Below, in pieces: positions 1-56,381 of a DNA stretch of 56,381 bases. Numbering within the stretch: the first letter of the stretch is position 1; every line of letters starts with the position of its first letter. The stretch is taken from positions 1-56,381 of the forward strand of contig CAYORS010000003.1 in assembly GCA_964406475.1 (NCBI GenBank), given 5' to 3'. Source of the DNA: an uncultured Candidatus Saccharibacteria bacterium. GTDB lineage: Bacteria; Patescibacteriota; Minisyncoccia; Phycocordibacterales; CAIRYW01. The translations under genes and the position numbers were made by a program. The notes below the pieces were generated by a model. That model worked only from the letters and a program-made list of their open reading frames with translations, was not told the DNA's origin and ran no database searches.

Positions 1-41
1 AGAAATTATTAACCAATATAAATCTTTATAAAATTTCATTT

Positions 42-392
42 ATGAACGAATTAGATATACCAATCTTTAAAAAGTCTTACGATTTGTACAAGGATTTTTA
101 CACGCTCCGATTATCAGTACCGAAACAGGATAGATATACTCTCTGGCAAAAATGCGAGAGCTTATTAATCGAAGTCTTGGAAGGAATTCTCTTTGCAAGC
201 CAACAGTCAAAGCTAGAAAAATTACCGACTTTAGAAAAGACTAGCGTTAAGTTGAATTTTCTACGAGTTTGTATTCGACTAATGAAAGATGTCAAAGCAA
301 TTGATGCAAAGAAATATGTCATCATCGAAGCAAATCTTGATGAGATAGGAAGAATGCTTGGAGGGTGGATAAAGTCCACTAAAGAGCGTTAA
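42..392 (+). CDS. avd: Avd-like four-helix-bundle protein (DGR accessory variability determinant / 23S rRNA intervening-sequence protein family)
   Basis: 116 aa. Helical sequence with SYDLYKDFY...VPKQDRYTLWQK in the N-terminal half and LDEIGRMLGGWIKS at the C-terminus, as in the Avd/four-helix-bundle family. It ends ~40 nt from a DGR template repeat. Confidence 0.75.
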   Translation: MNELDIPIFKKSYDLYKDFYTLRLSVPKQDRYTLWQKCESLLIEVLEGILFASQQSKLEKLPTLEKTSVKLNFLRVCIRLMKDVKAIDAKKYVIIEANLDEIGRMLGGWIKSTKER

Positions 393-395
393 TAG

Positions 396-418
396 AAAAC
401 CCACATGATGTGGGTTTT
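396..418 (+). terminator. Intrinsic terminator-like hairpin after avd
   Basis: aaaacccacat / atgtgggtttt stem around a 1-nt centre, 4 nt after the avd stop. The T-run forms the 3' arm and tail. Confidence 0.55.
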
Positions 419-430
419 CTCAAGATAGAG

Positions 431-554
431 TTATGACTGCCTGGCACCCGACAGACCGATGTTGTCATTGCGGTTGTCGTCGTTCCAGTTGTTGACGTTG
501 AGACCCTTGGAATCGAAGTTGCCGACGTTGACACGGTTACCGTCCGAGTCGAGA
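431..554 (-). repeat. DGR template repeat (TR); sense strand is minus
   Basis: 124 nt, collinear with 904-1027 at a constant offset of 473. Read on the minus strand it is rich in AAC codons (LDSDGNRVNVGNFDSKGLNVNNWNDDNRNDNIG...). Differences from the VR are concentrated at TR adenines. Confidence 0.85.
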
Positions 555-832
555 TATTGCTCGTTCCCATCTATGTCACCGAGACTCTAGGTTTACTAGC
601 CTTTACAGCTCTATATCCTCCCATCTCTGAATTTAATTCAGGAGCAGTTTTGAAACACCTCCACGAGAAACGAGCAAGAAGTTCTCTCTATCCTTAATCG
701 CACTCTACCGTGATCCGTAAACCACTAGTACTCTGGCGATACCTCAGGTGAGATATCTCGCGAACTTGAATCGTGACCCAAGTTACATTAGCAAGATATA
801 AATATATTAGCGTTAATAGTATAAAAATGAAA

Positions 833-865
833 GAGCCTCCGCAAAAAAAATTTTCGCGGAGGCTC
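833..865 (-). terminator. GC-rich hairpin downstream of the DGR target gene and VR
   Basis: gagcctccgc / gcggaggctc 10-bp stem with a 13-nt A/T loop. On the minus strand it lies 38 nt after the target stop and is followed by a T-rich tail. Confidence 0.6.
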
Positions 866-903
866 AAGTATTCAAGAGAGACAAGCTCTCAAGGGTTCAA
901 GGT

Positions 904-1027
904 TCACTGCTTCCTGCTGGCCGAGACCCCAAGGTGGTCGCGGCGGACGTCGCCCCAGTAGTCGCTGACGCGGAGACCCCCGGAATCGAAGCGGCCGACG
1001 AGGACACGGCCACCGTCCGAGTCGAGA
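904..1027 (-). repeat. DGR variable region (VR), including the IMH-like 3' end
   Basis: It matches the TR 431-554. In the 94-nt mutable part (934-1027 vs 461-554) I hand-count about 24 mismatches, about 20 of them at TR adenines on the coding strand. The 3'-most ~30 nt (904-933) diverge at other bases, as IMH versus IMH* would. Confidence 0.85.
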
Positions 1028-1707
1028 CTCGAAGTCCGAACGTAAACGCTTTCGAAGAGTCGGATACCACGGACCTCGAAGTAGGTCGTGATGAACCAGC
1101 TCATTTCGGCAGCGTTCGGAACGTGCTCGAGTGCCGTGAGAAGCTTGCTCTGCTCGTCCCAGTTTTTGCTGGTCGAGTTTGTGACTGGCGTCTTCTTGAT
1201 GGCGAGCCATCCGAACGACGTTTTGTCTTCGCGAGCAAACTTCTGATCCGCATACCAACCACCCGTTTCCGAGTAGAAGTGTGTGGATTTGATTTCACGA
1301 ACATCGAGCAGTGACATCGCTGTCGGCGGTGCAGGCATGACGGCATAACCGTTTTCTTTGCACCACTTGAGCATGTCTTCCGACGGCAGACTTTCGGCGA
1401 GTGCCGTGATCTGTTCATCGGTATAGACGATGCTCGGGCGAGCCTTGCTGACTTCCTCGGGCGTAATGAAATCCGTCCCGAGGATTGACTGGGCCAGACC
1501 GTAGTCGGGCGCTTTGGCAGAGAAGCGACGGATGCCTTCTGCGAGATACTCGGCGAAACCAGGATTCTCGTTAAGGCGCTGTGCACTTTCGTCGTTGAGC
1601 CCCGCCTTGTTGTATTGGGCGCGGAACGTTTCGGTGGCTCTCTGTCCTTTCGGACTGTCTGCGGTCACCAGTGCAGACGTGTTCAATTGCTTTTTCATCG
1701 ACATCAT
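904..1707 (-). CDS. DGR target protein carrying a C-terminal variable region
   Basis: 267-aa ORF, much more GC-rich than its surroundings. The last ~40 codons are the VR. An AGGAG Shine-Dalgarno sequence abuts the first ATG, so the 4th codon ATG at 1698 (MKKQLN...) is the more likely start. Confidence 0.85.
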   Translation of the reverse strand: MMSMKKQLNTSALVTADSPKGQRATETFRAQYNKAGLNDESAQRLNENPGFAEYLAEGIRRFSAKAPDYGLAQSILGTDFITPEEVSKARPSIVYTDEQITALAESLPSEDMLKWCKENGYAVMPAPPTAMSLLDVREIKSTHFYSETGGWYADQKFAREDKTSFGWLAIKKTPVTNSTSKNWDEQSKLLTALEHVPNAAEMSWFITTYFEVRGIRLFESVYVRTSSLDSDGGRVLVGRFDSGGLRVSDYWGDVRRDHLGVSASRKQ

Positions 1708-1756
1708 CTCCTGTGTTTTGGTGTACCGAATCGTCGGTTGGCGACTTGCCTCAGAT

Positions 1757-1805
1757 TGAGACTAGCTTTTTAAACCCTTAATTAAGGCTCAAAAAGCTAG
1801 TCTCA
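1757..1805 (-). terminator. Perfect 15-bp inverted repeat between terL and the DGR target gene
   Basis: tgagactagcttttt ... aaaaagctagtctca. The loop contains the palindrome ccttaattaagg. On the minus strand it follows the terL stop at 1883 and precedes the target start. Confidence 0.5.
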
Positions 1806-1882
1806 ACAGTGAATTACTTGTGAAAGAACTACGTATAGTATAACAAATATATACATATATGTCAATAGGTATTGTAATTTTG

Positions 1883-3994
1883 CTATACCCCTATCTCAGG
1901 GTACATCAGTTCTTCCTCATAATCTTCAATTGGATAGTTATTGCATCTTTTCTCCCACACAAACGTCATTCCCAACGCATCACAAATAGATAGATCAATT
2001 CCATCTTCTGTCAGTTTCTCTCTATCAATAATTTGCATTAATCCATCACGATCTTTCCATACAACGTACAGAAGATCGTCAAACCTCAGTCGGTTAAGAA
2101 GCTTTCCTCCATTCTCTAACCACTTCTTTAACTTTCCAAATCCTGAAGCGTAGATATCTGCATACTTTCCGTCGTTGTACATATATCTGTAGCTCACATC
2201 TAGTCCATATCTCTGATGATTCTCATACTTGTCCAGTATGAATTTTCCTTCAGCGTGTTTTTGCACGAGCCTACACAACTCAATTCCACTTCCGCTGTTA
2301 TCTATAAATATATTTTGGTCTGAAAGTGGTACATCATATTTGAGTGCAAGCTCGACTACTTTTCTCGCTACCGTATCCGCATCACTCGTTGGTTCAGAGT
2401 AAAGTATTTCAGCCGCTTCTTTGGTGCGAAGAATGATGGTTGAGTGAGTTCTTCTTGCATCTGCCAATATCACACCAAACATTCCATCTCCGTACATGGG
2501 GATTCTTTCACTGTAACTTTGGTTTAGGAGTTTTTCATCAAACAAGGTGAAGTATCCTTTGTTCATTCTAGAATCTTGCTCAATAACACTTAAGACCAAA
2601 ATACCTAGAGCATCACATAAGTCATCGTGTGTTTCATTTCCAAATCCTATAAGTTGAGTAATCAGTTTTTCTGCACCATGTCTTGGAAAGAGAACTGCTC
2701 CAGATTGTATATGTGCTGAAACAAGAGATAATCTTGCTCTTTTGTCTGAACCACCAGTCTTCCATTCTTTGGCAGGATATCCGTCAGAACGTAGTTGATC
2801 GACGATTGCCTGTTGGTATGCGACGGACTCAACCCACAGGTGAACGGGCAGACCGTTGCCTGACAATCTAGAAAGCGACTTCACTTTGGATATAGTCTCG
2901 GTAAAATCCATCTTTTCATTTATTGGGTTTGGCAGTATATATATTTTTAATCCTTTTTTTCTTCCACATATTTTTCCAGATACTATAGCAGTTGAATCAT
3001 TGTCACTCTTTTGACCGATTGCGGGGTCAACCCCAATTCCTGTGTATCTCACCGTGTCATTTGGTGGAAGTTCATCGTAGTGCTGTATCCACTCGGGTCT
3101 GATCAACTGATTATCTTCAGAAACAATATTGAGCATATATTCACGCTCCCAAGCTTGTATCGTGGGTATAGATTTACGGAGAGTGTCTATATCTATCTGT
3201 GTCTGAAATTTCTCAGGCCAAATTGAAGCACCATTCGCATCCAAAAAAGGATATCGTTTCGTTACACCGTCCATTCGACCTTCAATGATAGCTTGCTTCA
3301 ATTTTGAGATAAGCGAGTCGTGATGAAGTGCAGTACCAATAACTACAAGTCTCGTATGTTTGTCTCCAAGAGGCATAATGTCACCTGTGAGCCACTTGTA
3401 CATTTTGTCGCGACTTTCTTGAGTCTTCACAATATCCAAATCTTCCAAGTCGTCACAGATGATGAGATCTGGTCTATGTGCTCCGTGTTTGATACCACGA
3501 ATTGAACTTTCAATAGAGGCTACGGTGATTCTCGCACCGTATTTCGGAAGCACGATACTTGTTGCTCTCCACTCGTCATTAGGTTCTTCAAATGGCCCAA
3601 GATCAGATCGAAGAAGTGTATTTGATTCCAGTTCAATTTTTATGTTCGCCAGATATTGTCTCGCTTGAGATTCAGTCTTTGCAATCATGAGGACAAACTT
3701 CTTCTGTTGCACTCCAAGTATCGACCATATCGCATACGAAGTACCCATGATTGTGGTTTTGCCTGATCCTCGAAAGGCTTCAATGACCACAGTCTTCTGG
3801 CTTGTATCTTCAGTGACTTCAAATAACTCTTTTTGAAATCGTGCAGTTTTATATTTCACGTAGTGAGCAAAATATACATGGAAGAACCAGTGGTGACAGG
3901 CTTTGGTGAGTTCACGTCGAATACGCTGATCTTTGACGATCAGATTAAGCTTTTCTTGTTCAATTTCTACATCGTGATTATGAGGATTGTTCAT
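1883..3994 (-). CDS. Phage terminase large subunit
   Basis: 703 aa. Walker A-like FRGSGKTT, Walker B-like LIICDDLED, an RNase-H-like nuclease segment GIGVDPAIG...HDDLCDALG, then a second segment ending in ICDALG. Confidence 0.85.
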   Translation of the reverse strand: MNNPHNHDVEIEQEKLNLIVKDQRIRRELTKACHHWFFHVYFAHYVKYKTARFQKELFEVTEDTSQKTVVIEAFRGSGKTTIMGTSYAIWSILGVQQKKFVLMIAKTESQARQYLANIKIELESNTLLRSDLGPFEEPNDEWRATSIVLPKYGARITVASIESSIRGIKHGAHRPDLIICDDLEDLDIVKTQESRDKMYKWLTGDIMPLGDKHTRLVVIGTALHHDSLISKLKQAIIEGRMDGVTKRYPFLDANGASIWPEKFQTQIDIDTLRKSIPTIQAWEREYMLNIVSEDNQLIRPEWIQHYDELPPNDTVRYTGIGVDPAIGQKSDNDSTAIVSGKICGRKKGLKIYILPNPINEKMDFTETISKVKSLSRLSGNGLPVHLWVESVAYQQAIVDQLRSDGYPAKEWKTGGSDKRARLSLVSAHIQSGAVLFPRHGAEKLITQLIGFGNETHDDLCDALGILVLSVIEQDSRMNKGYFTLFDEKLLNQSYSERIPMYGDGMFGVILADARRTHSTIILRTKEAAEILYSEPTSDADTVARKVVELALKYDVPLSDQNIFIDNSGSGIELCRLVQKHAEGKFILDKYENHQRYGLDVSYRYMYNDGKYADIYASGFGKLKKWLENGGKLLNRLRFDDLLYVVWKDRDGLMQIIDREKLTEDGIDLSICDALGMTFVWEKRCNNYPIEDYEEELMYPEIGV

Positions 3995-4400
3995 ATGATT
4001 TTTCTGTTGCGTTTTCCTTTATACCCAACGCTTCACGTATGAGAGCTTCTTGTTCAGGTGTGAGTGGATCTTCTTTTTCAATTTTTGCTTTCACTTCAAG
4101 TCTATTTCCATATTCTGGATGATGCTGACGAAGCCAAAGCTGTATAGCTTGAAAGTTTTTCTCCTTTATCAGAGTAATGAGTTGAGACTCGCTTAAGTCA
4201 CTGATTATATCTTTGCCATCTTTCATTGAATCATCTGAGTCTCTGCGGAACTGCTCATCGTCTTTCCTCCATTGATAGTAGGTAGTGCGAGATATTCCAC
4301 ACCTTTCACATGCAAGTTGAACAATGGGTGTTTTCTTTAACTGCTCAATAAGGAGTTTCTTATCAGCGTCCTGTCTTTTTTTAATAGTCTCATTTCTCAT
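3978..4400 (-). CDS. HTH DNA-binding protein, probable terminase small subunit
   Basis: 140 aa. N-terminal helix-turn-helix (CERCGISRTTYYQWRKDDEQF). It lies immediately upstream of terL and overlaps it by 17 nt, and overlaps the upstream methylase by 4 nt. Confidence 0.5.
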   Translation of the reverse strand: MRNETIKKRQDADKKLLIEQLKKTPIVQLACERCGISRTTYYQWRKDDEQFRRDSDDSMKDGKDIISDLSESQLITLIKEKNFQAIQLWLRQHHPEYGNRLEVKAKIEKEDPLTPEQEALIREALGIKENATEKSYEQSS

Positions 4401-5155
4401 ATCTGTATAGCCTTAATGCCTGTTAATTTTTCAAATCTGGAAATGGTTGTAGCAACATATTCAGGATCAAACTCAATACCGACACACTTTCTTTTTGTCT
4501 GTTCACATGCAAGAAGGGCTGTACCTGAACCCATGAATCCATCGAACACTACATCACCGACTCTTGTGCTGTTTAGAATGAGGTGACGAATCAGAGCAAC
4601 TGGTTTTGTAGTCGGGTGATACGGACTTTTGTTGGGTTTTGGATAGACAATCACACTCTTATCTTTTGACTTCAAAAATTCATGCGTGCCAAACCATCCG
4701 TATGCAATAAGTTCATGCATTGGGGCGTAATCTAATCGACCAATGACAGCATGAGTTTTTACCCAGACAATGAGCTGTGCGAATTTACATCTAGCCTTTA
4801 GCATTCCTTCTCGGAGAGCAAATATCATCTTGTCACTGTTAAAAATGTACAAGGCATTTTTCTTTTCAAGATGTGGAGTAATTGCCATGAGCCAGTCTTC
4901 TGTGAACTTCACATATTCCTCGTCACTTTGATGGTGATCATTTTCAATAACTTTGTCTTTCTTCAATTTCTGAAAGTTTCGTTTGGATTCGGTTGCTTCG
5001 ATACCGTAAGGAACATCCGTGATGATGGCCTTAATTTTTTGTTTACCGACAACCTTAGCGACAAATTCTTTTTCTCTACTGTCACCACACCCGAGAATAT
5101 GATCACCGAGCTTGAATATCATTCCGTGTTTAATTGATTTTTGTAACTTTTTCAT
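4397..5155 (-). CDS. DNA N6-adenine/N4-cytosine methyltransferase (beta-class motif order)
   Basis: 252 aa. Catalytic TDVPYG (DPPY-like) motif precedes the SAM-binding FDGFMGSGTALLACE. The start may instead be the internal MIFKLGDH at 5122, which would remove the 26-nt overlap with the upstream gene. Confidence 0.85.
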   Translation of the reverse strand: MKKLQKSIKHGMIFKLGDHILGCGDSREKEFVAKVVGKQKIKAIITDVPYGIEATESKRNFQKLKKDKVIENDHHQSDEEYVKFTEDWLMAITPHLEKKNALYIFNSDKMIFALREGMLKARCKFAQLIVWVKTHAVIGRLDYAPMHELIAYGWFGTHEFLKSKDKSVIVYPKPNKSPYHPTTKPVALIRHLILNSTRVGDVVFDGFMGSGTALLACEQTKRKCVGIEFDPEYVATTISRFEKLTGIKAIQI

Positions 5156-6410
5156 TTGGATTAAGTTTTTTAAATCTATTAATGATGAGCTGGCAGAATA
5201 CTGGTTCGTACTCAGCTATATATGCTTTACGCTTGAGACACTCGCATGCCACAAGCAAACTGCCTGACCCTCCACAGAGATCCAATATCTTGTCTCCTGG
5301 CTTACTGCATCTTCTAAGTGATTTTTCATAGAGGCTTGGAGGCTTCATTGTCGGATGCTCATAGAGATTGCTTGCCATTCTTTTTGCAAGCCAAATCTGG
5401 AACATATCCATAATGTCGTCTATCAACCTATTGCCTGTGCCAATCTCTTTATTCAGGATTTCATTGAGGTTCTTTACGCCTGATGACAAGAAGGGTTTTC
5501 CTTTAGTCGAATACATGCACAATTCGACCGCCCGATTGAACGCTATCTGTGGTGTTGGATTTTGATTGGATTTAACCCAGAAACAGAGTCGCTTGAAATC
5601 AATACCAACTTCCTTGAATATCTCTTGGAACATGCCGATGAATTTTTCATCGAGCCACGTGAAGATGTGACAGTCTGGATTCGTGGTCGACAGTGCATTG
5701 GTAAGAATATTCTTTACGAACTTTCTGTACTCAGTACTTGATTTATTGTCGTCGATTGTGCCTCCGTAGTTTTGTTTTCCACTTATACCGCCCGAGTAGT
5801 CGACCCCGATGTTATACGGAAAATCAATATTGATGACATCTATCTTTTCTTTGCCAACGAGCCTTTTTACGGTGTTCGGATCCGTGCTATCCGCGCAGAT
5901 GAGTTTATGGCTTCCAAGTGCGAATATATCGCCACGCTTGATGTTGGTTTCCTTAGCTTTCTTAATCTCAGCTTCTTGGTCGAAGTCATCATCTGAAACC
6001 TCAAGTGAGTCATCGAATATTTGTGCAAGGTCGCTATCGAATCCTGATGCAAGTAGTGTGTCGATATCAAAGTCGCTTGCAAGAACATTCCAGTCCCAAT
6101 CTCCGTGTATTCGATTACTAGATAGAAGATACTGTTTGAACTCAGAAGGCGTGAGCTTTCTGTTTGGCATTCTGACCTCTATCATTTCCTCACCACGATT
6201 CAAAAGCTGTAACGCCCTGATTCTCTGGTGACCTGCTACAATTTTTCCATCAAGATTGATTGCGGGAATTTCCGCCAGATTAAATTTTTTAAGACTCTCC
6301 TTGAGATCATCCATCTGCTTTTCACTAATAACTCTAGGGTTCTTCTCGTAGGGAAGAAGATCGTTTACTCGGCGTTTTATGGTACGCCATACCAATGGTG
6401 TTTTTGACAT
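5130..6410 (-). CDS. ParB-like nuclease domain fused to a DNA methyltransferase
   Basis: 426 aa. N-terminal ParB/Srx-like segment (IVAGHQRIRAL). C-terminal methylase with IDFPYN and ILDLCGGSGSLLVACE. Confidence 0.85.
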   Translation of the reverse strand: MSKTPLVWRTIKRRVNDLLPYEKNPRVISEKQMDDLKESLKKFNLAEIPAINLDGKIVAGHQRIRALQLLNRGEEMIEVRMPNRKLTPSEFKQYLLSSNRIHGDWDWNVLASDFDIDTLLASGFDSDLAQIFDDSLEVSDDDFDQEAEIKKAKETNIKRGDIFALGSHKLICADSTDPNTVKRLVGKEKIDVINIDFPYNIGVDYSGGISGKQNYGGTIDDNKSSTEYRKFVKNILTNALSTTNPDCHIFTWLDEKFIGMFQEIFKEVGIDFKRLCFWVKSNQNPTPQIAFNRAVELCMYSTKGKPFLSSGVKNLNEILNKEIGTGNRLIDDIMDMFQIWLAKRMASNLYEHPTMKPPSLYEKSLRRCSKPGDKILDLCGGSGSLLVACECLKRKAYIAEYEPVFCQLIINRFKKLNPNEKVTKIN

Positions 6411-6451
6411 GATTATTTTTAATAATTAATAATCCGTCATTCTCTAAAACA

Positions 6452-6481
6452 AAAACCAACATACGTGTGTATGCTGGTTTT
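6452..6481 (-). terminator. Hairpin plus T-tract just upstream of the ParB-methylase start
   Basis: aaaaccaacata / tatgctggtttt 12-bp stem with one mismatch. T-rich tails follow on both strands. On the minus strand it would end a transcript arriving from 7.4 kb. Confidence 0.45.
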
Positions 6482-7131
6482 TGTTTCTAGGTATTTTGTG
6501 CGCTTCAAAAATCTCACTAGAATAACAAAAAAGCATACCTCACATGAATGTGAATATGGTTTGTTACTTTAGTGAAATCTTCAAGCTTCTCCTATTAGAG
6601 TATTTAATCTCCCTTTATTCTTTACGTCAGAGGTAAAACAGCTGGGAAGGCTGCATCTGCTTCAGAGATCTTGAGCGAAGTGTCTTTCTATTTATTGAAA
6701 ATAGTGAGAATACGTATTCCTTGCTTCCACCCTCGAAGGCTACGTTGGGTGCTAGGTCTTGGATCGCCACCAAGACAGAATAGGAGAATATCGTATGTTC
6801 TCAAGTTTGTATTTGTTTTGAAAAGGACGGGCTTGATTACTCAAGCTGTTTATATTCTCTCATCTTGCTTCCCGTGATGTCAAACTAAGGTTGGTGGACA
6901 TCATCTGTGGCAGTATGTAAATCTTACGCTCTACCTTGAGTGTTCAGTCTATATTTGTCCTGAAATACCCTTATTTTTATTTATCTCTTGGTTTTTGACT
7001 GTAAATATTGCACCTACTCTAAAACCCATGTTTTGTGTCAGATTTGTTCGGTTTGTGAATAATTACACCCCGACCCACAAACCCTAAATTCGATTGGCTA
7101 AGTATGCTAAAATACCCTTACAAGGCCTCGA

Positions 7132-7292
7132 GGTGTGGGTACCATACCCGAGTACACCGTAGGAGCAAAAAACAAAGTTTTTTGAGAGAAAGTGTGGGAC
7201 ACTTTCGTGAGGGATTCGAAAGGATTTTCGGGACCCGGCCTAGTAAGGCTGGGTGAAAATCCAGGCGATAAGCTTAGAGTGCCCGAGAGGGC
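7132..7292. ncRNA. Candidate structured RNA core, unclassified
   Basis: Five consecutive near-perfect hairpins in 160 nt: 7132-7158 (nested), 7166-7184, 7188-7206, 7222-7262 (8-bp outer stem enclosing a 7-bp stem at 7234-7253), and 7281-7292 (GAGA tetraloop). The region has no credible ORF and is more GC-rich than its flanks. One G-U pair favours the plus strand only weakly. Confidence 0.3.
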
Positions 7293-7393
7293 TTCGAGAA
7301 ATTCTTGGAGCGACGGCGATAAAATGTTCTTGACCGAATATCCCTCCGTCTTCAATTTACAAAATAAGGTCGACTCGTCATTTATATAAAAAC

Positions 7394-7421
7394 CACCTCT
7401 AGCACGGAGTGCATAGAGGTG
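7394..7421 (-). terminator. Intrinsic terminator of the 7429-7959 gene
   Basis: cacctctagcac / gtgcatagaggtg stem with a 1-nt bulge. It begins 8 nt after the stop on the minus strand and is followed by GTTTTTAT. Confidence 0.65.
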
Positions 7422-7428
7422 ATGATGT

Positions 7429-7959
7429 TTAAGGTCGCCATTGCATACTTGGGTCATAAGCGAGGCGCATCCCCCACATGGTTGGACTGAATTGTCCATT
7501 GATATAGTAAAACGCACCCAAAGCTGTGGCAGCCACGCTGATAGCCAAAATTTCTTCAGAAAGATTTCTGAGAGAGCCTGTTACGGATTGATCCATGAGT
7601 CTTTTGAGAATTGTCCTGTTGGACGAATGCATTAAAAGTGGATTAATCCATGCCATACGCTCTGCAAGGATTTCTTCTTCTTTGAAGGGGAAATTTTGAA
7701 GGACTTCGTGCACATTCAGCATGGGGCCCTGAAGGGTAATCATGTTGCCAAGGCGGGTCATTTCCCAGTGCCTGCCGTTGATACGAAGCAAGCCGAGCTT
7801 TGCACATTCGAGCATAACAGTTAAGGTTTCTCGATTGGCAATATTTGCATGTAGATGTGAATTTGAAGAAAGAGCCCTCTGCAGGGCTCCGTAGTTTTCA
7901 TGGCGCCTAAGTAAAAATAGTGCCTGTTTGAAAAAAGGGTGCAGTATGTGTGAGTTCAT
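7429..7959 (-). CDS. Hypothetical protein
   Basis: 176-aa ORF with its own terminator. More GC-rich than neighbouring host-like genes. No motif recognised. Confidence 0.55.
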   Translation of the reverse strand: MNSHILHPFFKQALFLLRRHENYGALQRALSSNSHLHANIANRETLTVMLECAKLGLLRINGRHWEMTRLGNMITLQGPMLNVHEVLQNFPFKEEEILAERMAWINPLLMHSSNRTILKRLMDQSVTGSLRNLSEEILAISVAATALGAFYYINGQFSPTMWGMRLAYDPSMQWRP

Positions 7960-8085
7960 AAGAGAGCTATCTGGTGGAATAGTACTCCAAGATGCTTTAA
8001 AAATCTAGTCAGGCTTGCTTTTGGTAATAAGGGTCTTTTTCTGCTAAAATCTTTTTGTAACAAAAGATGAGTTCTTAATCGCCTT

Positions 8086-8117
8086 TATCTCCAACAAATC
8101 ATACTATCTCCACCAAA
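8086..8117. promoter_or_regulatory. Operator-like direct repeats in a divergent intergenic region
   Basis: tatctccaacaaa (8086-8098) and tatctccaccaaa (8105-8117) match at 12 of 13 positions with starts 19 nt apart. They lie between the divergent genes 7429-7959 (minus) and 8181-8558 (plus). Confidence 0.3.
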
Positions 8118-8180
8118 AGCACTACATTTACAAACTTCTAAAAATGAGTAGTCTTACTTCAGACTAACCAGCTCTTCATT

Positions 8181-8558
8181 ATGAAAATCTTTACTTCTGA
8201 ATACCAGTATTACGTCTGTTATTCGATTCTCTGTGTCGTGTATCCTGTCTCTTCGTCTCTTTGGCTCCTGTTCTGGCGCAATTGGAGAAGAACAGCAACA
8301 TGTGGGCAAGTCCAGAAAAGATATGCCTATCTACCAAAAACAAAACCTAGCACAATGATCGTGTTGGCAGTCGGACTTTTGGTAGTGATGCTCACAGTCC
8401 ATATGCTTCTCTTTTTATGGAATGTGAGTGAAATAAAAAAGGGTTTATGGATCGCATGGGTCGGATCAGGTTTCAATTGTTTAGGGATTCTGCTCATTCT
8501 CAAGCCCTTTGGAGTAATCGCATCAAGATGTCTGAAACCAAGAGGAAATGCTTCATAG
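8181..8558 (+). CDS. Hypothetical membrane protein
   Basis: 125-aa ORF with about three hydrophobic segments. Start uncertain. Confidence 0.45.
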   Translation: MKIFTSEYQYYVCYSILCVVYPVSSSLWLLFWRNWRRTATCGQVQKRYAYLPKTKPSTMIVLAVGLLVVMLTVHMLLFLWNVSEIKKGLWIAWVGSGFNCLGILLILKPFGVIASRCLKPRGNAS

Positions 8559-8630
8559 ACAAAAGTTTTAACCCGCTTGCTGGTCTCTAGATCTGCGAGT
8601 GGTTTTTAAAATTTCATCCACTGAAAACTT

Positions 8631-9032
8631 CTATTTCCTCTCCGCCACCTCCGCTCGAGTGATAACACCTTTGGTGGCATTATAATAAAAATTCACAGGA
8701 ATCTTTTGCTCTAGCGACATCTTGAGTACAGCAAGTATCGCTGTATCTTCCTTGTCTACACAATATTTGCCTGCCATAGGGGGGAAGCTTGCGCAGTACA
8801 ATTCTCTGTATTCTTGAGAGTCACGAGTCACAGGTAAGGTGAGAAGTTCAAGGTGGGATACAGTTCCTGTCTGCATAAGAGAGCTGTCCTGTGAGTCTGC
8901 TTGTAGTGGTGGGGTGTTGTGAGATGAGTTAGTCATAGATCCTTTTATAAATAGATATGTTAATGATAACATAAAAACGACAAAACATAAGATGATGATA
9001 TGTTGCTTTTTCATATTATAATTATATGTCAT
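8631..9032 (-). CDS. Hypothetical signal-anchored or secreted protein
   Basis: 133-aa ORF. The likely start is MKKQHIIILCFVVFMLSL at 9014, a hydrophobic N-terminal anchor. Confidence 0.55.
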   Translation of the reverse strand: MTYNYNMKKQHIIILCFVVFMLSLTYLFIKGSMTNSSHNTPPLQADSQDSSLMQTGTVSHLELLTLPVTRDSQEYRELYCASFPPMAGKYCVDKEDTAILAVLKMSLEQKIPVNFYYNATKGVITRAEVAERK

Positions 9033-9104
9033 CTAGCCTTTTATGTATAACATTGTCTCTAACTTTTTTCTTCGCAAGGGCTGTCTCTGTGGATATAATA
9101 TGTG

Positions 9105-9113
9105 TGATATAAT
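9105..9113 (+). promoter_or_regulatory. Extended -10 element (TGaTATAAT) upstream of the ankyrin gene
   Basis: Exact TGnTATAAT match, 15 nt before the ATG at 9129. Confidence 0.45.
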
Positions 9114-9128
9114 TACACTCATAAATCA

Positions 9129-9887
9129 ATGATACAGAAAATATTTTTAGTAGTAATAGTTATTTTTTTTGTCGCATCTTATTTTTTAAGAGGGATATTT
9201 ATGGATTTATTTAATAAACAAACAAATCCTATGCTTGCTCATCAAGCGGAGGAGTATTATTCTGATTCAGTTTCAATAAAAATTGCTTCTGCAATACAGA
9301 AAGATGACATAGATCTATTGGAGGATTTAGTGAAATCTCCTGATTTTAAACCAGAAGATCATGGCAAGAGAGATGTTTCATTAATTTTGTGGGCAGCCTC
9401 TTTAGATAATATAAACGCTATATCTGTATTAATAAAAGCGGGTGTACCTGTCGATGATGTTATGGTATTTAATAGAATTAATATGAACATGGTATCAATT
9501 GCTGTTAGTTCTAGAAATCCTGAGTTTTTAAAAATTTTATTAGATGAGGGAGCAAATCCAAATGGTGTTGGAGATACAGAAGCGCCTCTAATAACCGCTA
9601 TTTTTGCAAAGAGATGGGATAGATTTGATCTTTTGATTAATAAAGGGGCGGATATTGAAAAACAAGATGATGCAGGAGTAACACCACTTATTCAACTTGC
9701 GCTAGTAAGTGAATATGAGCAAGTGTTAAAACTTTTAAAATTAGGTGCTAATCCAGAACATAAAACAATCTTGGGTATGTCGCTTCGTACAGTGATAGAC
9801 AAATTTCCACTAGATCTATCATCAGAAGCTGGTAAAGCTCAGCAAAGTGTTGTTGATTTTTTGAAAAAAAATAATTCGCAAGGGTAG
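9129..9887 (+). CDS. Ankyrin-repeat protein with an N-terminal membrane anchor
   Basis: 252 aa. N-terminal hydrophobic helix, then repeats such as LILWAASLDNINAISVLIKAGVPVDD, EFLKILLDEGANPNG and GVTPLIQLALVSEYEQVLKLLKLGANP. Confidence 0.85.
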   Translation: MIQKIFLVVIVIFFVASYFLRGIFMDLFNKQTNPMLAHQAEEYYSDSVSIKIASAIQKDDIDLLEDLVKSPDFKPEDHGKRDVSLILWAASLDNINAISVLIKAGVPVDDVMVFNRINMNMVSIAVSSRNPEFLKILLDEGANPNGVGDTEAPLITAIFAKRWDRFDLLINKGADIEKQDDAGVTPLIQLALVSEYEQVLKLLKLGANPEHKTILGMSLRTVIDKFPLDLSSEAGKAQQSVVDFLKKNNSQG

Positions 9888-9944
9888 CTTTTGTAGATTT
9901 ACAGTAGGTTTGCTCATTTAAAATATTAATGACATAATTCTTAT

Positions 9945-10616
9945 ATGAAAGATTTCTCCGGTAATCTTCTTTTGAAGAATAAATACACACCACTCACCGA
10001 CAGTCTAGTATTTATTGATTGTTCAATGGAAAAGATTGTGGAAAAATTTGTAGAGTGGCAAAAGAAGATTTTTTTATCGACAACTGTGCCCAAATCAATA
10101 GTGTGTAGTACTATAAATAGTTCTTCATTGGAGCAGTCACTCCAGAGTATGTCGCTTGTAAAAGAAGGACAGCCCAATAAGTTTTTGTTTATGGAGACAA
10201 AAAGTAATTGGACAGCATATTTTGAAAACGGGGTAGATGGAACAGACGGAATTTCATACCCTTCTTTTTTATCTAAACTACTGAATTGCAAAGTTATTCA
10301 CATTATGGCAGTTCCTCATAGTTCAAGTATTGAAGGTGCTTTATCTTTTGATCTATTCAGTAATAGAAATAAAGGATCTGATTTCTTAAATTTAGAGAGA
10401 AGTATTTCATTGATTCATGATTCAAAATGGCATTTTTATGCCAGTGGAGAACCTTTGAGTTTTGAGAAAGTAGAAGTGTATGATTCTGATTTTGTTACCG
10501 ATAAATTTACATTTGATATTCTATCTGAATATGCATTCAAGATGGGTATAAGTCCATTCGATATTGATTTTTACATTCCAGAAAAATCAATTTTAGTTGA
10601 AAGAGTGAGTATTTAA
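9945..10616 (+). CDS. Hypothetical cytoplasmic protein
   Basis: 223-aa ORF with no overlapping alternative. A CATAAT -10-like element lies 6 nt upstream of the ATG. Confidence 0.6.
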   Translation: MKDFSGNLLLKNKYTPLTDSLVFIDCSMEKIVEKFVEWQKKIFLSTTVPKSIVCSTINSSSLEQSLQSMSLVKEGQPNKFLFMETKSNWTAYFENGVDGTDGISYPSFLSKLLNCKVIHIMAVPHSSSIEGALSFDLFSNRNKGSDFLNLERSISLIHDSKWHFYASGEPLSFEKVEVYDSDFVTDKFTFDILSEYAFKMGISPFDIDFYIPEKSILVERVSI

Positions 10617-10710
10617 CGTTTCATAAAGACAACCCTTGCAAGTTTGCTCGTATAAAATGTATGTTATGATTTGTATATACACAGAAATTTAATAAAATAA
10701 TCATTTCTCA

Positions 10711-11370
10711 ATGAAAAATATTTTTAGAATTTTATTCGCTGTGATTTTGTTTTTGGTTGGAGTAACTGCTTTTGCAGAGTTATCTCTTTCTCAAGATGAC
10801 AAAGCACAGATCGCAAACAGTCTTGATACATTGGTTCAGGCAGTTAATGCAGGCGATGTGTCAAAAATCTCTCTTTTGCTTTCTTCAAGTGGTCAGGCGT
10901 TGTTACCCCAAATACAAGATAGAATAAGGGGAGGGGTCGCATATCAGCTTGACTATACCTCATTTGATAAACGTCTTGAAATAATTGATGCAAATCATAT
11001 CAAAGTCGAAGCAAAATTTGCTGCTTCAGGAGTTGGTTGGAAGACAAGTGGTCTCTCAACATATTTTGTTTTTGAGAAACAAGATAATCAGTGGCTTATT
11101 GCTGATACGGATTTTTACAAAAAGCTAGGATCTGATTATGTTGTCGGGGTATTAAAATGGGTCTTCATAATCACAGGTCCAATATTTCTTTTCATGTTCA
11201 TCTTTTGGCTTTGGATGTTGATTGATTGCCTAAAAAGAGAATTTAAAGATAAAGCTTTGTGGGTTGTGTTACTTTTTGTTTTCAATTTTATTGCTGCATT
11301 GTTGTATTACTTCATCGTCAAACGTAAAAACATATCTAATACGACAACTCCTGAATTTAAAGTGCAGTAA
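10711..11370 (+). CDS. Membrane protein with a C-terminal PLD-nuclease-N-terminal-like (PLDc_N) domain
   Basis: 219 aa. Signal or anchor, then a soluble domain, then WLWMLIDCLKREFKDKALWVVLLFVFNFIAALLYYFIVKRK, typical of PLDc_N two-helix modules. Confidence 0.65.
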   Translation: MKNIFRILFAVILFLVGVTAFAELSLSQDDKAQIANSLDTLVQAVNAGDVSKISLLLSSSGQALLPQIQDRIRGGVAYQLDYTSFDKRLEIIDANHIKVEAKFAASGVGWKTSGLSTYFVFEKQDNQWLIADTDFYKKLGSDYVVGVLKWVFIITGPIFLFMFIFWLWMLIDCLKREFKDKALWVVLLFVFNFIAALLYYFIVKRKNISNTTTPEFKVQ

Positions 11371-11387
11371 AGATTCTAATAAAATTT

Positions 11388-12023
11388 ATGTCATTAAGTG
11401 AACAGTCAGAGAAGAAATGGTTCGGCGACCTGTCTTTGTTGTCGCTTTTGTGTTCGAATGCTGCAACGATCTTTTTTGCAATAACAGAAAACTGGAATTT
11501 GTCGACTGTGATGTGGGTGTACTGGTTTCAAAGTGTAATCATTGGATTTTTTAATTTTGTAAGAATTCTTGGGCTCAAAGAATTCTCTACCGAAGGTTTT
11601 AAGATAAATGGAAAGCCTGCAGCGCCCACACAACAGACAAAATTTTTCACAGCATTTTTCTTTTTGATTCACTTTGGAATTTTTCATCTTGTGTATTTCA
11701 TATTTCTTTTGACAGGAGCTATGACCAAGATATATGGCAGCACTCCAGGTACAACTGAATTAAAATACATTGGATTAACTGCAGTGCTTTTTTTCTTAAA
11801 CCATCTTTTTTCTTATTTTTATAATAAGCCTCGAGATACCAAAAAACAAAACATCGGATCACTTATGTTTTATCCTTATGCGAGAATTATTCCAATGCAT
11901 TTAACAATTATTCTTGGTTTCAAATTCGGTAATGTGTTACCACTGTTTCTTGTACTCAAAACTTTTGCAGACCTTGTGATGCATATTATGGAGCACAATG
12001 TTTTGAGAAAGGGAGAGGAGTAA
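11388..12023 (+). CDS. Multi-pass membrane protein (resembles the DUF6498 family)
   Basis: 211 aa with several TM helices. The VMWVYWFQSVIIGFFNFVRIL pattern resembles that family; this rests on memory only. Confidence 0.6.
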   Translation: MSLSEQSEKKWFGDLSLLSLLCSNAATIFFAITENWNLSTVMWVYWFQSVIIGFFNFVRILGLKEFSTEGFKINGKPAAPTQQTKFFTAFFFLIHFGIFHLVYFIFLLTGAMTKIYGSTPGTTELKYIGLTAVLFFLNHLFSYFYNKPRDTKKQNIGSLMFYPYARIIPMHLTIILGFKFGNVLPLFLVLKTFADLVMHIMEHNVLRKGEE

Positions 12024-12041
12024 TCTTTCTTTTATGTTATT

Positions 12042-12275
12042 ATGTATCATATGATTTCTATTGATACAATCAACGGTTTGGAGGTGTTCAAATACATATG
12101 GATTGTTTTTGTGCTTTTTTGGATTATTGTTTTTGGAGTTTCTTCTGCACTTATCTATCATTGGGTCAAATATACTCAGATAGGGACCATTGGGTTTCGT
12201 ATATCACAGCTTATTTACATAGGCGGCATTATATTTCTTTTCTTTTTGTCTTTTTTCTTTTTTGTTAATATATAA
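12042..12275 (+). CDS. Small membrane protein
   Basis: 77 aa with two hydrophobic helices, packed tightly between neighbours. Confidence 0.5.
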   Translation: MYHMISIDTINGLEVFKYIWIVFVLFWIIVFGVSSALIYHWVKYTQIGTIGFRISQLIYIGGIIFLFFLSFFFFVNI

Positions 12276-12278
12276 GAT

Positions 12279-12800
12279 ATGATCAATCTTGAAGAAGGTG
12301 AATACATTGTGACAAAAGTGCGAAAGCATTGGTGGGGTATTTTGGTGTGGAGTACCAGTCTTGTAGTTTTGGGATTTCTACCTTTGCTTTTCGGGATACT
12401 TTTTTTTGAAGTTTCGTTGCTCTCGGATCCTCATATGGTGAATCTTTTTGGTCTTGGATATACGGTCTGGGTGACTATTTTGTGGGTTTTGTTTTTTGTG
12501 GATTGGACAGATTATTATCTTGATGTATGGGTAGTGACTAACAAGAGGGTTGTTGATATTGATCATATAGGACTTTTTTCTCGTGATGTATCAACTGTGC
12601 GTCTTGATGATATTGAAGACATTACCACAGAGCTTCATGGGGTGATATCTACTCTTTTGAAATTTGGTACTATTACATTACAAACAGCAGGTTCTCGAAA
12701 TGAATTTTATTTGAGAAATGCAAAAAATCCTGAACATGCAAAAACAATTATTTATGGATTAATAAGTGATGTAAAAGACAAATCAATCAACAATGATTAA
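12279..12800 (+). CDS. Membrane-flanked bacterial PH-domain protein (YdbT/bPH_2-like)
   Basis: 173 aa. An EGEYIVTKVRKHWW opening and two TM helices, followed by VVTNKRVVDIDHIGLFSRDVSTVRLDDIEDI... as in bPH_2 domains. Confidence 0.7.
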   Translation: MINLEEGEYIVTKVRKHWWGILVWSTSLVVLGFLPLLFGILFFEVSLLSDPHMVNLFGLGYTVWVTILWVLFFVDWTDYYLDVWVVTNKRVVDIDHIGLFSRDVSTVRLDDIEDITTELHGVISTLLKFGTITLQTAGSRNEFYLRNAKNPEHAKTIIYGLISDVKDKSINND

Positions 12801-13545
12801 AACAAAAACAAAAAAGCAATACATAATTACAGACTCTCATCTGTATCTTGATAAAAAACCAGAAGACAAAAAATACGTTCTTACAATACGTGATCTACCT
12901 CAAGATCAGAAACCTCGCGAGAAGATGCTTGCGTATGGCGTTTCGACACTCACCACTCAAGAGCTTTTGGCACTTGTTCTCAATTCAGGAAGCAAAAAAG
13001 AAGGGATCTTGGAGATGGCAGGAAGAATTCTTAAAGACTACGGCGAAAAAACTTTTGCGGGCAAAGTTGACCCAGAGAAGCTCGCTTCGGATCTCGACAT
13101 CCCACTTCTCAAAGCAATGCAGATTGTTGCATGTTTCGAATTGGGGCGGAGGTTTTTTGAAAAGAAATCATCTCAAATGCCTACACTTCGTACCGCACAG
13201 GACGTCTTCGAGTATCTTGCTGATATGCGCTCACTTCCAAAAGAGCATCTTCGAGGTCTTTATCTCAACTCTCATTTCAAGCTCATTCACGATGAGGTAG
13301 TCTCGATTGGGACTATAGATGCTAATATTATTCATCCGCGTGAGGTGTTTCGTCCTGCGCTTGAGTACGGAGCTGTTGCTCTTATATTGGCACACAATCA
13401 TCCGTCAGGAAGTACTCATCCAAGTGATGCAGACAGGGCGGTCACAGATCAGCTTATTGAAGCAGGGAAGATTATGGGGGTTCGACTTCTTGATCATATT
13501 ATTATATGTAAAGATACGTTTGGAAGGGTGGAGGCTGATTATTAA
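12793..13545 (+). CDS. radC: RadC-like JAB/MPN domain protein
   Basis: 250 aa. A helix-hairpin-helix region (ELLALVLNSG) and the JAB motif LILAHNHPSGSTHPSDAD. Confidence 0.9.
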   Translation: MIKTKTKKQYIITDSHLYLDKKPEDKKYVLTIRDLPQDQKPREKMLAYGVSTLTTQELLALVLNSGSKKEGILEMAGRILKDYGEKTFAGKVDPEKLASDLDIPLLKAMQIVACFELGRRFFEKKSSQMPTLRTAQDVFEYLADMRSLPKEHLRGLYLNSHFKLIHDEVVSIGTIDANIIHPREVFRPALEYGAVALILAHNHPSGSTHPSDADRAVTDQLIEAGKIMGVRLLDHIIICKDTFGRVEADY

Positions 13546-13558
13546 TAATTAAAATAAT

Positions 13559-13861
13559 ATGAAGAAAAAAGAAGAAAGGTATTATCTTGTTGAGACTAAT
13601 GTTGTAGTTCAAGAGTCGGGAGTGTCGATGTTCAAGCTTCTCCGAGAAGAAGATTTTTCACGAGATTTTACTCAGCAGTATCACGATGATGTCAAAGAAC
13701 TCATCAAAGCAAAACTTGCTCTCCTCACAAAGCAATATAATGTTCCAAGTAAAGAAACAAAACGACTCGAAGATCTTATTGAGGAGCTTGTACACGTGAA
13801 TGAAATACTTGTGACATATGATTACAACGATCCTCAGATTAAAAAAATTTTAGAAAAATAG
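13559..13861 (+). CDS. Hypothetical protein
   Basis: 100-aa charged, helical ORF that fills the gap exactly. Confidence 0.55.
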   Translation: MKKKEERYYLVETNVVVQESGVSMFKLLREEDFSRDFTQQYHDDVKELIKAKLALLTKQYNVPSKETKRLEDLIEELVHVNEILVTYDYNDPQIKKILEK

Positions 13862-13862
13862 T

Positions 13863-13942
13863 ATGGCAATAATTTGGAACAAAGTAACTTGGTATTCTAA
13901 ACTTCTTGCAGTTATTGTGTTTGTAGGCACTATTTGGCTAGG
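13863..13942 (+). repeat. Conserved 5' block of the paralog family, copy 1
   Basis: A 53-nt run is identical to copy 2 and a 41-nt run is identical to copy 3. Confidence 0.8.
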
Positions 13943-14972
13943 AATGAATTTTTGGGACGAGTATAAAGAAATAGAAAAAGTAACTAAAGAAACAAGTATT
14001 ATTCAAGAGAGATTTGGTTTAAATCTAGAAAATACAATTACTCCTTCACAAAAACAAAAAATTGAGTTTGGTAATCAGAATATAACAGAAGATGATATTA
14101 AAAATGGGGAGTATGCGGTATGGAATAATAGTGAAGTTATTAAATTCAAGGATGGCAAATATGAAAATAATACAGAAATGATACTTTCCACGATGTCTAA
14201 ACCAATCATTACTGATCTCAATGGTGACGGAGTGAATGAAGGTGTTGTGAGTGTTGTCACATCAAGAGCAGACTCAATGCAGGAATTGTTTTTCGTATCC
14301 AAAAAAAATGATCACATTTATACTTATGTAGTTGTTATTCCTACCGAAAATAGTGATACAGTTAGAAATATAAAAAATATAAGGGTAGACAAAGGTGTAG
14401 TCGCTCTAGATCTTGATATTTTAAGTCCCTCTGATCCACATTGTTGCCCGTCGATTAGTGGTGAGTACAAGTTTACCATTAGAGATGGTATACTGGTAAA
14501 AGTCGATGCTGATAATCTAAAGTGGAAAACATATCAGAATGAAAAGTATGCATATCAAATTGATTATCCGGGAAATTACTCTATCTTTGAAGATACAGAT
14601 GAGGTAAAAGAAAAAGTTATTCCTGTAACAAAAGATAGTTCCTATGTTTATCTTGTCCCGACAGACGGTATACGATTTTTCTTTTGTTGCGAACCTGGTT
14701 TCATATTGATTAATTCTATTTATGATCCAAAAAACGAGAATCTATCAAAATGGATAGAGAAAAATGAGAATAGGTTGCAGACTACTAATAACCTTCTTGA
14801 ACCTAGTAAATATGTTACTTTTGCAGGTGAAAAAACATATACTTCCTCAGGCAGTGAGTATGGTACGTTCAGCGTCTTTATGTTTAATCACAACAATGTT
14901 TCTTACAAAGTGGAAGTAGTTAATATGGATGATGAGTATAATATTCTCTCTACTTTCAAATTCACAAAGTAA
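13863..14972 (+). CDS. Membrane-anchored paralog 1 (IIWNKVTWYSKLLAVIVFVG anchor, C-terminal FKFTK)
   Basis: 369 aa. Shares N-terminal anchor and C-terminal strand with 15543-16667 and 16671-17183. The internal WKTYQNEKYAYQIDYP motif is shared with those paralogs. Confidence 0.8.
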   Translation: MAIIWNKVTWYSKLLAVIVFVGTIWLGMNFWDEYKEIEKVTKETSIIQERFGLNLENTITPSQKQKIEFGNQNITEDDIKNGEYAVWNNSEVIKFKDGKYENNTEMILSTMSKPIITDLNGDGVNEGVVSVVTSRADSMQELFFVSKKNDHIYTYVVVIPTENSDTVRNIKNIRVDKGVVALDLDILSPSDPHCCPSISGEYKFTIRDGILVKVDADNLKWKTYQNEKYAYQIDYPGNYSIFEDTDEVKEKVIPVTKDSSYVYLVPTDGIRFFFCCEPGFILINSIYDPKNENLSKWIEKNENRLQTTNNLLEPSKYVTFAGEKTYTSSGSEYGTFSVFMFNHNNVSYKVEVVNMDDEYNILSTFKFTK

Positions 14973-14973
14973 T

Positions 14974-15001
14974 TTGACAAAGTAGCTACTTTGGCTATAA
15001 T
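14974..15001 (+). promoter_or_regulatory. Near-consensus sigma70-type promoter of the toxin-antitoxin pair
   Basis: TTGACA (14974-14979), 16-nt spacer, TATAAT (14996-15001). The ATG at 15011 follows after 9 nt, which implies a leaderless or very short-leader mRNA. Confidence 0.6.
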
Positions 15002-15010
15002 AGCTATTAT

Positions 15011-15265
15011 ATGACACAAACAACATTTTCAGCCAAAGAGGCAAAAAACAACTTCGGGCGACTTCTCGATGAAGCGCGCGTCGGCCCTGTTTCAATAGAA
15101 AAAAACGGTAGAAAGGTGGCTGTACTACTTTCGACTGAGGAATATAAGAAGTTTGAAGAAATGGAGGATGCAATTTGGATTAAAAAAGCCAACGAGGCAG
15201 CCAAGGAAGGATTTCTTGGTGCGAGTGAAAGTGCTAAATTTATTCAAAATATTTTGAATGAATAA
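15011..15265 (+). CDS. Type II antitoxin, Phd/YefM family
   Basis: 84 aa. MTQTTFSAKEAKNNFGRLLDEARVGPVSIEKNGRKVAVLLSTEEY is a typical Phd/YefM N-terminus. It overlaps the toxin start by 1 nt (TAATG). Confidence 0.85.
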   Translation: MTQTTFSAKEAKNNFGRLLDEARVGPVSIEKNGRKVAVLLSTEEYKKFEEMEDAIWIKKANEAAKEGFLGASESAKFIQNILNE

Positions 15266-15537
15266 TGAGGGTTTTAGAAATTTCAAAAAAATCTACTAAG
15301 TTTATTTTGAAACTTGGCGAAAAGCAGCGCAAACAAATTGTTTTAAAGATTAACTCTCTTACTTTACATCCATTTCCTAATGATAGTATCAAACTTCTAG
15401 GTGCTGATTCTTTTTACCGAGTTGATATCGGAGAATATCGTATCATATATCAAGCAAACTCTGATTTTTTGAAAGTTTTTATTGTAGAGAAGAGGAATGA
15501 CGACGATGTATATCGTAAGTTTAGTAGATTAATTTAA
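15265..15537 (+). CDS. Type II toxin, RelE/ParE family
   Basis: 90 aa. YRVDIGEYRIIYQANSDFLKVFIVEKRNDDDVY matches the RelE/ParE core pattern. Confidence 0.85.
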   Translation: MRVLEISKKSTKFILKLGEKQRKQIVLKINSLTLHPFPNDSIKLLGADSFYRVDIGEYRIIYQANSDFLKVFIVEKRNDDDVYRKFSRLI

Positions 15538-15542
15538 ATTAT

Positions 15543-15652
15543 ATGACTATTATTTGGAACAAAGTAACTTGGTATTCTAAACTTCTTGCAGTTATTGTGT
15601 TTGTGGGAGCTGTTTGGCTAGGGTTTTATTTTAATTCTGAATTCAAAAAGGT
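15543..15652 (+). repeat. Conserved 5' block of the paralog family, copy 2
   Basis: 110 nt. It shares the first ~60 nt with copy 1 and the last ~38 nt (tggctagggttttattttaattctgaattcaaaaaggt) with copy 3. Confidence 0.8.
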
Positions 15653-16667
15653 AGCTGGTATCAAACATGTTCAATCTGTTGTTCAGAAGATGGAGAGGGT
15701 AGATACATCGGATTGGAAAACATATGAAGACGAAGATATGGGATACTCAGTTGCTTATCCGGAGTCATATCATGTAGCTTACAAACACAACCTGGTAAAC
15801 TATAATGAAAATTCTCCTGAATATGTGAAAGGTAATCCAAATGGAGTAAAAATCCAATTTTATAGAGGCAATGCTTTTGGTTTAGACCTAACAAAATCAT
15901 ACCAGAGAGAAGAACTATTCAAGAGTTATTACGGATCAGATGCCTCAATTGCAAGATTACCAACAAAAGTAGAGGGGATAGCTCCAGTCGGAGAATTCAC
16001 TTATCGTAATAGTATCTTAAGTGGTCCAGGAGGGGCCTTTGATGTGTATTATGCTTTTGCTAAGGATGGAAAGAGTTACTATACAGCTACTGTTTGGTAT
16101 ATAAATAATGATGCAAAGACGGTGATGAATATTTTGTCTTCATTTAGACCAATTGCGATTCCAAATTATAAAGTATTCAGATCAGATACAAACAAATTTG
16201 AGATTCACTACCCAAAAGACTTTACATTCAGTGAATCAAATGATGCAGGATACAATAATGAGCTAAATTTGTATCACGTGTCATTCAATCCTTCGCCAAA
16301 TTATCAGAAAGGCACAGATTTTGGTAATGCATTTGTCGATGTCTCTATCAGCTCTAAAACTGAAAATTGCAAAAAACAAAACCCGCAAGGTCTAGTGTTT
16401 ACAGGCACTAAAACAATCGGAGGTGAGACATTTTATTTTGATCCAAAGCAACCTACGTCTGATGCAGCTATGGGAGGGGAGAGAGGGTTCAGTTCACTTT
16501 TTGCTACAGTGTATAATGGTCAGTGTTATAGAATACAAAAATTGCTTTCTTATCGAGATCTACACGGATTCGTAGATGAACCGTATAACTATCCACCACA
16601 CTTTGATGAGAAAAAAGTAAATGAAGATTTGGATACTATTATAAACAGCTTCAAATTCACAAAATAA
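15543..16667 (+). CDS. Membrane-anchored paralog 2
   Basis: 374 aa. Same N-terminal anchor and C-terminal SFKFTK as paralogs 1 and 3. Two internal modules begin DWKTYEDEDMGYSVAYP and NKFEIHYP. Confidence 0.8.
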   Translation: MTIIWNKVTWYSKLLAVIVFVGAVWLGFYFNSEFKKVAGIKHVQSVVQKMERVDTSDWKTYEDEDMGYSVAYPESYHVAYKHNLVNYNENSPEYVKGNPNGVKIQFYRGNAFGLDLTKSYQREELFKSYYGSDASIARLPTKVEGIAPVGEFTYRNSILSGPGGAFDVYYAFAKDGKSYYTATVWYINNDAKTVMNILSSFRPIAIPNYKVFRSDTNKFEIHYPKDFTFSESNDAGYNNELNLYHVSFNPSPNYQKGTDFGNAFVDVSISSKTENCKKQNPQGLVFTGTKTIGGETFYFDPKQPTSDAAMGGERGFSSLFATVYNGQCYRIQKLLSYRDLHGFVDEPYNYPPHFDEKKVNEDLDTIINSFKFTK

Positions 16668-16670
16668 TCT

Positions 16671-16780
16671 ATGAAAATAATCTGGAACAAAGTAACGTGG
16701 TATTCAAAACTTCTTGCAGTTATTGTGTTTGTAGGCACTATTTGGCTAGGGTTTTATTTTAATTCTGAATTCAAAAAGGT
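16671..16780 (+). repeat. Conserved 5' block of the paralog family, copy 3
   Basis: 110 nt, mosaic of the copy-1-like block (gtaggcactatttggctagg) and the copy-2-like block. Confidence 0.8.
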
Positions 16781-17183
16781 GTCTGATATCAAACCTGTTG
16801 AAGTACAAAGTCAAAGCGATATAGACACTAAAGATTGGAAAACATACAGGAATGAGAAGTACGGGTTTGAATTTAAGTATCCTGCAAATTTGGAATTCAA
16901 TGCTGAGGTATCAAACAAACCTCAGGCTGAGTATATAGTCTGGACTTCTGATGATAGGGGTTACAAAATTCAATTTTTGATTGGGGCGAACATAAAACTT
17001 ACTCCAGCAAAAGATATGGGAAATACAGATTTTCCGGGAATGATTTGGCACAAAACTTTATGGAATCCTGGAACTAGTGAACAAAATTATGTTTACGAAA
17101 ATTCTAATATTCAGGTCTTGGTGAGTCCTGATTATGAAATATTGTTCGAGCAAATTCTACCGACTTTCAAATTCATACATTAA
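16671..17183 (+). CDS. Membrane-anchored paralog 3
   Basis: 170 aa. Same anchor, DWKTYRNEKYGFEFKYP module, C-terminal TFKFIH. Confidence 0.8.
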   Translation: MKIIWNKVTWYSKLLAVIVFVGTIWLGFYFNSEFKKVSDIKPVEVQSQSDIDTKDWKTYRNEKYGFEFKYPANLEFNAEVSNKPQAEYIVWTSDDRGYKIQFLIGANIKLTPAKDMGNTDFPGMIWHKTLWNPGTSEQNYVYENSNIQVLVSPDYEILFEQILPTFKFIH

Positions 17184-17202
17184 TTTTTTAAAATTACTCA
17201 TC

Positions 17203-17871
17203 ATGTCTCTCTACATCATCGCAACACCTATAGGTAACCTTGAAGATATTACTCTTCGTGCACTTCGAATTCTTAAAGAAGTAGATTTGGTTTTGTGTGA
17301 AGATACTCGTGAGACTCGAAAGCTTTTGAATCATTATGATATAAAGACCATGACACAGTCATATCATGCACAGTCGAAGCTTTCAAAGATTGATTCAATT
17401 ATTGCAATGCTGGCGGACGGAAGAAATATTGCACTGGTATCAGATGCTGGTACTCCTGCAATCTCTGATCCTGGGTCACTTTTGGTGAAAAAGGTGCGAG
17501 AGGAATTGCCTGATATGCGTATTCTTGCGGTCCCTGGTCCATCAGCTCTCACCTCAGCGTTTTCTGCAAGTGGGATTGTGGGAGGGGAGTTTACGTTCCT
17601 GGGATTTTTGCCACACAAGAAAGGGCGAGAGACGTTGTTCAAAGAGATTGCGAGTGGAGATCGTCCATACATATTTTATGAGTCACCACATCGTCTTCTA
17701 AAAGCTCTTGAGTCACTCGTGAAGTTTGCTCCACAAAAGACTGTCTTTGTAGCAAAAGAAATATCAAAAGTTTTTGAAGAATATGTCACAGGGACTCCAG
17801 ATGAAATGCTTGCGTATTTTATACAAAACTCTGAAAAAGTAAGAGGGGAGTTTGTTGTGATTGTTTCGTGA
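17203..17871 (+). CDS. rsmI: 16S rRNA (cytidine1402-2'-O)-methyltransferase RsmI
   Basis: Starts at the internal ATG (MSLYIIATPIGNLEDITLRALRILKEVDLVLCEDTR), with the tetrapyrrole-methylase fold motif VSDAGTPAISDPG. Confidence 0.9.
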   Translation: MSLYIIATPIGNLEDITLRALRILKEVDLVLCEDTRETRKLLNHYDIKTMTQSYHAQSKLSKIDSIIAMLADGRNIALVSDAGTPAISDPGSLLVKKVREELPDMRILAVPGPSALTSAFSASGIVGGEFTFLGFLPHKKGRETLFKEIASGDRPYIFYESPHRLLKALESLVKFAPQKTVFVAKEISKVFEEYVTGTPDEMLAYFIQNSEKVRGEFVVIVS

Positions 17872-17919
17872 TGCTTATATATGGTAGAATAGGTGTGATT
17901 AGAAATTTAAAAATAAAAA

Positions 17920-18252
17920 ATGAAAATTAACCGCGTTCATGTTGTTGTTGGAATTTTTCTTGTTTTAATCCCTCTTACAGGTGTCACTCAAGGTTTCAAA
18001 AATTGGTCAAGTATTTTGGCAGGAGTTGTGATTTTGTATTTTGCAATGAGATCAATACACAGTGAAATTACAAAAAGACAAAGTCGGCATCGCAGGTCTG
18101 ATTCTTTTGTTGAGTCTCGACCGAGAGATTTTTCTTCAAGAATCAAACAAGCCTCTTTCGACAAAGACAAAAAACCTCTCGAAAACAAACAAAGTGTAGA
18201 ATCCGAAGAAAAAGGGGATATACAAGAATCTAACCCTCACTCACTAGAATGA
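17920..18252 (+). CDS. Small membrane protein with a charged tail
   Basis: 110 aa with two TM helices. ATGA overlap with the next gene. Confidence 0.55.
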   Translation: MKINRVHVVVGIFLVLIPLTGVTQGFKNWSSILAGVVILYFAMRSIHSEITKRQSRHRRSDSFVESRPRDFSSRIKQASFDKDKKPLENKQSVESEEKGDIQESNPHSLE

Positions 18253-19469
18253 AGTATTTTTTTGCAGGCGTACTTATTTTTGGGTTACTTTGTTTAGGTG
18301 TATTTTTTGTTATACCTTTTTTCTTCAATAATCAGAATGTATTATCTTCACAAGATGCAAACAAAGAAAAAAAAACCGACATTGAAGAAACTCCTCAACC
18401 ACCTGTAATTTCTCACATCGAAACACCTGAGCCACTTAAGGCAATATATATGTCTGCGTGTTATGCGGGAAGTAAAAAATTAAGAGAAGGATTGGTAGAC
18501 CTTATAGATACAACAGAACTCAATGCTCTTGTGATTGATATCAAAGATTATAGTGGCAAGGTGTCTTTTGCTCCCAATGCTGACTGGGATTCTTTTGTAT
18601 CTAACAAATGTAGTGTTTCTGATATGGCGGATTTTATTAAAACTCTGCACGAAAAAAATATTTATGTCATAGGACGGATTACATCTTTTCAAGATCCATA
18701 TTTTGCCAAGCTTCATCCAGAGATTGCAGTAAAACGTAATTCAGACAAAACCATCCTGTGGGCTGATAAAAAGGGAATCAACTATCTTGACCCAAGTGCA
18801 CCGCTTACAATCGATCATCTCACAAAGCTTGCTACTGATTCGTATGATATAGGTTTTGATGAAATCAATTTTGATTATATTAGGTTCCCTTCAGATGGTA
18901 ATATGAAAGATATTTATTTTCCATATTCTGAGGGTAAGAATAGAGCGACGGTAATGGAAGATGTCTTCAAATCACTATCTCAAAATTTGAAACCAAAAGG
19001 TATTGTTATTTCTGCCGATCTTTTTGGTATGGTGACCACCAACACTGATGATTTGAATATTGGGCAAGTATTAGAGCGGGCTTTACCTTACTTTGACTAT
19101 ATTGCACCGATGGTGTATCCATCCCATTATCCTCCGAACTTTAATGGCTGGAAAGATCCCAACAAATATCCTTATGATTTGATTAAGTTTGTGATGTCGA
19201 GTGCGGTCAAAAGAACTGTTGCTACTACAACCAGTGTAGAAACTTTTGATGGTGTATATGTCGCATCATCATCCCCTCGTCTTTATACCAAAGAAAGTTT
19301 TAGCAAACTTAAGATGCGCCCATGGCTTCAAGATTTTGACTATGGAGGCAACTACGATATTCCGGAAGTAAAAGCTCAGATTAAGGCAACATATGATGCA
19401 GGGCTTACAAGTTGGATGTTATGGTCACCATCAAACAGGTATACTGTAGGTGCGTTAGAGAAAAACTAA
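18249..19469 (+). CDS. Putative glycoside hydrolase (DUF4015-like TIM barrel) with an N-terminal anchor
   Basis: 406 aa. TELNALVIDIKDYSGKVSF and FDEINFDYIRFP resemble the DUF4015 family; this rests on memory only. Confidence 0.65.
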   Translation: MKYFFAGVLIFGLLCLGVFFVIPFFFNNQNVLSSQDANKEKKTDIEETPQPPVISHIETPEPLKAIYMSACYAGSKKLREGLVDLIDTTELNALVIDIKDYSGKVSFAPNADWDSFVSNKCSVSDMADFIKTLHEKNIYVIGRITSFQDPYFAKLHPEIAVKRNSDKTILWADKKGINYLDPSAPLTIDHLTKLATDSYDIGFDEINFDYIRFPSDGNMKDIYFPYSEGKNRATVMEDVFKSLSQNLKPKGIVISADLFGMVTTNTDDLNIGQVLERALPYFDYIAPMVYPSHYPPNFNGWKDPNKYPYDLIKFVMSSAVKRTVATTTSVETFDGVYVASSSPRLYTKESFSKLKMRPWLQDFDYGGNYDIPEVKAQIKATYDAGLTSWMLWSPSNRYTVGALEKN

Positions 19470-19523
19470 CTACTCACTTCTATAATTTTCACTTTTTTAT
19501 TTTACTCTCATTTATATTTGTTT

Positions 19524-19529
19524 TATAAT
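19524..19529 (+). promoter_or_regulatory. -10 element (TATAAT) 7 nt upstream of the ATG at 19537
   Basis: Exact TATAAT. There is no room for a Shine-Dalgarno sequence. Confidence 0.45.
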
Positions 19530-19536
19530 TAAAACA

Positions 19537-21276
19537 ATGAATGAAGATCCTAATAAAGTAGTTTATTTTGCTGAGACAGATGCGCGTAACCGCAAGACAA
19601 AATTTGGTATTAAAATCAAAGATCGTTCTCGCCATACCTATGTTATAGGAAAGACAGGTATGGGTAAATCAACACTCCTCGAAAATCTTGCAATCCAAGA
19701 TATTCAAGAAGGAAGAGGAATTGCCTTCCTTGATCCGCACGGGAAGACGGCAGACCTCTTGCTCGAATATGTGCCTGAAGAAAGATTAAAAGACGTTCTT
19801 TATTTTGCACCTTTCGATCTTGATTTCCCTATATCTTTTAATGTACTTGAAGATGTGGGTCCCGACAAAAGACATCTTGTTGCAAACGGTCTTATGTCTG
19901 CCTTCAAAAAGATTTGGGTTGATGCGTGGAGTGCGCGTATGGAATATATATTGAACAATATTCTTCTTGCACTTTTGGAGTACCCTGATTCTACTTTGAT
20001 TGGAGTCAATCGTATTTTGGCTGATGAAGATTATCGCAAAAAAGTAGTCGAGTATATTACAGATCCATCGGTCCGATCTTTTTGGGTAGATGAGTTTGCC
20101 AAATATGGTTCCAAATATATGCAAGAAGCGGGCGCATCTATTCAAAACAAGATTGGCCAATTCATTTCTAATCCACTGATTCGAAATATTATAGGACAAC
20201 CAAAATCAACCTTCGATATTCGTGAGCTTATGGATTCACGAAAAATTCTCATCATCAACCTCTCAAAAGGTCTCGCTGGAGAAGCGAACGCGAATCTTTT
20301 GGGTGCAATGCTTATCACAAAAATCTATCTTGCTGCAATGAGTCGTGCGGATAAGCGCGATGCCGAGCTTGAGGCACTTCCTAACTTTTATTTGTATGTT
20401 GATGAGTTTCAGAACTTTGCAAACGAATCTTTTGCAGATATTCTTTCAGAAGCTCGTAAATACAAACTCAATCTTACTGTTGCTCATCAATATATCGAAC
20501 AAATGACAGAAGAGGTAAGAGCTGCGGTGTTCGGTAACGTGGGTACAATGATTACGTTTCGTGTGGGTGCATATGATGCAGAAGTCCTTGAGAAAGAGTT
20601 TGCTCCTGAGTTTATGGCGACAGATCTTGTTAATCTTGGTTTCGCACAGATTTATTTGAAGCTTATGATTGATGGTGTGTCATCAAAACCTTTTTCTGCA
20701 ACCACTCTTCCTCCTGTGCCTAAACCAGCAAAAAATCTTCGATTGGATATTATAGAAAATTCTCGCGCTACTTTTGCACGCAAGAGAGAAGATGTCGAAA
20801 ATGAAATCCGCCAATGGCATGAAGAATCACAAAAATCAATGCATTCTCAGGCAAAGTCTAAAAAAGGTAATTATCAAAGTCCTATAGATCAGGCTCTTAA
20901 GGCTGTGTTGGGAAAAGAACCAATAGCACAATCATCATATGAAGACAAAAAACACACTCACACAGGAGGTGCTAAATTTTTATCTCAATCACAAAAAGAA
21001 AACAAACCAGGTTCTGAATCTGAAAGAGAAAAAGCTCTAAGAAAAGCTGTGTCACTTAGTTACTTAAAACAACAATCTTCTCCTCGAGAGAAAAAAGCAC
21101 CTACAGAAGAGCATCTTAAAGATCTGCGAAGTGCACTATCTTCTATTATGTCTTCTTCAGGTGAAGAAAAAGACACACCTCCTGTACCACCTCAAAAAAA
21201 TATTGATAACAGCAAAAAAGAAGAGCCTAAAGAAGTACCGGAAGATGTTTTAAAAAAAATATTAGCACTCGACTAG
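19537..21276 (+). CDS. VirD4/TraD-like (type IV secretion coupling protein-like) P-loop ATPase with a disordered C-terminal tail
   Basis: 579 aa. Walker A GKTGMGKSTLLEN, Walker B FYLYVDEFQNF. The last ~165 aa are K/E/S-rich low-complexity sequence. No N-terminal TM segment. Confidence 0.7.
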   Translation: MNEDPNKVVYFAETDARNRKTKFGIKIKDRSRHTYVIGKTGMGKSTLLENLAIQDIQEGRGIAFLDPHGKTADLLLEYVPEERLKDVLYFAPFDLDFPISFNVLEDVGPDKRHLVANGLMSAFKKIWVDAWSARMEYILNNILLALLEYPDSTLIGVNRILADEDYRKKVVEYITDPSVRSFWVDEFAKYGSKYMQEAGASIQNKIGQFISNPLIRNIIGQPKSTFDIRELMDSRKILIINLSKGLAGEANANLLGAMLITKIYLAAMSRADKRDAELEALPNFYLYVDEFQNFANESFADILSEARKYKLNLTVAHQYIEQMTEEVRAAVFGNVGTMITFRVGAYDAEVLEKEFAPEFMATDLVNLGFAQIYLKLMIDGVSSKPFSATTLPPVPKPAKNLRLDIIENSRATFARKREDVENEIRQWHEESQKSMHSQAKSKKGNYQSPIDQALKAVLGKEPIAQSSYEDKKHTHTGGAKFLSQSQKENKPGSESEREKALRKAVSLSYLKQQSSPREKKAPTEEHLKDLRSALSSIMSSSGEEKDTPPVPPQKNIDNSKKEEPKEVPEDVLKKILALD

Positions 21277-21277
21277 T

Positions 21278-21400
21278 ATGATTTTGGTTGTTTTTTTGGT
21301 TGTTGGAGTTGGTGTAGTGGGGGCGCTGTGTTTGTGGTCGGGGGATGCTGTGGAAAACGATGCCCTAGAAAATTTTGAGATTATTGAACAAAATATATGA
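21278..21400 (+). CDS. Possible 40-aa membrane micro-protein
   Basis: MILVVFLVVGVGVVGALCLWSGDAVENDALENFEIIEQNI. Its stop overlaps the next ATG (ATGA). It is below the ORF-track size cutoff. Confidence 0.3.
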   Translation: MILVVFLVVGVGVVGALCLWSGDAVENDALENFEIIEQNI

Positions 21401-22578
21401 ATAAAAAAAGAGTACTTATTTTTTCGCTTACTTACTATCCGCGCTTTGTTGGTGGGGCAGAAGTAGCAATCAAAGAAATCACTGATAGACTGGGGGATCT
21501 ATATGAGTTTGATATGATAACTCTGCGATTTGACAGAAACCTTCCTCGTCTAGAGCAGATAGGTAATGTGCGCATCTTTCGTATTGGTCCTGTATGGGGA
21601 AGAGATATTACACCAAGTAATCTTCATATTGTACACACGCTCGCAAAATACCTTTTTGTGCCCCTAGGGTTTGTAAAAGCAATATCTCTTCATATGACTC
21701 GGAAGTACAATGCTCTTTGGAGTATGATGGCATCGTATAATTCTTTTGCTGCACTACTTTTTAAAAAGGTACACCCTTCTGTTCCTTTCCTTCTTACTTT
21801 ACAAGAAGGGGATCCTATCCCTCATATCAAAAGACGAGCTCGGTTTTTTTGGTCTTTTTTTAAAAACATATTTGTGTCTGCAAATGTAATACAGGCTATT
21901 TCACAATACTTGGGGCATTTTGCACTCGAGATGGGTGCTACGTGTCCTATTATTGTTGTTCCCAATGGTGTTGATTTTTACAAATTCAGTACTACATCTT
22001 CTGAAGAAGATTTGAAACAGGTGTCTCATAAGATGCAAAAAAAAGATACAGATATCACACTCATTACTACATCACGTCTTGTCATCAAAAACGGTATTTC
22101 TTATGTACTGCGTGCACTCGTGCATCTTCCCTCTAATTTTAAATTTGTAGTTCTCGGTATTGGACCTCTCGGCCAAACACTCAAAAAAGAAGCAGCAATA
22201 CTTGGTGTGGAAGATAGAGTTATTTGGCTTGATCATATTTCTCATACCGAAATACCTCTATATCTTAAAGCATCAGACATCTTTGTCCGCACCCCAATAT
22301 CAGAAGGCTTTGGCAATTCTTATGTCGAAGCTATGGCTTGTGGTATCCCATGTATCGCAACTCCTGTGGGAGGCATACTTGATTTTATCAAGGAGGGAGA
22401 GACAGGTCTTTATGTTGATATTGACAATCCCGAGAGCATTGTCGACGCTGTTATGGATCTTGTTCGCAACCCCGATCTAGTATCAAAAATAAAGCGTCAG
22501 TCATTCGAAATGGTAAAAGAAAAATACGATTGGGATATTGTCGCAGAGGGGATGAATAGTGTATTTAAGAGTTTGTAA
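21397..22578 (+). CDS. GT4-family glycosyltransferase
   Basis: 393 aa. GT-B C-terminal motif EGFGNSYVEAMACGIPCIATPVGGILDFI. Confidence 0.9.
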   Translation: MNKKRVLIFSLTYYPRFVGGAEVAIKEITDRLGDLYEFDMITLRFDRNLPRLEQIGNVRIFRIGPVWGRDITPSNLHIVHTLAKYLFVPLGFVKAISLHMTRKYNALWSMMASYNSFAALLFKKVHPSVPFLLTLQEGDPIPHIKRRARFFWSFFKNIFVSANVIQAISQYLGHFALEMGATCPIIVVPNGVDFYKFSTTSSEEDLKQVSHKMQKKDTDITLITTSRLVIKNGISYVLRALVHLPSNFKFVVLGIGPLGQTLKKEAAILGVEDRVIWLDHISHTEIPLYLKASDIFVRTPISEGFGNSYVEAMACGIPCIATPVGGILDFIKEGETGLYVDIDNPESIVDAVMDLVRNPDLVSKIKRQSFEMVKEKYDWDIVAEGMNSVFKSL

Positions 22579-22586
22579 ATAAAAAT

Positions 22587-22606
22587 ACCAACCTTTTCGG
22601 GTTGGT
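22587..22606. terminator. Hairpin between convergent genes
   Basis: accaacc ttttcg ggttggt. The T-rich tail is on the minus strand and the A-rich tract is on the plus side. Confidence 0.55.
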
Positions 22607-22607
22607 G

Positions 22608-23024
22608 TTAAGTCTGAGGCAGGGCCGCAGGGGCATGTTCAGACACTTGAAAGATATGTGCCTTTGGACCATCATCAGTTTGTTGATAGGTGTCGTATGA
22701 GTCTATAACAAACAGACCTGCGCCCGAAGCGATTGTCTCCGCTAATGCAAGGGCGTGTTCATGATCAATGTCGACTTTGAATAATTCTGTTCCCAGCTTT
22801 GATCCGAATACAGGTTTTCCAGTATCTGGATCTATTTTCCATGCGAGGAGACGATCCATTTCGACATCGTCAACCACCACTTTCCGGAGGACATAGATAA
22901 AGGTGGTCTCAAAATGGACGAGAATAAAGTCACCTGGTGTAAGTTTTGTGTGCTGAGGTGTTCCGTCTTCCAATATAAAATACATAACTTTTTTCAAAAT
23001 AATATAAATTATAAAATTTGTCAA
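22608..23024 (-). CDS. Hypothetical protein
   Basis: 138-aa ORF. The likely start is the internal MYFILEDG at 22985. No motif recognised. Confidence 0.55.
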   Translation of the reverse strand: MTNFIIYIILKKVMYFILEDGTPQHTKLTPGDFILVHFETTFIYVLRKVVVDDVEMDRLLAWKIDPDTGKPVFGSKLGTELFKVDIDHEHALALAETIASGAGLFVIDSYDTYQQTDDGPKAHIFQVSEHAPAALPQT

Positions 23025-23060
23025 CGGTATGATTTGTGCTCGGGATGATAATATTTCTAT

Positions 23061-23219
23061 ATGGGTAATTATAAAATCTACTTTAAAGGTAAAAAAATAA
23101 CACAGCTAGGGCTAGGTCACCTCGGAAACCCACTGTTTTCCGACGCTCGTTATCACTCACTGCCTTCCTTCACAGGAAAACTAGAGTTTTCCCGACCCCT
23201 TTCCCAGTCCCAGTCGTAA
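23061..23219 (+). pseudogene. murD 5'-end remnant or duplicate
   Basis: The 52-codon ORF MGNYKIYFKGKKITQLGLGHLGN... parallels the start of the real MurD (..DYKKYFYGKRVTQLGLGLLGR..). It then diverges into GC-richer sequence with two 7-bp hairpins. Confidence 0.35.
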
Positions 23220-23224
23220 TGATG

Positions 23225-23230
23225 TATACT
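23225..23230 (+). promoter_or_regulatory. -10-like element (TATACT) 7 nt upstream of the murD ATG
   Basis: The position implies a leaderless start. Confidence 0.4.
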
Positions 23231-23237
23231 AAATTTT

Positions 23238-24563
23238 ATGAATAATATTGATTATAAAAAATATTTTTATGGTAAGAGAGTGACTCAACTCGGACTGGGA
23301 TTACTTGGTCGCGGACTTGGGGATGCGATATTTCTTGCAGAATGCGGAGCAGAGTTGATTGTGACAGATTTGAAGACTGAGGAAGATCTCAAGACATCCG
23401 TTGAAAAATTAAAAAATTTTCCAAATGTGACTCTCCATCTCGGAGGGCACAAGCTCGAAGATTTCAGAGACAGAGATTTTATTTTAAAAGGTGCTGGTGT
23501 ACCACTCGATTCAATCTATATCGAAGAGGCTCGAAAGAATAACATTCCAATAGAGATGGATGCATCACTTTTCTGTAAGCTTCTGCCGAAGGAAACACTT
23601 ATTGTGGGTGTGACGGGTACACGCGGTAAATCTACAACAACACATCTCATCAATCATATTTTGAAAACGGCAGGCAAGAAAACGATCCTTGGAGGCAATG
23701 TTCGCGATATGGCAACACTACCATATATCAAAGATGTTGCGGGCGGTGAGGTTGTGGTACTTGAGCTTGATAGTTGGCAGCTTCAAGGATTCGGAGAAAG
23801 TAAAATATCTCCTCATGTTGCAGTCTTCACCACATTTATGCCAGATCATCTAAACTATTATAGAGGTGACTTGGAGAGGTATTTTGATGACAAAGCAAAT
23901 ATCTTTAAATATCAAAATGAGAGTGACGTGCTGGTGGTAGGGGGAGACGTAAGTCAAAAATCAGAATTCAAAGGTCAAAATTGTCATTCAAAAATCAAAA
24001 TCGCCTCAATCGATATCATTCCAAAAACTTGGCAAAGCCACCTTCTGGGAGAACATAACAAGATTAATATTGCTTGTGCGATTGAGGCGTGTAGGGCATT
24101 AGGAATACCTGATGAAGATATAAGAAAAGGTGTAGAGAAGTTTGAGGGAGTAGAAGGAAGATTGCAGTTTGTAAGAGAGGTTAGGGGGATAAAAATCTAT
24201 AATGATAACAATGCTACAACGCCTGAGGCGACAATTGCAGCGCTCAAATCTTTTGAAGAAAAAATCGTTCTTTTTTGTGGTGGGGCAGACAAACAAATAC
24301 CTCTTGAACTTCTAGCACAAGAGATAAATCAAAAATGTAAAAAAGTAATTTTGCTCAGGGGTTCGGGAAGTGAGAAATTAAAACCGCTCCTTGGCGATTT
24401 TGTTGAAGTTGTGAGTTTGCAAGAAGGGGTGTCCCAGGGGCTTTTGTACTGTAACCATGGAGATATTTTGATCTTCAGCCCCGCCTTTGCTTCATTCGGA
24501 CTTTTTAAAAATGAGTACGAAAGAAATGATGAGTTTATGAGGATTGTGTCTGGATTGAAATAG
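23238..24563 (+). CDS. murD: UDP-N-acetylmuramoylalanine--D-glutamate ligase
   Basis: 441 aa. N-terminal Rossmann-like GLGLLGRGLG, Mur-ligase P-loop GVTGTRGKSTTT, NDNNATTPEAT. Confidence 0.88.
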   Translation: MNNIDYKKYFYGKRVTQLGLGLLGRGLGDAIFLAECGAELIVTDLKTEEDLKTSVEKLKNFPNVTLHLGGHKLEDFRDRDFILKGAGVPLDSIYIEEARKNNIPIEMDASLFCKLLPKETLIVGVTGTRGKSTTTHLINHILKTAGKKTILGGNVRDMATLPYIKDVAGGEVVVLELDSWQLQGFGESKISPHVAVFTTFMPDHLNYYRGDLERYFDDKANIFKYQNESDVLVVGGDVSQKSEFKGQNCHSKIKIASIDIIPKTWQSHLLGEHNKINIACAIEACRALGIPDEDIRKGVEKFEGVEGRLQFVREVRGIKIYNDNNATTPEATIAALKSFEEKIVLFCGGADKQIPLELLAQEINQKCKKVILLRGSGSEKLKPLLGDFVEVVSLQEGVSQGLLYCNHGDILIFSPAFASFGLFKNEYERNDEFMRIVSGLK

Positions 24564-24627
24564 GAATTGTTATTTTATTTGCACAAATTGAGACAGAATT
24601 GTGTAGAATAATCTATTAAATAATATA

Positions 24628-24636
24628 TGGTATTAT
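24628..24636 (+). promoter_or_regulatory. Extended -10 (TGgTATTAT) 9 nt upstream of the murC ATG
   Basis: TGn plus TATTAT. No Shine-Dalgarno sequence. Confidence 0.4.
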
Positions 24637-24645
24637 GTTATTTGT

Positions 24646-25947
24646 ATGGATATAAATAACATTAAAAAAATCTATTTCCTCGGTATTGGGGGTATTGGTA
24701 TGTCAGCACTTGCCAAGCTATTTAAGCATGAGGGTAAGACTGTCTCTGGTAGTGATACTGGCTTTGCCGATAGAGAAGGTCTTATTAAGGCAGGTATAGC
24801 TACTTATGAAGGGTATGATGCTCTGCATATTACATCTGATATTAATGTTGTTGTCTACACTCTTGCGACTACAGAAGACAATATCGAACTCCTAAAAGCA
24901 AAAGAACTCGGTATCAAACTTCTGTCTTATGCAGAAATGTTGGGGCAGGTATCAAAAGACAGACATACTATTGCAGTATGTGGTACACACGGTAAGACCA
25001 CAACAACCGCAATGATTGCTCATATGATGATCAAAGAAAAACTTTCTCCTTCTGTGGTTGTAGGTTCGCTTATGAGTTATGACAATAACGGCAAGATAGA
25101 GAAGACCAACTTTATTCCAGGGGAGAGTGATTTTCTGGTGGCGGAATCTTGCGAATACAAAAAATCTTTTCTCAATATCAATCCGCAGATTATTTGTATT
25201 ACCAATGTTGATGAAGACCATCTCGATTTCTATGGCAATCTGGACAATATAATCAGTGCATTTAAAGAATTCGTCGCTAAACTTCCGCTAGATGGTGTGG
25301 TGATTGCAGATCTTGAAGATCCGAATTCTAAAAAAGTAGTTGAAGGATGTAAAAGACAGGTAATAAATTCGAGAGATTTTTTGAAAGATGATATCAAGCT
25401 TCTTGTTCCTGGTCTTCATAACAGACAGAATGCTTCTGTGGCGCTTGCCCTCGCGTCATATTTTGATATACCTGAAGATTCTGCAAGGGCAGCCCTTGCA
25501 ACTTTTCCTGGGACATGGAGAAGGTTTGAATACAAAGGGATTATGAATACAATCAAAATTTATGATGATTATGGTCATCATCCTCACGAGATACGCGCAA
25601 CTCTAAACGGTGCACGAGAAATGTTCCCATCAACAAAAATTGCCGTTGCATTTGAACCTCATCTGTATTCTCGCACCAAAGAACATTTTGATGATTTTGT
25701 GCAGGTACTTGCTGATTTTGATATTGTGTTTCTTACAGATATTTATGCTGCTCGTGAAAAGTTTGATGGCACTATCTCAAGTGGACATTTGAGTGATGCG
25801 ATTATGACAAAAAATCCCAATGTGTATTATGCGCCGTCGTATAATGATCTAGTGCTTTGTATCAAAGACAAAATGCCAGAAAACAGTGTGCTCATTACAA
25901 TGGGTGCAGGAACGATTACAGAGATTGTGTCAAAACTTCTTGACTAG
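24646..25947 (+). CDS. murC: UDP-N-acetylmuramate--L-alanine ligase
   Basis: 433 aa. IYFLGIGGIGMSALAKLF, P-loop AVCGTHGKTTTT, DDYGHHPHEI. Confidence 0.92.
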   Translation: MDINNIKKIYFLGIGGIGMSALAKLFKHEGKTVSGSDTGFADREGLIKAGIATYEGYDALHITSDINVVVYTLATTEDNIELLKAKELGIKLLSYAEMLGQVSKDRHTIAVCGTHGKTTTTAMIAHMMIKEKLSPSVVVGSLMSYDNNGKIEKTNFIPGESDFLVAESCEYKKSFLNINPQIICITNVDEDHLDFYGNLDNIISAFKEFVAKLPLDGVVIADLEDPNSKKVVEGCKRQVINSRDFLKDDIKLLVPGLHNRQNASVALALASYFDIPEDSARAALATFPGTWRRFEYKGIMNTIKIYDDYGHHPHEIRATLNGAREMFPSTKIAVAFEPHLYSRTKEHFDDFVQVLADFDIVFLTDIYAAREKFDGTISSGHLSDAIMTKNPNVYYAPSYNDLVLCIKDKMPENSVLITMGAGTITEIVSKLLD

Positions 25948-25952
25948 CTTGT

Positions 25953-26957
25953 ATGAAAAAAAACATTTTGATTATGACAGGTATTTATTTGCCCGATATT
26001 GGGGGGCCTGCTTTGTATGCAAAAGAACTCAAAGATGTCTGGTCTGAAAAAGGATACTCTGTTAAAGTAAAATATTTTTCTTCTGTTGAAAAGATATTGC
26101 CAACAGGTTTGAGGCATCTGTATTTTGTATTTAAATCAATCTTTGTTTGGATGCAAGCTGATGTGATTGTGGTGCTCGATACGTTTAGTGTGGGGATTGG
26201 AGCTTTTTTACTTTCATATGTGTTTAAGAAAAAATATATTATTCGTACCGGGGGAGATTTTTTGTGGGAGATGTATGTTGAGCGCACAGGAAAGAAGGTA
26301 CTTCTCAAGAATTTTTATAATACAGAAAAAAACAATTTTAATAGAAAAGAAAAAATAATTTTTTATCTTACTTCCAAGGTGATTGCTCGTGCATCTTTTG
26401 TTGTTTTTTCGACAGAGTGGCAAAAAAATATATGGCTTACTCCTTATAACTTATGTCTTTCGAAGGTACATATTGTTGAAAATTGTTACACTAAAAGTAC
26501 AACAGACAAACAATATGCTTCCAAAACTTTTCTTGGTTCTACACGATCTTTGGTGTGGAAAAATCTTGATACGTTAATTGATGTTTTTAAAGATGAAGAA
26601 ATTCTGTCACAAGGTCTTGTTCTAGATACGCACAAGTATCCTCAAGATATATTTTTGGAGCATATCAAAAAAAGCTATGCTGTTATTCTAGTGTCTTTGG
26701 GAGACATTAGTCCTAATATGATATTGCAAGCAATCAAAAACAACACACCTTTTATTGTGACAGAAGAAATCGGTATTAAGGATCGTATTAAAGACATTGC
26801 GATTTTTGTTGATCCATTGGACTATTCTGATATTAAAAAGAAGATTCTGTGGCTTAATCATAAAGATAATTACGAAGTGCAAAAACAAAAGATACAGCAG
26901 TTCACATTTACACACTCTTGGGAAGATATTGCAAGAGAGCTTCTTATGTTAGCATAA
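25953..26957 (+). CDS. GT-B fold glycosyltransferase (GT4-like)
   Basis: 334 aa. N-terminal ILIMTGIYLPDIGGPALYAKELKDVWSEKGYSV, typical of GT4 N-domains. Confidence 0.7.
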   Translation: MKKNILIMTGIYLPDIGGPALYAKELKDVWSEKGYSVKVKYFSSVEKILPTGLRHLYFVFKSIFVWMQADVIVVLDTFSVGIGAFLLSYVFKKKYIIRTGGDFLWEMYVERTGKKVLLKNFYNTEKNNFNRKEKIIFYLTSKVIARASFVVFSTEWQKNIWLTPYNLCLSKVHIVENCYTKSTTDKQYASKTFLGSTRSLVWKNLDTLIDVFKDEEILSQGLVLDTHKYPQDIFLEHIKKSYAVILVSLGDISPNMILQAIKNNTPFIVTEEIGIKDRIKDIAIFVDPLDYSDIKKKILWLNHKDNYEVQKQKIQQFTFTHSWEDIARELLMLA

Positions 26958-26963
26958 ATTTAT

Positions 26964-28028
26964 ATGAAGATTCTTATGATTTCTCGTGATACGAAAGTCC
27001 TCGACAAAAAGTCGCCTGTTTATCTGCGAATGTGTGCATATGCCGAACTCTTTGATTCTCTTTGTGTTGTAGTTATGGGTAAAAAGCCAGGAATAGTTGA
27101 TATTGGTGAGAATGATAATTTGCATATTATTGACGGTACAAGCCGAGTGAAGTTTTTTTCTTTTTTCTTTTGTTTTGTTCTTTCGCATTATCGTATAGAC
27201 AAAAAAAGTGATTGGGTGACCACACAAGATCCTTTTGAGTCTGGTCTGCTTGGTTTGTATATTGCAAAAAAAAATAATATAAAGTTTCAGCCTCAGCTTC
27301 ACACTGATTGTTTTGGGTATTTTTATTCGCGACTTTCTTTCTTTAATTTCATAAGAAAATATATTGCACTGTATGTATTGAGGTTTGCGACACATATTCG
27401 TGTTGTCTCAAAACGCATAAAAGATTCGCTTATCGAAAACAATGTGCCAGAAAATAAAATTTCTGTTCTACCTATTTTTGTTGATATAAAAAAGTTTAAT
27501 TCAAAAGATAAGGAACAAACACAGGATCTTAGTTTTGATGCTCAATACAAAATACTTATTTCTGCACGACTTGAGAAAGAAAAAAATATCGAACTTGCAT
27601 TATCTGCTTTTTCAAAATTTTTAAGATTTTTCCCTGACGCACTACTCCTTATTGCAGGGGATGGTAAAGAGCGTCTGTGGCTTCAGAAATATGCAGAGCA
27701 TTTGAAAATCGAATCAAGAGTAAAGTTTTTGGGCTGGAGAAATGATATTGACGTACTATGTCATCTTGCAGATATGGTGCTTGTGACGTCTTTTTATGAG
27801 GGGTATTGTCTTTCTCTCGTTGAAGCAGTTGTTGCTCATACACCTGTGATTTCTACTCCTGTGGGTATTGCAGAAGAATTGCCAGTACGCATTGTACCTT
27901 ATGATCCTGGGCGTGTGGCTTTTGCGATGAAAGAGATTATTTTGAACAGACAATCATACATACAACCTGTGTTTGTTTTTGACACTGAAGAAGACTATTT
28001 GCAAAAATTTAAAAAAATTTTTTATTAA
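26964..28028 (+). CDS. GT4-family glycosyltransferase
   Basis: 354 aa. FYEGYCLSLVEAVVAHTPVISTPVGIAEEL motif. Confidence 0.85.
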   Translation: MKILMISRDTKVLDKKSPVYLRMCAYAELFDSLCVVVMGKKPGIVDIGENDNLHIIDGTSRVKFFSFFFCFVLSHYRIDKKSDWVTTQDPFESGLLGLYIAKKNNIKFQPQLHTDCFGYFYSRLSFFNFIRKYIALYVLRFATHIRVVSKRIKDSLIENNVPENKISVLPIFVDIKKFNSKDKEQTQDLSFDAQYKILISARLEKEKNIELALSAFSKFLRFFPDALLLIAGDGKERLWLQKYAEHLKIESRVKFLGWRNDIDVLCHLADMVLVTSFYEGYCLSLVEAVVAHTPVISTPVGIAEELPVRIVPYDPGRVAFAMKEIILNRQSYIQPVFVFDTEEDYLQKFKKIFY

Positions 28029-28033
28029 AATAT

Positions 28034-28882
28034 ATGGCAACACAAAAGATTGGTTTTATTGGACAAGGTTGGATTGGTAAAAATTATGCCAATGATTTTG
28101 AGGCGCGAGGTTTTTCTGTTGTGAGGTATTCTCTTGAAGAACCTTATATTCATAACAAATCTCAGATTGCAGATTGTGATATTGTGTTTATTGCAGTACC
28201 CACACCAACCAAAGATGGTGTCTTTGATTATTCCATTGTCGAAGAAGCACTTACGCTTCTTGGTCAACATAAAATAGCAGTTATCAAATCAACTCTTTTG
28301 CCGGGCACCACAAAAAAAATACAACATCGTTTTCCTCATTTGACTATTATTGTCAATCCTGAGTTTCTTTCGGTTGCGACAGCATCACACGATGCTTCAT
28401 ATCCCACAAGAAACATTATTGGTATTCCTTGTGGCGATGATGTTCACAACAAAGCAGCTGAAGAAATAATGCGAATTTTGCCTCAAGCTCCGTTTTCTTT
28501 GGTGTGTGATTCAAGCGAAGCCGAACTTATTAAATATGCTCGCAATTGTATAGGATATGCACGTGTGCTTATGGCAAATATCTTTTATGACATATCACAA
28601 AATATTAATGTGAATTATGACAATATCAAAAATGCTATTGCTGCAGATCCTGATAATGGTCCTACATATGTGAATGCTCTTCACAAGTCAGGGCGTGGTG
28701 CCGGAGGGGAGTGTTTTATAAAAGATTTTGCCGCTTTTGCAAAGTTTTATGAAGATAGTGTCTCAGACACAAAAGGGGTGTGTATGCTTAAGGCAATGGA
28801 AGAAAAAAATATCGAATTGTTAAAAAACACAAAAAAAGACCTCACTCTTTTGAAGAGTGTATATGGTAATATTATTTTATAA
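28034..28882 (+). CDS. Short UDP-glucose/NDP-sugar dehydrogenase-like protein
   Basis: 282 aa. NAD-binding KIGFIGQGWIGKNYA, NPEFL motif, catalytic-cysteine motif GGECFIKDF. It appears to lack the C-terminal sugar-nucleotide-binding domain. Confidence 0.65.
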   Translation: MATQKIGFIGQGWIGKNYANDFEARGFSVVRYSLEEPYIHNKSQIADCDIVFIAVPTPTKDGVFDYSIVEEALTLLGQHKIAVIKSTLLPGTTKKIQHRFPHLTIIVNPEFLSVATASHDASYPTRNIIGIPCGDDVHNKAAEEIMRILPQAPFSLVCDSSEAELIKYARNCIGYARVLMANIFYDISQNINVNYDNIKNAIAADPDNGPTYVNALHKSGRGAGGECFIKDFAAFAKFYEDSVSDTKGVCMLKAMEEKNIELLKNTKKDLTLLKSVYGNIIL

Positions 28883-29887
28883 ATGAACATACTGATTATT
28901 ACTCAATCTGTTGACAAAAAAAATCAAGTTCTTGGTTTTTTTCATCGATGGATAGAAGAGTTTGCTCAGCAATTTGATTATGTGACTGTTATTTGTCTTG
29001 AAAAAGGAGAGTATTCTCTCCCAGATAATGTAAATGTTTTTTCACTTGGTAAAGAGTATAAAGCATCAAAGTTACAACTTATTTTTAATTTTTATAAATA
29101 TGTGTGGGGACAACGGGACAGGTATGATGTTGTGTTTGTACATATGAATCCTGTCTATGTTATTTTGGGATCGTTACTGTGGTTCGTGTTAAATAAAAAG
29201 GTGGGTTTATGGTACACACACAAACATATTGATATAAAATTGAGGATTGCTACTCTATTATCTGATTTTATATTTACTGCATCAGAAGAAAGTTTCCGAT
29301 TAAAAACAAAAAAACGTTATGTTTTAGGTCATGGCATTGATACGCGGCTTTTTTGTCCTAGGCCACACAGTATGTCGTATAAAATAGTGACAGTAGGAAG
29401 AATTGCTGAAACAAAAAAACTAATTGAGATTTTTCGGGTATTTAAAAAACTAAAAGAACTCAACAGTGCATATACTCTTACGATTATTGGAGATGCTATT
29501 TTGCCAAGGGATTTTGAGTACAAAAAGAAACTTATTGATTGTATTGCAAGCGAACGTCACAAAGATTCTGTTATATTGCTTGGAAATAAAAGCCAGTCTG
29601 AATTGGCTACATTACTTCCTTCATATGATATATTCATCAATATGAGTCATACAGGAAGTGTAGATAAGGCTCTCTTGGAGGCGGCAGCTTCCGGGCTGTA
29701 TATTGTAACTTCCAATGAAGCCTTCAAGAGTATTTTTCCTTTTGCATATGTTGAAGAAACCACCAATGCTTTGGTTGAAAAAATATTGCACATTCAAAAT
29801 GTATCAAGCGAACACATAAGAGAGATTATTGTTAAAAGTTTTGACTTGACTACGTTGCTTCAAAAAATCAAAAAAAATTATGAATAA
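28883..29887 (+). CDS. GT-B fold glycosyltransferase
   Basis: 334 aa. The C-terminal half has the GT4-like pattern SVDKALLEAAASGLYIVTSN. Confidence 0.7.
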   Translation: MNILIITQSVDKKNQVLGFFHRWIEEFAQQFDYVTVICLEKGEYSLPDNVNVFSLGKEYKASKLQLIFNFYKYVWGQRDRYDVVFVHMNPVYVILGSLLWFVLNKKVGLWYTHKHIDIKLRIATLLSDFIFTASEESFRLKTKKRYVLGHGIDTRLFCPRPHSMSYKIVTVGRIAETKKLIEIFRVFKKLKELNSAYTLTIIGDAILPRDFEYKKKLIDCIASERHKDSVILLGNKSQSELATLLPSYDIFINMSHTGSVDKALLEAAASGLYIVTSNEAFKSIFPFAYVEETTNALVEKILHIQNVSSEHIREIIVKSFDLTTLLQKIKKNYE

Positions 29888-31109
29888 AAAAATACTTGTT
29901 GTTTGTCCAAGTTTACCTTTTCCCTTAACAGGTGCTGAACAAAGTGATAGAGCGTATGGTATTTTGCAGTTAAAAAGATTAGGGTTTGATGTTTCAATCC
30001 TTGCAAAAGCATACCCTCGACATCAAGAAACTTTGAAGGAAGCAGAGCAGTTTTTTGGAGTTCCTATTGTTACTGTATCGTATAAATATCAAAAGTGTAA
30101 CAATTTTTTTGATTTGTTTAAAAAATACACACGCTTTTTCTTGAACATTCTTTATATTGATGGTGCGGCGTTTGAGTTTAGTGACAATGAGATGAAGCAA
30201 AAATTATCTACTCTTCTCAAAGATTGGAAACCTGACCTTGTGTGGTTCGAGTATACATACCTGTGGCCTCTGTATGATCTTGTAAAGGCGCACAACGTTC
30301 CTATCATAACTCGTTCTGCAAATTTTGAACCTCAGCATTTTTTAGAAGAGGGGGGGCATGGTTTTTTGAGTCAAATTATGTATTTTATAAAGATGAAAGG
30401 TGAAATAAAAACAATCACTAATTCTTCACATATCTTTGCAATCACACCAAAAGAGAAAAAAATTTATGACAAATTAACAAAAACACCAGTGTCGGTGCTA
30501 CCTTTGCGAGGGCTTTACCAGTGTTTTTTGCAAGTACCTCATTCATATAATTATAAGAAAAAGATCAATGTGTTTTTTATGGGTTCAACATACAATGTGT
30601 CTCATAATTACAAAGATCTTTCTTTTATTTTAAAAGAGATAATTCCGCTGTTGCGACAAAGACTTGATGGACGCTTCGTCTTTCATATTTTAGGCAAAAA
30701 AATTCCAAAAGAGTGCGAAGTGTATTTAGGTGATGATGTCTTATATGATGGATATGTTGATGATTTGTACACAACTCTCCAAGATATGGATGTTGCATGT
30801 ATTCCGTCGCTTGGTGGTTGTGGTATGCAACAAAAGATATTTGAGTCATTGTGTTTAGGGATTCCAACTGTAACTTCAGAAAGAGGGGTTGCCCACTATC
30901 CCTTTGTTCATGGGACACATCTTCTTACTGCGCAGTCTGCAGAAGAGTTTGTGTGGTCAATAGAAGTTTTGTGTGATGAAAAAGAAAGATCTCGTATAGG
31001 CACAAGCGCTCGTTTTTTGAGTCGAGAGCTCTTTGAAAGAAAAGTGATTGATGGTATTGTATATAACGTTATTTCTGATGTTATGACTTCTTATGAACAA
31101 AAACACTAA
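29880..31109 (+). CDS. GT-B fold glycosyltransferase
   Basis: 409 aa. GGCGMQQKIFESLCLGIPTVTSERG motif. Overlaps the upstream gene by 8 nt. Confidence 0.7.
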   Translation: MNKKILVVCPSLPFPLTGAEQSDRAYGILQLKRLGFDVSILAKAYPRHQETLKEAEQFFGVPIVTVSYKYQKCNNFFDLFKKYTRFFLNILYIDGAAFEFSDNEMKQKLSTLLKDWKPDLVWFEYTYLWPLYDLVKAHNVPIITRSANFEPQHFLEEGGHGFLSQIMYFIKMKGEIKTITNSSHIFAITPKEKKIYDKLTKTPVSVLPLRGLYQCFLQVPHSYNYKKKINVFFMGSTYNVSHNYKDLSFILKEIIPLLRQRLDGRFVFHILGKKIPKECEVYLGDDVLYDGYVDDLYTTLQDMDVACIPSLGGCGMQQKIFESLCLGIPTVTSERGVAHYPFVHGTHLLTAQSAEEFVWSIEVLCDEKERSRIGTSARFLSRELFERKVIDGIVYNVISDVMTSYEQKH

Positions 31110-32574
31110 AATCCCATGTTCGGTTGGTATTCTTACTCTCAATTCAGCAGGGGGACTACGTAAGTGTCTTGCTTCTCTTAAGGATTTTGAAGAAATTGTT
31201 ATTTGTGATGGCAACAGTACTGATGAAACGAAGAGTATTGCTTTGGAGTTTGGCGCAAAAATAATCCCTCAGTATGATTCATTCCGACCCTCTCTTCCTT
31301 GTGTTAAAGATAAAGCGTCTGTACGCCAAAAGAATATGGAAGCAAGTACACTCGATTGGTATTTTTTTATGGACTCAGATGATACTCTTTCGGAAGAAGT
31401 GGTTCAAGAAATACGTCAGATTACTCAAAACCCTCACATCAAACATTTTGCGTATAAAATGCCTACTCGAATTTTTATTGGAGAAAAAGAAATTTTACAC
31501 GAGGCATCTTACCCTTCGTATCAATTGCGGTTAGTGCACAAAAGCATTAATCCATACTTTAAAGGAGATGTGCATGAGAGAATTGTTTTTGATGAAAAAA
31601 AATACAGTACAGGAACATTGTCTCATTATTATAACTTTGTTTGGTCTGAGGAGAGAGTTCGTCATTTTCCGGCATATCTCAAACGTTATGCGTATTGGGA
31701 GACAGAGTTTGTTGATTATAGATGTTTTAGTGACTTTTTTTTGAAAGGTGTTGTGCGTCGAGTAGGGATTATTTGCAAATATCTTTTTTATCGGTTGCCG
31801 TTTATGTATATGAGGTTTGGGTTTAAGGATTCTATGCCTCTTTCTATTGAGCTTTCGATTGTACGGTATCACGGTATTATTTTGCGGAGACTTATTTCTG
31901 TCTACGTTTCTTCTCGAAATTTTTTTGTTTTTGTGAAGGAAACATTAAAAGGTAAAGATATTTACCGAATTATAAATAACATACCTCTTTTTCGAAAGGA
32001 GATTTTTGGTGAAATACTCGATATCGGATGTGGAACTACAAAGCCTAGTTATTATCGGTTTTTTAGGATGCCAAAGTTTCATTTTATTTCCTCGGTAGAC
32101 ATTGATCAAAAAAGAAATCCAACCTTTGTGTGCGATCTCAACAAAGAAAGCATCCCTTCGCAAGATGATGCTTTTGATTTTGTTTTAGCTTTTAATGTCT
32201 TCGAACATCTCTCGGATCGTCAACATGCTTTGGGAGAGGTTTTTCGTGTTCTCAAAAAAGGAGGGAGGCTAATAGGGTGTGTTCCGTTTTTGGTTAATGT
32301 TCATCCAGATCCTTTTGATTATGTAAGGTATACATCTGACGAACTTAATGCTTTTTTTGCAAAAGCTGGTTTCAGCTCTATCTCAATAACCGCGATTGGT
32401 GTCGGTCCTTTTACGGTTGCGTATTCAATGGTGGAATGGATCTTGCCTCGTGTTGTCAAAATATTTTTGTATCCGGTGGTGTATATGACAGATGTCTTAC
32501 TTCAAAAAATATGGAAAAAAGACAATCTGCGAGAAAAATATCCTCTTGCTTATTTGTTTGATGTAAAAAAATAA
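31093..32574 (+). CDS. GT2 glycosyltransferase fused to a class I SAM methyltransferase
   Basis: 493 aa. N-terminal GT2 (VGILTLNSAGGLRKCL..., ICDGNSTDET, MDSDD). C-terminal methyltransferase (ILDIGCGTTKPS, FDFVLAFNVFEHL, LKKGGRLIG). Confidence 0.8.
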   Translation: MNKNTKIPCSVGILTLNSAGGLRKCLASLKDFEEIVICDGNSTDETKSIALEFGAKIIPQYDSFRPSLPCVKDKASVRQKNMEASTLDWYFFMDSDDTLSEEVVQEIRQITQNPHIKHFAYKMPTRIFIGEKEILHEASYPSYQLRLVHKSINPYFKGDVHERIVFDEKKYSTGTLSHYYNFVWSEERVRHFPAYLKRYAYWETEFVDYRCFSDFFLKGVVRRVGIICKYLFYRLPFMYMRFGFKDSMPLSIELSIVRYHGIILRRLISVYVSSRNFFVFVKETLKGKDIYRIINNIPLFRKEIFGEILDIGCGTTKPSYYRFFRMPKFHFISSVDIDQKRNPTFVCDLNKESIPSQDDAFDFVLAFNVFEHLSDRQHALGEVFRVLKKGGRLIGCVPFLVNVHPDPFDYVRYTSDELNAFFAKAGFSSISITAIGVGPFTVAYSMVEWILPRVVKIFLYPVVYMTDVLLQKIWKKDNLREKYPLAYLFDVKK

Positions 32575-32577
32575 TTT

Positions 32578-34398
32578 ATGTGTGGTATTAATGGATTTAA
32601 TTTTGAAAACAAAGACCTGATTCATAAAATGAATGAGTCTTTACAATATCGTGGACCTGATGGGGAGGGAGTTTTTGTGGGACACGGAGTATCTTTGGGG
32701 CATCGACGATTAAGTATTATTGATACACATACACGGTCTTCTCAGCCTATGTGGAACAAAGATCACACTCACCTTATTGTCTTTAATGGTGAAATTTATA
32801 ATTTTAAAGAATTAAAGCAGCAGTATTTTTCTTCTTATGATTTTGAAACAGAAAGCGATACTGAAGTAATCTTGGCTGCGTTTGATAAATGGGGTGTTGA
32901 TTGTCTTTCTTATCTTTCTGGTATGTTTGCTTTTGCTATTTATGATTGTGTGAAAAAGACATTCTTTGTTGCGAGAGACAAACAAGGTATCAAACCTCTG
33001 TATTATTCTTTTAAAGACGGTGTTTTTATTTTTTCTTCAGAGATAAAATCAATTCTTGAACATTCAGTATCTCGTGTGTTAAATAAAGATGCGTTTTATT
33101 ATTATTTTTCACTTCTGTATGTTCCAGAGCCTCTGACTATGATAGAAGGTATTTTCAAACTACCTCAAGCATCTTATCTTTTGTGTTCGAAAGACGGAAT
33201 AGAGATTACATCATATTGGAAAAGAGATTTTGATACTACACGATATGAACCTCTCGAAAGAATATATGAAACTTTTACAGCAGGAGTCAAATCCGAACTG
33301 ATTTCTGATAGGCCTCTTGGCATTTACCTTTCTGGGGGATTGGATTCGAGTGCAATTCTTCATTCAGTCGCAAGGGAAAGGAAAAACATTGATACGTTCT
33401 CTATTGGTTTTACCTTGAGTGAAGATGAAGAAAACAAAAAGTTCAATAATGATCTTCTTCTAGCTTCACAAACTGCTCAAAAATACAAAACCAACCATCA
33501 TGAGTTTTTTGTAACACCTAAAGAAGTCCTTACTTATTTTGATGAAATGATATATGCAATGGATGAACCTATTTCAAACCCAACAGCGCTTTCTCTTTTT
33601 ATACTTTCTCAAAAAACCAAAAAGTATGTTGATGTTGTGTTGAGTGGTGACGGTGGAGATGAGTTGTTTGGTGGATATGAAAGATATCGTCTGTTGAAAT
33701 GGTTGGATATGTTTTATAGGAATACCCCCTTCTTTTTCAAAAAAATACTATTTTTCGTTTTCAAAAAAGAATGGTTGCTGTACTCGTCAGAAGCAGCTTT
33801 TATTCGTTTGTTTGTCTCGCAAAAAGAAAATACCTTAAAAAAAATCATCAATAAAAAATATCTGAAACAAAAGAATATAGATGATTTTTTTGAAAAGAAA
33901 GTTGCTGCGTTGCCTAAAGATTTGTCTCTCGTAAAAAAGGCTATGGAAATCGATCGTACAACATGGTTGGTAGATTTTGATCTGATGCTTGCTGACAAGA
34001 TGTCTATGAGACATGGGCTTGAGGTTCGGGTTCCTTTTCTTCATGATTCTCTTATTAATACAACATGTGTGCTTTCTGTGAAAGATGTAGTTGGTTTTTG
34101 GCAAACAAAGCCAGGATTCAGATCTCTATTAAGACACAAGATTCCTGATTTTTTGCTTATTCAACCCAAAAGAGGTTTTTTCTCTCCTGGTGCAAAGTGG
34201 CTGAGACAGTCAGATTTCGCTTTAAAAGTTGAACATATGCTATCACCTCATTTCTATCTAGAAACTAGAGATCTGTTTTGTTGGGATCACATATCTGTGA
34301 TGTTTGATAACCATAAAAAAGGAGGGTATGCATTACAAAGTCTATGGGCTATAGCGGTATTTCAATCTTGGGCAAAACAATATAGAATAGAAGTATGA
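32578..34398 (+). CDS. asnB: Asparagine synthase (glutamine-hydrolysing) family amidotransferase
   Basis: 606 aa. N-terminal MCGI nucleophile, GEIYNFKEL, PP-loop YLSGGLDSS. Confidence 0.92.
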   Translation: MCGINGFNFENKDLIHKMNESLQYRGPDGEGVFVGHGVSLGHRRLSIIDTHTRSSQPMWNKDHTHLIVFNGEIYNFKELKQQYFSSYDFETESDTEVILAAFDKWGVDCLSYLSGMFAFAIYDCVKKTFFVARDKQGIKPLYYSFKDGVFIFSSEIKSILEHSVSRVLNKDAFYYYFSLLYVPEPLTMIEGIFKLPQASYLLCSKDGIEITSYWKRDFDTTRYEPLERIYETFTAGVKSELISDRPLGIYLSGGLDSSAILHSVARERKNIDTFSIGFTLSEDEENKKFNNDLLLASQTAQKYKTNHHEFFVTPKEVLTYFDEMIYAMDEPISNPTALSLFILSQKTKKYVDVVLSGDGGDELFGGYERYRLLKWLDMFYRNTPFFFKKILFFVFKKEWLLYSSEAAFIRLFVSQKENTLKKIINKKYLKQKNIDDFFEKKVAALPKDLSLVKKAMEIDRTTWLVDFDLMLADKMSMRHGLEVRVPFLHDSLINTTCVLSVKDVVGFWQTKPGFRSLLRHKIPDFLLIQPKRGFFSPGAKWLRQSDFALKVEHMLSPHFYLETRDLFCWDHISVMFDNHKKGGYALQSLWAIAVFQSWAKQYRIEV

Positions 34399-35426
34399 TT
34401 CAATTTGTGTGTCCACATTGCAAAAAAAACCTCAGCGTAGAAGAGAAGTCTTTTGCTTGTTTGTCTTGTCAAAAAAACTGGTCTACAAAAAACAATGTAC
34501 CTTCTTTTGCTGAAAAGGATATTTATTGGGGTGAGTTTGAGGAGGAGAAGCTTAAAAATGCTATTGCCATTTTCGATCATAGCAATAAAAAAGATTTTTA
34601 TAATTTTATCGAAAGGGATTTGGGAAGAACTGATTTTATTTTTGGTAAAGCGAGAACTGATTTTATGTATTATCTTCCTCTCTCAAAAGACGCTTCTGTT
34701 TTAGATGTAGGATGTGGACTTGGAATACATAGTTTTAATATTGCTCCTTTTGTAGGGCAAGTGTACTCTTTTGATCAATCTGTGACGCGTGTTAGTTTTT
34801 GTCTTTTACGTAAAAAAATTGAAGAAATAACCTCTCTTCATTTTTTTCATGGTGAGGTGACATCACTTCCTTTTAAAAAAGATAGTTTTAATATAATTAT
34901 GATGAATGGTGTAGTTGAGTGGCTTGGGAATATTAATCGTCATAAAAGTCCGCGCCAAGATCAAATTTTTGTTTTGAAACAGATGTTTGATTATCTCAAA
35001 AAAGACGGAGTGTTGTATATTGGTATTGAAAATCGTTTTGCCACTGCGTACCTTCATGGTATAGATCACAATGGCTTGCGTTTTACGAGTTTTATGCCGC
35101 GATGTCTTGCATCTTTTTTGACATACATATATAAAGGACATTTCTATCGTACATACACATACAGTATTTTTGGATACAAAAAACTTCTCAAAGAATCTGG
35201 GTTTGATGTGAAAAAAACTGATTTTTATATTGCATATCCTGGATATAATTTGCCGCAATATATTATTCCATTCAATGACATCTCTGCTCTTCGTCATTTT
35301 TTTCAAACTATGACCTCTCAAAAGGGTTTGAGAGGATTAATTCTTCGCTACGTGTCTCAAAGTGATTTTTTAATTAAAATAGCAAGACATTTCTTTTTTA
35401 GTTATCTTATTTATACACGAAAATAG
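34395..35426 (+). CDS. Class I SAM methyltransferase with an N-terminal Trm112-like zinc ribbon
   Basis: 343 aa. CPHCKKNL...CLSCQKNW, then VLDVGCGLGIHS and FNIIMMNGVVEWL. Confidence 0.75.
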   Translation: MIQFVCPHCKKNLSVEEKSFACLSCQKNWSTKNNVPSFAEKDIYWGEFEEEKLKNAIAIFDHSNKKDFYNFIERDLGRTDFIFGKARTDFMYYLPLSKDASVLDVGCGLGIHSFNIAPFVGQVYSFDQSVTRVSFCLLRKKIEEITSLHFFHGEVTSLPFKKDSFNIIMMNGVVEWLGNINRHKSPRQDQIFVLKQMFDYLKKDGVLYIGIENRFATAYLHGIDHNGLRFTSFMPRCLASFLTYIYKGHFYRTYTYSIFGYKKLLKESGFDVKKTDFYIAYPGYNLPQYIIPFNDISALRHFFQTMTSQKGLRGLILRYVSQSDFLIKIARHFFFSYLIYTRK

Positions 35427-35427
35427 T

Positions 35428-36249
35428 ATGATAGATTTTTTCAAAGATAAAATAAAAAATATAGAACCTTTAAGACTTCAAGGAGCGTCAACGGTTTTTT
35501 TCAGTAAGTTTTATCACGGAGAAGAAAGGGAAAGTCAAAAGATACTTTTCCTTGTTACTGATGGTTCTACACCGTTAGCGGTTTTAAAAATAGTCAGAAC
35601 ACATGCATTTTCAGAATCGTTAAAAAAAGAGTCTCTCTCACAGCGAAGATACGTACCTGATTTTTTTGTTGAGTCAGCTCCTGTACTTTATGAGGGTGAG
35701 TATAATGGGATTTATTTTTATATTGAAAAGTATATTCAGGGTACATTTTTTGACAAATCAAATGCATCAGGTGTGATAGACAAGATTATTCTAATTCAAG
35801 AGAAATTTAAAAAAGAAAAAAGTATTGATAGTAAAAAAGTGTATGAAATTTTGTCACGTTTTCAGAAAATTGATCCAGTGTATGAGGTGTTGTTTGAGAG
35901 CGTATCGACACAAAAATGGCCGGCTCTTTTTATTGGTGATTCACATGGTGATCTTACATACAAAAATATCATTCAATCCAAAGATTCAAAAATTACCCTC
36001 ATTGATTTTGAGCGCAGTGGAGAACGTGTCTTATGGGGTCTTGATTTTTGCCATTACGTGATAAGATGCCTTTCTATTCAGGATTATGCACATTTTATAT
36101 CATTACTTGATACTTTACATATTGAGAACTCAACATACACTAAAGAAGAGTGGAAGATTCTTGGGGCGATTGAATCAATGCTTGATCTTCTGCAAAAGAA
36201 GTATAAAAGAGAGTATCAAGAAGTTTTGCTTGCATTAAAGAATTTATAA
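35428..36249 (+). CDS. Aminoglycoside/choline kinase-like phosphotransferase
   Basis: 273 aa. Catalytic loop HGDLTYKNII and metal-binding LIDFE. Confidence 0.6.
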   Translation: MIDFFKDKIKNIEPLRLQGASTVFFSKFYHGEERESQKILFLVTDGSTPLAVLKIVRTHAFSESLKKESLSQRRYVPDFFVESAPVLYEGEYNGIYFYIEKYIQGTFFDKSNASGVIDKIILIQEKFKKEKSIDSKKVYEILSRFQKIDPVYEVLFESVSTQKWPALFIGDSHGDLTYKNIIQSKDSKITLIDFERSGERVLWGLDFCHYVIRCLSIQDYAHFISLLDTLHIENSTYTKEEWKILGAIESMLDLLQKKYKREYQEVLLALKNL

Positions 36250-37418
36250 TGAAATCGATTTTCTATATATCGCGAATGAATTTAAGTGCTAGGAAGGCTC
36301 ATGTTTTTAATACCCTTAAAACCTGTGAGGCATTAGAAGAAAACGGAACACCTATTACTTTTGTAACAACACTTCCTATGCCAGATGCTCATATATTTCA
36401 AAAAGAAGTTCTTGATTATGTAGGTATAAAAAAACATATAAATATCGTATCGCTTAATTCTCCTGTGTCAGGATATCTTTACAGCACATCTATTTTCAAA
36501 AGAATGATTGCCTTTGTAGTTGATTCTTATGTCATTTCAAAATATCTATTTTTGCAAAGAAAAAAAATCAACACTCTTTATTTAAGAGATCATTTGTTGA
36601 TTGGTGTTGTGATGTTTAGTAAATTATTTTTGAGAAAGAAAATATTTTTTGAAGCCCACTACAAATTAAGTAAGAAGATAAGTCAGTTTTTAGTTTTTCT
36701 GTGTGTGTATTATGCAGACGGTGTTATTACAATTACTCATTCTCTTGAAAAAATATATAAAAAGATAAATAAACACTGCATTACCTTATTTTGTGCAGCA
36801 TCAGAACCAGAACTTTTTGTTTTAGATCAGACAAAAGAAAGTTTGAGAGAATCTCTTGATTTGCCTCAAAATAAAATATTGATTGGATATACAGGCAATA
36901 TGTATCTTACGGGAAATAATGATTCTTATGGTATTGAAGATGTGATTTGTGCACTGCCACTTCTGTCTCCTGGCTATGTATTTGTGGGGGTTGGTAAAAA
37001 AGATGCTTCAAATATGCAACATGAAAATTTGGCAAAAAAACTTGGTGTCGAAGATAGGGTTATTATTTTACCATGGACAAACAAATCTAAAGTTATTGAT
37101 TATATCACCGCATTTGATGTACTTGTGATCCCTGCTTCGGGCAATAGAATAGGGAATTCGCCCACAAAGATATTTGAATATTTGCCATCTGGACGGCCAA
37201 TTGTTGCGGCACAAACAGATGCTATAACAGAAGTTCTTTCAGACAGAGTTAATTCATTTATTGTTGATTATAAAAATCCACAATCTTGGGCTAATGCTTT
37301 ATCTTATGTGACCACAAGAGATGTGTCATCAATTGTAAGTCAGGCAAAAAAAGATGCTTTTATGTACACATGGTCACAAAGAGCGAAAGGTATAATTGGT
37401 TTTGTTGATTCTATATGA
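36249..37418 (+). CDS. GT4-family glycosyltransferase
   Basis: 389 aa. SPTKIFEYLPSGRPIVAAQTDAITEVL motif. Confidence 0.8.
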   Translation: MKSIFYISRMNLSARKAHVFNTLKTCEALEENGTPITFVTTLPMPDAHIFQKEVLDYVGIKKHINIVSLNSPVSGYLYSTSIFKRMIAFVVDSYVISKYLFLQRKKINTLYLRDHLLIGVVMFSKLFLRKKIFFEAHYKLSKKISQFLVFLCVYYADGVITITHSLEKIYKKINKHCITLFCAASEPELFVLDQTKESLRESLDLPQNKILIGYTGNMYLTGNNDSYGIEDVICALPLLSPGYVFVGVGKKDASNMQHENLAKKLGVEDRVIILPWTNKSKVIDYITAFDVLVIPASGNRIGNSPTKIFEYLPSGRPIVAAQTDAITEVLSDRVNSFIVDYKNPQSWANALSYVTTRDVSSIVSQAKKDAFMYTWSQRAKGIIGFVDSI

Positions 37419-38323
37419 AAAAGAAATTGAGAAAAATTTTAATATATATTTATTTGCTTTTTAAAATAGACTTGGTGTTTCGTTTTTTAAAACGAAGAGA
37501 GTTGTTTTTGATTGGATACCACAGCATTGCTCCAGATAATGCTTCGTATAATTATCTGTATCCCGATCTAGTTATTTCTCCAGAAGTCTTTGAAGAGCAT
37601 TTACGATTACTTATTTCAAATGGTCACACATTTATTTCTTCAAAAGATATTGAAACTACAAAAGCTCGTTTGCCGACGATGATTTATTTTGATGATGCGT
37701 ATTATGATGTGTATCAATACGCATATCCTATACTCAAAAAATATAATATTTCTGCTGTTGTATTTGTACCTCCTTGTGTGATAGAGGAAAAATCTTATAT
37801 TTGGTCAATCAAACAAAGATATCTTTGTAAACAAAAAGGTAAAAACACGGAAGAGATTGAACAAGAAATTAATACGCTTCGGTCTATGGATTTTGTTGAA
37901 AGAGAACGGAGGTTGTATAAAGACATAATTCCAAAACTTAGTATTTTTTTGTCTTGGGACAATCTTTCTTTTTTGTATAAAGAGGGGTGGGAGATAGGTT
38001 CTCATGGTATGACACACACACGGTTGAATGAACTTCGTAGTAATGAACGCCTCTTTGAGTTTGTTGAATCAAAAAAAGATATTGAAAGTAAAATAGGAAA
38101 TATTGTTACTTTATTTTCATATCCTGGTGGAAGGGTGACTTCTGATTCGGTTTCATTGTGTCAGAGTGCGCAGTATACATACGCAGTCTCTACTGAGTCA
38201 GGAACTAATAAACTTCCTATTTCTAAGGACAATTGTTTCTCTCTAAAGAAAGTTGCACCAAAACCCAATGAAGATATATCTATGTTTAAGGCTCGTCTTT
38301 ATATACATCATTTATTCAAATAA
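37415..38323 (+). CDS. Polysaccharide deacetylase (NodB homology domain)
   Basis: 302 aa. IYFDDAYYDVYQYAYPILKKYNISAVVFV and GSHGMTH motifs. Confidence 0.8.
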   Translation: MKKKLRKILIYIYLLFKIDLVFRFLKRRELFLIGYHSIAPDNASYNYLYPDLVISPEVFEEHLRLLISNGHTFISSKDIETTKARLPTMIYFDDAYYDVYQYAYPILKKYNISAVVFVPPCVIEEKSYIWSIKQRYLCKQKGKNTEEIEQEINTLRSMDFVERERRLYKDIIPKLSIFLSWDNLSFLYKEGWEIGSHGMTHTRLNELRSNERLFEFVESKKDIESKIGNIVTLFSYPGGRVTSDSVSLCQSAQYTYAVSTESGTNKLPISKDNCFSLKKVAPKPNEDISMFKARLYIHHLFK

Positions 38324-38328
38324 GAAAT

Positions 38329-39090
38329 ATGCTTATTAAAAGGAGAAGATTTTGGTTTACTGTATGTCATATTATCCTTGAGGACTCTCTTATTGATGAG
38401 GTTATACAAAGTGGTATATATGACTCTATTACTATTCTTTCTTATAAAGAACATATGTTGCCTCATTTTACTGTGGTTACAAAAAATACAGCACTACTTG
38501 ATATCTCAGATCCAAAAAAAACTTTTACACAATTCAGTCATACAACACGAAATGAAATAAGAAAAACATACAACGAACCTCGTCTTGCTTTTGTCTCGGA
38601 AGATAAGAATACGAAAGAATTATATACAATGTATTGTGCGTTTGAATTATCTCAAAAAAGGGTTCCTATAGATTATAATGAGTTTGCAAAGTTTACATTT
38701 TTTGGTGCTTATTTGGATGGGGAACTTATCTCAGCGATATCAGTTGTGGAAAGTATGCCCTATATACGAATAAGATCTATTTTTTCAAAGAGACTTAATA
38801 CTTTGTCAGACAAAGAAAAATATAAAATGATAGGGTATGCCTCTCGAAGGCTTATGTATGAAATTTGTGAATGGGGGCATACTCATCATTTTGTTTCCCT
38901 CGATCTTGCATCTGTCAACTTAACCGACACTTCCAAAAAGGGGATTACAGGTTTTAAGATGTCGTTTGGCGGACAGCACGCAAATGAATACACATATACC
39001 TATAAAAGCACCTTCTTTGTATTTTTTGAGCGGTTTGTGTGGCTAAAGTTGATATGGGTCAAAATAATGTTAAAATTAAAAAATGCTTGA
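38329..39090 (+). CDS. FemAB/BioF2-like GNAT-fold acyl- or aminoacyl-transferase
   Basis: 253 aa. FSHTTRNEIRKT and the C-terminal GITGFKMSFGG pattern resemble FemAB-like GNAT proteins. It is shorter than canonical FemA/B. Confidence 0.45.
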   Translation: MLIKRRRFWFTVCHIILEDSLIDEVIQSGIYDSITILSYKEHMLPHFTVVTKNTALLDISDPKKTFTQFSHTTRNEIRKTYNEPRLAFVSEDKNTKELYTMYCAFELSQKRVPIDYNEFAKFTFFGAYLDGELISAISVVESMPYIRIRSIFSKRLNTLSDKEKYKMIGYASRRLMYEICEWGHTHHFVSLDLASVNLTDTSKKGITGFKMSFGGQHANEYTYTYKSTFFVFFERFVWLKLIWVKIMLKLKNA

Positions 39091-39802
39091 AAAAGAACAA
39101 CAAATACAAGAAGATCAATATGAATTGCCTTACCATTGGTTTTTGAAACCTGATGATTATTATGGAAGAGTATATTTTGGATATATGAGGATAATTGCTG
39201 GCCTCATTAAAAGAAAAAATACAAAAATAAATATACTTGATGCGGGATGTGGTGATGGGAGATTGCTTTGTGAATTAAAAAACGAACATACTTGTTTGTA
39301 TGGAATAGATTATTCAGGAAAAGCAATTGAGTATGCAAAAATAATGATACCAGAAGCGGAGTGTGTTGTTGGAAGTGTACAAAAACTTCCTTATCAAAAT
39401 GATTTTTTTGATGTGGTGTGTTCTGTTGAAGTGTTTGAACATATTATTCCTACACTTTTGGAAGATGTGGTTTGTGAAGTGCAAAGAGTAATGAAGCAAG
39501 GTGGTGTATTTATTATGTCAGTACCTTCTCTTAACACACCTGTTATTGATAAGCATTATCAACATTTTAATGTCATCAAACTAACGGACCTCCTCAAAAA
39601 AGATTTTAAAGAGATTGAATTTTTTGGTCAGGATTATGCAGGATTTTCAATCTTAAAAATCTGTTATAAATTTTTAGATAACAGGTGGTGGTGTTTGAAA
39701 AAACTTTCTTCTTGGTTTAATAAGTGTGTATGGACCAAACATTTGAACGTGTGCTCTCCTGATCTAGGTAAGAGAATTATTCTTCGGGCAATTAAAAAAT
39801 AG
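39083..39802 (+). CDS. Class I SAM methyltransferase
   Basis: 239 aa. ILDAGCGDGRLL, FDVVCSVEVFEHI, MKQGGVFIMS. Confidence 0.85.
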   Translation: MLEKEQQIQEDQYELPYHWFLKPDDYYGRVYFGYMRIIAGLIKRKNTKINILDAGCGDGRLLCELKNEHTCLYGIDYSGKAIEYAKIMIPEAECVVGSVQKLPYQNDFFDVVCSVEVFEHIIPTLLEDVVCEVQRVMKQGGVFIMSVPSLNTPVIDKHYQHFNVIKLTDLLKKDFKEIEFFGQDYAGFSILKICYKFLDNRWWCLKKLSSWFNKCVWTKHLNVCSPDLGKRIILRAIKK

Positions 39803-39803
39803 T

Positions 39804-41063
39804 TTAGATTTTTTTTGTCATCATATTTGTAAGGACAAAATTAAATGCTCGAGAGAGTATGCGAGCATAAATTATTCCTAGAAGTCCTCCATAAGGAATA
39901 AGTAGTACAACAAGAGCGATTTCTACTCCCGAAGACCATATGTTGTATTGATAAAGCTCTTTTGTAGAGCCTGATGATTCCAAGAAAGAATAAGGGAGAA
40001 GTAAGGCAAGAGGGATCAGTGACAGTGAGTATAGTATCGAATAGTTTACAAACTCTTTGTATTTAGGGAAGAAGACTTCAAAAAAATAAGGCGCACATAT
40101 TATATATACAATAACAATACCAGAAATGATAAAAGTAAATTTTATTGTTTTGGACCAGATTGTTTTTTTGATAAGAGATTTGTCAGAAGATGCAAATTTG
40201 GGAAGCGATAAGGTATAAATATGTTTGAGAAGACCCTTTATTTGTTCTGGGGGTCCAATGATGATTGAGTATATGGCTAGTTCGGCTGCACCAAGAAAAT
40301 GAAACACTAAAAGTCTATCAAGCGAATTGGCTATTGTGCCGATAATGCCCATTGCACTCAAGTGCTTGCCGTAAGGTATTGCGGAATGATCGAGATCTCC
40401 TTTTGGTGTGTATTTTTTTGCTGTTAAAAAAAGAAAGAGTCCTCTTGCTCCTGTCCAAGATATAAAATATGCAAGAATAAGAATAGGGAGTGAAGGTGTG
40501 AGGTATAACACGCTCATTATTGTACAAAAAGCAATAATGTGAGAAAAAATAAAATACACTGTTGATGTTTTAAAATCTTTTTTACCTTGTAACACCGAAT
40601 CATAAAGAATAAATGAATCCATAAAAGGTAAGAATACTGATGCAATTAAAAAGGCAAGAGAAAGGTCTGTATTCTCATTTACAAAATAGTATAAAGACAA
40701 AATACCACTTCCAATTCCTCCCAATGTTCCCCAATAGATTTTTGTTTTTAGTGAAGGAAAAAAAGTGCCATCTTTATGGTTTGCGACAGCACGCGTAAGG
40801 GCTGTGTTTATTCCTCCAAGTGTTGGTATTGATAATATTCCAAGCACAGAAAGCACGAATCGATATGTTCCTAATGTTTCTTGAGAAATAAGATTTGCAA
40901 ATGCAACAGATAAAAAAAATGATAATATTGCAATCGTGCCTTGTCCTATAACAAGCCAAGAGCCACCTGTAATAATGTATGTTATGTCGGTTTTTGTGTA
41001 TTTTTCGATTTTTTGGAGGATATTTCGAATAATCGTTTTTGTTTTGTCTTTTATGTCGCTCAT
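39804..41063 (-). CDS. Oligosaccharide flippase (Wzx-like, MOP superfamily)
   Basis: 419 aa, about 12 TM helices, with a Polysacc_synt-like N-terminus. Its stop is 1 nt from the convergent methyltransferase stop. Confidence 0.8.
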   Translation of the reverse strand: MSDIKDKTKTIIRNILQKIEKYTKTDITYIITGGSWLVIGQGTIAILSFFLSVAFANLISQETLGTYRFVLSVLGILSIPTLGGINTALTRAVANHKDGTFFPSLKTKIYWGTLGGIGSGILSLYYFVNENTDLSLAFLIASVFLPFMDSFILYDSVLQGKKDFKTSTVYFIFSHIIAFCTIMSVLYLTPSLPILILAYFISWTGARGLFLFLTAKKYTPKGDLDHSAIPYGKHLSAMGIIGTIANSLDRLLVFHFLGAAELAIYSIIIGPPEQIKGLLKHIYTLSLPKFASSDKSLIKKTIWSKTIKFTFIISGIVIVYIICAPYFFEVFFPKYKEFVNYSILYSLSLIPLALLLPYSFLESSGSTKELYQYNIWSSGVEIALVVLLIPYGGLLGIIYARILSRAFNFVLTNMMTKKI

Positions 41064-41164
41064 TGTTGTCGTTTGTATATAGTAGTCATATTATACATTA
41101 TTTTAAATAAGTCCATTTATCGCATATATGGTATTATTATGTTCTACTATCTTTTATTTATATT

Positions 41165-43390
41165 ATGCTTCAAAAAATAATAAAAAATTTAATTGTCGCT
41201 ATTCCGTTTGTGGCTATTCTTGTGACGGGAAGTTTATTTTTTCCTTTTATTACTGGTAAAGCTTTTGCGTGGCGGCTTTTGGTTGAATGTGCTTTTTGTC
41301 TTTTTGTGCTTTTGTGTATCAAAGACCGGAGCTATCTTCCTCGTCCCAAACCAATTGTATTGTCTTTTGTTGCTTTTACTTTGGTAATGTTCATTGCTGA
41401 TATTTTTGCATATTCACCTGTTAAAGCATTGTTTAGTAATTTTGAACGAATGGAAGGTTTTGTAGGCCTGATTCATTTGTGTCTTTACTTTATTGTTCTG
41501 TCTGGTGTATTTCGTTCGACAGATGATTTTATGGATTGGTTGGGGAGTACTCTCAGTGTTTCTTTGTTTATGACAGTCTTTTCGCTTCTTCAGTTTTTAG
41601 GAGGCTTGGTTATCAATCAAGGAGGTGTAAGACTTGATGGAACATTGGGTAATGCATCATATCTTGCAACATATCTTGTGTTTCATATTTTCTTTCTTGT
41701 CTTTGTCTGGATTCATGATAATGCTCATAGGCGTATGATCTCATGGATTGCGATAAGAGGACTTGTCCTGTTTGTTGTCTATTATCTCTGGCAGCTTTCT
41801 TTGCCACAAGTAAGTCGAACAGTTCCTGGAATTATTTTGATTGTGTGTGCAATATTGTTGATTATAAAAATAGCTGTTTTTGCATATCACAAAAACCTTG
41901 CTCGATTGTATAGTTTTTTTAGTATATCTTTGTACATAAGTATTCTCGGTCTTCATCTTTTTATTCTTTACTACACAGCGACCAGGGGAGCGATACTTGG
42001 TCTTATTGGAGGGGTGTTGTTAGCTGCTTTGTTTATTCTTTTGAAAGAGAAAAAAAATATTTTTATAAAAAAAATATCTTTAGGATTTCTTTGTTTTTTG
42101 CTCTGTCTTGTTGGTTTATTTTTTGTGTTCAAAGATTCTTCTTTTGTACATAATAGTTCTGTTTTATCTCGATTTGCATCTATTTCGTGGAGTGAGAATA
42201 AGACACAAGCACGTGGATATGTGTGGCCAATTGCCATTAAAGCATTTGAAGAACATCCAATCCTTGGTTGGGGTCAAGATAATTTTATTTTTGCTTTTGC
42301 AAAATACTACACTCCAGAAATGATCAGACATGAAGCGTGGTTCGATAGAACACATAATACTTTTCTTGATTGGCTTGTTTCGGGCGGCATTTTAGGTTTT
42401 GGTTTTTTTGTTGCTATATTCTTTTTTGCTTTGAAAGATTTGTTTTTGAATAAAAAGTTTGATGTGTCCGAAAAAGGAATACTTTTTGGTCTGTTCGCTG
42501 CGTATATCTTTCTTTCACTTTTTATTTTTGACAATCTCATCAGTTCTGTTTTGTTTGTTTTTTTGATTGCTTTTGTATCAAGTGAAGAAAATAAAAAAAA
42601 TACACCAATACCTTTAGGAGCTGATGTTGTTTTTGCACTTTTGGGTTTCATTATGATTGCTTTTTTTGTCAATTTTTCTCCATGGAATCAAAGCCGCTTG
42701 TTGGTTAAGGCTTTGTCTCCTCAACAAGAAGGTGTTCAAAAAAATTATGAATTATTTGACAAGGCTTTTAGTGAAAGTCTTCTTGGTAGACATGAGGTAT
42801 TAGAGCAATTGGTCGATACAACACAAACACTTATAGGAATCGAATCATTGGACCTTCAAACCAAAAACAAATTTGCATCTCTTGCATTTGAAAAAATAAA
42901 CGCACTTTTAAGCTCGTATCCTTATGATGTAAGAATTTTTGCTTTAGGGGGTTCTTTTCTTGCGAATATAGGAGATTACAAGGATGCACTGCCTTTTATA
43001 GAAAAAGCTTTGGAGATGTCTCCTTACAAACAACAGTTTTATTATAGCCTCGCACAAATATACTTTACACGAGGACAAACAGAATCTCGATTGGAAGATA
43101 TTGATCTTGGGCTTTTGACTTTAAAAAAAGCAAGCGAGCTCACCCCTTCTATTGATAATCCAAAAATTGTTTATATTAGAGCGCTATTATCTCTTAAGAA
43201 AAAGCATGATGCTCTTGGTTTGATTTTGACTCTTGAAAACCCAGGATATCTTCTTGATTCTGATATGATGGATTGGATTGTTTCAAATTGGCAAAAAGAA
43301 GATGTTAAAAAGGTGTTAGATTATATTAATAACAAGAATCCAGAAAAAGGTGAGGAAATAAGTCTTTTGAGACAAAAACTTGCATATTAA
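41165..43390 (+). CDS. O-antigen ligase/polymerase-like (Wzy_C) membrane protein with a C-terminal TPR-like domain
   Basis: 741 aa. About 470 aa are polytopic membrane domain, with a TRGAILGLIGG segment and a large loop. The C-terminal ~270 aa are helical-repeat sequence. Confidence 0.75.
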   Translation: MLQKIIKNLIVAIPFVAILVTGSLFFPFITGKAFAWRLLVECAFCLFVLLCIKDRSYLPRPKPIVLSFVAFTLVMFIADIFAYSPVKALFSNFERMEGFVGLIHLCLYFIVLSGVFRSTDDFMDWLGSTLSVSLFMTVFSLLQFLGGLVINQGGVRLDGTLGNASYLATYLVFHIFFLVFVWIHDNAHRRMISWIAIRGLVLFVVYYLWQLSLPQVSRTVPGIILIVCAILLIIKIAVFAYHKNLARLYSFFSISLYISILGLHLFILYYTATRGAILGLIGGVLLAALFILLKEKKNIFIKKISLGFLCFLLCLVGLFFVFKDSSFVHNSSVLSRFASISWSENKTQARGYVWPIAIKAFEEHPILGWGQDNFIFAFAKYYTPEMIRHEAWFDRTHNTFLDWLVSGGILGFGFFVAIFFFALKDLFLNKKFDVSEKGILFGLFAAYIFLSLFIFDNLISSVLFVFLIAFVSSEENKKNTPIPLGADVVFALLGFIMIAFFVNFSPWNQSRLLVKALSPQQEGVQKNYELFDKAFSESLLGRHEVLEQLVDTTQTLIGIESLDLQTKNKFASLAFEKINALLSSYPYDVRIFALGGSFLANIGDYKDALPFIEKALEMSPYKQQFYYSLAQIYFTRGQTESRLEDIDLGLLTLKKASELTPSIDNPKIVYIRALLSLKKKHDALGLILTLENPGYLLDSDMMDWIVSNWQKEDVKKVLDYINNKNPEKGEEISLLRQKLAY

Positions 43391-43461
43391 GATTATATAT
43401 GATATTATACAAAGGTGAGTTGTGGATTTTATATTCGGAACTCAAATAAGCAAACATCGGC

Positions 43462-43496
43462 AAAATCTCGCTCTTTGGGCGAGATTTTGTTTTTTT
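43462..43496 (+). terminator. Intrinsic terminator
   Basis: aaaatctcgc / gcgagatttt 10-bp stem with a 7-nt loop, followed by gttttttt. Confidence 0.7.
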
Positions 43497-43533
43497 ACTT
43501 TTTTGTTATATTATTGGTATTGATTGTGTTTAG

Positions 43534-43594
43534 AGATGGTCGATGACTGCACTCACAACGATGTTTGCTTGGGGTCCGCTTTCATCGACCATCT
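43534..43594 (+). promoter_or_regulatory. Perfect 13-bp inverted repeat in the murB leader
   Basis: agatggtcgatga (43534-43546) and tcatcgaccatct (43582-43594), with a 35-nt loop. It ends 19 nt before the murB ATG, and a T7 run lies just before that ATG. Confidence 0.45.
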
Positions 43595-43613
43595 ATGGAC
43601 GCAATCTTTTTTT

Positions 43614-44630
43614 ATGAACCACATACAAACTAATATACTCCTTAAAGATTTTTCAACATTTAAAATCGGAGGGAAGTGTCGATATTTTTGTGATATTCGT
43701 TCGGTCGATGATTTGTACGAAGTGTCTGATTTTATCAAAAAGAATAAACTAAACTTTTTTATTCTCGGTGGTGGATCGAACACTCTTTTTTCTGATAAGT
43801 TTTTTGATGGTATTGTCCTTAGAATAAACCTCAAGGGGATTGAAATCAAAGAATCTCAAAAAAAAGTTTCAGTATCTGCGTATGCAGGTGAGGTGTGGGA
43901 TGATTTTGTTGCTTTTTTGATACGTAAAAAAATATATGGATTAGAAAATTTATCTCTCATACCTGGTACTGTTGGTGCAAGTCCTGTACAGAATATTGGT
44001 GCCTATGGTGTTGAGGTATCACAGCTGATTGATTCTGTGACTGTGTTTGATCTTCAGACCAAAAAAATAAAAGTGCTAAAAAACAAGGAATGTCTTTTTG
44101 GTTATCGGACAAGTATTTTCAAAAAAGAAATAGCAAAAAAATATATTGTTATAAAAGTATGTTTTAAACTTTCACGAATTGCATGTGTTAATACAACATA
44201 CAAGGATCTTTCTTTGTATGTTGGTAGGTATAAAAAAATCACACCACAATTAGTACGTAAAGCTGTCACTGATATACGCAAGAAAAAGTTTCCTGACTTG
44301 TCTCTTTATGGAACTGCAGGATCGTTTTTTAAAAATATTGTTGTTTCACACGCGGTAGCAAAAAAAATAAAGAAAAAGTTTCCTGATGTTCCTGTTTTTG
44401 TGTTTTCTCAAACAAAATCAAAAATATCAACAGCTTTTGTGCTCGATAAAATTTGTGGTTTTCGCGGTGTGCGAGAGGGTGATGTGGGTACGTTTGAAAA
44501 CCAAACGTTGGTGATTGTAAATTATGGAAATGCAACTTCAAATGAAGTAAAAAAATTTGTAAAAAAAATAAAAAATAAAATAAAACAAAAATTAAATCTG
44601 ATTCTTGAAGAAGAAGTAATTATTTTTTAA
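43614..44630 (+). CDS. murB: UDP-N-acetylenolpyruvoylglucosamine reductase
   Basis: Starts at the internal MNHIQTNILLKDFSTFKIGGKCRYF. FAD-binding FILGGGSNTLF. The upstream in-frame extension from 43524 spans the inverted repeat and is unlikely to be coding. Confidence 0.88.
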   Translation: MNHIQTNILLKDFSTFKIGGKCRYFCDIRSVDDLYEVSDFIKKNKLNFFILGGGSNTLFSDKFFDGIVLRINLKGIEIKESQKKVSVSAYAGEVWDDFVAFLIRKKIYGLENLSLIPGTVGASPVQNIGAYGVEVSQLIDSVTVFDLQTKKIKVLKNKECLFGYRTSIFKKEIAKKYIVIKVCFKLSRIACVNTTYKDLSLYVGRYKKITPQLVRKAVTDIRKKKFPDLSLYGTAGSFFKNIVVSHAVAKKIKKKFPDVPVFVFSQTKSKISTAFVLDKICGFRGVREGDVGTFENQTLVIVNYGNATSNEVKKFVKKIKNKIKQKLNLILEEEVIIF

Positions 44631-44821
44631 AAAAATAAAAAAGTTATCCACAATTTTTTTAAAAAAAGTATTGTGAAAAAAAAATATTGATTAGATAATT
44701 ATATTGTTACTTGGAATTAATTTATGGTCGTAAATTTTTTTCAAGTTAGCTTAAAAATAATTTTTTATCTTCGTTCTTTTCAAAACTCAAATTTTTATAG
44801 AGAAGGCGAAGTATCAATCAT

Positions 44822-44890
44822 ATGGCAACAAAAAAGAAAGCTAAAAAAGCTGCTCCAAAGAAAAAGGCTGCAAAGAAAAAGAAGAAATAA
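44822..44890 (+). CDS. Possible 22-aa lysine/alanine-rich micro-protein
   Basis: MATKKKAKKAAPKKKAAKKKKK, followed 8 nt later by a strong terminator. Below the ORF-track cutoff. Confidence 0.35.
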   Translation: MATKKKAKKAAPKKKAAKKKKK

Positions 44891-44897
44891 TCTTCTC

Positions 44898-44927
44898 AAA
44901 ACCCCTCGAAAGAGGGGTTTTGTTTTG
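44898..44927 (+). terminator. Intrinsic terminator
   Basis: aaaacccctc GAAA gaggggtttt stem-loop followed by gttttgt. Confidence 0.75.
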
Positions 44928-44949
44928 TCTTTATTTGAGGGTGTTTGTG

Positions 44950-44958
44950 TGCTATAAT
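44950..44958 (+). promoter_or_regulatory. Extended -10 (TGcTATAAT) 7 nt upstream of the secA ATG
   Basis: Exact TGnTATAAT. The ATG at 44966 would be at or next to the transcription start. Confidence 0.5.
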
Positions 44959-44965
44959 CGTCTTT

Positions 44966-47422
44966 ATGTCATTATTTACAAAAATCTTTGGTGATATTTC
45001 GACACGATCGATATCTGAAGCTCAAAAGATTGTCACAAAAATCAACGCTCTCGAATCTTCAATGAGTATTTTGAGTGATGAAGAGTTGAAGAAGCAAACT
45101 GAGATTCTTAAAAACCGTCTTCATACCGAAACTCTTGATGATATTTTACCGGAAGCATTCGCGGTACTACGTGAAGCGGCAAAACGTACACTTGGAATGC
45201 GTCATTTTGATGTACAGCTTATTGGAGGGATTATGATTCATCAGGGTAAGATTGCAGAAATGCGAACTGGTGAAGGTAAAACTCTTGTTGCTACATTACC
45301 GCTTTATTTGAATGCATTATCAGGCAAAGGTGTACACCTTGTTACGGTGAACGATTATCTTTCTCGTCGAGATGCTGTATGGATGGGACAAATTTTTGAT
45401 TTTTTAGGTTTGTCGGTGGGTATTATAAACAGTGATGCTTCTTATATATACGATGCAAAGCATATTAAAGCAGAAGAGGAAGAGACTCTTGATGAAAAAA
45501 GAGATGATATGGGGTCATTTAAGATTGTGTACGATTTCTTAAAACCTTGCTCACGAAAAGATGCTTATCTTGCAGATATTACATATGGAACAAATAATGA
45601 GTTTGGTTTTGATTATTTGAGAGATAATATTGCTACACACCCTCAAGATATTCGCCAGAGAGAATACTCTTTTGCTATTGTGGACGAGGTGGATTCTATT
45701 TTGATTGATGAGGCTCGGACCCCTCTGATCATTTCTGCGCCAACACAAAAATCAGAAAATCTCTATGTTGTTTTTGCAAAAATGGTTTCTTCTTTTATTG
45801 AGAATACAGATTATACTGTTGATGAGAAACATCGTAGTATATCTCTTTCTGATCAAGGTATTGAGAAAGCCGAAAAAGCTTTAGGTGTTGAGAATATTTA
45901 TACAGACAAAGGGATGCGATATGTGCATCACCTTGAAACAGCGGTGAGAGCAAAAGCACTTTTCCATAAAGATAAGCAGTATGTTGTTCGGGATGGAGAA
46001 GTGGTTATTGTTGATGAATTTACAGGAAGACTTCAAAATGGGCGACGGTGGAGTGAGGGGCTGCATCAAGCTGTAGAAGCAAAGGAAGGGGTGGTGATCA
46101 AAGAAGAGAGTCGTACTTATGCATCAATCACATTTCAAAATTATTTTCGTCTTTACAAAAAACTTTCAGGAATGACAGGAACTGCTGATACGTCACGAGA
46201 AGAATTCTTAAAAGTATATGGTCTTGATACTATTGTTATACCCCCGTATAGAACAATTAAGCGCATTGATTATAATGATCTTATTTTTCAAAATGAAAGT
46301 GGTAAGTTTAAAGCTCTTGCAAAGAAAGTAAAAGAACTCCATAAGAAAGGTCAGCCTGTTTTGATTGGGACTGTATCAATTGAAAAAAATGAGCTTTTGT
46401 CTTTGTATCTAAAAAAAGAAGGAGTGCCTCATGAAGTTTTGAATGCAAAAAATCACGAACGAGAAGGCGAGATTATTGCTGGTGCAGGAAGATATGGTGC
46501 TGTCACTATTGCAACCAATATGGCCGGTCGTGGTGTTGACATCAAGCTTGGTGGTATTCCTTTTAGTCGCGAAAAGGAAGATCAAATCAAAAATCTTGGA
46601 GGACTGTTTGTTTTGGGTACAGAAAGACACGAGGCACGACGCATTGATAATCAGCTTCGAGGACGTTCTGGTCGGCAGGGAGATCCTGGTGAAACACAAT
46701 TTTATGTTTCCCTTGAAGATGATCTTATGCGTGTTTTCGCATCAGATCTTATCAAGCGAATGATGGTCCGTTTTGATATCAAAGAAGATGAAGCGATTGA
46801 AAATAGACTGATTACCAAATCGCTCGAAACAGCTCAAAATCGTATTGAAGGTTTTCATTTTGATTCGCGAAAGCATACATTGGAATATGATGATGTACTA
46901 AATCACCAGAGAAGATCTATTTATGATAAAAGAAGAAAAATTCTTTTATCCGAAGATGATCAGATACTTAATCTTTTGGTAGCTTTTTTTAAGCCTGAGC
47001 AAGACGTGCTGTCTCTCTTACACAAAAAAGAACAAGATATTGGAAGACCGTTTATTCTCGGGATCAAAGGTCTTATGCTTCAAACTATCGATATGTTCTG
47101 GATGGATCATCTCGAGATGATGGATTATTTGAGAGGGAGTGTAAACCTGCGTGCGTACGGACAAAGAGACCCACTTGTGGAGTATAAAAAAGAAGGATTA
47201 AGACTTTTTAAAGAAATGGAAGCAGGAATTGCGGATACAGTCCTCCATACAGCCCCTCTTATTGGAGGAGAAATAAAAGAAGAAACATTTGAAGATACAA
47301 AAAGTTCTCTCTCTTCTAATGTTGTATCTACAAAGCAAGCTACCGAAGAAGGCGAAATTGGAAGAAATGATCCTTGCTTTTGTGGAAGTGGCAAAAAATA
47401 CAAGAAGTGTCACGGGAAGTAA
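44966..47422 (+). CDS. secA: Preprotein translocase ATPase SecA
   Basis: Starts MSLFTKIFGD. MRTGEGKTLVATLP, DEVDSILIDEARTPLIIS, and the C-terminal zinc motif CFCGSGKKYKKCHG. Confidence 0.95.
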   Translation: MSLFTKIFGDISTRSISEAQKIVTKINALESSMSILSDEELKKQTEILKNRLHTETLDDILPEAFAVLREAAKRTLGMRHFDVQLIGGIMIHQGKIAEMRTGEGKTLVATLPLYLNALSGKGVHLVTVNDYLSRRDAVWMGQIFDFLGLSVGIINSDASYIYDAKHIKAEEEETLDEKRDDMGSFKIVYDFLKPCSRKDAYLADITYGTNNEFGFDYLRDNIATHPQDIRQREYSFAIVDEVDSILIDEARTPLIISAPTQKSENLYVVFAKMVSSFIENTDYTVDEKHRSISLSDQGIEKAEKALGVENIYTDKGMRYVHHLETAVRAKALFHKDKQYVVRDGEVVIVDEFTGRLQNGRRWSEGLHQAVEAKEGVVIKEESRTYASITFQNYFRLYKKLSGMTGTADTSREEFLKVYGLDTIVIPPYRTIKRIDYNDLIFQNESGKFKALAKKVKELHKKGQPVLIGTVSIEKNELLSLYLKKEGVPHEVLNAKNHEREGEIIAGAGRYGAVTIATNMAGRGVDIKLGGIPFSREKEDQIKNLGGLFVLGTERHEARRIDNQLRGRSGRQGDPGETQFYVSLEDDLMRVFASDLIKRMMVRFDIKEDEAIENRLITKSLETAQNRIEGFHFDSRKHTLEYDDVLNHQRRSIYDKRRKILLSEDDQILNLLVAFFKPEQDVLSLLHKKEQDIGRPFILGIKGLMLQTIDMFWMDHLEMMDYLRGSVNLRAYGQRDPLVEYKKEGLRLFKEMEAGIADTVLHTAPLIGGEIKEETFEDTKSSLSSNVVSTKQATEEGEIGRNDPCFCGSGKKYKKCHGK

Positions 47423-47444
47423 GAGTGGTTGTTTTTAAAAACAG

Positions 47445-47453
47445 TGCTATAAT
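47445..47453 (+). promoter_or_regulatory. Extended -10 (TGcTATAAT)
   Basis: Exact match, 29 nt upstream of the ATG at 47483. Confidence 0.45.
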
Positions 47454-47482
47454 TACGGTATTATTATACTAATAATATATTT

Positions 47483-47686
47483 ATGGGTATTTTTGATCTA
47501 ATAAACAAAGTTGCAAACGGTATTCAAAATGGTGTCAATGCTGTTAATAATATGAGTTCAACAGTGTCTTCTGTACAAAGTACAGCAGCAATGACAAGTT
47601 CACAAGTGAAAGATATTAAAGATGCAGTGTCTTCAAAAAAAGAGGAGACTCCTGGCACTGAAGAAGGTGAGAATAAAACACAGTAA
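47483..47686 (+). CDS. Small hypothetical protein
   Basis: 67 aa, S/T/N-rich with an acidic tail. It has its own promoter-like element. Confidence 0.5.
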   Translation: MGIFDLINKVANGIQNGVNAVNNMSSTVSSVQSTAAMTSSQVKDIKDAVSSKKEETPGTEEGENKTQ

Positions 47687-47694
47687 AGTAACTA

Positions 47695-48822
47695 ATGTCT
47701 TTTGTTTCTACATCAATAGTTGAAATTTCTCAAAATGCACTAAGAAAAAATCTTAGTGCATTTAAGCGACTGCTTCATAGTCAAGATAAGATTATTGCAG
47801 TTATTAAAGCAAATGCATATGGGCACGGAATCAAAGAAGTGATTGCCACTATCGAAAAAGACGTATCAGGATTTCAGGTTGATGATATTGAAGAGTTTTT
47901 GGAAGCGAGAAAATATACTCAAAAAGATATTTTTGTTTTTGGATACATTAATGAGTCTAATCTTGAAATTATTGTCAAAAATAATGGCAGCGTTGGTTGT
48001 TACAATCTATCTACACTTCGCAAGCTTGATCAATTGTCTCGCTTGTATAAAAAAAAGATTAAAATTCATTTAAAGATAGATGCTTTTTTAGGAAGACAAG
48101 GGGTTTTTTTGGAAGATGTGTTACCTTTCCTAAACATTATAAAAAAATCAGAGTTCCTTCAGTTAGAGGCCGTCTATTCTCATTTTTCTAATATTGAAGA
48201 TGTTCAAAATCTTTCTCACGCAGAAAAACAATATCTGTATCTACAAAAGGTGTGTGATATGGTCAAAGAATATGGCTTTTCTTCTGTGTCTTTTCATATT
48301 GCTGCGACGAGTGGTATTTTGACGAATGGGTCTTGGGGTGGGGCATATGTTCGACTTGGAATCGGACTTTATGGATTGTGGCCATCAGAGAGTCTTTATA
48401 AAAAAAATATAAAAAAAATAAAACTCTACCCTGTCCTAAAGTGGATAACAGAGGTAGCACAATTGAAAAGTGTACCAAAAAATTTCCCTATTGGGTATGG
48501 TCTATCGTATATCACAAACAAACAAACTCGTATTGCTGTTATTCCACAAGGATATAGTGATGGTTATGATAGAGGACTTTCACAGAAGGGTGCTGTTTTG
48601 ATACATAAAAAAATATGTCCAGTGTTGGGAAGGGTGGCTATGAATATGTTTGTGGTTGATGTGAGTAAGGTTCCTTTTGTATCGGTGGGCGACAAGGTTG
48701 TATTACTTGGCTCTGATCATAAAACGATTTCTCCTGACTATATGGCACATTGTTGTGGTACAATAAACTATGAAATAGTCGCTCGTATTTCACCTCTTAT
48801 TAAAAGAATTATTAGAAAGTAA
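47695..48822 (+). CDS. alr: Alanine racemase
   Basis: 375 aa. PLP-lysine motif AVIKANAYGHG and the C-terminal beta-domain pattern GRVAMNMFVVDV. Confidence 0.9.
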   Translation: MSFVSTSIVEISQNALRKNLSAFKRLLHSQDKIIAVIKANAYGHGIKEVIATIEKDVSGFQVDDIEEFLEARKYTQKDIFVFGYINESNLEIIVKNNGSVGCYNLSTLRKLDQLSRLYKKKIKIHLKIDAFLGRQGVFLEDVLPFLNIIKKSEFLQLEAVYSHFSNIEDVQNLSHAEKQYLYLQKVCDMVKEYGFSSVSFHIAATSGILTNGSWGGAYVRLGIGLYGLWPSESLYKKNIKKIKLYPVLKWITEVAQLKSVPKNFPIGYGLSYITNKQTRIAVIPQGYSDGYDRGLSQKGAVLIHKKICPVLGRVAMNMFVVDVSKVPFVSVGDKVVLLGSDHKTISPDYMAHCCGTINYEIVARISPLIKRIIRK

Positions 48823-48825
48823 ATT

Positions 48826-49221
48826 ATGTATTTCCACCCTCTTTTTGATTTCTTGGGTACTATTGGCAAGTTTGCTATCCCTGCCGCTCTTTTAAATCTG
48901 GGTATTTATTTTTTTCTTTTTAAAAAAATAGAATATAGTTTCTCTAAAGCATTTTTTGCCTTTTCAATTCCAATTACAAGTATTATTCTCACTTTTGCAG
49001 GACTTATGACTCTTTTTGCGGTCATCGGTTTGGTCTTGAATCTTAAAGGTTCGGATGGGTATTTTGAGATGATGGTAGGTTTTGTACTTGGTCCTATTAT
49101 TTTCTTTTCTCTTCTTATATATCAAACAAAACTAGCTTTTGCTTTTTCAACTGGCAAAGCAATAATACTCTCTCTTGTTGAGACTGTTGCAACAGCAGCT
49201 TTAATGTGGTTTATTGGATAA
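48826..49221 (+). CDS. Hypothetical membrane protein
   Basis: 131 aa with four hydrophobic helices. Confidence 0.6.
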   Translation: MYFHPLFDFLGTIGKFAIPAALLNLGIYFFLFKKIEYSFSKAFFAFSIPITSIILTFAGLMTLFAVIGLVLNLKGSDGYFEMMVGFVLGPIIFFSLLIYQTKLAFAFSTGKAIILSLVETVATAALMWFIG

Positions 49222-49917
49222 ATGAATAAGCAATTTTGGAATGATGAATATAAAAACCCACATCATTTGACGATGTCAGATGAGCCGTCAAGTGATATGA
49301 TTTCTTTTGTCCGTTGGGCAGAGAGGAATGCGGAATGGCCTCCATTCCCAAAAGGGGGTGTTGTGTTAGATATTGGATGTGGCAACGGTCGAAATCTCAT
49401 TGCACTCATTAAGGAATCTCATATGAAAGGATACGGTATTGATATTTCTGAAGAAGCTATTCGTCAGGCAAAATCAAAATCTCAAAATTTTCCAATTACT
49501 TTTTCTGTTGGCCACGCTGAAGATCCTCTTCCGTTTCTAGACCAATCCGTTGATGTGGTTTTGGATATGATGACAAGTCATTTTTTGAATCAAAAGATGC
49601 GCAACAATCTTGTATCTGAGGTTGCAAGAGTACTCAAGCCTTTCGGGTGGTTTTTCTTCAAGACTTTTATTCTTGATGATGATCAGAATGCAATGAGAAT
49701 GATCAAGGAGAATCCGTCGCTTGAAGAATCAAACACATACATACATCCGCGCATCAAAGTGACTGAGCACGTCTGGACAGAAGAGGAGATTCTTCATACA
49801 TTTCTTCCTTATTTTACAATCCACAAGATAATCAAGTCTCATAAGCATATAAAAGATGGTAAGCCTTATAAAAGAAGGACTGTTTCTGTGTATATGGAGA
49901 GAAAAAGAGATGATTGA
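49222..49917 (+). CDS. Class I SAM methyltransferase
   Basis: 231 aa. VLDIGCGNGRNL, VDVVLDMMTSHFL, LKPFGWFFF. Confidence 0.8.
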   Translation: MNKQFWNDEYKNPHHLTMSDEPSSDMISFVRWAERNAEWPPFPKGGVVLDIGCGNGRNLIALIKESHMKGYGIDISEEAIRQAKSKSQNFPITFSVGHAEDPLPFLDQSVDVVLDMMTSHFLNQKMRNNLVSEVARVLKPFGWFFFKTFILDDDQNAMRMIKENPSLEESNTYIHPRIKVTEHVWTEEEILHTFLPYFTIHKIIKSHKHIKDGKPYKRRTVSVYMERKRDD

Positions 49918-49973
49918 AATTATACGCAAACAAGCATATAATTTAGACAATTATTCACCAATTCATTACTACA

Positions 49974-51026
49974 ATGAAAGAAAGTAAACTCGAAGTGTAT
50001 CTCTATTTTATTCTCCTGGGATTTTCTGCTTTTTTGGTATATAAAATTTTTGAACCATATCTTTTACCTATTATACTTGCGCTTATTTTTACTGTTGTTT
50101 TTTTTCCTTTGCATCACCGTATCGAAAAAGCTTTTTCTCGTCACAAATCACTGGCTGCTTTTTTGACTCTTCTTACTGTTTCGGTGTTAGTTCTTTTGCC
50201 TTTTGTTTTATACGGAATCCAGCTTTCTGATGAAGTAAAAAACTTTTATGATTATGCTTTTGCTGCAATGCAGGGAGGAGGAATAATGACAAAGCTTACT
50301 GGTGTCGTGAATCATATTATTTCTTCTTTTTCACCATTTGGGGTGAAATGGCCTGTTTTTGATGTATCAGAGACTGAAGTATATGTGTTTCAGTTTTTGT
50401 CTTGGATACGAGGTCATTTTGGTGACATCTTCTCTGGGCTTGCACAATTTTTTGTCGGGTTGTTTATTTTTCTTATTGCGTTTTACTACTTTCTTCGAGA
50501 TGGTATGGTATTGCGAAAGCGACTCATCGAAGTAAGTCCTTTCCCGGATAATCGCGATGAAGAAATACTTCTGAAGTTAAAGGTGGCGATTATGTCTGTT
50601 GTCAAAGGATCAATACTTGTTGCTCTTGTACAAGGGATTATGACAGGTCTTGGGCTTTATATTTTTGGTGTTCCTTCTGCTCTTTTGTGGGGAGGTGTCA
50701 CCGTGATCGCTGCACTTGTGCCTGGTATAGGAACATCACTCGTTCTTTTGCCAAGTATTATTTTCCTTTTCTTTTCTGGTATGAGTGTTAATGCGTTTGG
50801 ATTATTGTTGTGGGGTGTTGTGTGTGTAGGTCTTATCGACAATATTCTTGGACCAAAACTTGTCGAAAAAGGAATCAATATTCACCCTCTTCTTATTCTT
50901 CTCTCTGTGCTTGGGGGGATTAGTTTCTTTGGGGTGACTGGTTTTATTCTCGGTCCAATAGTCCTTTCATTTCTTTTTACATTATTTGCAATCTATAAAC
51001 CGATTATTTTGAAGGATAACAAATAA
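49974..51026 (+). CDS. AI-2E family transporter (PerM-like)
   Basis: 350 aa, about 8 TM helices, with the characteristic central loop and the G-rich TM segments WGGVTVIAALVPGIGTSLV. Confidence 0.8.
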   Translation: MKESKLEVYLYFILLGFSAFLVYKIFEPYLLPIILALIFTVVFFPLHHRIEKAFSRHKSLAAFLTLLTVSVLVLLPFVLYGIQLSDEVKNFYDYAFAAMQGGGIMTKLTGVVNHIISSFSPFGVKWPVFDVSETEVYVFQFLSWIRGHFGDIFSGLAQFFVGLFIFLIAFYYFLRDGMVLRKRLIEVSPFPDNRDEEILLKLKVAIMSVVKGSILVALVQGIMTGLGLYIFGVPSALLWGGVTVIAALVPGIGTSLVLLPSIIFLFFSGMSVNAFGLLLWGVVCVGLIDNILGPKLVEKGINIHPLLILLSVLGGISFFGVTGFILGPIVLSFLFTLFAIYKPIILKDNK

Positions 51027-51748
51027 TGAAAAAAGCACTTGAGATAAAAAATCTTGTAAAAGATTTTGATGGGTTTAGAGCTGTTGATGATTTGTCTTTT
51101 GTTGTTGAAGAGGGAACGATTACTGGACTTTTGGGACCCAATGGTGCAGGAAAGACCACGACAATCCAAATGATTCTTGATATCATTACTCCAACAAGTG
51201 GTACGATTAGTGTTTTGGGAAAAGATTTTGCAGATGCAAGACAAGAAATATTATCATCTATAAATTTCTCTTCTCCTTATGTGGCATTGCCAACAAATTT
51301 GACAGTGATGGAAAACCTTCTCACCTTTGCGCGGTTGTATAATGTGGAGAATCCTCGAAAAAAAATAAATGAACTTGCGGATTTTTTTGAGATACGACAC
51401 TTACTTGACAGAATAACAGCTTCTCTTTCTACAGGGCAGCTTACTCGAGTGAATCTTACCAAAGCTTTTGTTAATGATCCAAAGCTACTTCTCCTTGATG
51501 AGGCGACAGCATCTCTTGATCCAGATATTGCAGACAAGACGAGGAAGGTTTTAAAAAAAATGCAAAAAGAAAAAGGTGTAACTATTCTTTATACATCACA
51601 TAATATGGCAGAGATAGAAGAGTTATGTGATCATGTGATCTTTATGAACAAAGGAAAGGTGCGAGAAGAGGGGACTGTTGCCGAGCTTGTAGAGAAGTTT
51701 GGCCACAAAGATTTGAATGATATTTTTATTAGTATTGCACGAGAATGA
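51026..51748 (+). CDS. ABC transporter ATP-binding protein (ABC-2 type exporter)
   Basis: 240 aa. Walker A GPNGAGKTT, signature LSTGQ, Walker B LLLLDEATASLD. Confidence 0.92.
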   Translation: MKKALEIKNLVKDFDGFRAVDDLSFVVEEGTITGLLGPNGAGKTTTIQMILDIITPTSGTISVLGKDFADARQEILSSINFSSPYVALPTNLTVMENLLTFARLYNVENPRKKINELADFFEIRHLLDRITASLSTGQLTRVNLTKAFVNDPKLLLLDEATASLDPDIADKTRKVLKKMQKEKGVTILYTSHNMAEIEELCDHVIFMNKGKVREEGTVAELVEKFGHKDLNDIFISIARE

Positions 51749-51749
51749 T

Positions 51750-52544
51750 ATGAATCCAACACGAATAAAAGCAATAGTGATGAGACATCTGTATCTTTAC
51801 AAGGGAAGGAGTCTTCCAAGGTTTCTCGATATTTTCTTTTGGCCCGTCATTACACTTTTGACATGGGGATTTCTATCTGTGTATTTGCAGCAAGGTAATC
51901 TTTCAAATGTAAATTTCGTCTCTGTGATTTTGGGTGCTGTGATTTTTTGGGAGATTACTCAGAGAGCTCAGCAGTCAATCTCGATCTACTTTCTTGAAGA
52001 TGTTTGGGAGAGGAATTTTTTGAATATCTTTGTGACACCTCTCACTACGTTGGAATTTTTTGTGGCAAGTTTGATTTTGGGATTTATTCGTATTCTCATT
52101 ATTGCTTTTGTGATGTTTGTCTTATCTTTTCTTTTGTATCACTATAGTATTTTTGCTTTAGGGTTTGCGTTTATTCCCTATGCTGCGAATTTGTTTTTGT
52201 TTGGAGTGGTGATTGCTATATTTATTAATTCGATTATTCTGAGGTTTGGTACATCAGCACAGGTTCTTGCTTTTGGACTTATTTTTATAATCCAGCCAAT
52301 TAGTGCAATTTTTTATCCACTCTCTTCACTTCCTTTTTGGATCCATCCTTTTTCACTTGTTCTTCCTACAACACATATTTTTGAAGCTATGAGATCGACT
52401 CTTATGACAGGACAGATTGATACTCTCCATCTTATAAGTGCAAGCATTCTCAATATTCTCTATCTTCTTCTTGCGTGGGATTTTTGGAATCGTATGTTTA
52501 AAAGTGTCAAAGAAAAAGGTCTTCTCATCAAGGTTCAAAACTAG
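51750..52544 (+). CDS. ABC-2 type transporter permease
   Basis: Starts MNPTRIKAIVMRHLYLY, 2 nt after the ATPase stop. Six TM helices. Confidence 0.8.
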   Translation: MNPTRIKAIVMRHLYLYKGRSLPRFLDIFFWPVITLLTWGFLSVYLQQGNLSNVNFVSVILGAVIFWEITQRAQQSISIYFLEDVWERNFLNIFVTPLTTLEFFVASLILGFIRILIIAFVMFVLSFLLYHYSIFALGFAFIPYAANLFLFGVVIAIFINSIILRFGTSAQVLAFGLIFIIQPISAIFYPLSSLPFWIHPFSLVLPTTHIFEAMRSTLMTGQIDTLHLISASILNILYLLLAWDFWNRMFKSVKEKGLLIKVQN

Positions 52545-52620
52545 CTTGACTCGAGTTTTGAAACTTGCTTTTCGGACAAAAAAGATATATATTTGCCAGG
52601 AACATTTGTTTTTTATTCTT

Positions 52621-53133
52621 ATGCAAGTATTTGATCTTACAACAGAGGCTTCTATGAACGGCACTCGTTCTACGGTAGTGCATTATAAACAGGGTTGGTT
52701 TTTATTTCCTCAAGATATAAACAAGCTCACTCTAGTCCATATCCCGGAAGGGGAGAACATTATGAAAGCGATTGAGAGTGTGGGTTCGCGTGCATGCAAT
52801 GTGTGTTTAGCACACGCATTTTACGCGAGCTGGATCGAGATGCCTTCTCGTTGGAAAATAGACAGAACGGGCTATAGAACGATTATTTGTGCAGGTTCCA
52901 TATTTCAACCGAGTAATGGTGATGTGGATTATCCTCGGACATCAAGATTAGTTGCACAACTTTACTCTCAACACAGAGGGGGATCCGAGAAGATTTCTGT
53001 TGGGCAGTTTATCCTCGACCACACAACTGTTGCAGAGAGAAGTGACTATCTTTTGTGCTTCAGGCGACGAACAGTATTTAGAACTGCTGTGAAAAAGAGA
53101 AGAAAAAAAAGAAAGAAAGAAGCCACTGCATAA
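52621..53133 (+). CDS. Hypothetical protein with a polybasic C-terminus
   Basis: 170 aa from the internal ATG (MQVFDLTT...). More GC-rich than its flanks. Ends KKRRKKRKKEATA. The stop lies in the loop of a terminator hairpin. Confidence 0.5.
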   Translation: MQVFDLTTEASMNGTRSTVVHYKQGWFLFPQDINKLTLVHIPEGENIMKAIESVGSRACNVCLAHAFYASWIEMPSRWKIDRTGYRTIICAGSIFQPSNGDVDYPRTSRLVAQLYSQHRGGSEKISVGQFILDHTTVAERSDYLLCFRRRTVFRTAVKKRRKKRKKEATA

Positions 53134-53147
53134 GCGGTGGTGTTTTT
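53123..53147 (+). terminator. Intrinsic terminator
   Basis: ccactgc ataa gcggtgg stem. It has one G-U pair that is valid only on the plus strand, and is followed by tgttttt. Confidence 0.55.
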
Positions 53148-53149
53148 AA

Positions 53150-53725
53150 TTAATGATCTGCGAACATATAGGGGCTATAAGACCAGTTTGATGTCCATTC
53201 ATTATCTTCTGATTGACACCAATATGAATTGGATATTGTCTTTTCAAAGTAATGAAACATTGCTCGGTGTGCTCCACACCGAAGAGGGTTGTCTGTATTT
53301 TCAAATTGTGCCACAAGATCATAGTCACTTGCATCTGTGTTAGGGATGTATGCATAAACATAATTACCATTACACCAAGGACCTGCATATCCGTTACAGA
53401 CAGTATCGTTCGCGATATTTAGCGGGTCGGTAGGGAGTTTGATATAATCTGCGAGTGCTTGTGCAAGCCTGTTCCAGGAATTGGTGGTGCTGTAAGACCA
53501 TACCACACCTGTTTCTGGTTGTGGGTATTTTTGGCCGTGATCTGCAAAATACAAAGCAAGTGCTTTTTTGATTTCTTCTAAATTTTGTCCTCGGACAGAA
53601 TCTCTTGCTTTAATCCGTGCATTACTTAATGTAGTAAAAACAATAGATGAGAGCAATGCTATAATACTTATTACAACAAGCAGTTCAATAAGAGTGAATC
53701 CTTTTTTGTTTGTTTTGAAAGACAT
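53150..53725 (-). CDS. Type IV pilin / pseudopilin (prepilin-type N-terminal methylation domain)
   Basis: 191 aa. KKGFTLIELLVVISIIALLSSIV leader and helix. Cysteine pairs in the C-terminal globular part. Confidence 0.85.
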   Translation of the reverse strand: MSFKTNKKGFTLIELLVVISIIALLSSIVFTTLSNARIKARDSVRGQNLEEIKKALALYFADHGQKYPQPETGVVWSYSTTNSWNRLAQALADYIKLPTDPLNIANDTVCNGYAGPWCNGNYVYAYIPNTDASDYDLVAQFENTDNPLRCGAHRAMFHYFEKTISNSYWCQSEDNEWTSNWSYSPYMFADH

Positions 53726-53730
53726 ATGTT

Positions 53731-53979
53731 TTATTTTTTTATACCAGGAAAAATGAATTGCCCATCTTTTGAGTTTTTTTGTGGATTGTAGGATGAGCTT
53801 GTTATTTGTGTTGGTTTTTTGGTGTATGTGCCGATATAAAAAGCGAGAACAAAAAATATGAGAGCAAAGCCAAGTAATGTAAAGTTTGTTTTGGGTGTAC
53901 GAGGTCTGCGGATGTCACCAGGAAAATAAATAGTTTTTTTGGATTTTTGTGTGTATTCGTCTTCAAAAACAAATGTCAT
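53731..53979 (-). CDS. Small single-pass membrane protein
   Basis: 82 aa with one TM helix (FTLLGFALIFFVLAFYIGTY). It lies immediately upstream of the pilin gene on the same strand. Confidence 0.5.
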   Translation of the reverse strand: MTFVFEDEYTQKSKKTIYFPGDIRRPRTPKTNFTLLGFALIFFVLAFYIGTYTKKPTQITSSSYNPQKNSKDGQFIFPGIKK

Positions 53980-54042
53980 AAAGCAATTGTACCAACAATT
54001 AAAAGAGGGGGCAATGTTGGTTTTGTTTTAATATTCTCTTGA

Positions 54043-54051
54043 TGGTATCAT
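54043..54051 (+). promoter_or_regulatory. Extended -10-like element (TGgTATCAT) 6 nt upstream of the ATG at 54058
   Basis: The position implies a leaderless start. Confidence 0.4.
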
Positions 54052-54057
54052 AATTCT

Positions 54058-54942
54058 ATGAAAAAAATAGTAACTCATAATGGAACATTTCACCCTGATG
54101 ATGTCTGCGCAGTTGCTACACTCAAGATGGCTTTTCCCAATGAAGAATTCATTATTGTCCGTACTCGAGATCCAAAGGAGTTTCAGGATGCTGATTTTGT
54201 GCTTGATGTGAGTAAGCTCTATGATGGTCTCAAGTATTTTGACCATCACCAACTCGAAGGGGCGGGTAAGCGAGACAATGGAATACCGTACGCATCATTT
54301 GGACTCGTATGGAAAAAGTTTGGCATAAATGTATGCAACACAGAGCTTATCTGCGATGCGATTGATAAAAAAATTGTTCAAGTTGTAGATGCTGGGGACA
54401 ATGGGGTAAATATCTATAACGAGATATACGAAGGTGTTAGCCCATTTGGACTCACTTCTGTTATTGCATCATTCAATCCAACAGCACTCGAATCTCGAGA
54501 GGAAGATAAGTGTTTTGTAGACGCAGTTAAATTTGCAATCTTTGTGCTCGAGCGGGCAATCGCCTTTGAAAAGGTGAGTGAAGAGGCACAGAAAGTATTC
54601 GAATATGTCTACAACAATTCAGAAGACAAAAGAGTGCTTGTGTTTGATCGGGACTTAGACTGGAAGTTCTATAACGGTTCGAGAAACGGTCATGGCTTTG
54701 ATGAAGTTTTGTATATTGTATATCCAAGTGATGATAGGTGGAGTGTGAGAGCAATGCACAAAGACCCAAAGAAATTTGAGACAAAAAAACCTTTTCCAGA
54801 AGTATGGGCAGGACTCTCGGATGAGGAGCTCGAAAAAGTAAGTGGAGTCACTGGTGCGGTCTTCTGTCATCGCGCGAGATTCCTGGTAGTGGCGAAGACC
54901 AAGGAGGCTGCCCTCAGTCTTGCTTCAAAGGCTCTTCTTTAG
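54058..54942 (+). CDS. MYG1/UPF0160 family metal-dependent hydrolase
   Basis: 294 aa. VTHNGTFHPDDVCAV and YFDHHQ motifs. Confidence 0.85.
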   Translation: MKKIVTHNGTFHPDDVCAVATLKMAFPNEEFIIVRTRDPKEFQDADFVLDVSKLYDGLKYFDHHQLEGAGKRDNGIPYASFGLVWKKFGINVCNTELICDAIDKKIVQVVDAGDNGVNIYNEIYEGVSPFGLTSVIASFNPTALESREEDKCFVDAVKFAIFVLERAIAFEKVSEEAQKVFEYVYNNSEDKRVLVFDRDLDWKFYNGSRNGHGFDEVLYIVYPSDDRWSVRAMHKDPKKFETKKPFPEVWAGLSDEELEKVSGVTGAVFCHRARFLVVAKTKEAALSLASKALL

Positions 54943-54983
54943 TTTTGTGTTATACTGGGCGTATTATAACTAATAATTAACTT

Positions 54984-55946
54984 ATGGCTTTTATCGACGA
55001 ACTATATATTCATGCACGTGCCGGCAAAGGAGGAGACGGTGTTGTTCGTTGGCGTCACGAAAAAAGTAAGGAGTTTTCTGGACCTTCAGGTGGAAATGGC
55101 GGTCAGGGAGGAGATGTCTTCATTAAGTCAGTAAGCGATTTGTCGATTCTCCAGAGATACAAGTCCCAGAAAAAATTTGCTGCAAAAGACGGTGACCCGG
55201 GCTTTAGGGATAGTATGCATGGTAAAAATGGTGAAGATTTATATATCGAACTTCCTGTTGGGAGTGTGGTTAAAAATATGGATACTGGTGAAGTGTTCTC
55301 GCTCGATAAGCGCGACCAAGTAGAGCTCATACTCAAAGGTGGGAGAGGTGGTCTCGGTAATGAATATTTCAAAAGTTCTACCAACCGTTCTCCAGAAGAA
55401 AGTACTCCTGGAACTCTAGGTGAAGAAGCGGATTTTTATATTGAACTACAGATGGTTGCAGATATTGGACTCATAGGTCTTCCAAACGCAGGTAAGAGCT
55501 CCCTTCTAAATGTTCTCACACGTGCGCAAGCCAAGGTTGGCAACTATGCGTTTACTACTCTCGAGCCAAACCTCGGTGATATGTATGGTACGATAATCGC
55601 TGATATCCCAGGTCTTATTGAAGGTGCAAGTGAAGGAAGAGGACTCGGACATAAATTCTTGAGACATATCAAGCGTACGAGAAGCTTGATCCATTGTGTT
55701 TCTGTTGAAAATGAAGACCCTCTTCAAGTATATAACACAGTTCGCGATGAGCTCTTAAAATCAGATAACGGTCTCAAGGATAAACCAGAGATTATTTTGC
55801 TTACCAAAACAGATTTAGTTGATGTAGAAAGACTCGAATCCATCAAAGATCTTTTTAAGAAAAAGACTAAAAAAGAAGTGTTCTCTGTTTCTGTCTATGA
55901 TACTGACTCTATTAAAATGTTGACTAAAGATCTGTTATCTCTTTAG
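54984..55946 (+). CDS. obg: GTPase Obg/CgtA
   Basis: 320 aa. Glycine-rich Obg fold (AGKGGDGVV..., GGNGGQGGDV). G motifs GLPNAGKSSLL, DIPGLIEGA, LTKTD. Confidence 0.93.
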   Translation: MAFIDELYIHARAGKGGDGVVRWRHEKSKEFSGPSGGNGGQGGDVFIKSVSDLSILQRYKSQKKFAAKDGDPGFRDSMHGKNGEDLYIELPVGSVVKNMDTGEVFSLDKRDQVELILKGGRGGLGNEYFKSSTNRSPEESTPGTLGEEADFYIELQMVADIGLIGLPNAGKSSLLNVLTRAQAKVGNYAFTTLEPNLGDMYGTIIADIPGLIEGASEGRGLGHKFLRHIKRTRSLIHCVSVENEDPLQVYNTVRDELLKSDNGLKDKPEIILLTKTDLVDVERLESIKDLFKKKTKKEVFSVSVYDTDSIKMLTKDLLSL

Positions 55947-55990
55947 ACGCGTTAAATTAAGCATCGTATCTTGCTTTGATTTATGTATTT

Positions 55991-55999
55991 TGCTATAAT
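55991..55999 (+). promoter_or_regulatory. Extended -10 (TGcTATAAT) 8 nt upstream of the ATG at 56008
   Basis: Exact TGnTATAAT. Confidence 0.5.
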
Positions 56000-56007
56000 T
56001 TGATTTA

Positions 56008-56381
56008 ATGATTTTAAGTAATTTTCTAAAAATTAAAAAAAGCTATTTAACTAGAAGTATACTTTTGAGCTCTTTTTTTGTCTTTGGGGTTATCCTGTCT
56101 TTCTCCTTTTATATACAATCTGTATATTCTGCTACGAATATAACCTGTAATGGTGGTACTGAATATTTGAGCTCACCAGGTGATTATACTACAAACCCGA
56201 ATCTAAGTAATTGTATTATCTATATTCAAACCGATGGTGTTGTGATCGATTTTGGTAATAATGGTGTAAATTATGTAAATATCTATGCAGTATCATTGGG
56301 GAATGCATATTCGCTTACTATTAAAAATTTGGCTTACTCGGCAAATTCTTATGTATACGCGTATGGTGCAGATGGGGCATC
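56008..56381 (+). CDS. Partial (3'-truncated) secreted or membrane-anchored protein
   Basis: The frame is open from ATG 56008 to the window end (hand-translated, no stop). It has an N-terminal hydrophobic segment LLSSFFVFGVILSFSFYI followed by N/G/Y-rich sequence. It is absent from the ORF track because it lacks a stop. Confidence 0.6.
   Translation, partial: MILSNFLKIKKSYLTRSILLSSFFVFGVILSFSFYIQSVYSATNITCNGGTEYLSSPGDYTTNPNLSNCIIYIQTDGVVIDFGNNGVNYVNIYAVSLGNAYSLTIKNLAYSANSYVYAYGADGA

Follow-up and report, generated by a model that had tools for sequence, protein, structure and literature searches.

A diversity-generating retroelement of a Patescibacteria lineage with a conserved structured RNA 5' of its template repeat

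The left end of a 56,381-nt stretch of DNA from an uncultured Candidatus Saccharibacteria bacterium (contig CAYORS010000003.1; the whole stretch is referred to below as the window) contains two copies of a repeat that differ mostly at adenines, next to a gene of the Avd family. The locus raises the question of how a diversity-generating retroelement (DGR) in which the avd gene is inverted organises cis-primed reverse transcription. In our judgment it is highly probable (about 85%) that positions 1-1865 of the window represent most of a complete DGR from the CPR/Patescibacteria lineage, in which the core order is template repeat (TR), avd and reverse transcriptase (RT), or TR-(avd)-RT. The repeats and genes of the locus are the following.

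431..554, minus strand: template repeat (TR), with homology to the variable repeat over 554..440; encodes LDSDGNRVNVGNFDSKGLNVNNWNDDNRNDNIGLSGARQS followed by a stop codon, and its adenines are concentrated in AAC codons.
439..431, minus strand: TR-specific conserved sequence CAGTCATAA.
913..1027, minus strand: variable repeat (VR), within the portion of the target ORF that encodes the C-terminus; the substituted positions are 934-1012.
933-913, minus strand: IMH-like, GC-rich 3' segment of the VR, unsubstituted.
904..1707, minus strand: target gene, encoding 267 aa; the N-terminal domain is helical and the C-terminal domain bears the VR.
42..392, plus strand: avd accessory gene, 116 aa, antisense to the TR and the RT.
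1..39, minus strand: first 13 codons of the DGR reverse transcriptase, MKFYKDLYWLIIS; the gene continues past the left edge of the window for another 336 codons.

The initial annotation had reported a gapless match between 431-554 and 904-1027 at an offset of 473, with a hand count of about 24 mismatches over 94 nt, about 20 of them at adenines of the TR. The match was borne out, with an ungapped alignment of 437-554 to 910-1027 at a spacing of 473, and the repeat extends to 440/913, which corresponds to 115 nt (TR 554..440, VR 1027..913, minus strand). In the core of the repeat (461-554 versus 934-1027, minus strand), the computed values were the same as those counted by hand, with 24 mismatches in 94 nt, of which 20 were at TR adenines. 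Tabulated by TR base, the substitutions were strongly biased, affecting 20 of the 28 adenines as compared to only 4 of the 66 other bases (Fisher p = 1.6e-10), and the peptide readings of both repeats and the five AA-to-NN codon changes described earlier were reproduced. Only two sites in the 56 kb window, the TR and the VR themselves, matched the TR pattern with its adenines masked, with 0 expected by chance. Across the full 115-nt repeat there were 33 mismatches, 21 of them at adenines and 12 at other bases, with 8 of these 12 located in the GC-rich 3' end. Compared with this same VR, the TR of contig L001, a parent or sister contig, has 19 differences, and all 19 are at adenines. Among 15 related TR/VR pairs, 255 of 444 adenines differed versus 13 of 1281 other bases; we give totals only for these loci, since loci ending in AAGCAGTGA and those ending in AAGTGA are 3 nt out of register, which blurred a per-column profile. 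The differences are thus confined to adenines in the lineage, but only in part in the window's own pair.

The TR retains an open reading frame and a stop codon that resembles the end of a gene, as would be expected if the repeat had arisen simply by duplication and divergence of a gene's 3' end, without any retroelement. This explanation is already refuted by the tabulated substitution spectrum, and its probability is negligible given the adenine specificity in the window, in L001 and across the 15 loci, the Avd and the DGR-type RT encoded next to the repeat, and a TR that is constant from locus to locus while the VRs differ.

A six-frame search of the window for Y/F-x-DD motifs gave a single, unrelated site at 30753, and the RT is represented in the window by just its first 13 codons at 39..1. 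In L001, an intact RT of 349 aa is encoded at 8949-9998(-), corresponding to position 39 and below in the window. This protein contains the motifs IGNLTSQ and YTDD, matches RVT_1 with 98.4 bits, and displays the features of the DGR clade, namely [I/L]GxxxSQ in place of the QGxxxSP of group II RTs and a catalytic YxDD. Its best match in the PDB was 8ub7_A (E = 1.5e-43, as compared to 1e-19 for group II RTs), a 328-aa reverse transcriptase with the motifs IGSLTSQ and YMDD, which we take to be the Bordetella bRT. A contig without any RT, together with a VR free of micro-diversity, had been named beforehand as an argument against a DGR; what was found is the intact, DGR-type RT on L001.

The product of 42-392 scored above the cutoffs of both NCBIfam NF033474 DivGenRetAVD (82.8 bits, cutoff 80) and Pfam PF22296 bAvd (62.7 bits, cutoff 40), while a sequence search of Avd against the PDB gave no match. 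The proposal of an Avd-family gene beside the TR thus holds, with the correction that this gene is located on the strand opposite to the TR. It is positioned head-to-head with the RT gene, with only 2 nt between the start codons. On the minus strand, the order is target (1707..904), terminator, leader (797..555), TR (554..431), hairpin (420..394), antisense avd and RT. The same TR/avd/RT arrangement was observed in 20 or more related loci, and the cassette occurs in two target orientations in approximately 20 related loci with adenine-only mismatches. All defining parts of a DGR are present, and the identification of the locus as such is supported.

The core TR-(avd)-RT, in which the reverse strand carries avd, corresponds to architecture B3 of the CPR DGRs, in 90% of which avd is inverted between the TR and the RT (Wu et al., 2018, PMC5758913), and to DGR clade 2 (Roux et al., 2021, PMC8144416). 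The order of TR, reverse-strand avd and RT is the same here, the target has no transmembrane or known domains, as reported for the clade, and the gene content shows no difference. Since the B3 architecture is typical of CPR DGRs, the locus belongs to a known kind, in agreement with the earlier remark, now matched in both architecture and lineage, that DGRs are known in the CPR and that the class is not new. As a DGR it is an ordinary one, and adds one more example to a class known to be enriched in CPR bacteria. The 41 loci from GTDB genomes with a homologous target carry nearly exclusively names of the Patescibacteria group, in addition to a few named "uncultured bacterium" or "bacterium". 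The window has a low GC content and contains genes of cellular type, among them Obg and MYG1. A scan of viral contigs with the 48-nt pattern of the leader helix P1 gave 0 matches, and thus no copy carried by a phage. The element is chromosomal and its host is cellular.

Evidence for activity comes from sister clusters, in which identical scaffolds were associated with four different VRs in one case (P0003, P0279, P0280, P0281) and with two different VRs in another (P0285, P0288). Diversification thus appears to be ongoing in related clusters, where the same scaffolds carry different VRs. No VR variants were found for the window's own lineage, in which the window, L001 and P0284 share one and the same VR. 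The locus had been described as a clean and recently active instance, a description that fits the L001 pair, with its 19 adenine-only differences, better than the window, the TR of which is a different variant.

The window and L001 are identical over 10.4 kb except for 42 SNPs, all of which are located in 407-664 and 1105-1357. In 500-699 and 1050-1399 the window is instead identical to contig L003, while 400-499 matches neither L001 nor L003. The window TR is not the exact parent of its VR, which was written from a TR of the L001 type, and the window combines parts of two co-occurring cassette variants in a mosaic that stems from either recombination or assembly. The window-type TR is marked by the sequences …TGGAACGACGAC…ATCGGTCTGTCGGGTGCC, and the VR is of the YW type. 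A gapped alignment, in which the discrepancy between TGG-AAC and TAC-TGG was modelled as an indel, was rejected because the L001 TR explains the VR without gaps.

We put even odds on the window being an assembly chimera of L001-type and L003-type cassettes, such that the true molecule has a cognate TR/VR pair. The 42 SNPs are patchy, and it is in exactly those stretches that the window equals L003; the resulting B-A-B patch pattern is typical of graph-path switching. Furthermore, the sample accession number of L003 is close to that of L001, so that both are probably from the same study, and contig L002 breaks within the TR. Against a chimera, 400-499 matches neither of these two contigs, and a near-identical TR variant is located beside the same avd in another sample (L002). 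The same VR was also found in a third scaffold combination (P0284), a finding that agrees equally well with real recombination. It is somewhat less probable, yet a serious possibility, that the haplotype is genuine, the product of homologous recombination or gene conversion among DGR cassettes, with a VR that has not yet been rewritten by the present TR. Mosaic combinations are present in several independent contigs (the window, L001, L003 and P0284). In addition, the dS value of the target is 0.35, as compared to saturation for avd and the RT, and its GC3 value is foreign (0.73 versus 0.37), both of which fit with frequent exchange of target/TR modules. The evidence is nevertheless the same as for the chimera, and reads are needed to separate the two. 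With its 3' homing homology degraded, rewriting of the VR by the TR may be impaired under recombination; a real window haplotype may home poorly, given that 8 of the non-adenine differences affect the GC-rich 3' end, the part expected to direct homing. The TR/VR mismatch in the window, which the sister contig resolves, shows the mosaic nature of DGR cassettes in metagenome assemblies, and non-adenine mismatches should not be taken as lost specificity.

The VR encodes the C-terminal approximately 35 aa of the 267-aa target, and variation among target homologues was seen only at positions encoded by AAC codons in the TR. The target has 418 close homologues and 2234 matches among representatives of clusters at 50% identity. 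No Pfam domain was identified in 111 diverse members of the family, and a search of the PDB with the target profile gave no match. An AF2 model built from an alignment of 111 representatives at the 50% identity level had a pLDDT of 95.3. Another model, from the shallow alignment A1 of 40 close homologues, had a pLDDT of 55.7 and was discarded. Foldseek searches against the PDB and BFVD gave no match at E <= 0.001. The weak matches were mostly to FGE/EgtB/SenA proteins and snake-venom C-type lectins, with the best local match to 8oks_B (probability 0.98, target-normalised TM-score 0.61, above an E-value of 0.001). The predicted structure thereby hints at a C-type-lectin (CLec) fold. With the 2234 cluster matches, no Pfam domain and a high-confidence model, the family could be defined as a DGR target family. 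Its gene is flanked by the following elements.

1865..1837, minus strand: promoter-like site TTGACA-17-TATACT, upstream of the target gene.
1806..1756, minus strand: 21-bp hairpin in the 5' UTR of the target gene.
876..890, minus strand: small hairpin GAGAG-CTTGT-CTCTC, 14 nt past the target stop codon, within a conserved CTTGA-repeat region.
833..865, minus strand: intrinsic terminator of the target gene, GAGCCTCCGC...GCGGAGGCTC plus a T run, kept with compensatory changes in related loci.

The 5' UTR hairpin is conserved in loci of architecture B, with a compensatory change of GACTAGC/GCTAGTC versus GACGAGC/GCTCGTC. Loci of architectures A and B and loci that lack an RT all retain the small hairpin at 890-876 downstream of the VR. 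Its stem covaries (GAGGG/CCCTC, GAGGA/TCCTC), with insertions in the loop in three loci, and together with the terminator hairpin at 865-833 it is kept 3' of the VR in all locus types. By analogy to the inverted repeat that follows the IMH in Bordetella, it is a candidate target-recognition element.

The interval of 349 nt between the VR and the TR was not recognised as structured in the earlier account. Most of it, approximately 797-555, is a conserved structured RNA located directly 5' of the TR rather than a spacer. The elements of this RNA and its surroundings are listed here.

804..809, minus strand: -10-like box TAATAT, 6 nt upstream of the first base of P1.
555..797, minus strand: structured 5' leader of the DGR RNA, identified by covariation and folding.
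797-791 with 761-755 and 786-776 with 771-762, minus strand: helix P1.
739-736 with 701-698, 730-727 with 709-706 and 724-720 with 715-711, minus strand: helix P2.
693-686, minus strand: 5' strand of helix LR, GGATAGAG, predicted to pair with 430-423 just 3' of the TR.
685-678, minus strand: invariant linker AGAACTTC.
677-666 with 568-557, minus strand: helix P3, with leader strand TTGCTCGTTTCT and its partner just 5' of the TR.
662-641, 627-581 and 610-598, minus strand: inner hairpins of the leader.
423..430, minus strand: 3' strand of helix LR, CTCTATCT, directly after the pseudo-stop of the TR and paired with 693-686 by RNAalifold.
394..420, minus strand: hairpin T, AGAAAACCC...GGGTTTTCT, directly 3' of the TR.

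The leader block is conserved in both cassette architectures. In an alignment of 58 leader sequences, 97.5% of the cells were paired, as compared to 36-51% in slid controls, and double, compensatory changes were observed in 47 of 75 pairs; none of 500 shuffles reached the observed values. Covariation was seen in 49 of the 78 pairs in the RNAalifold structure of the leader, and the minimum free energy fold of the window sequence alone recovered the same leader helices as well as hairpin T. Helix P3 consists of 12 bp, of which 6 show double changes, and compensatory changes were found in 8 of the 9 pairs of hairpin T (helix 12 in alignment A4). Compensated variants of LR were identified in L034 and L093 (GGATGGAG:CTCCATCC), in L021 (GGTAGGGA:TCCTTACC) and also in L058, whereas L074, L092, L098, L099 and L035, the RNAs that diverge most, show weak or unclear pairing. 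Duplex energies of -6.3 kcal/mol for LR are artefacts, caused by the wrong flank being taken in approximately 10 sequences when the duplexes were extracted automatically. At the position of the 804..809 box related loci contain TATAAT, which suggests that the box may be the promoter for the DGR RNA. Hairpin T may be a bidirectional terminator and may also serve as a stem-loop to which Avd binds; an Avd-binding stem-loop just downstream of the TR has been reported for many DGRs, and the position of hairpin T agrees with this. No Rfam family matched anywhere in the window at gathering thresholds, and at E <= 1 the region 350-1900 gave just two chance matches to microRNAs, both on the 5' UTR hairpin. 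Searches for tRNA and tmRNA were negative. We found no mention of a leader of approximately 240 nt located 5' of the TR in the DGR literature covered, although Paul et al. (2017) may describe it.

From this covariation, we propose a topology in which the TR would be held as a loop between the two helices LR and P3. A single contiguous strand of the leader, GGATAGAG-AGAACTTC-TTGCTCGTTTCT, would provide one strand of each helix, with LR pairing to the 8 nt just 3' of the TR (in the RNA model, GGATAGAG/CTCTATCC) and P3 to the 12 nt just 5' of it. By the established mechanism of DGRs, upon transcription of the leader-TR RNA a complex of RT and Avd would reverse-transcribe the TR with misincorporation opposite adenines, and the cDNA would replace the VR, thereby recoding about 13 codons of the AAC/AAG type in a ligand-binding surface of the target. 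The start site for cis-primed cDNA synthesis may be the 3' end of GGATAGAG or the position beside it, since the scaffold strand is located upstream of the template and not downstream as in Bordetella.

The closest solved RT is that of the Bordetella BPP-1 DGR, with the gene order mtd-avd-TR-brt (Handa et al., PMC6182149; bioRxiv 10.1101/2023.10.23.563531), with which the RT shares IGxLTSQ and YxDD. The two systems also have in common an Avd, adenine-specific mutagenesis with AAC codons, a VR at the C-terminus of the target, and a GC-rich 3' end of the homology followed by a hairpin downstream of the VR. In Bordetella, and as predicted from covariation in the present RNA, two helices that share one contiguous RNA strand bracket the TR, a topology that in Bordetella is that of the primer duplex and the "cPRT Stop" duplex, and in both a stem-loop is located just 3' of the TR. 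They differ in that avd is here inverted and placed between the TR and the RT, the host is cellular rather than a phage, and the target is not Mtd-like. The structured RNA of Bordetella (Sp, 140 nt) is located 3' of the TR, whereas that described here is approximately 240 nt and located 5' of it. Likewise, the upstream partner in the helix at the 5' edge of the TR is supplied by the leader here, but by the avd coding sequence in Bordetella. Judged by this analogy, the leader would be a Bordetella-like priming scaffold that has been moved upstream of the template, and it probably organises the copying reaction.

Retrons provide a second point of comparison. In the retron ncRNA (msr-msd), a structured, primer-bearing RNA is located upstream of the template and forms a long-range duplex with the 3' flank of the template, and the retron RT starts at the 3' end of the template, beside this duplex. 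The resemblance suggested here is one of RNA order by analogy. The RT belongs to a different clade, with a match to the retron RT of 5e-20 that is below the cutoff; moreover, a TR/VR pair and an Avd are present, and a branched msDNA product is not in evidence.

The leader could instead be a 5' UTR that serves a different purpose, for example to stabilise the transcript, to regulate the level of TR RNA or to act as a platform for protein binding, with the true priming spacer being the RNA antisense to avd, 3' of the TR. The known systems would suggest this: among 278 surveyed DGRs with an Avd, 207 have the predicted elements no further than 40 nt upstream or 100 nt downstream of the TR, as does Bordetella. 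In addition, LR pairs weakly in the family members that have diverged furthest. In the place of a Bordetella-type Sp we found 3' of the TR one hairpin only, followed by antisense avd, at which the RNA analysis stopped because coding constraint is a confounder there. We nevertheless consider this alternative unlikely, as hairpin T with its U-rich tail directly 3' of the TR resembles a terminator, P3 joins the sequence immediately 5' of the TR to the leader and not to sequence downstream, and the 5' strands of LR and P3 are adjacent, in the order of the primer and Stop strands of Bordetella.

Returning to a priming role for the leader, it is possible, if a little short of an even chance, that DGRs of the TR-(avd)-RT type, or at any rate those of this large Patescibacteria family, have a scaffold that is circularly permuted relative to that of Bordetella. 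Both strands, GGATAGAG on the primer side and TTGCTCGTTTCT on the stop side, would then come from the leader, in a retron-like order with the primer RNA before the template. The leader RNA would thereby offer a mutationally testable answer to the question of how avd-inverted DGRs organise cis-primed reverse transcription, and the covarying helices name the exact nucleotides for mutation.

The left end of the window belongs to a genuine, complete diversity-generating retroelement (DGR) of the known CPR B3/clade 2 kind. The initial annotation, made from sequence alone, had proposed a DGR, and this is supported with three corrections: the reverse transcriptase (RT) gene lies off the window, the accessory gene avd is antisense, and the template repeat (TR) and variable repeat (VR) are non-cognate, with structured sequence in the gap between them. 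The features are as follows.

39..1, minus strand: first 13 codons of the RT gene (349 aa, RVT_1), which continues in L001, an 81-kb sister contig; start codon 2 nt from the avd start
42-392, plus strand: avd ORF; PF22296 62.7 bits (cutoff 40), NF033474 82.8 bits (cutoff 80)
554..431, minus strand: TR
677-666 with 568-557, minus strand: leader helix P3, ending 2-3 nt ahead of the TR
693-686 (GGATAGAG) with 430-423 (CTCTATCT), minus strand: leader helix LR, starting directly after the TR pseudo-stop
865-833: terminator hairpin downstream of the VR, in all locus types including RT-less ones
890-876: small covarying hairpin downstream of the VR, in all locus types including RT-less ones
1027..913, minus strand: VR, at the C-terminal end of the target ORF (1707..904)

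The ungapped repeat at offset 473 was reproduced by a repeat finder (437-554/910-1027), as were both peptide readings. On the minus (coding) strand, the 94-nt core (461-554 versus 934-1027) contains 24 mismatches, in line with the earlier hand count of about 24, and tabulation by TR base showed that they are concentrated at adenines, with 20 of 28 TR adenines changed versus 4 of 66 other bases (Fisher p = 1.6e-10). The homology is longer than this mutable part: it reaches 440/913 and so spans 115 nt, and across this length the window pair has 33 mismatches, 12 of them at non-adenines. The adenine-masked TR pattern matches two sites only in 56 kb, the TR and the VR, where chance predicts none. 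Among 15 TR/VR pairs from related loci, differences were found at 255 of 444 TR adenines and at 13 of 1281 other bases; two edge columns outside the repeat account for nine of these 13.

Both curated Avd models were passed in the HMM check of 42-392. The gene does adjoin the TR, as had been noted, but runs antisense to both the TR and the RT. No RT gene was found within the window beyond the first 13 codons; L001, which was found by an Avd protein look-up in public assemblies and includes the left end of the window, carries one adjoining avd. This RT has the DGR-type motif IGNLTSQ and YTDD, and its closest solved relative is 8ub7_A (E = 1.5e-43), a 328-aa RT with IGSLTSQ and YMDD that we take to be the Bordetella bRT, as compared to 1e-19 for group II intron RTs. 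The minus-strand order is thus target/VR, TR, antisense avd and RT. [quoted passage not shown] 2018, PMC5758913), and DGR clade 2 is restricted to Patescibacteria and has targets without recognisable domains (Roux et al. 2021, PMC8144416).

Close homologues of the 267-aa target number 418; none carries a name other than "hypothetical", and where the source is named it is nearly always Patescibacteria. In an alignment of 40 homologues, the scaffold is strongly conserved and the hypervariable columns, which coincide with the positions of AAC/AAG codons in the TR, are confined to the last ~35 residues. With a profile, 2234 family members (387 at E <= 1e-30) were recovered from 1.84 billion cluster representatives, and none of 111 diverse members matched a Pfam family. 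The AF2 model built from a diverse alignment (pLDDT 95.3, pTM 0.86) gave no significant whole-chain match in Foldseek; the weak matches were mostly to FGE/EgtB/SenA proteins and C-type lectins (top local match 8oks_B, probability 0.98), which makes a CLec-like C-terminal domain plausible.

The TR/VR pair of the window was compared with that of L001. L001 is the same as the window over 10.4 kb, including an identical VR, except for 42 SNPs, all located in 407-664 (TR and flanks) or 1105-1357 (target scaffold). The L001 TR (...AAC TAC TGG GAC AAC AAC CGC AAC GAC AAC CTT GGG GTC TCG GCC AGC AGG) and the shared VR disagree at 19 positions, every one an adenine, and at 0 of 85 non-adenines (p = 2e-14), whereas the window TR (...TGG AAC GAC GAC AAC CGC AAT GAC AAC ATC GGT CTG TCG GGT GCC AGG) adds the 12 mismatches at non-adenines, of which 8 fall within the GC-rich 3' end; it is not the parent of its VR. 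Across both SNP patches (500-699, 1050-1399), the window equals L003, a cassette with a truncated RT in a different genomic context, whose sample accession number is near that of L001; the two are probably from the same study. Neither matches the window at 400-499. L002, from another sample, has a near-identical window-type TR adjoining the same avd, and P0284, a target homologue on a 4.4-kb ENA contig, has an L003-type scaffold throughout together with exactly the heavily substituted VR of the window, so that one VR occurs on three scaffold combinations. We conclude that the window is a mosaic of co-occurring cassette variants. Homologous recombination and a path switch during assembly have roughly equal weight as its origin.

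An exchange of target/TR modules between lineages fits the GC3 values in the window lineage (0.73 for the target versus 0.37 for avd and RT) and the dS values between L001 and the related locus L004 (0.35 for the target, saturated for avd and RT), and the module and RT/avd seem to have had separate histories. The target is a GC island in the window (904-1707 versus 1-392), L001, L004 and L006 (GC 0.57-0.63, GC3 0.73-0.86; adjacent avd/RT GC3 0.37-0.62). In L060 (980-1392), L081 (890-1312) and L095 (7-432), the TR position behind an intact leader has lost most adenines and is VR-like (e.g., GGC, CGC and TAC replacing AAC); these templates may have been overwritten or replaced via recombination with a VR.

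The expected VR hypervariability was observed in sister lineages but not for the window's own VR. In 90%-identity clusters formed by the closest relatives, P0003, P0279, P0280 and P0281 have identical scaffolds and four VRs, and P0285/P0289 and P0288/P0290 have identical scaffolds and two VRs. No variants of the window's own VR were found, the window, L001 (P0287) and P0284 sharing one.

We compared five loci reached via homologous proteins and 41 loci from GTDB genomes, the latter nearly all Patescibacteria-group by name (Taylorbacteria, Nomurabacteria, Kaiserbacteria, Adlerbacteria, Paceibacterota, Minisyncoccia, and several labelled Saccharibacteria). Two cassette forms were seen: form A, that of the window, with target(+)...TR(+), avd(-), RT(+), and form B, with RT(-), avd(+), TR(-) and then a divergently oriented target(+). 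The TR-(avd)-RT module is invariant and the target gene alone is flipped. Genomic neighbourhoods differ among the cassettes of the five loci, and no cassette copies were found in the viral contigs scanned. In about 20 loci, the target is present and RT, avd and TR are all absent within 3.5 kb. Such loci, about half of the genome loci (L009, L011, L019, L022, L023, L026-L030, L032, L033, L036 and others), keep the hypervariable VR columns and post-VR signals, and may be either orphans or distant targets that are served in trans.

The DGR looks like part of a mobile or prophage-derived island. Window 1883-6410 encodes a 703-aa terminase-large-subunit-like protein, an HTH protein and two N6/N4 DNA methylases, a pair that also adjoins the RT in L004 and L005 (7247-8792), while L001 1-9000 encodes two serine recombinases, a Dcm-type methylase, an NgoFVII-like restriction enzyme and a response regulator. 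The ~2.7 kb at 6411-9128 holds a single ORF >150 aa (7429-7959), which has no Pfam match, and no tRNA or Rfam match; its GC content (0.39-0.45) is slightly above that of the downstream genes.

Four CTTGA repeats follow the VR in all locus types, including RT-less ones. By analogy with Bordetella, where homing requires the IMH and an inverted repeat, these repeats and the 890-876 and 865-833 hairpins are candidate homing signals. A 21-bp hairpin (1756-1806, minus strand) lies in the target 5' UTR, between a strong promoter-like site (1865..1837) and the start codon; it is conserved in loci of architecture B, where a compensatory change is seen (GACTAGC/GCTAGTC versus GACGAGC/GCTCGTC), and its Rfam matches were chance microRNA matches only.

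The 349-nt stretch that separates VR from TR holds the terminator and a structured RNA. Alignment of the TR strand of 20 loci identified a conserved non-coding block directly 5' of the TR in both forms, starting with ATCTTGCT (window 797) just past a TATAAT-like box. RNAalifold predicted 96 pairs from 19 sequences, 38 with compensatory changes, and, after the 48-nt pattern of the first leader hairpin had yielded 60 further metagenome loci, 78 pairs from 58 distinct sequences, 49 of them covarying. For 75 chosen pairs in 12 helices, with partners slid by 1-3 columns and 500 shuffles as controls, 97.5% of cells were paired (slid, 36-51%), 47 pairs were changed on both sides (slid, 15-20) and the covariation score was 0.332 (slid, 0.11 or less); all shuffles fell short of the observed value for each measure. 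The window leader folded alone has the same helices (z = -2.59), and no Rfam family matched the leader, also with the threshold relaxed to E <= 1.

Individual lineages carry insertions (extra hairpins) at fixed points, at hairpin tips, in columns 54-85, 235-247, 256-287 and 385-408 of the leader alignment A4, and just inside the TR 5' end in L056 and L107; the leader insertions resemble the expansion segments typical of structured RNAs. L061, L077, L079 and L090 are nearly alike over the first ~120-190 nt and then continue, from differing points, into unrelated sequence (tRNA-like by eye in L061), and L101 retains the first ~65 nt only; these truncated leaders may be decayed cassettes or assembly joins. 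The 3.9-kb contig L080 has opposed leader copies, 1453-1500(-) and 2611-2658(+), within 1.2 kb, suggestive of two DGR RNAs arranged back to back.

The 5' strands of LR and P3 are neighbours in the leader, with an invariant AGAACTTC between them. LR has compensated variants in L034/L093 (GGATGGAG:CTCCATCC), L021 (GGTAGGGA:TCCTTACC) and L058, and its pairing is weak in the most divergent RNAs. In Bordetella, a single contiguous Sp strand takes part in two duplexes: the primer duplex, in which it pairs with the 3' end of the TR (Sp53-56:TR118-121; A56 primes), and, 2 nt on, the "cPRT Stop" duplex, in which its partner is the sequence immediately 5' of the TR (bioRxiv 10.1101/2023.10.23.563531); Avd binds a stem-loop immediately 3' of the TR. 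The window shares this two-helix topology around the TR and differs in where the contiguous strand lies: upstream of the template here, downstream in Bordetella. From this we propose, by analogy, a priming scaffold in which the DGR RNA would be circularly permuted relative to that of Bordetella, the priming site would be the 3' end of GGATAGAG or a position beside it, and hairpin T (420-394), 3' of the TR, would be the Avd-binding stem-loop and terminator.

The preprint survey was limited to the 40 nt before and the 100 nt after the TR (bioRxiv 10.1101/2023.10.23.563531), and RNA structure is not discussed by Wu et al. 2018 (PMC5758913). The leader RNA might be the sole part of the locus that is new, and it merits follow-up independently of this window.
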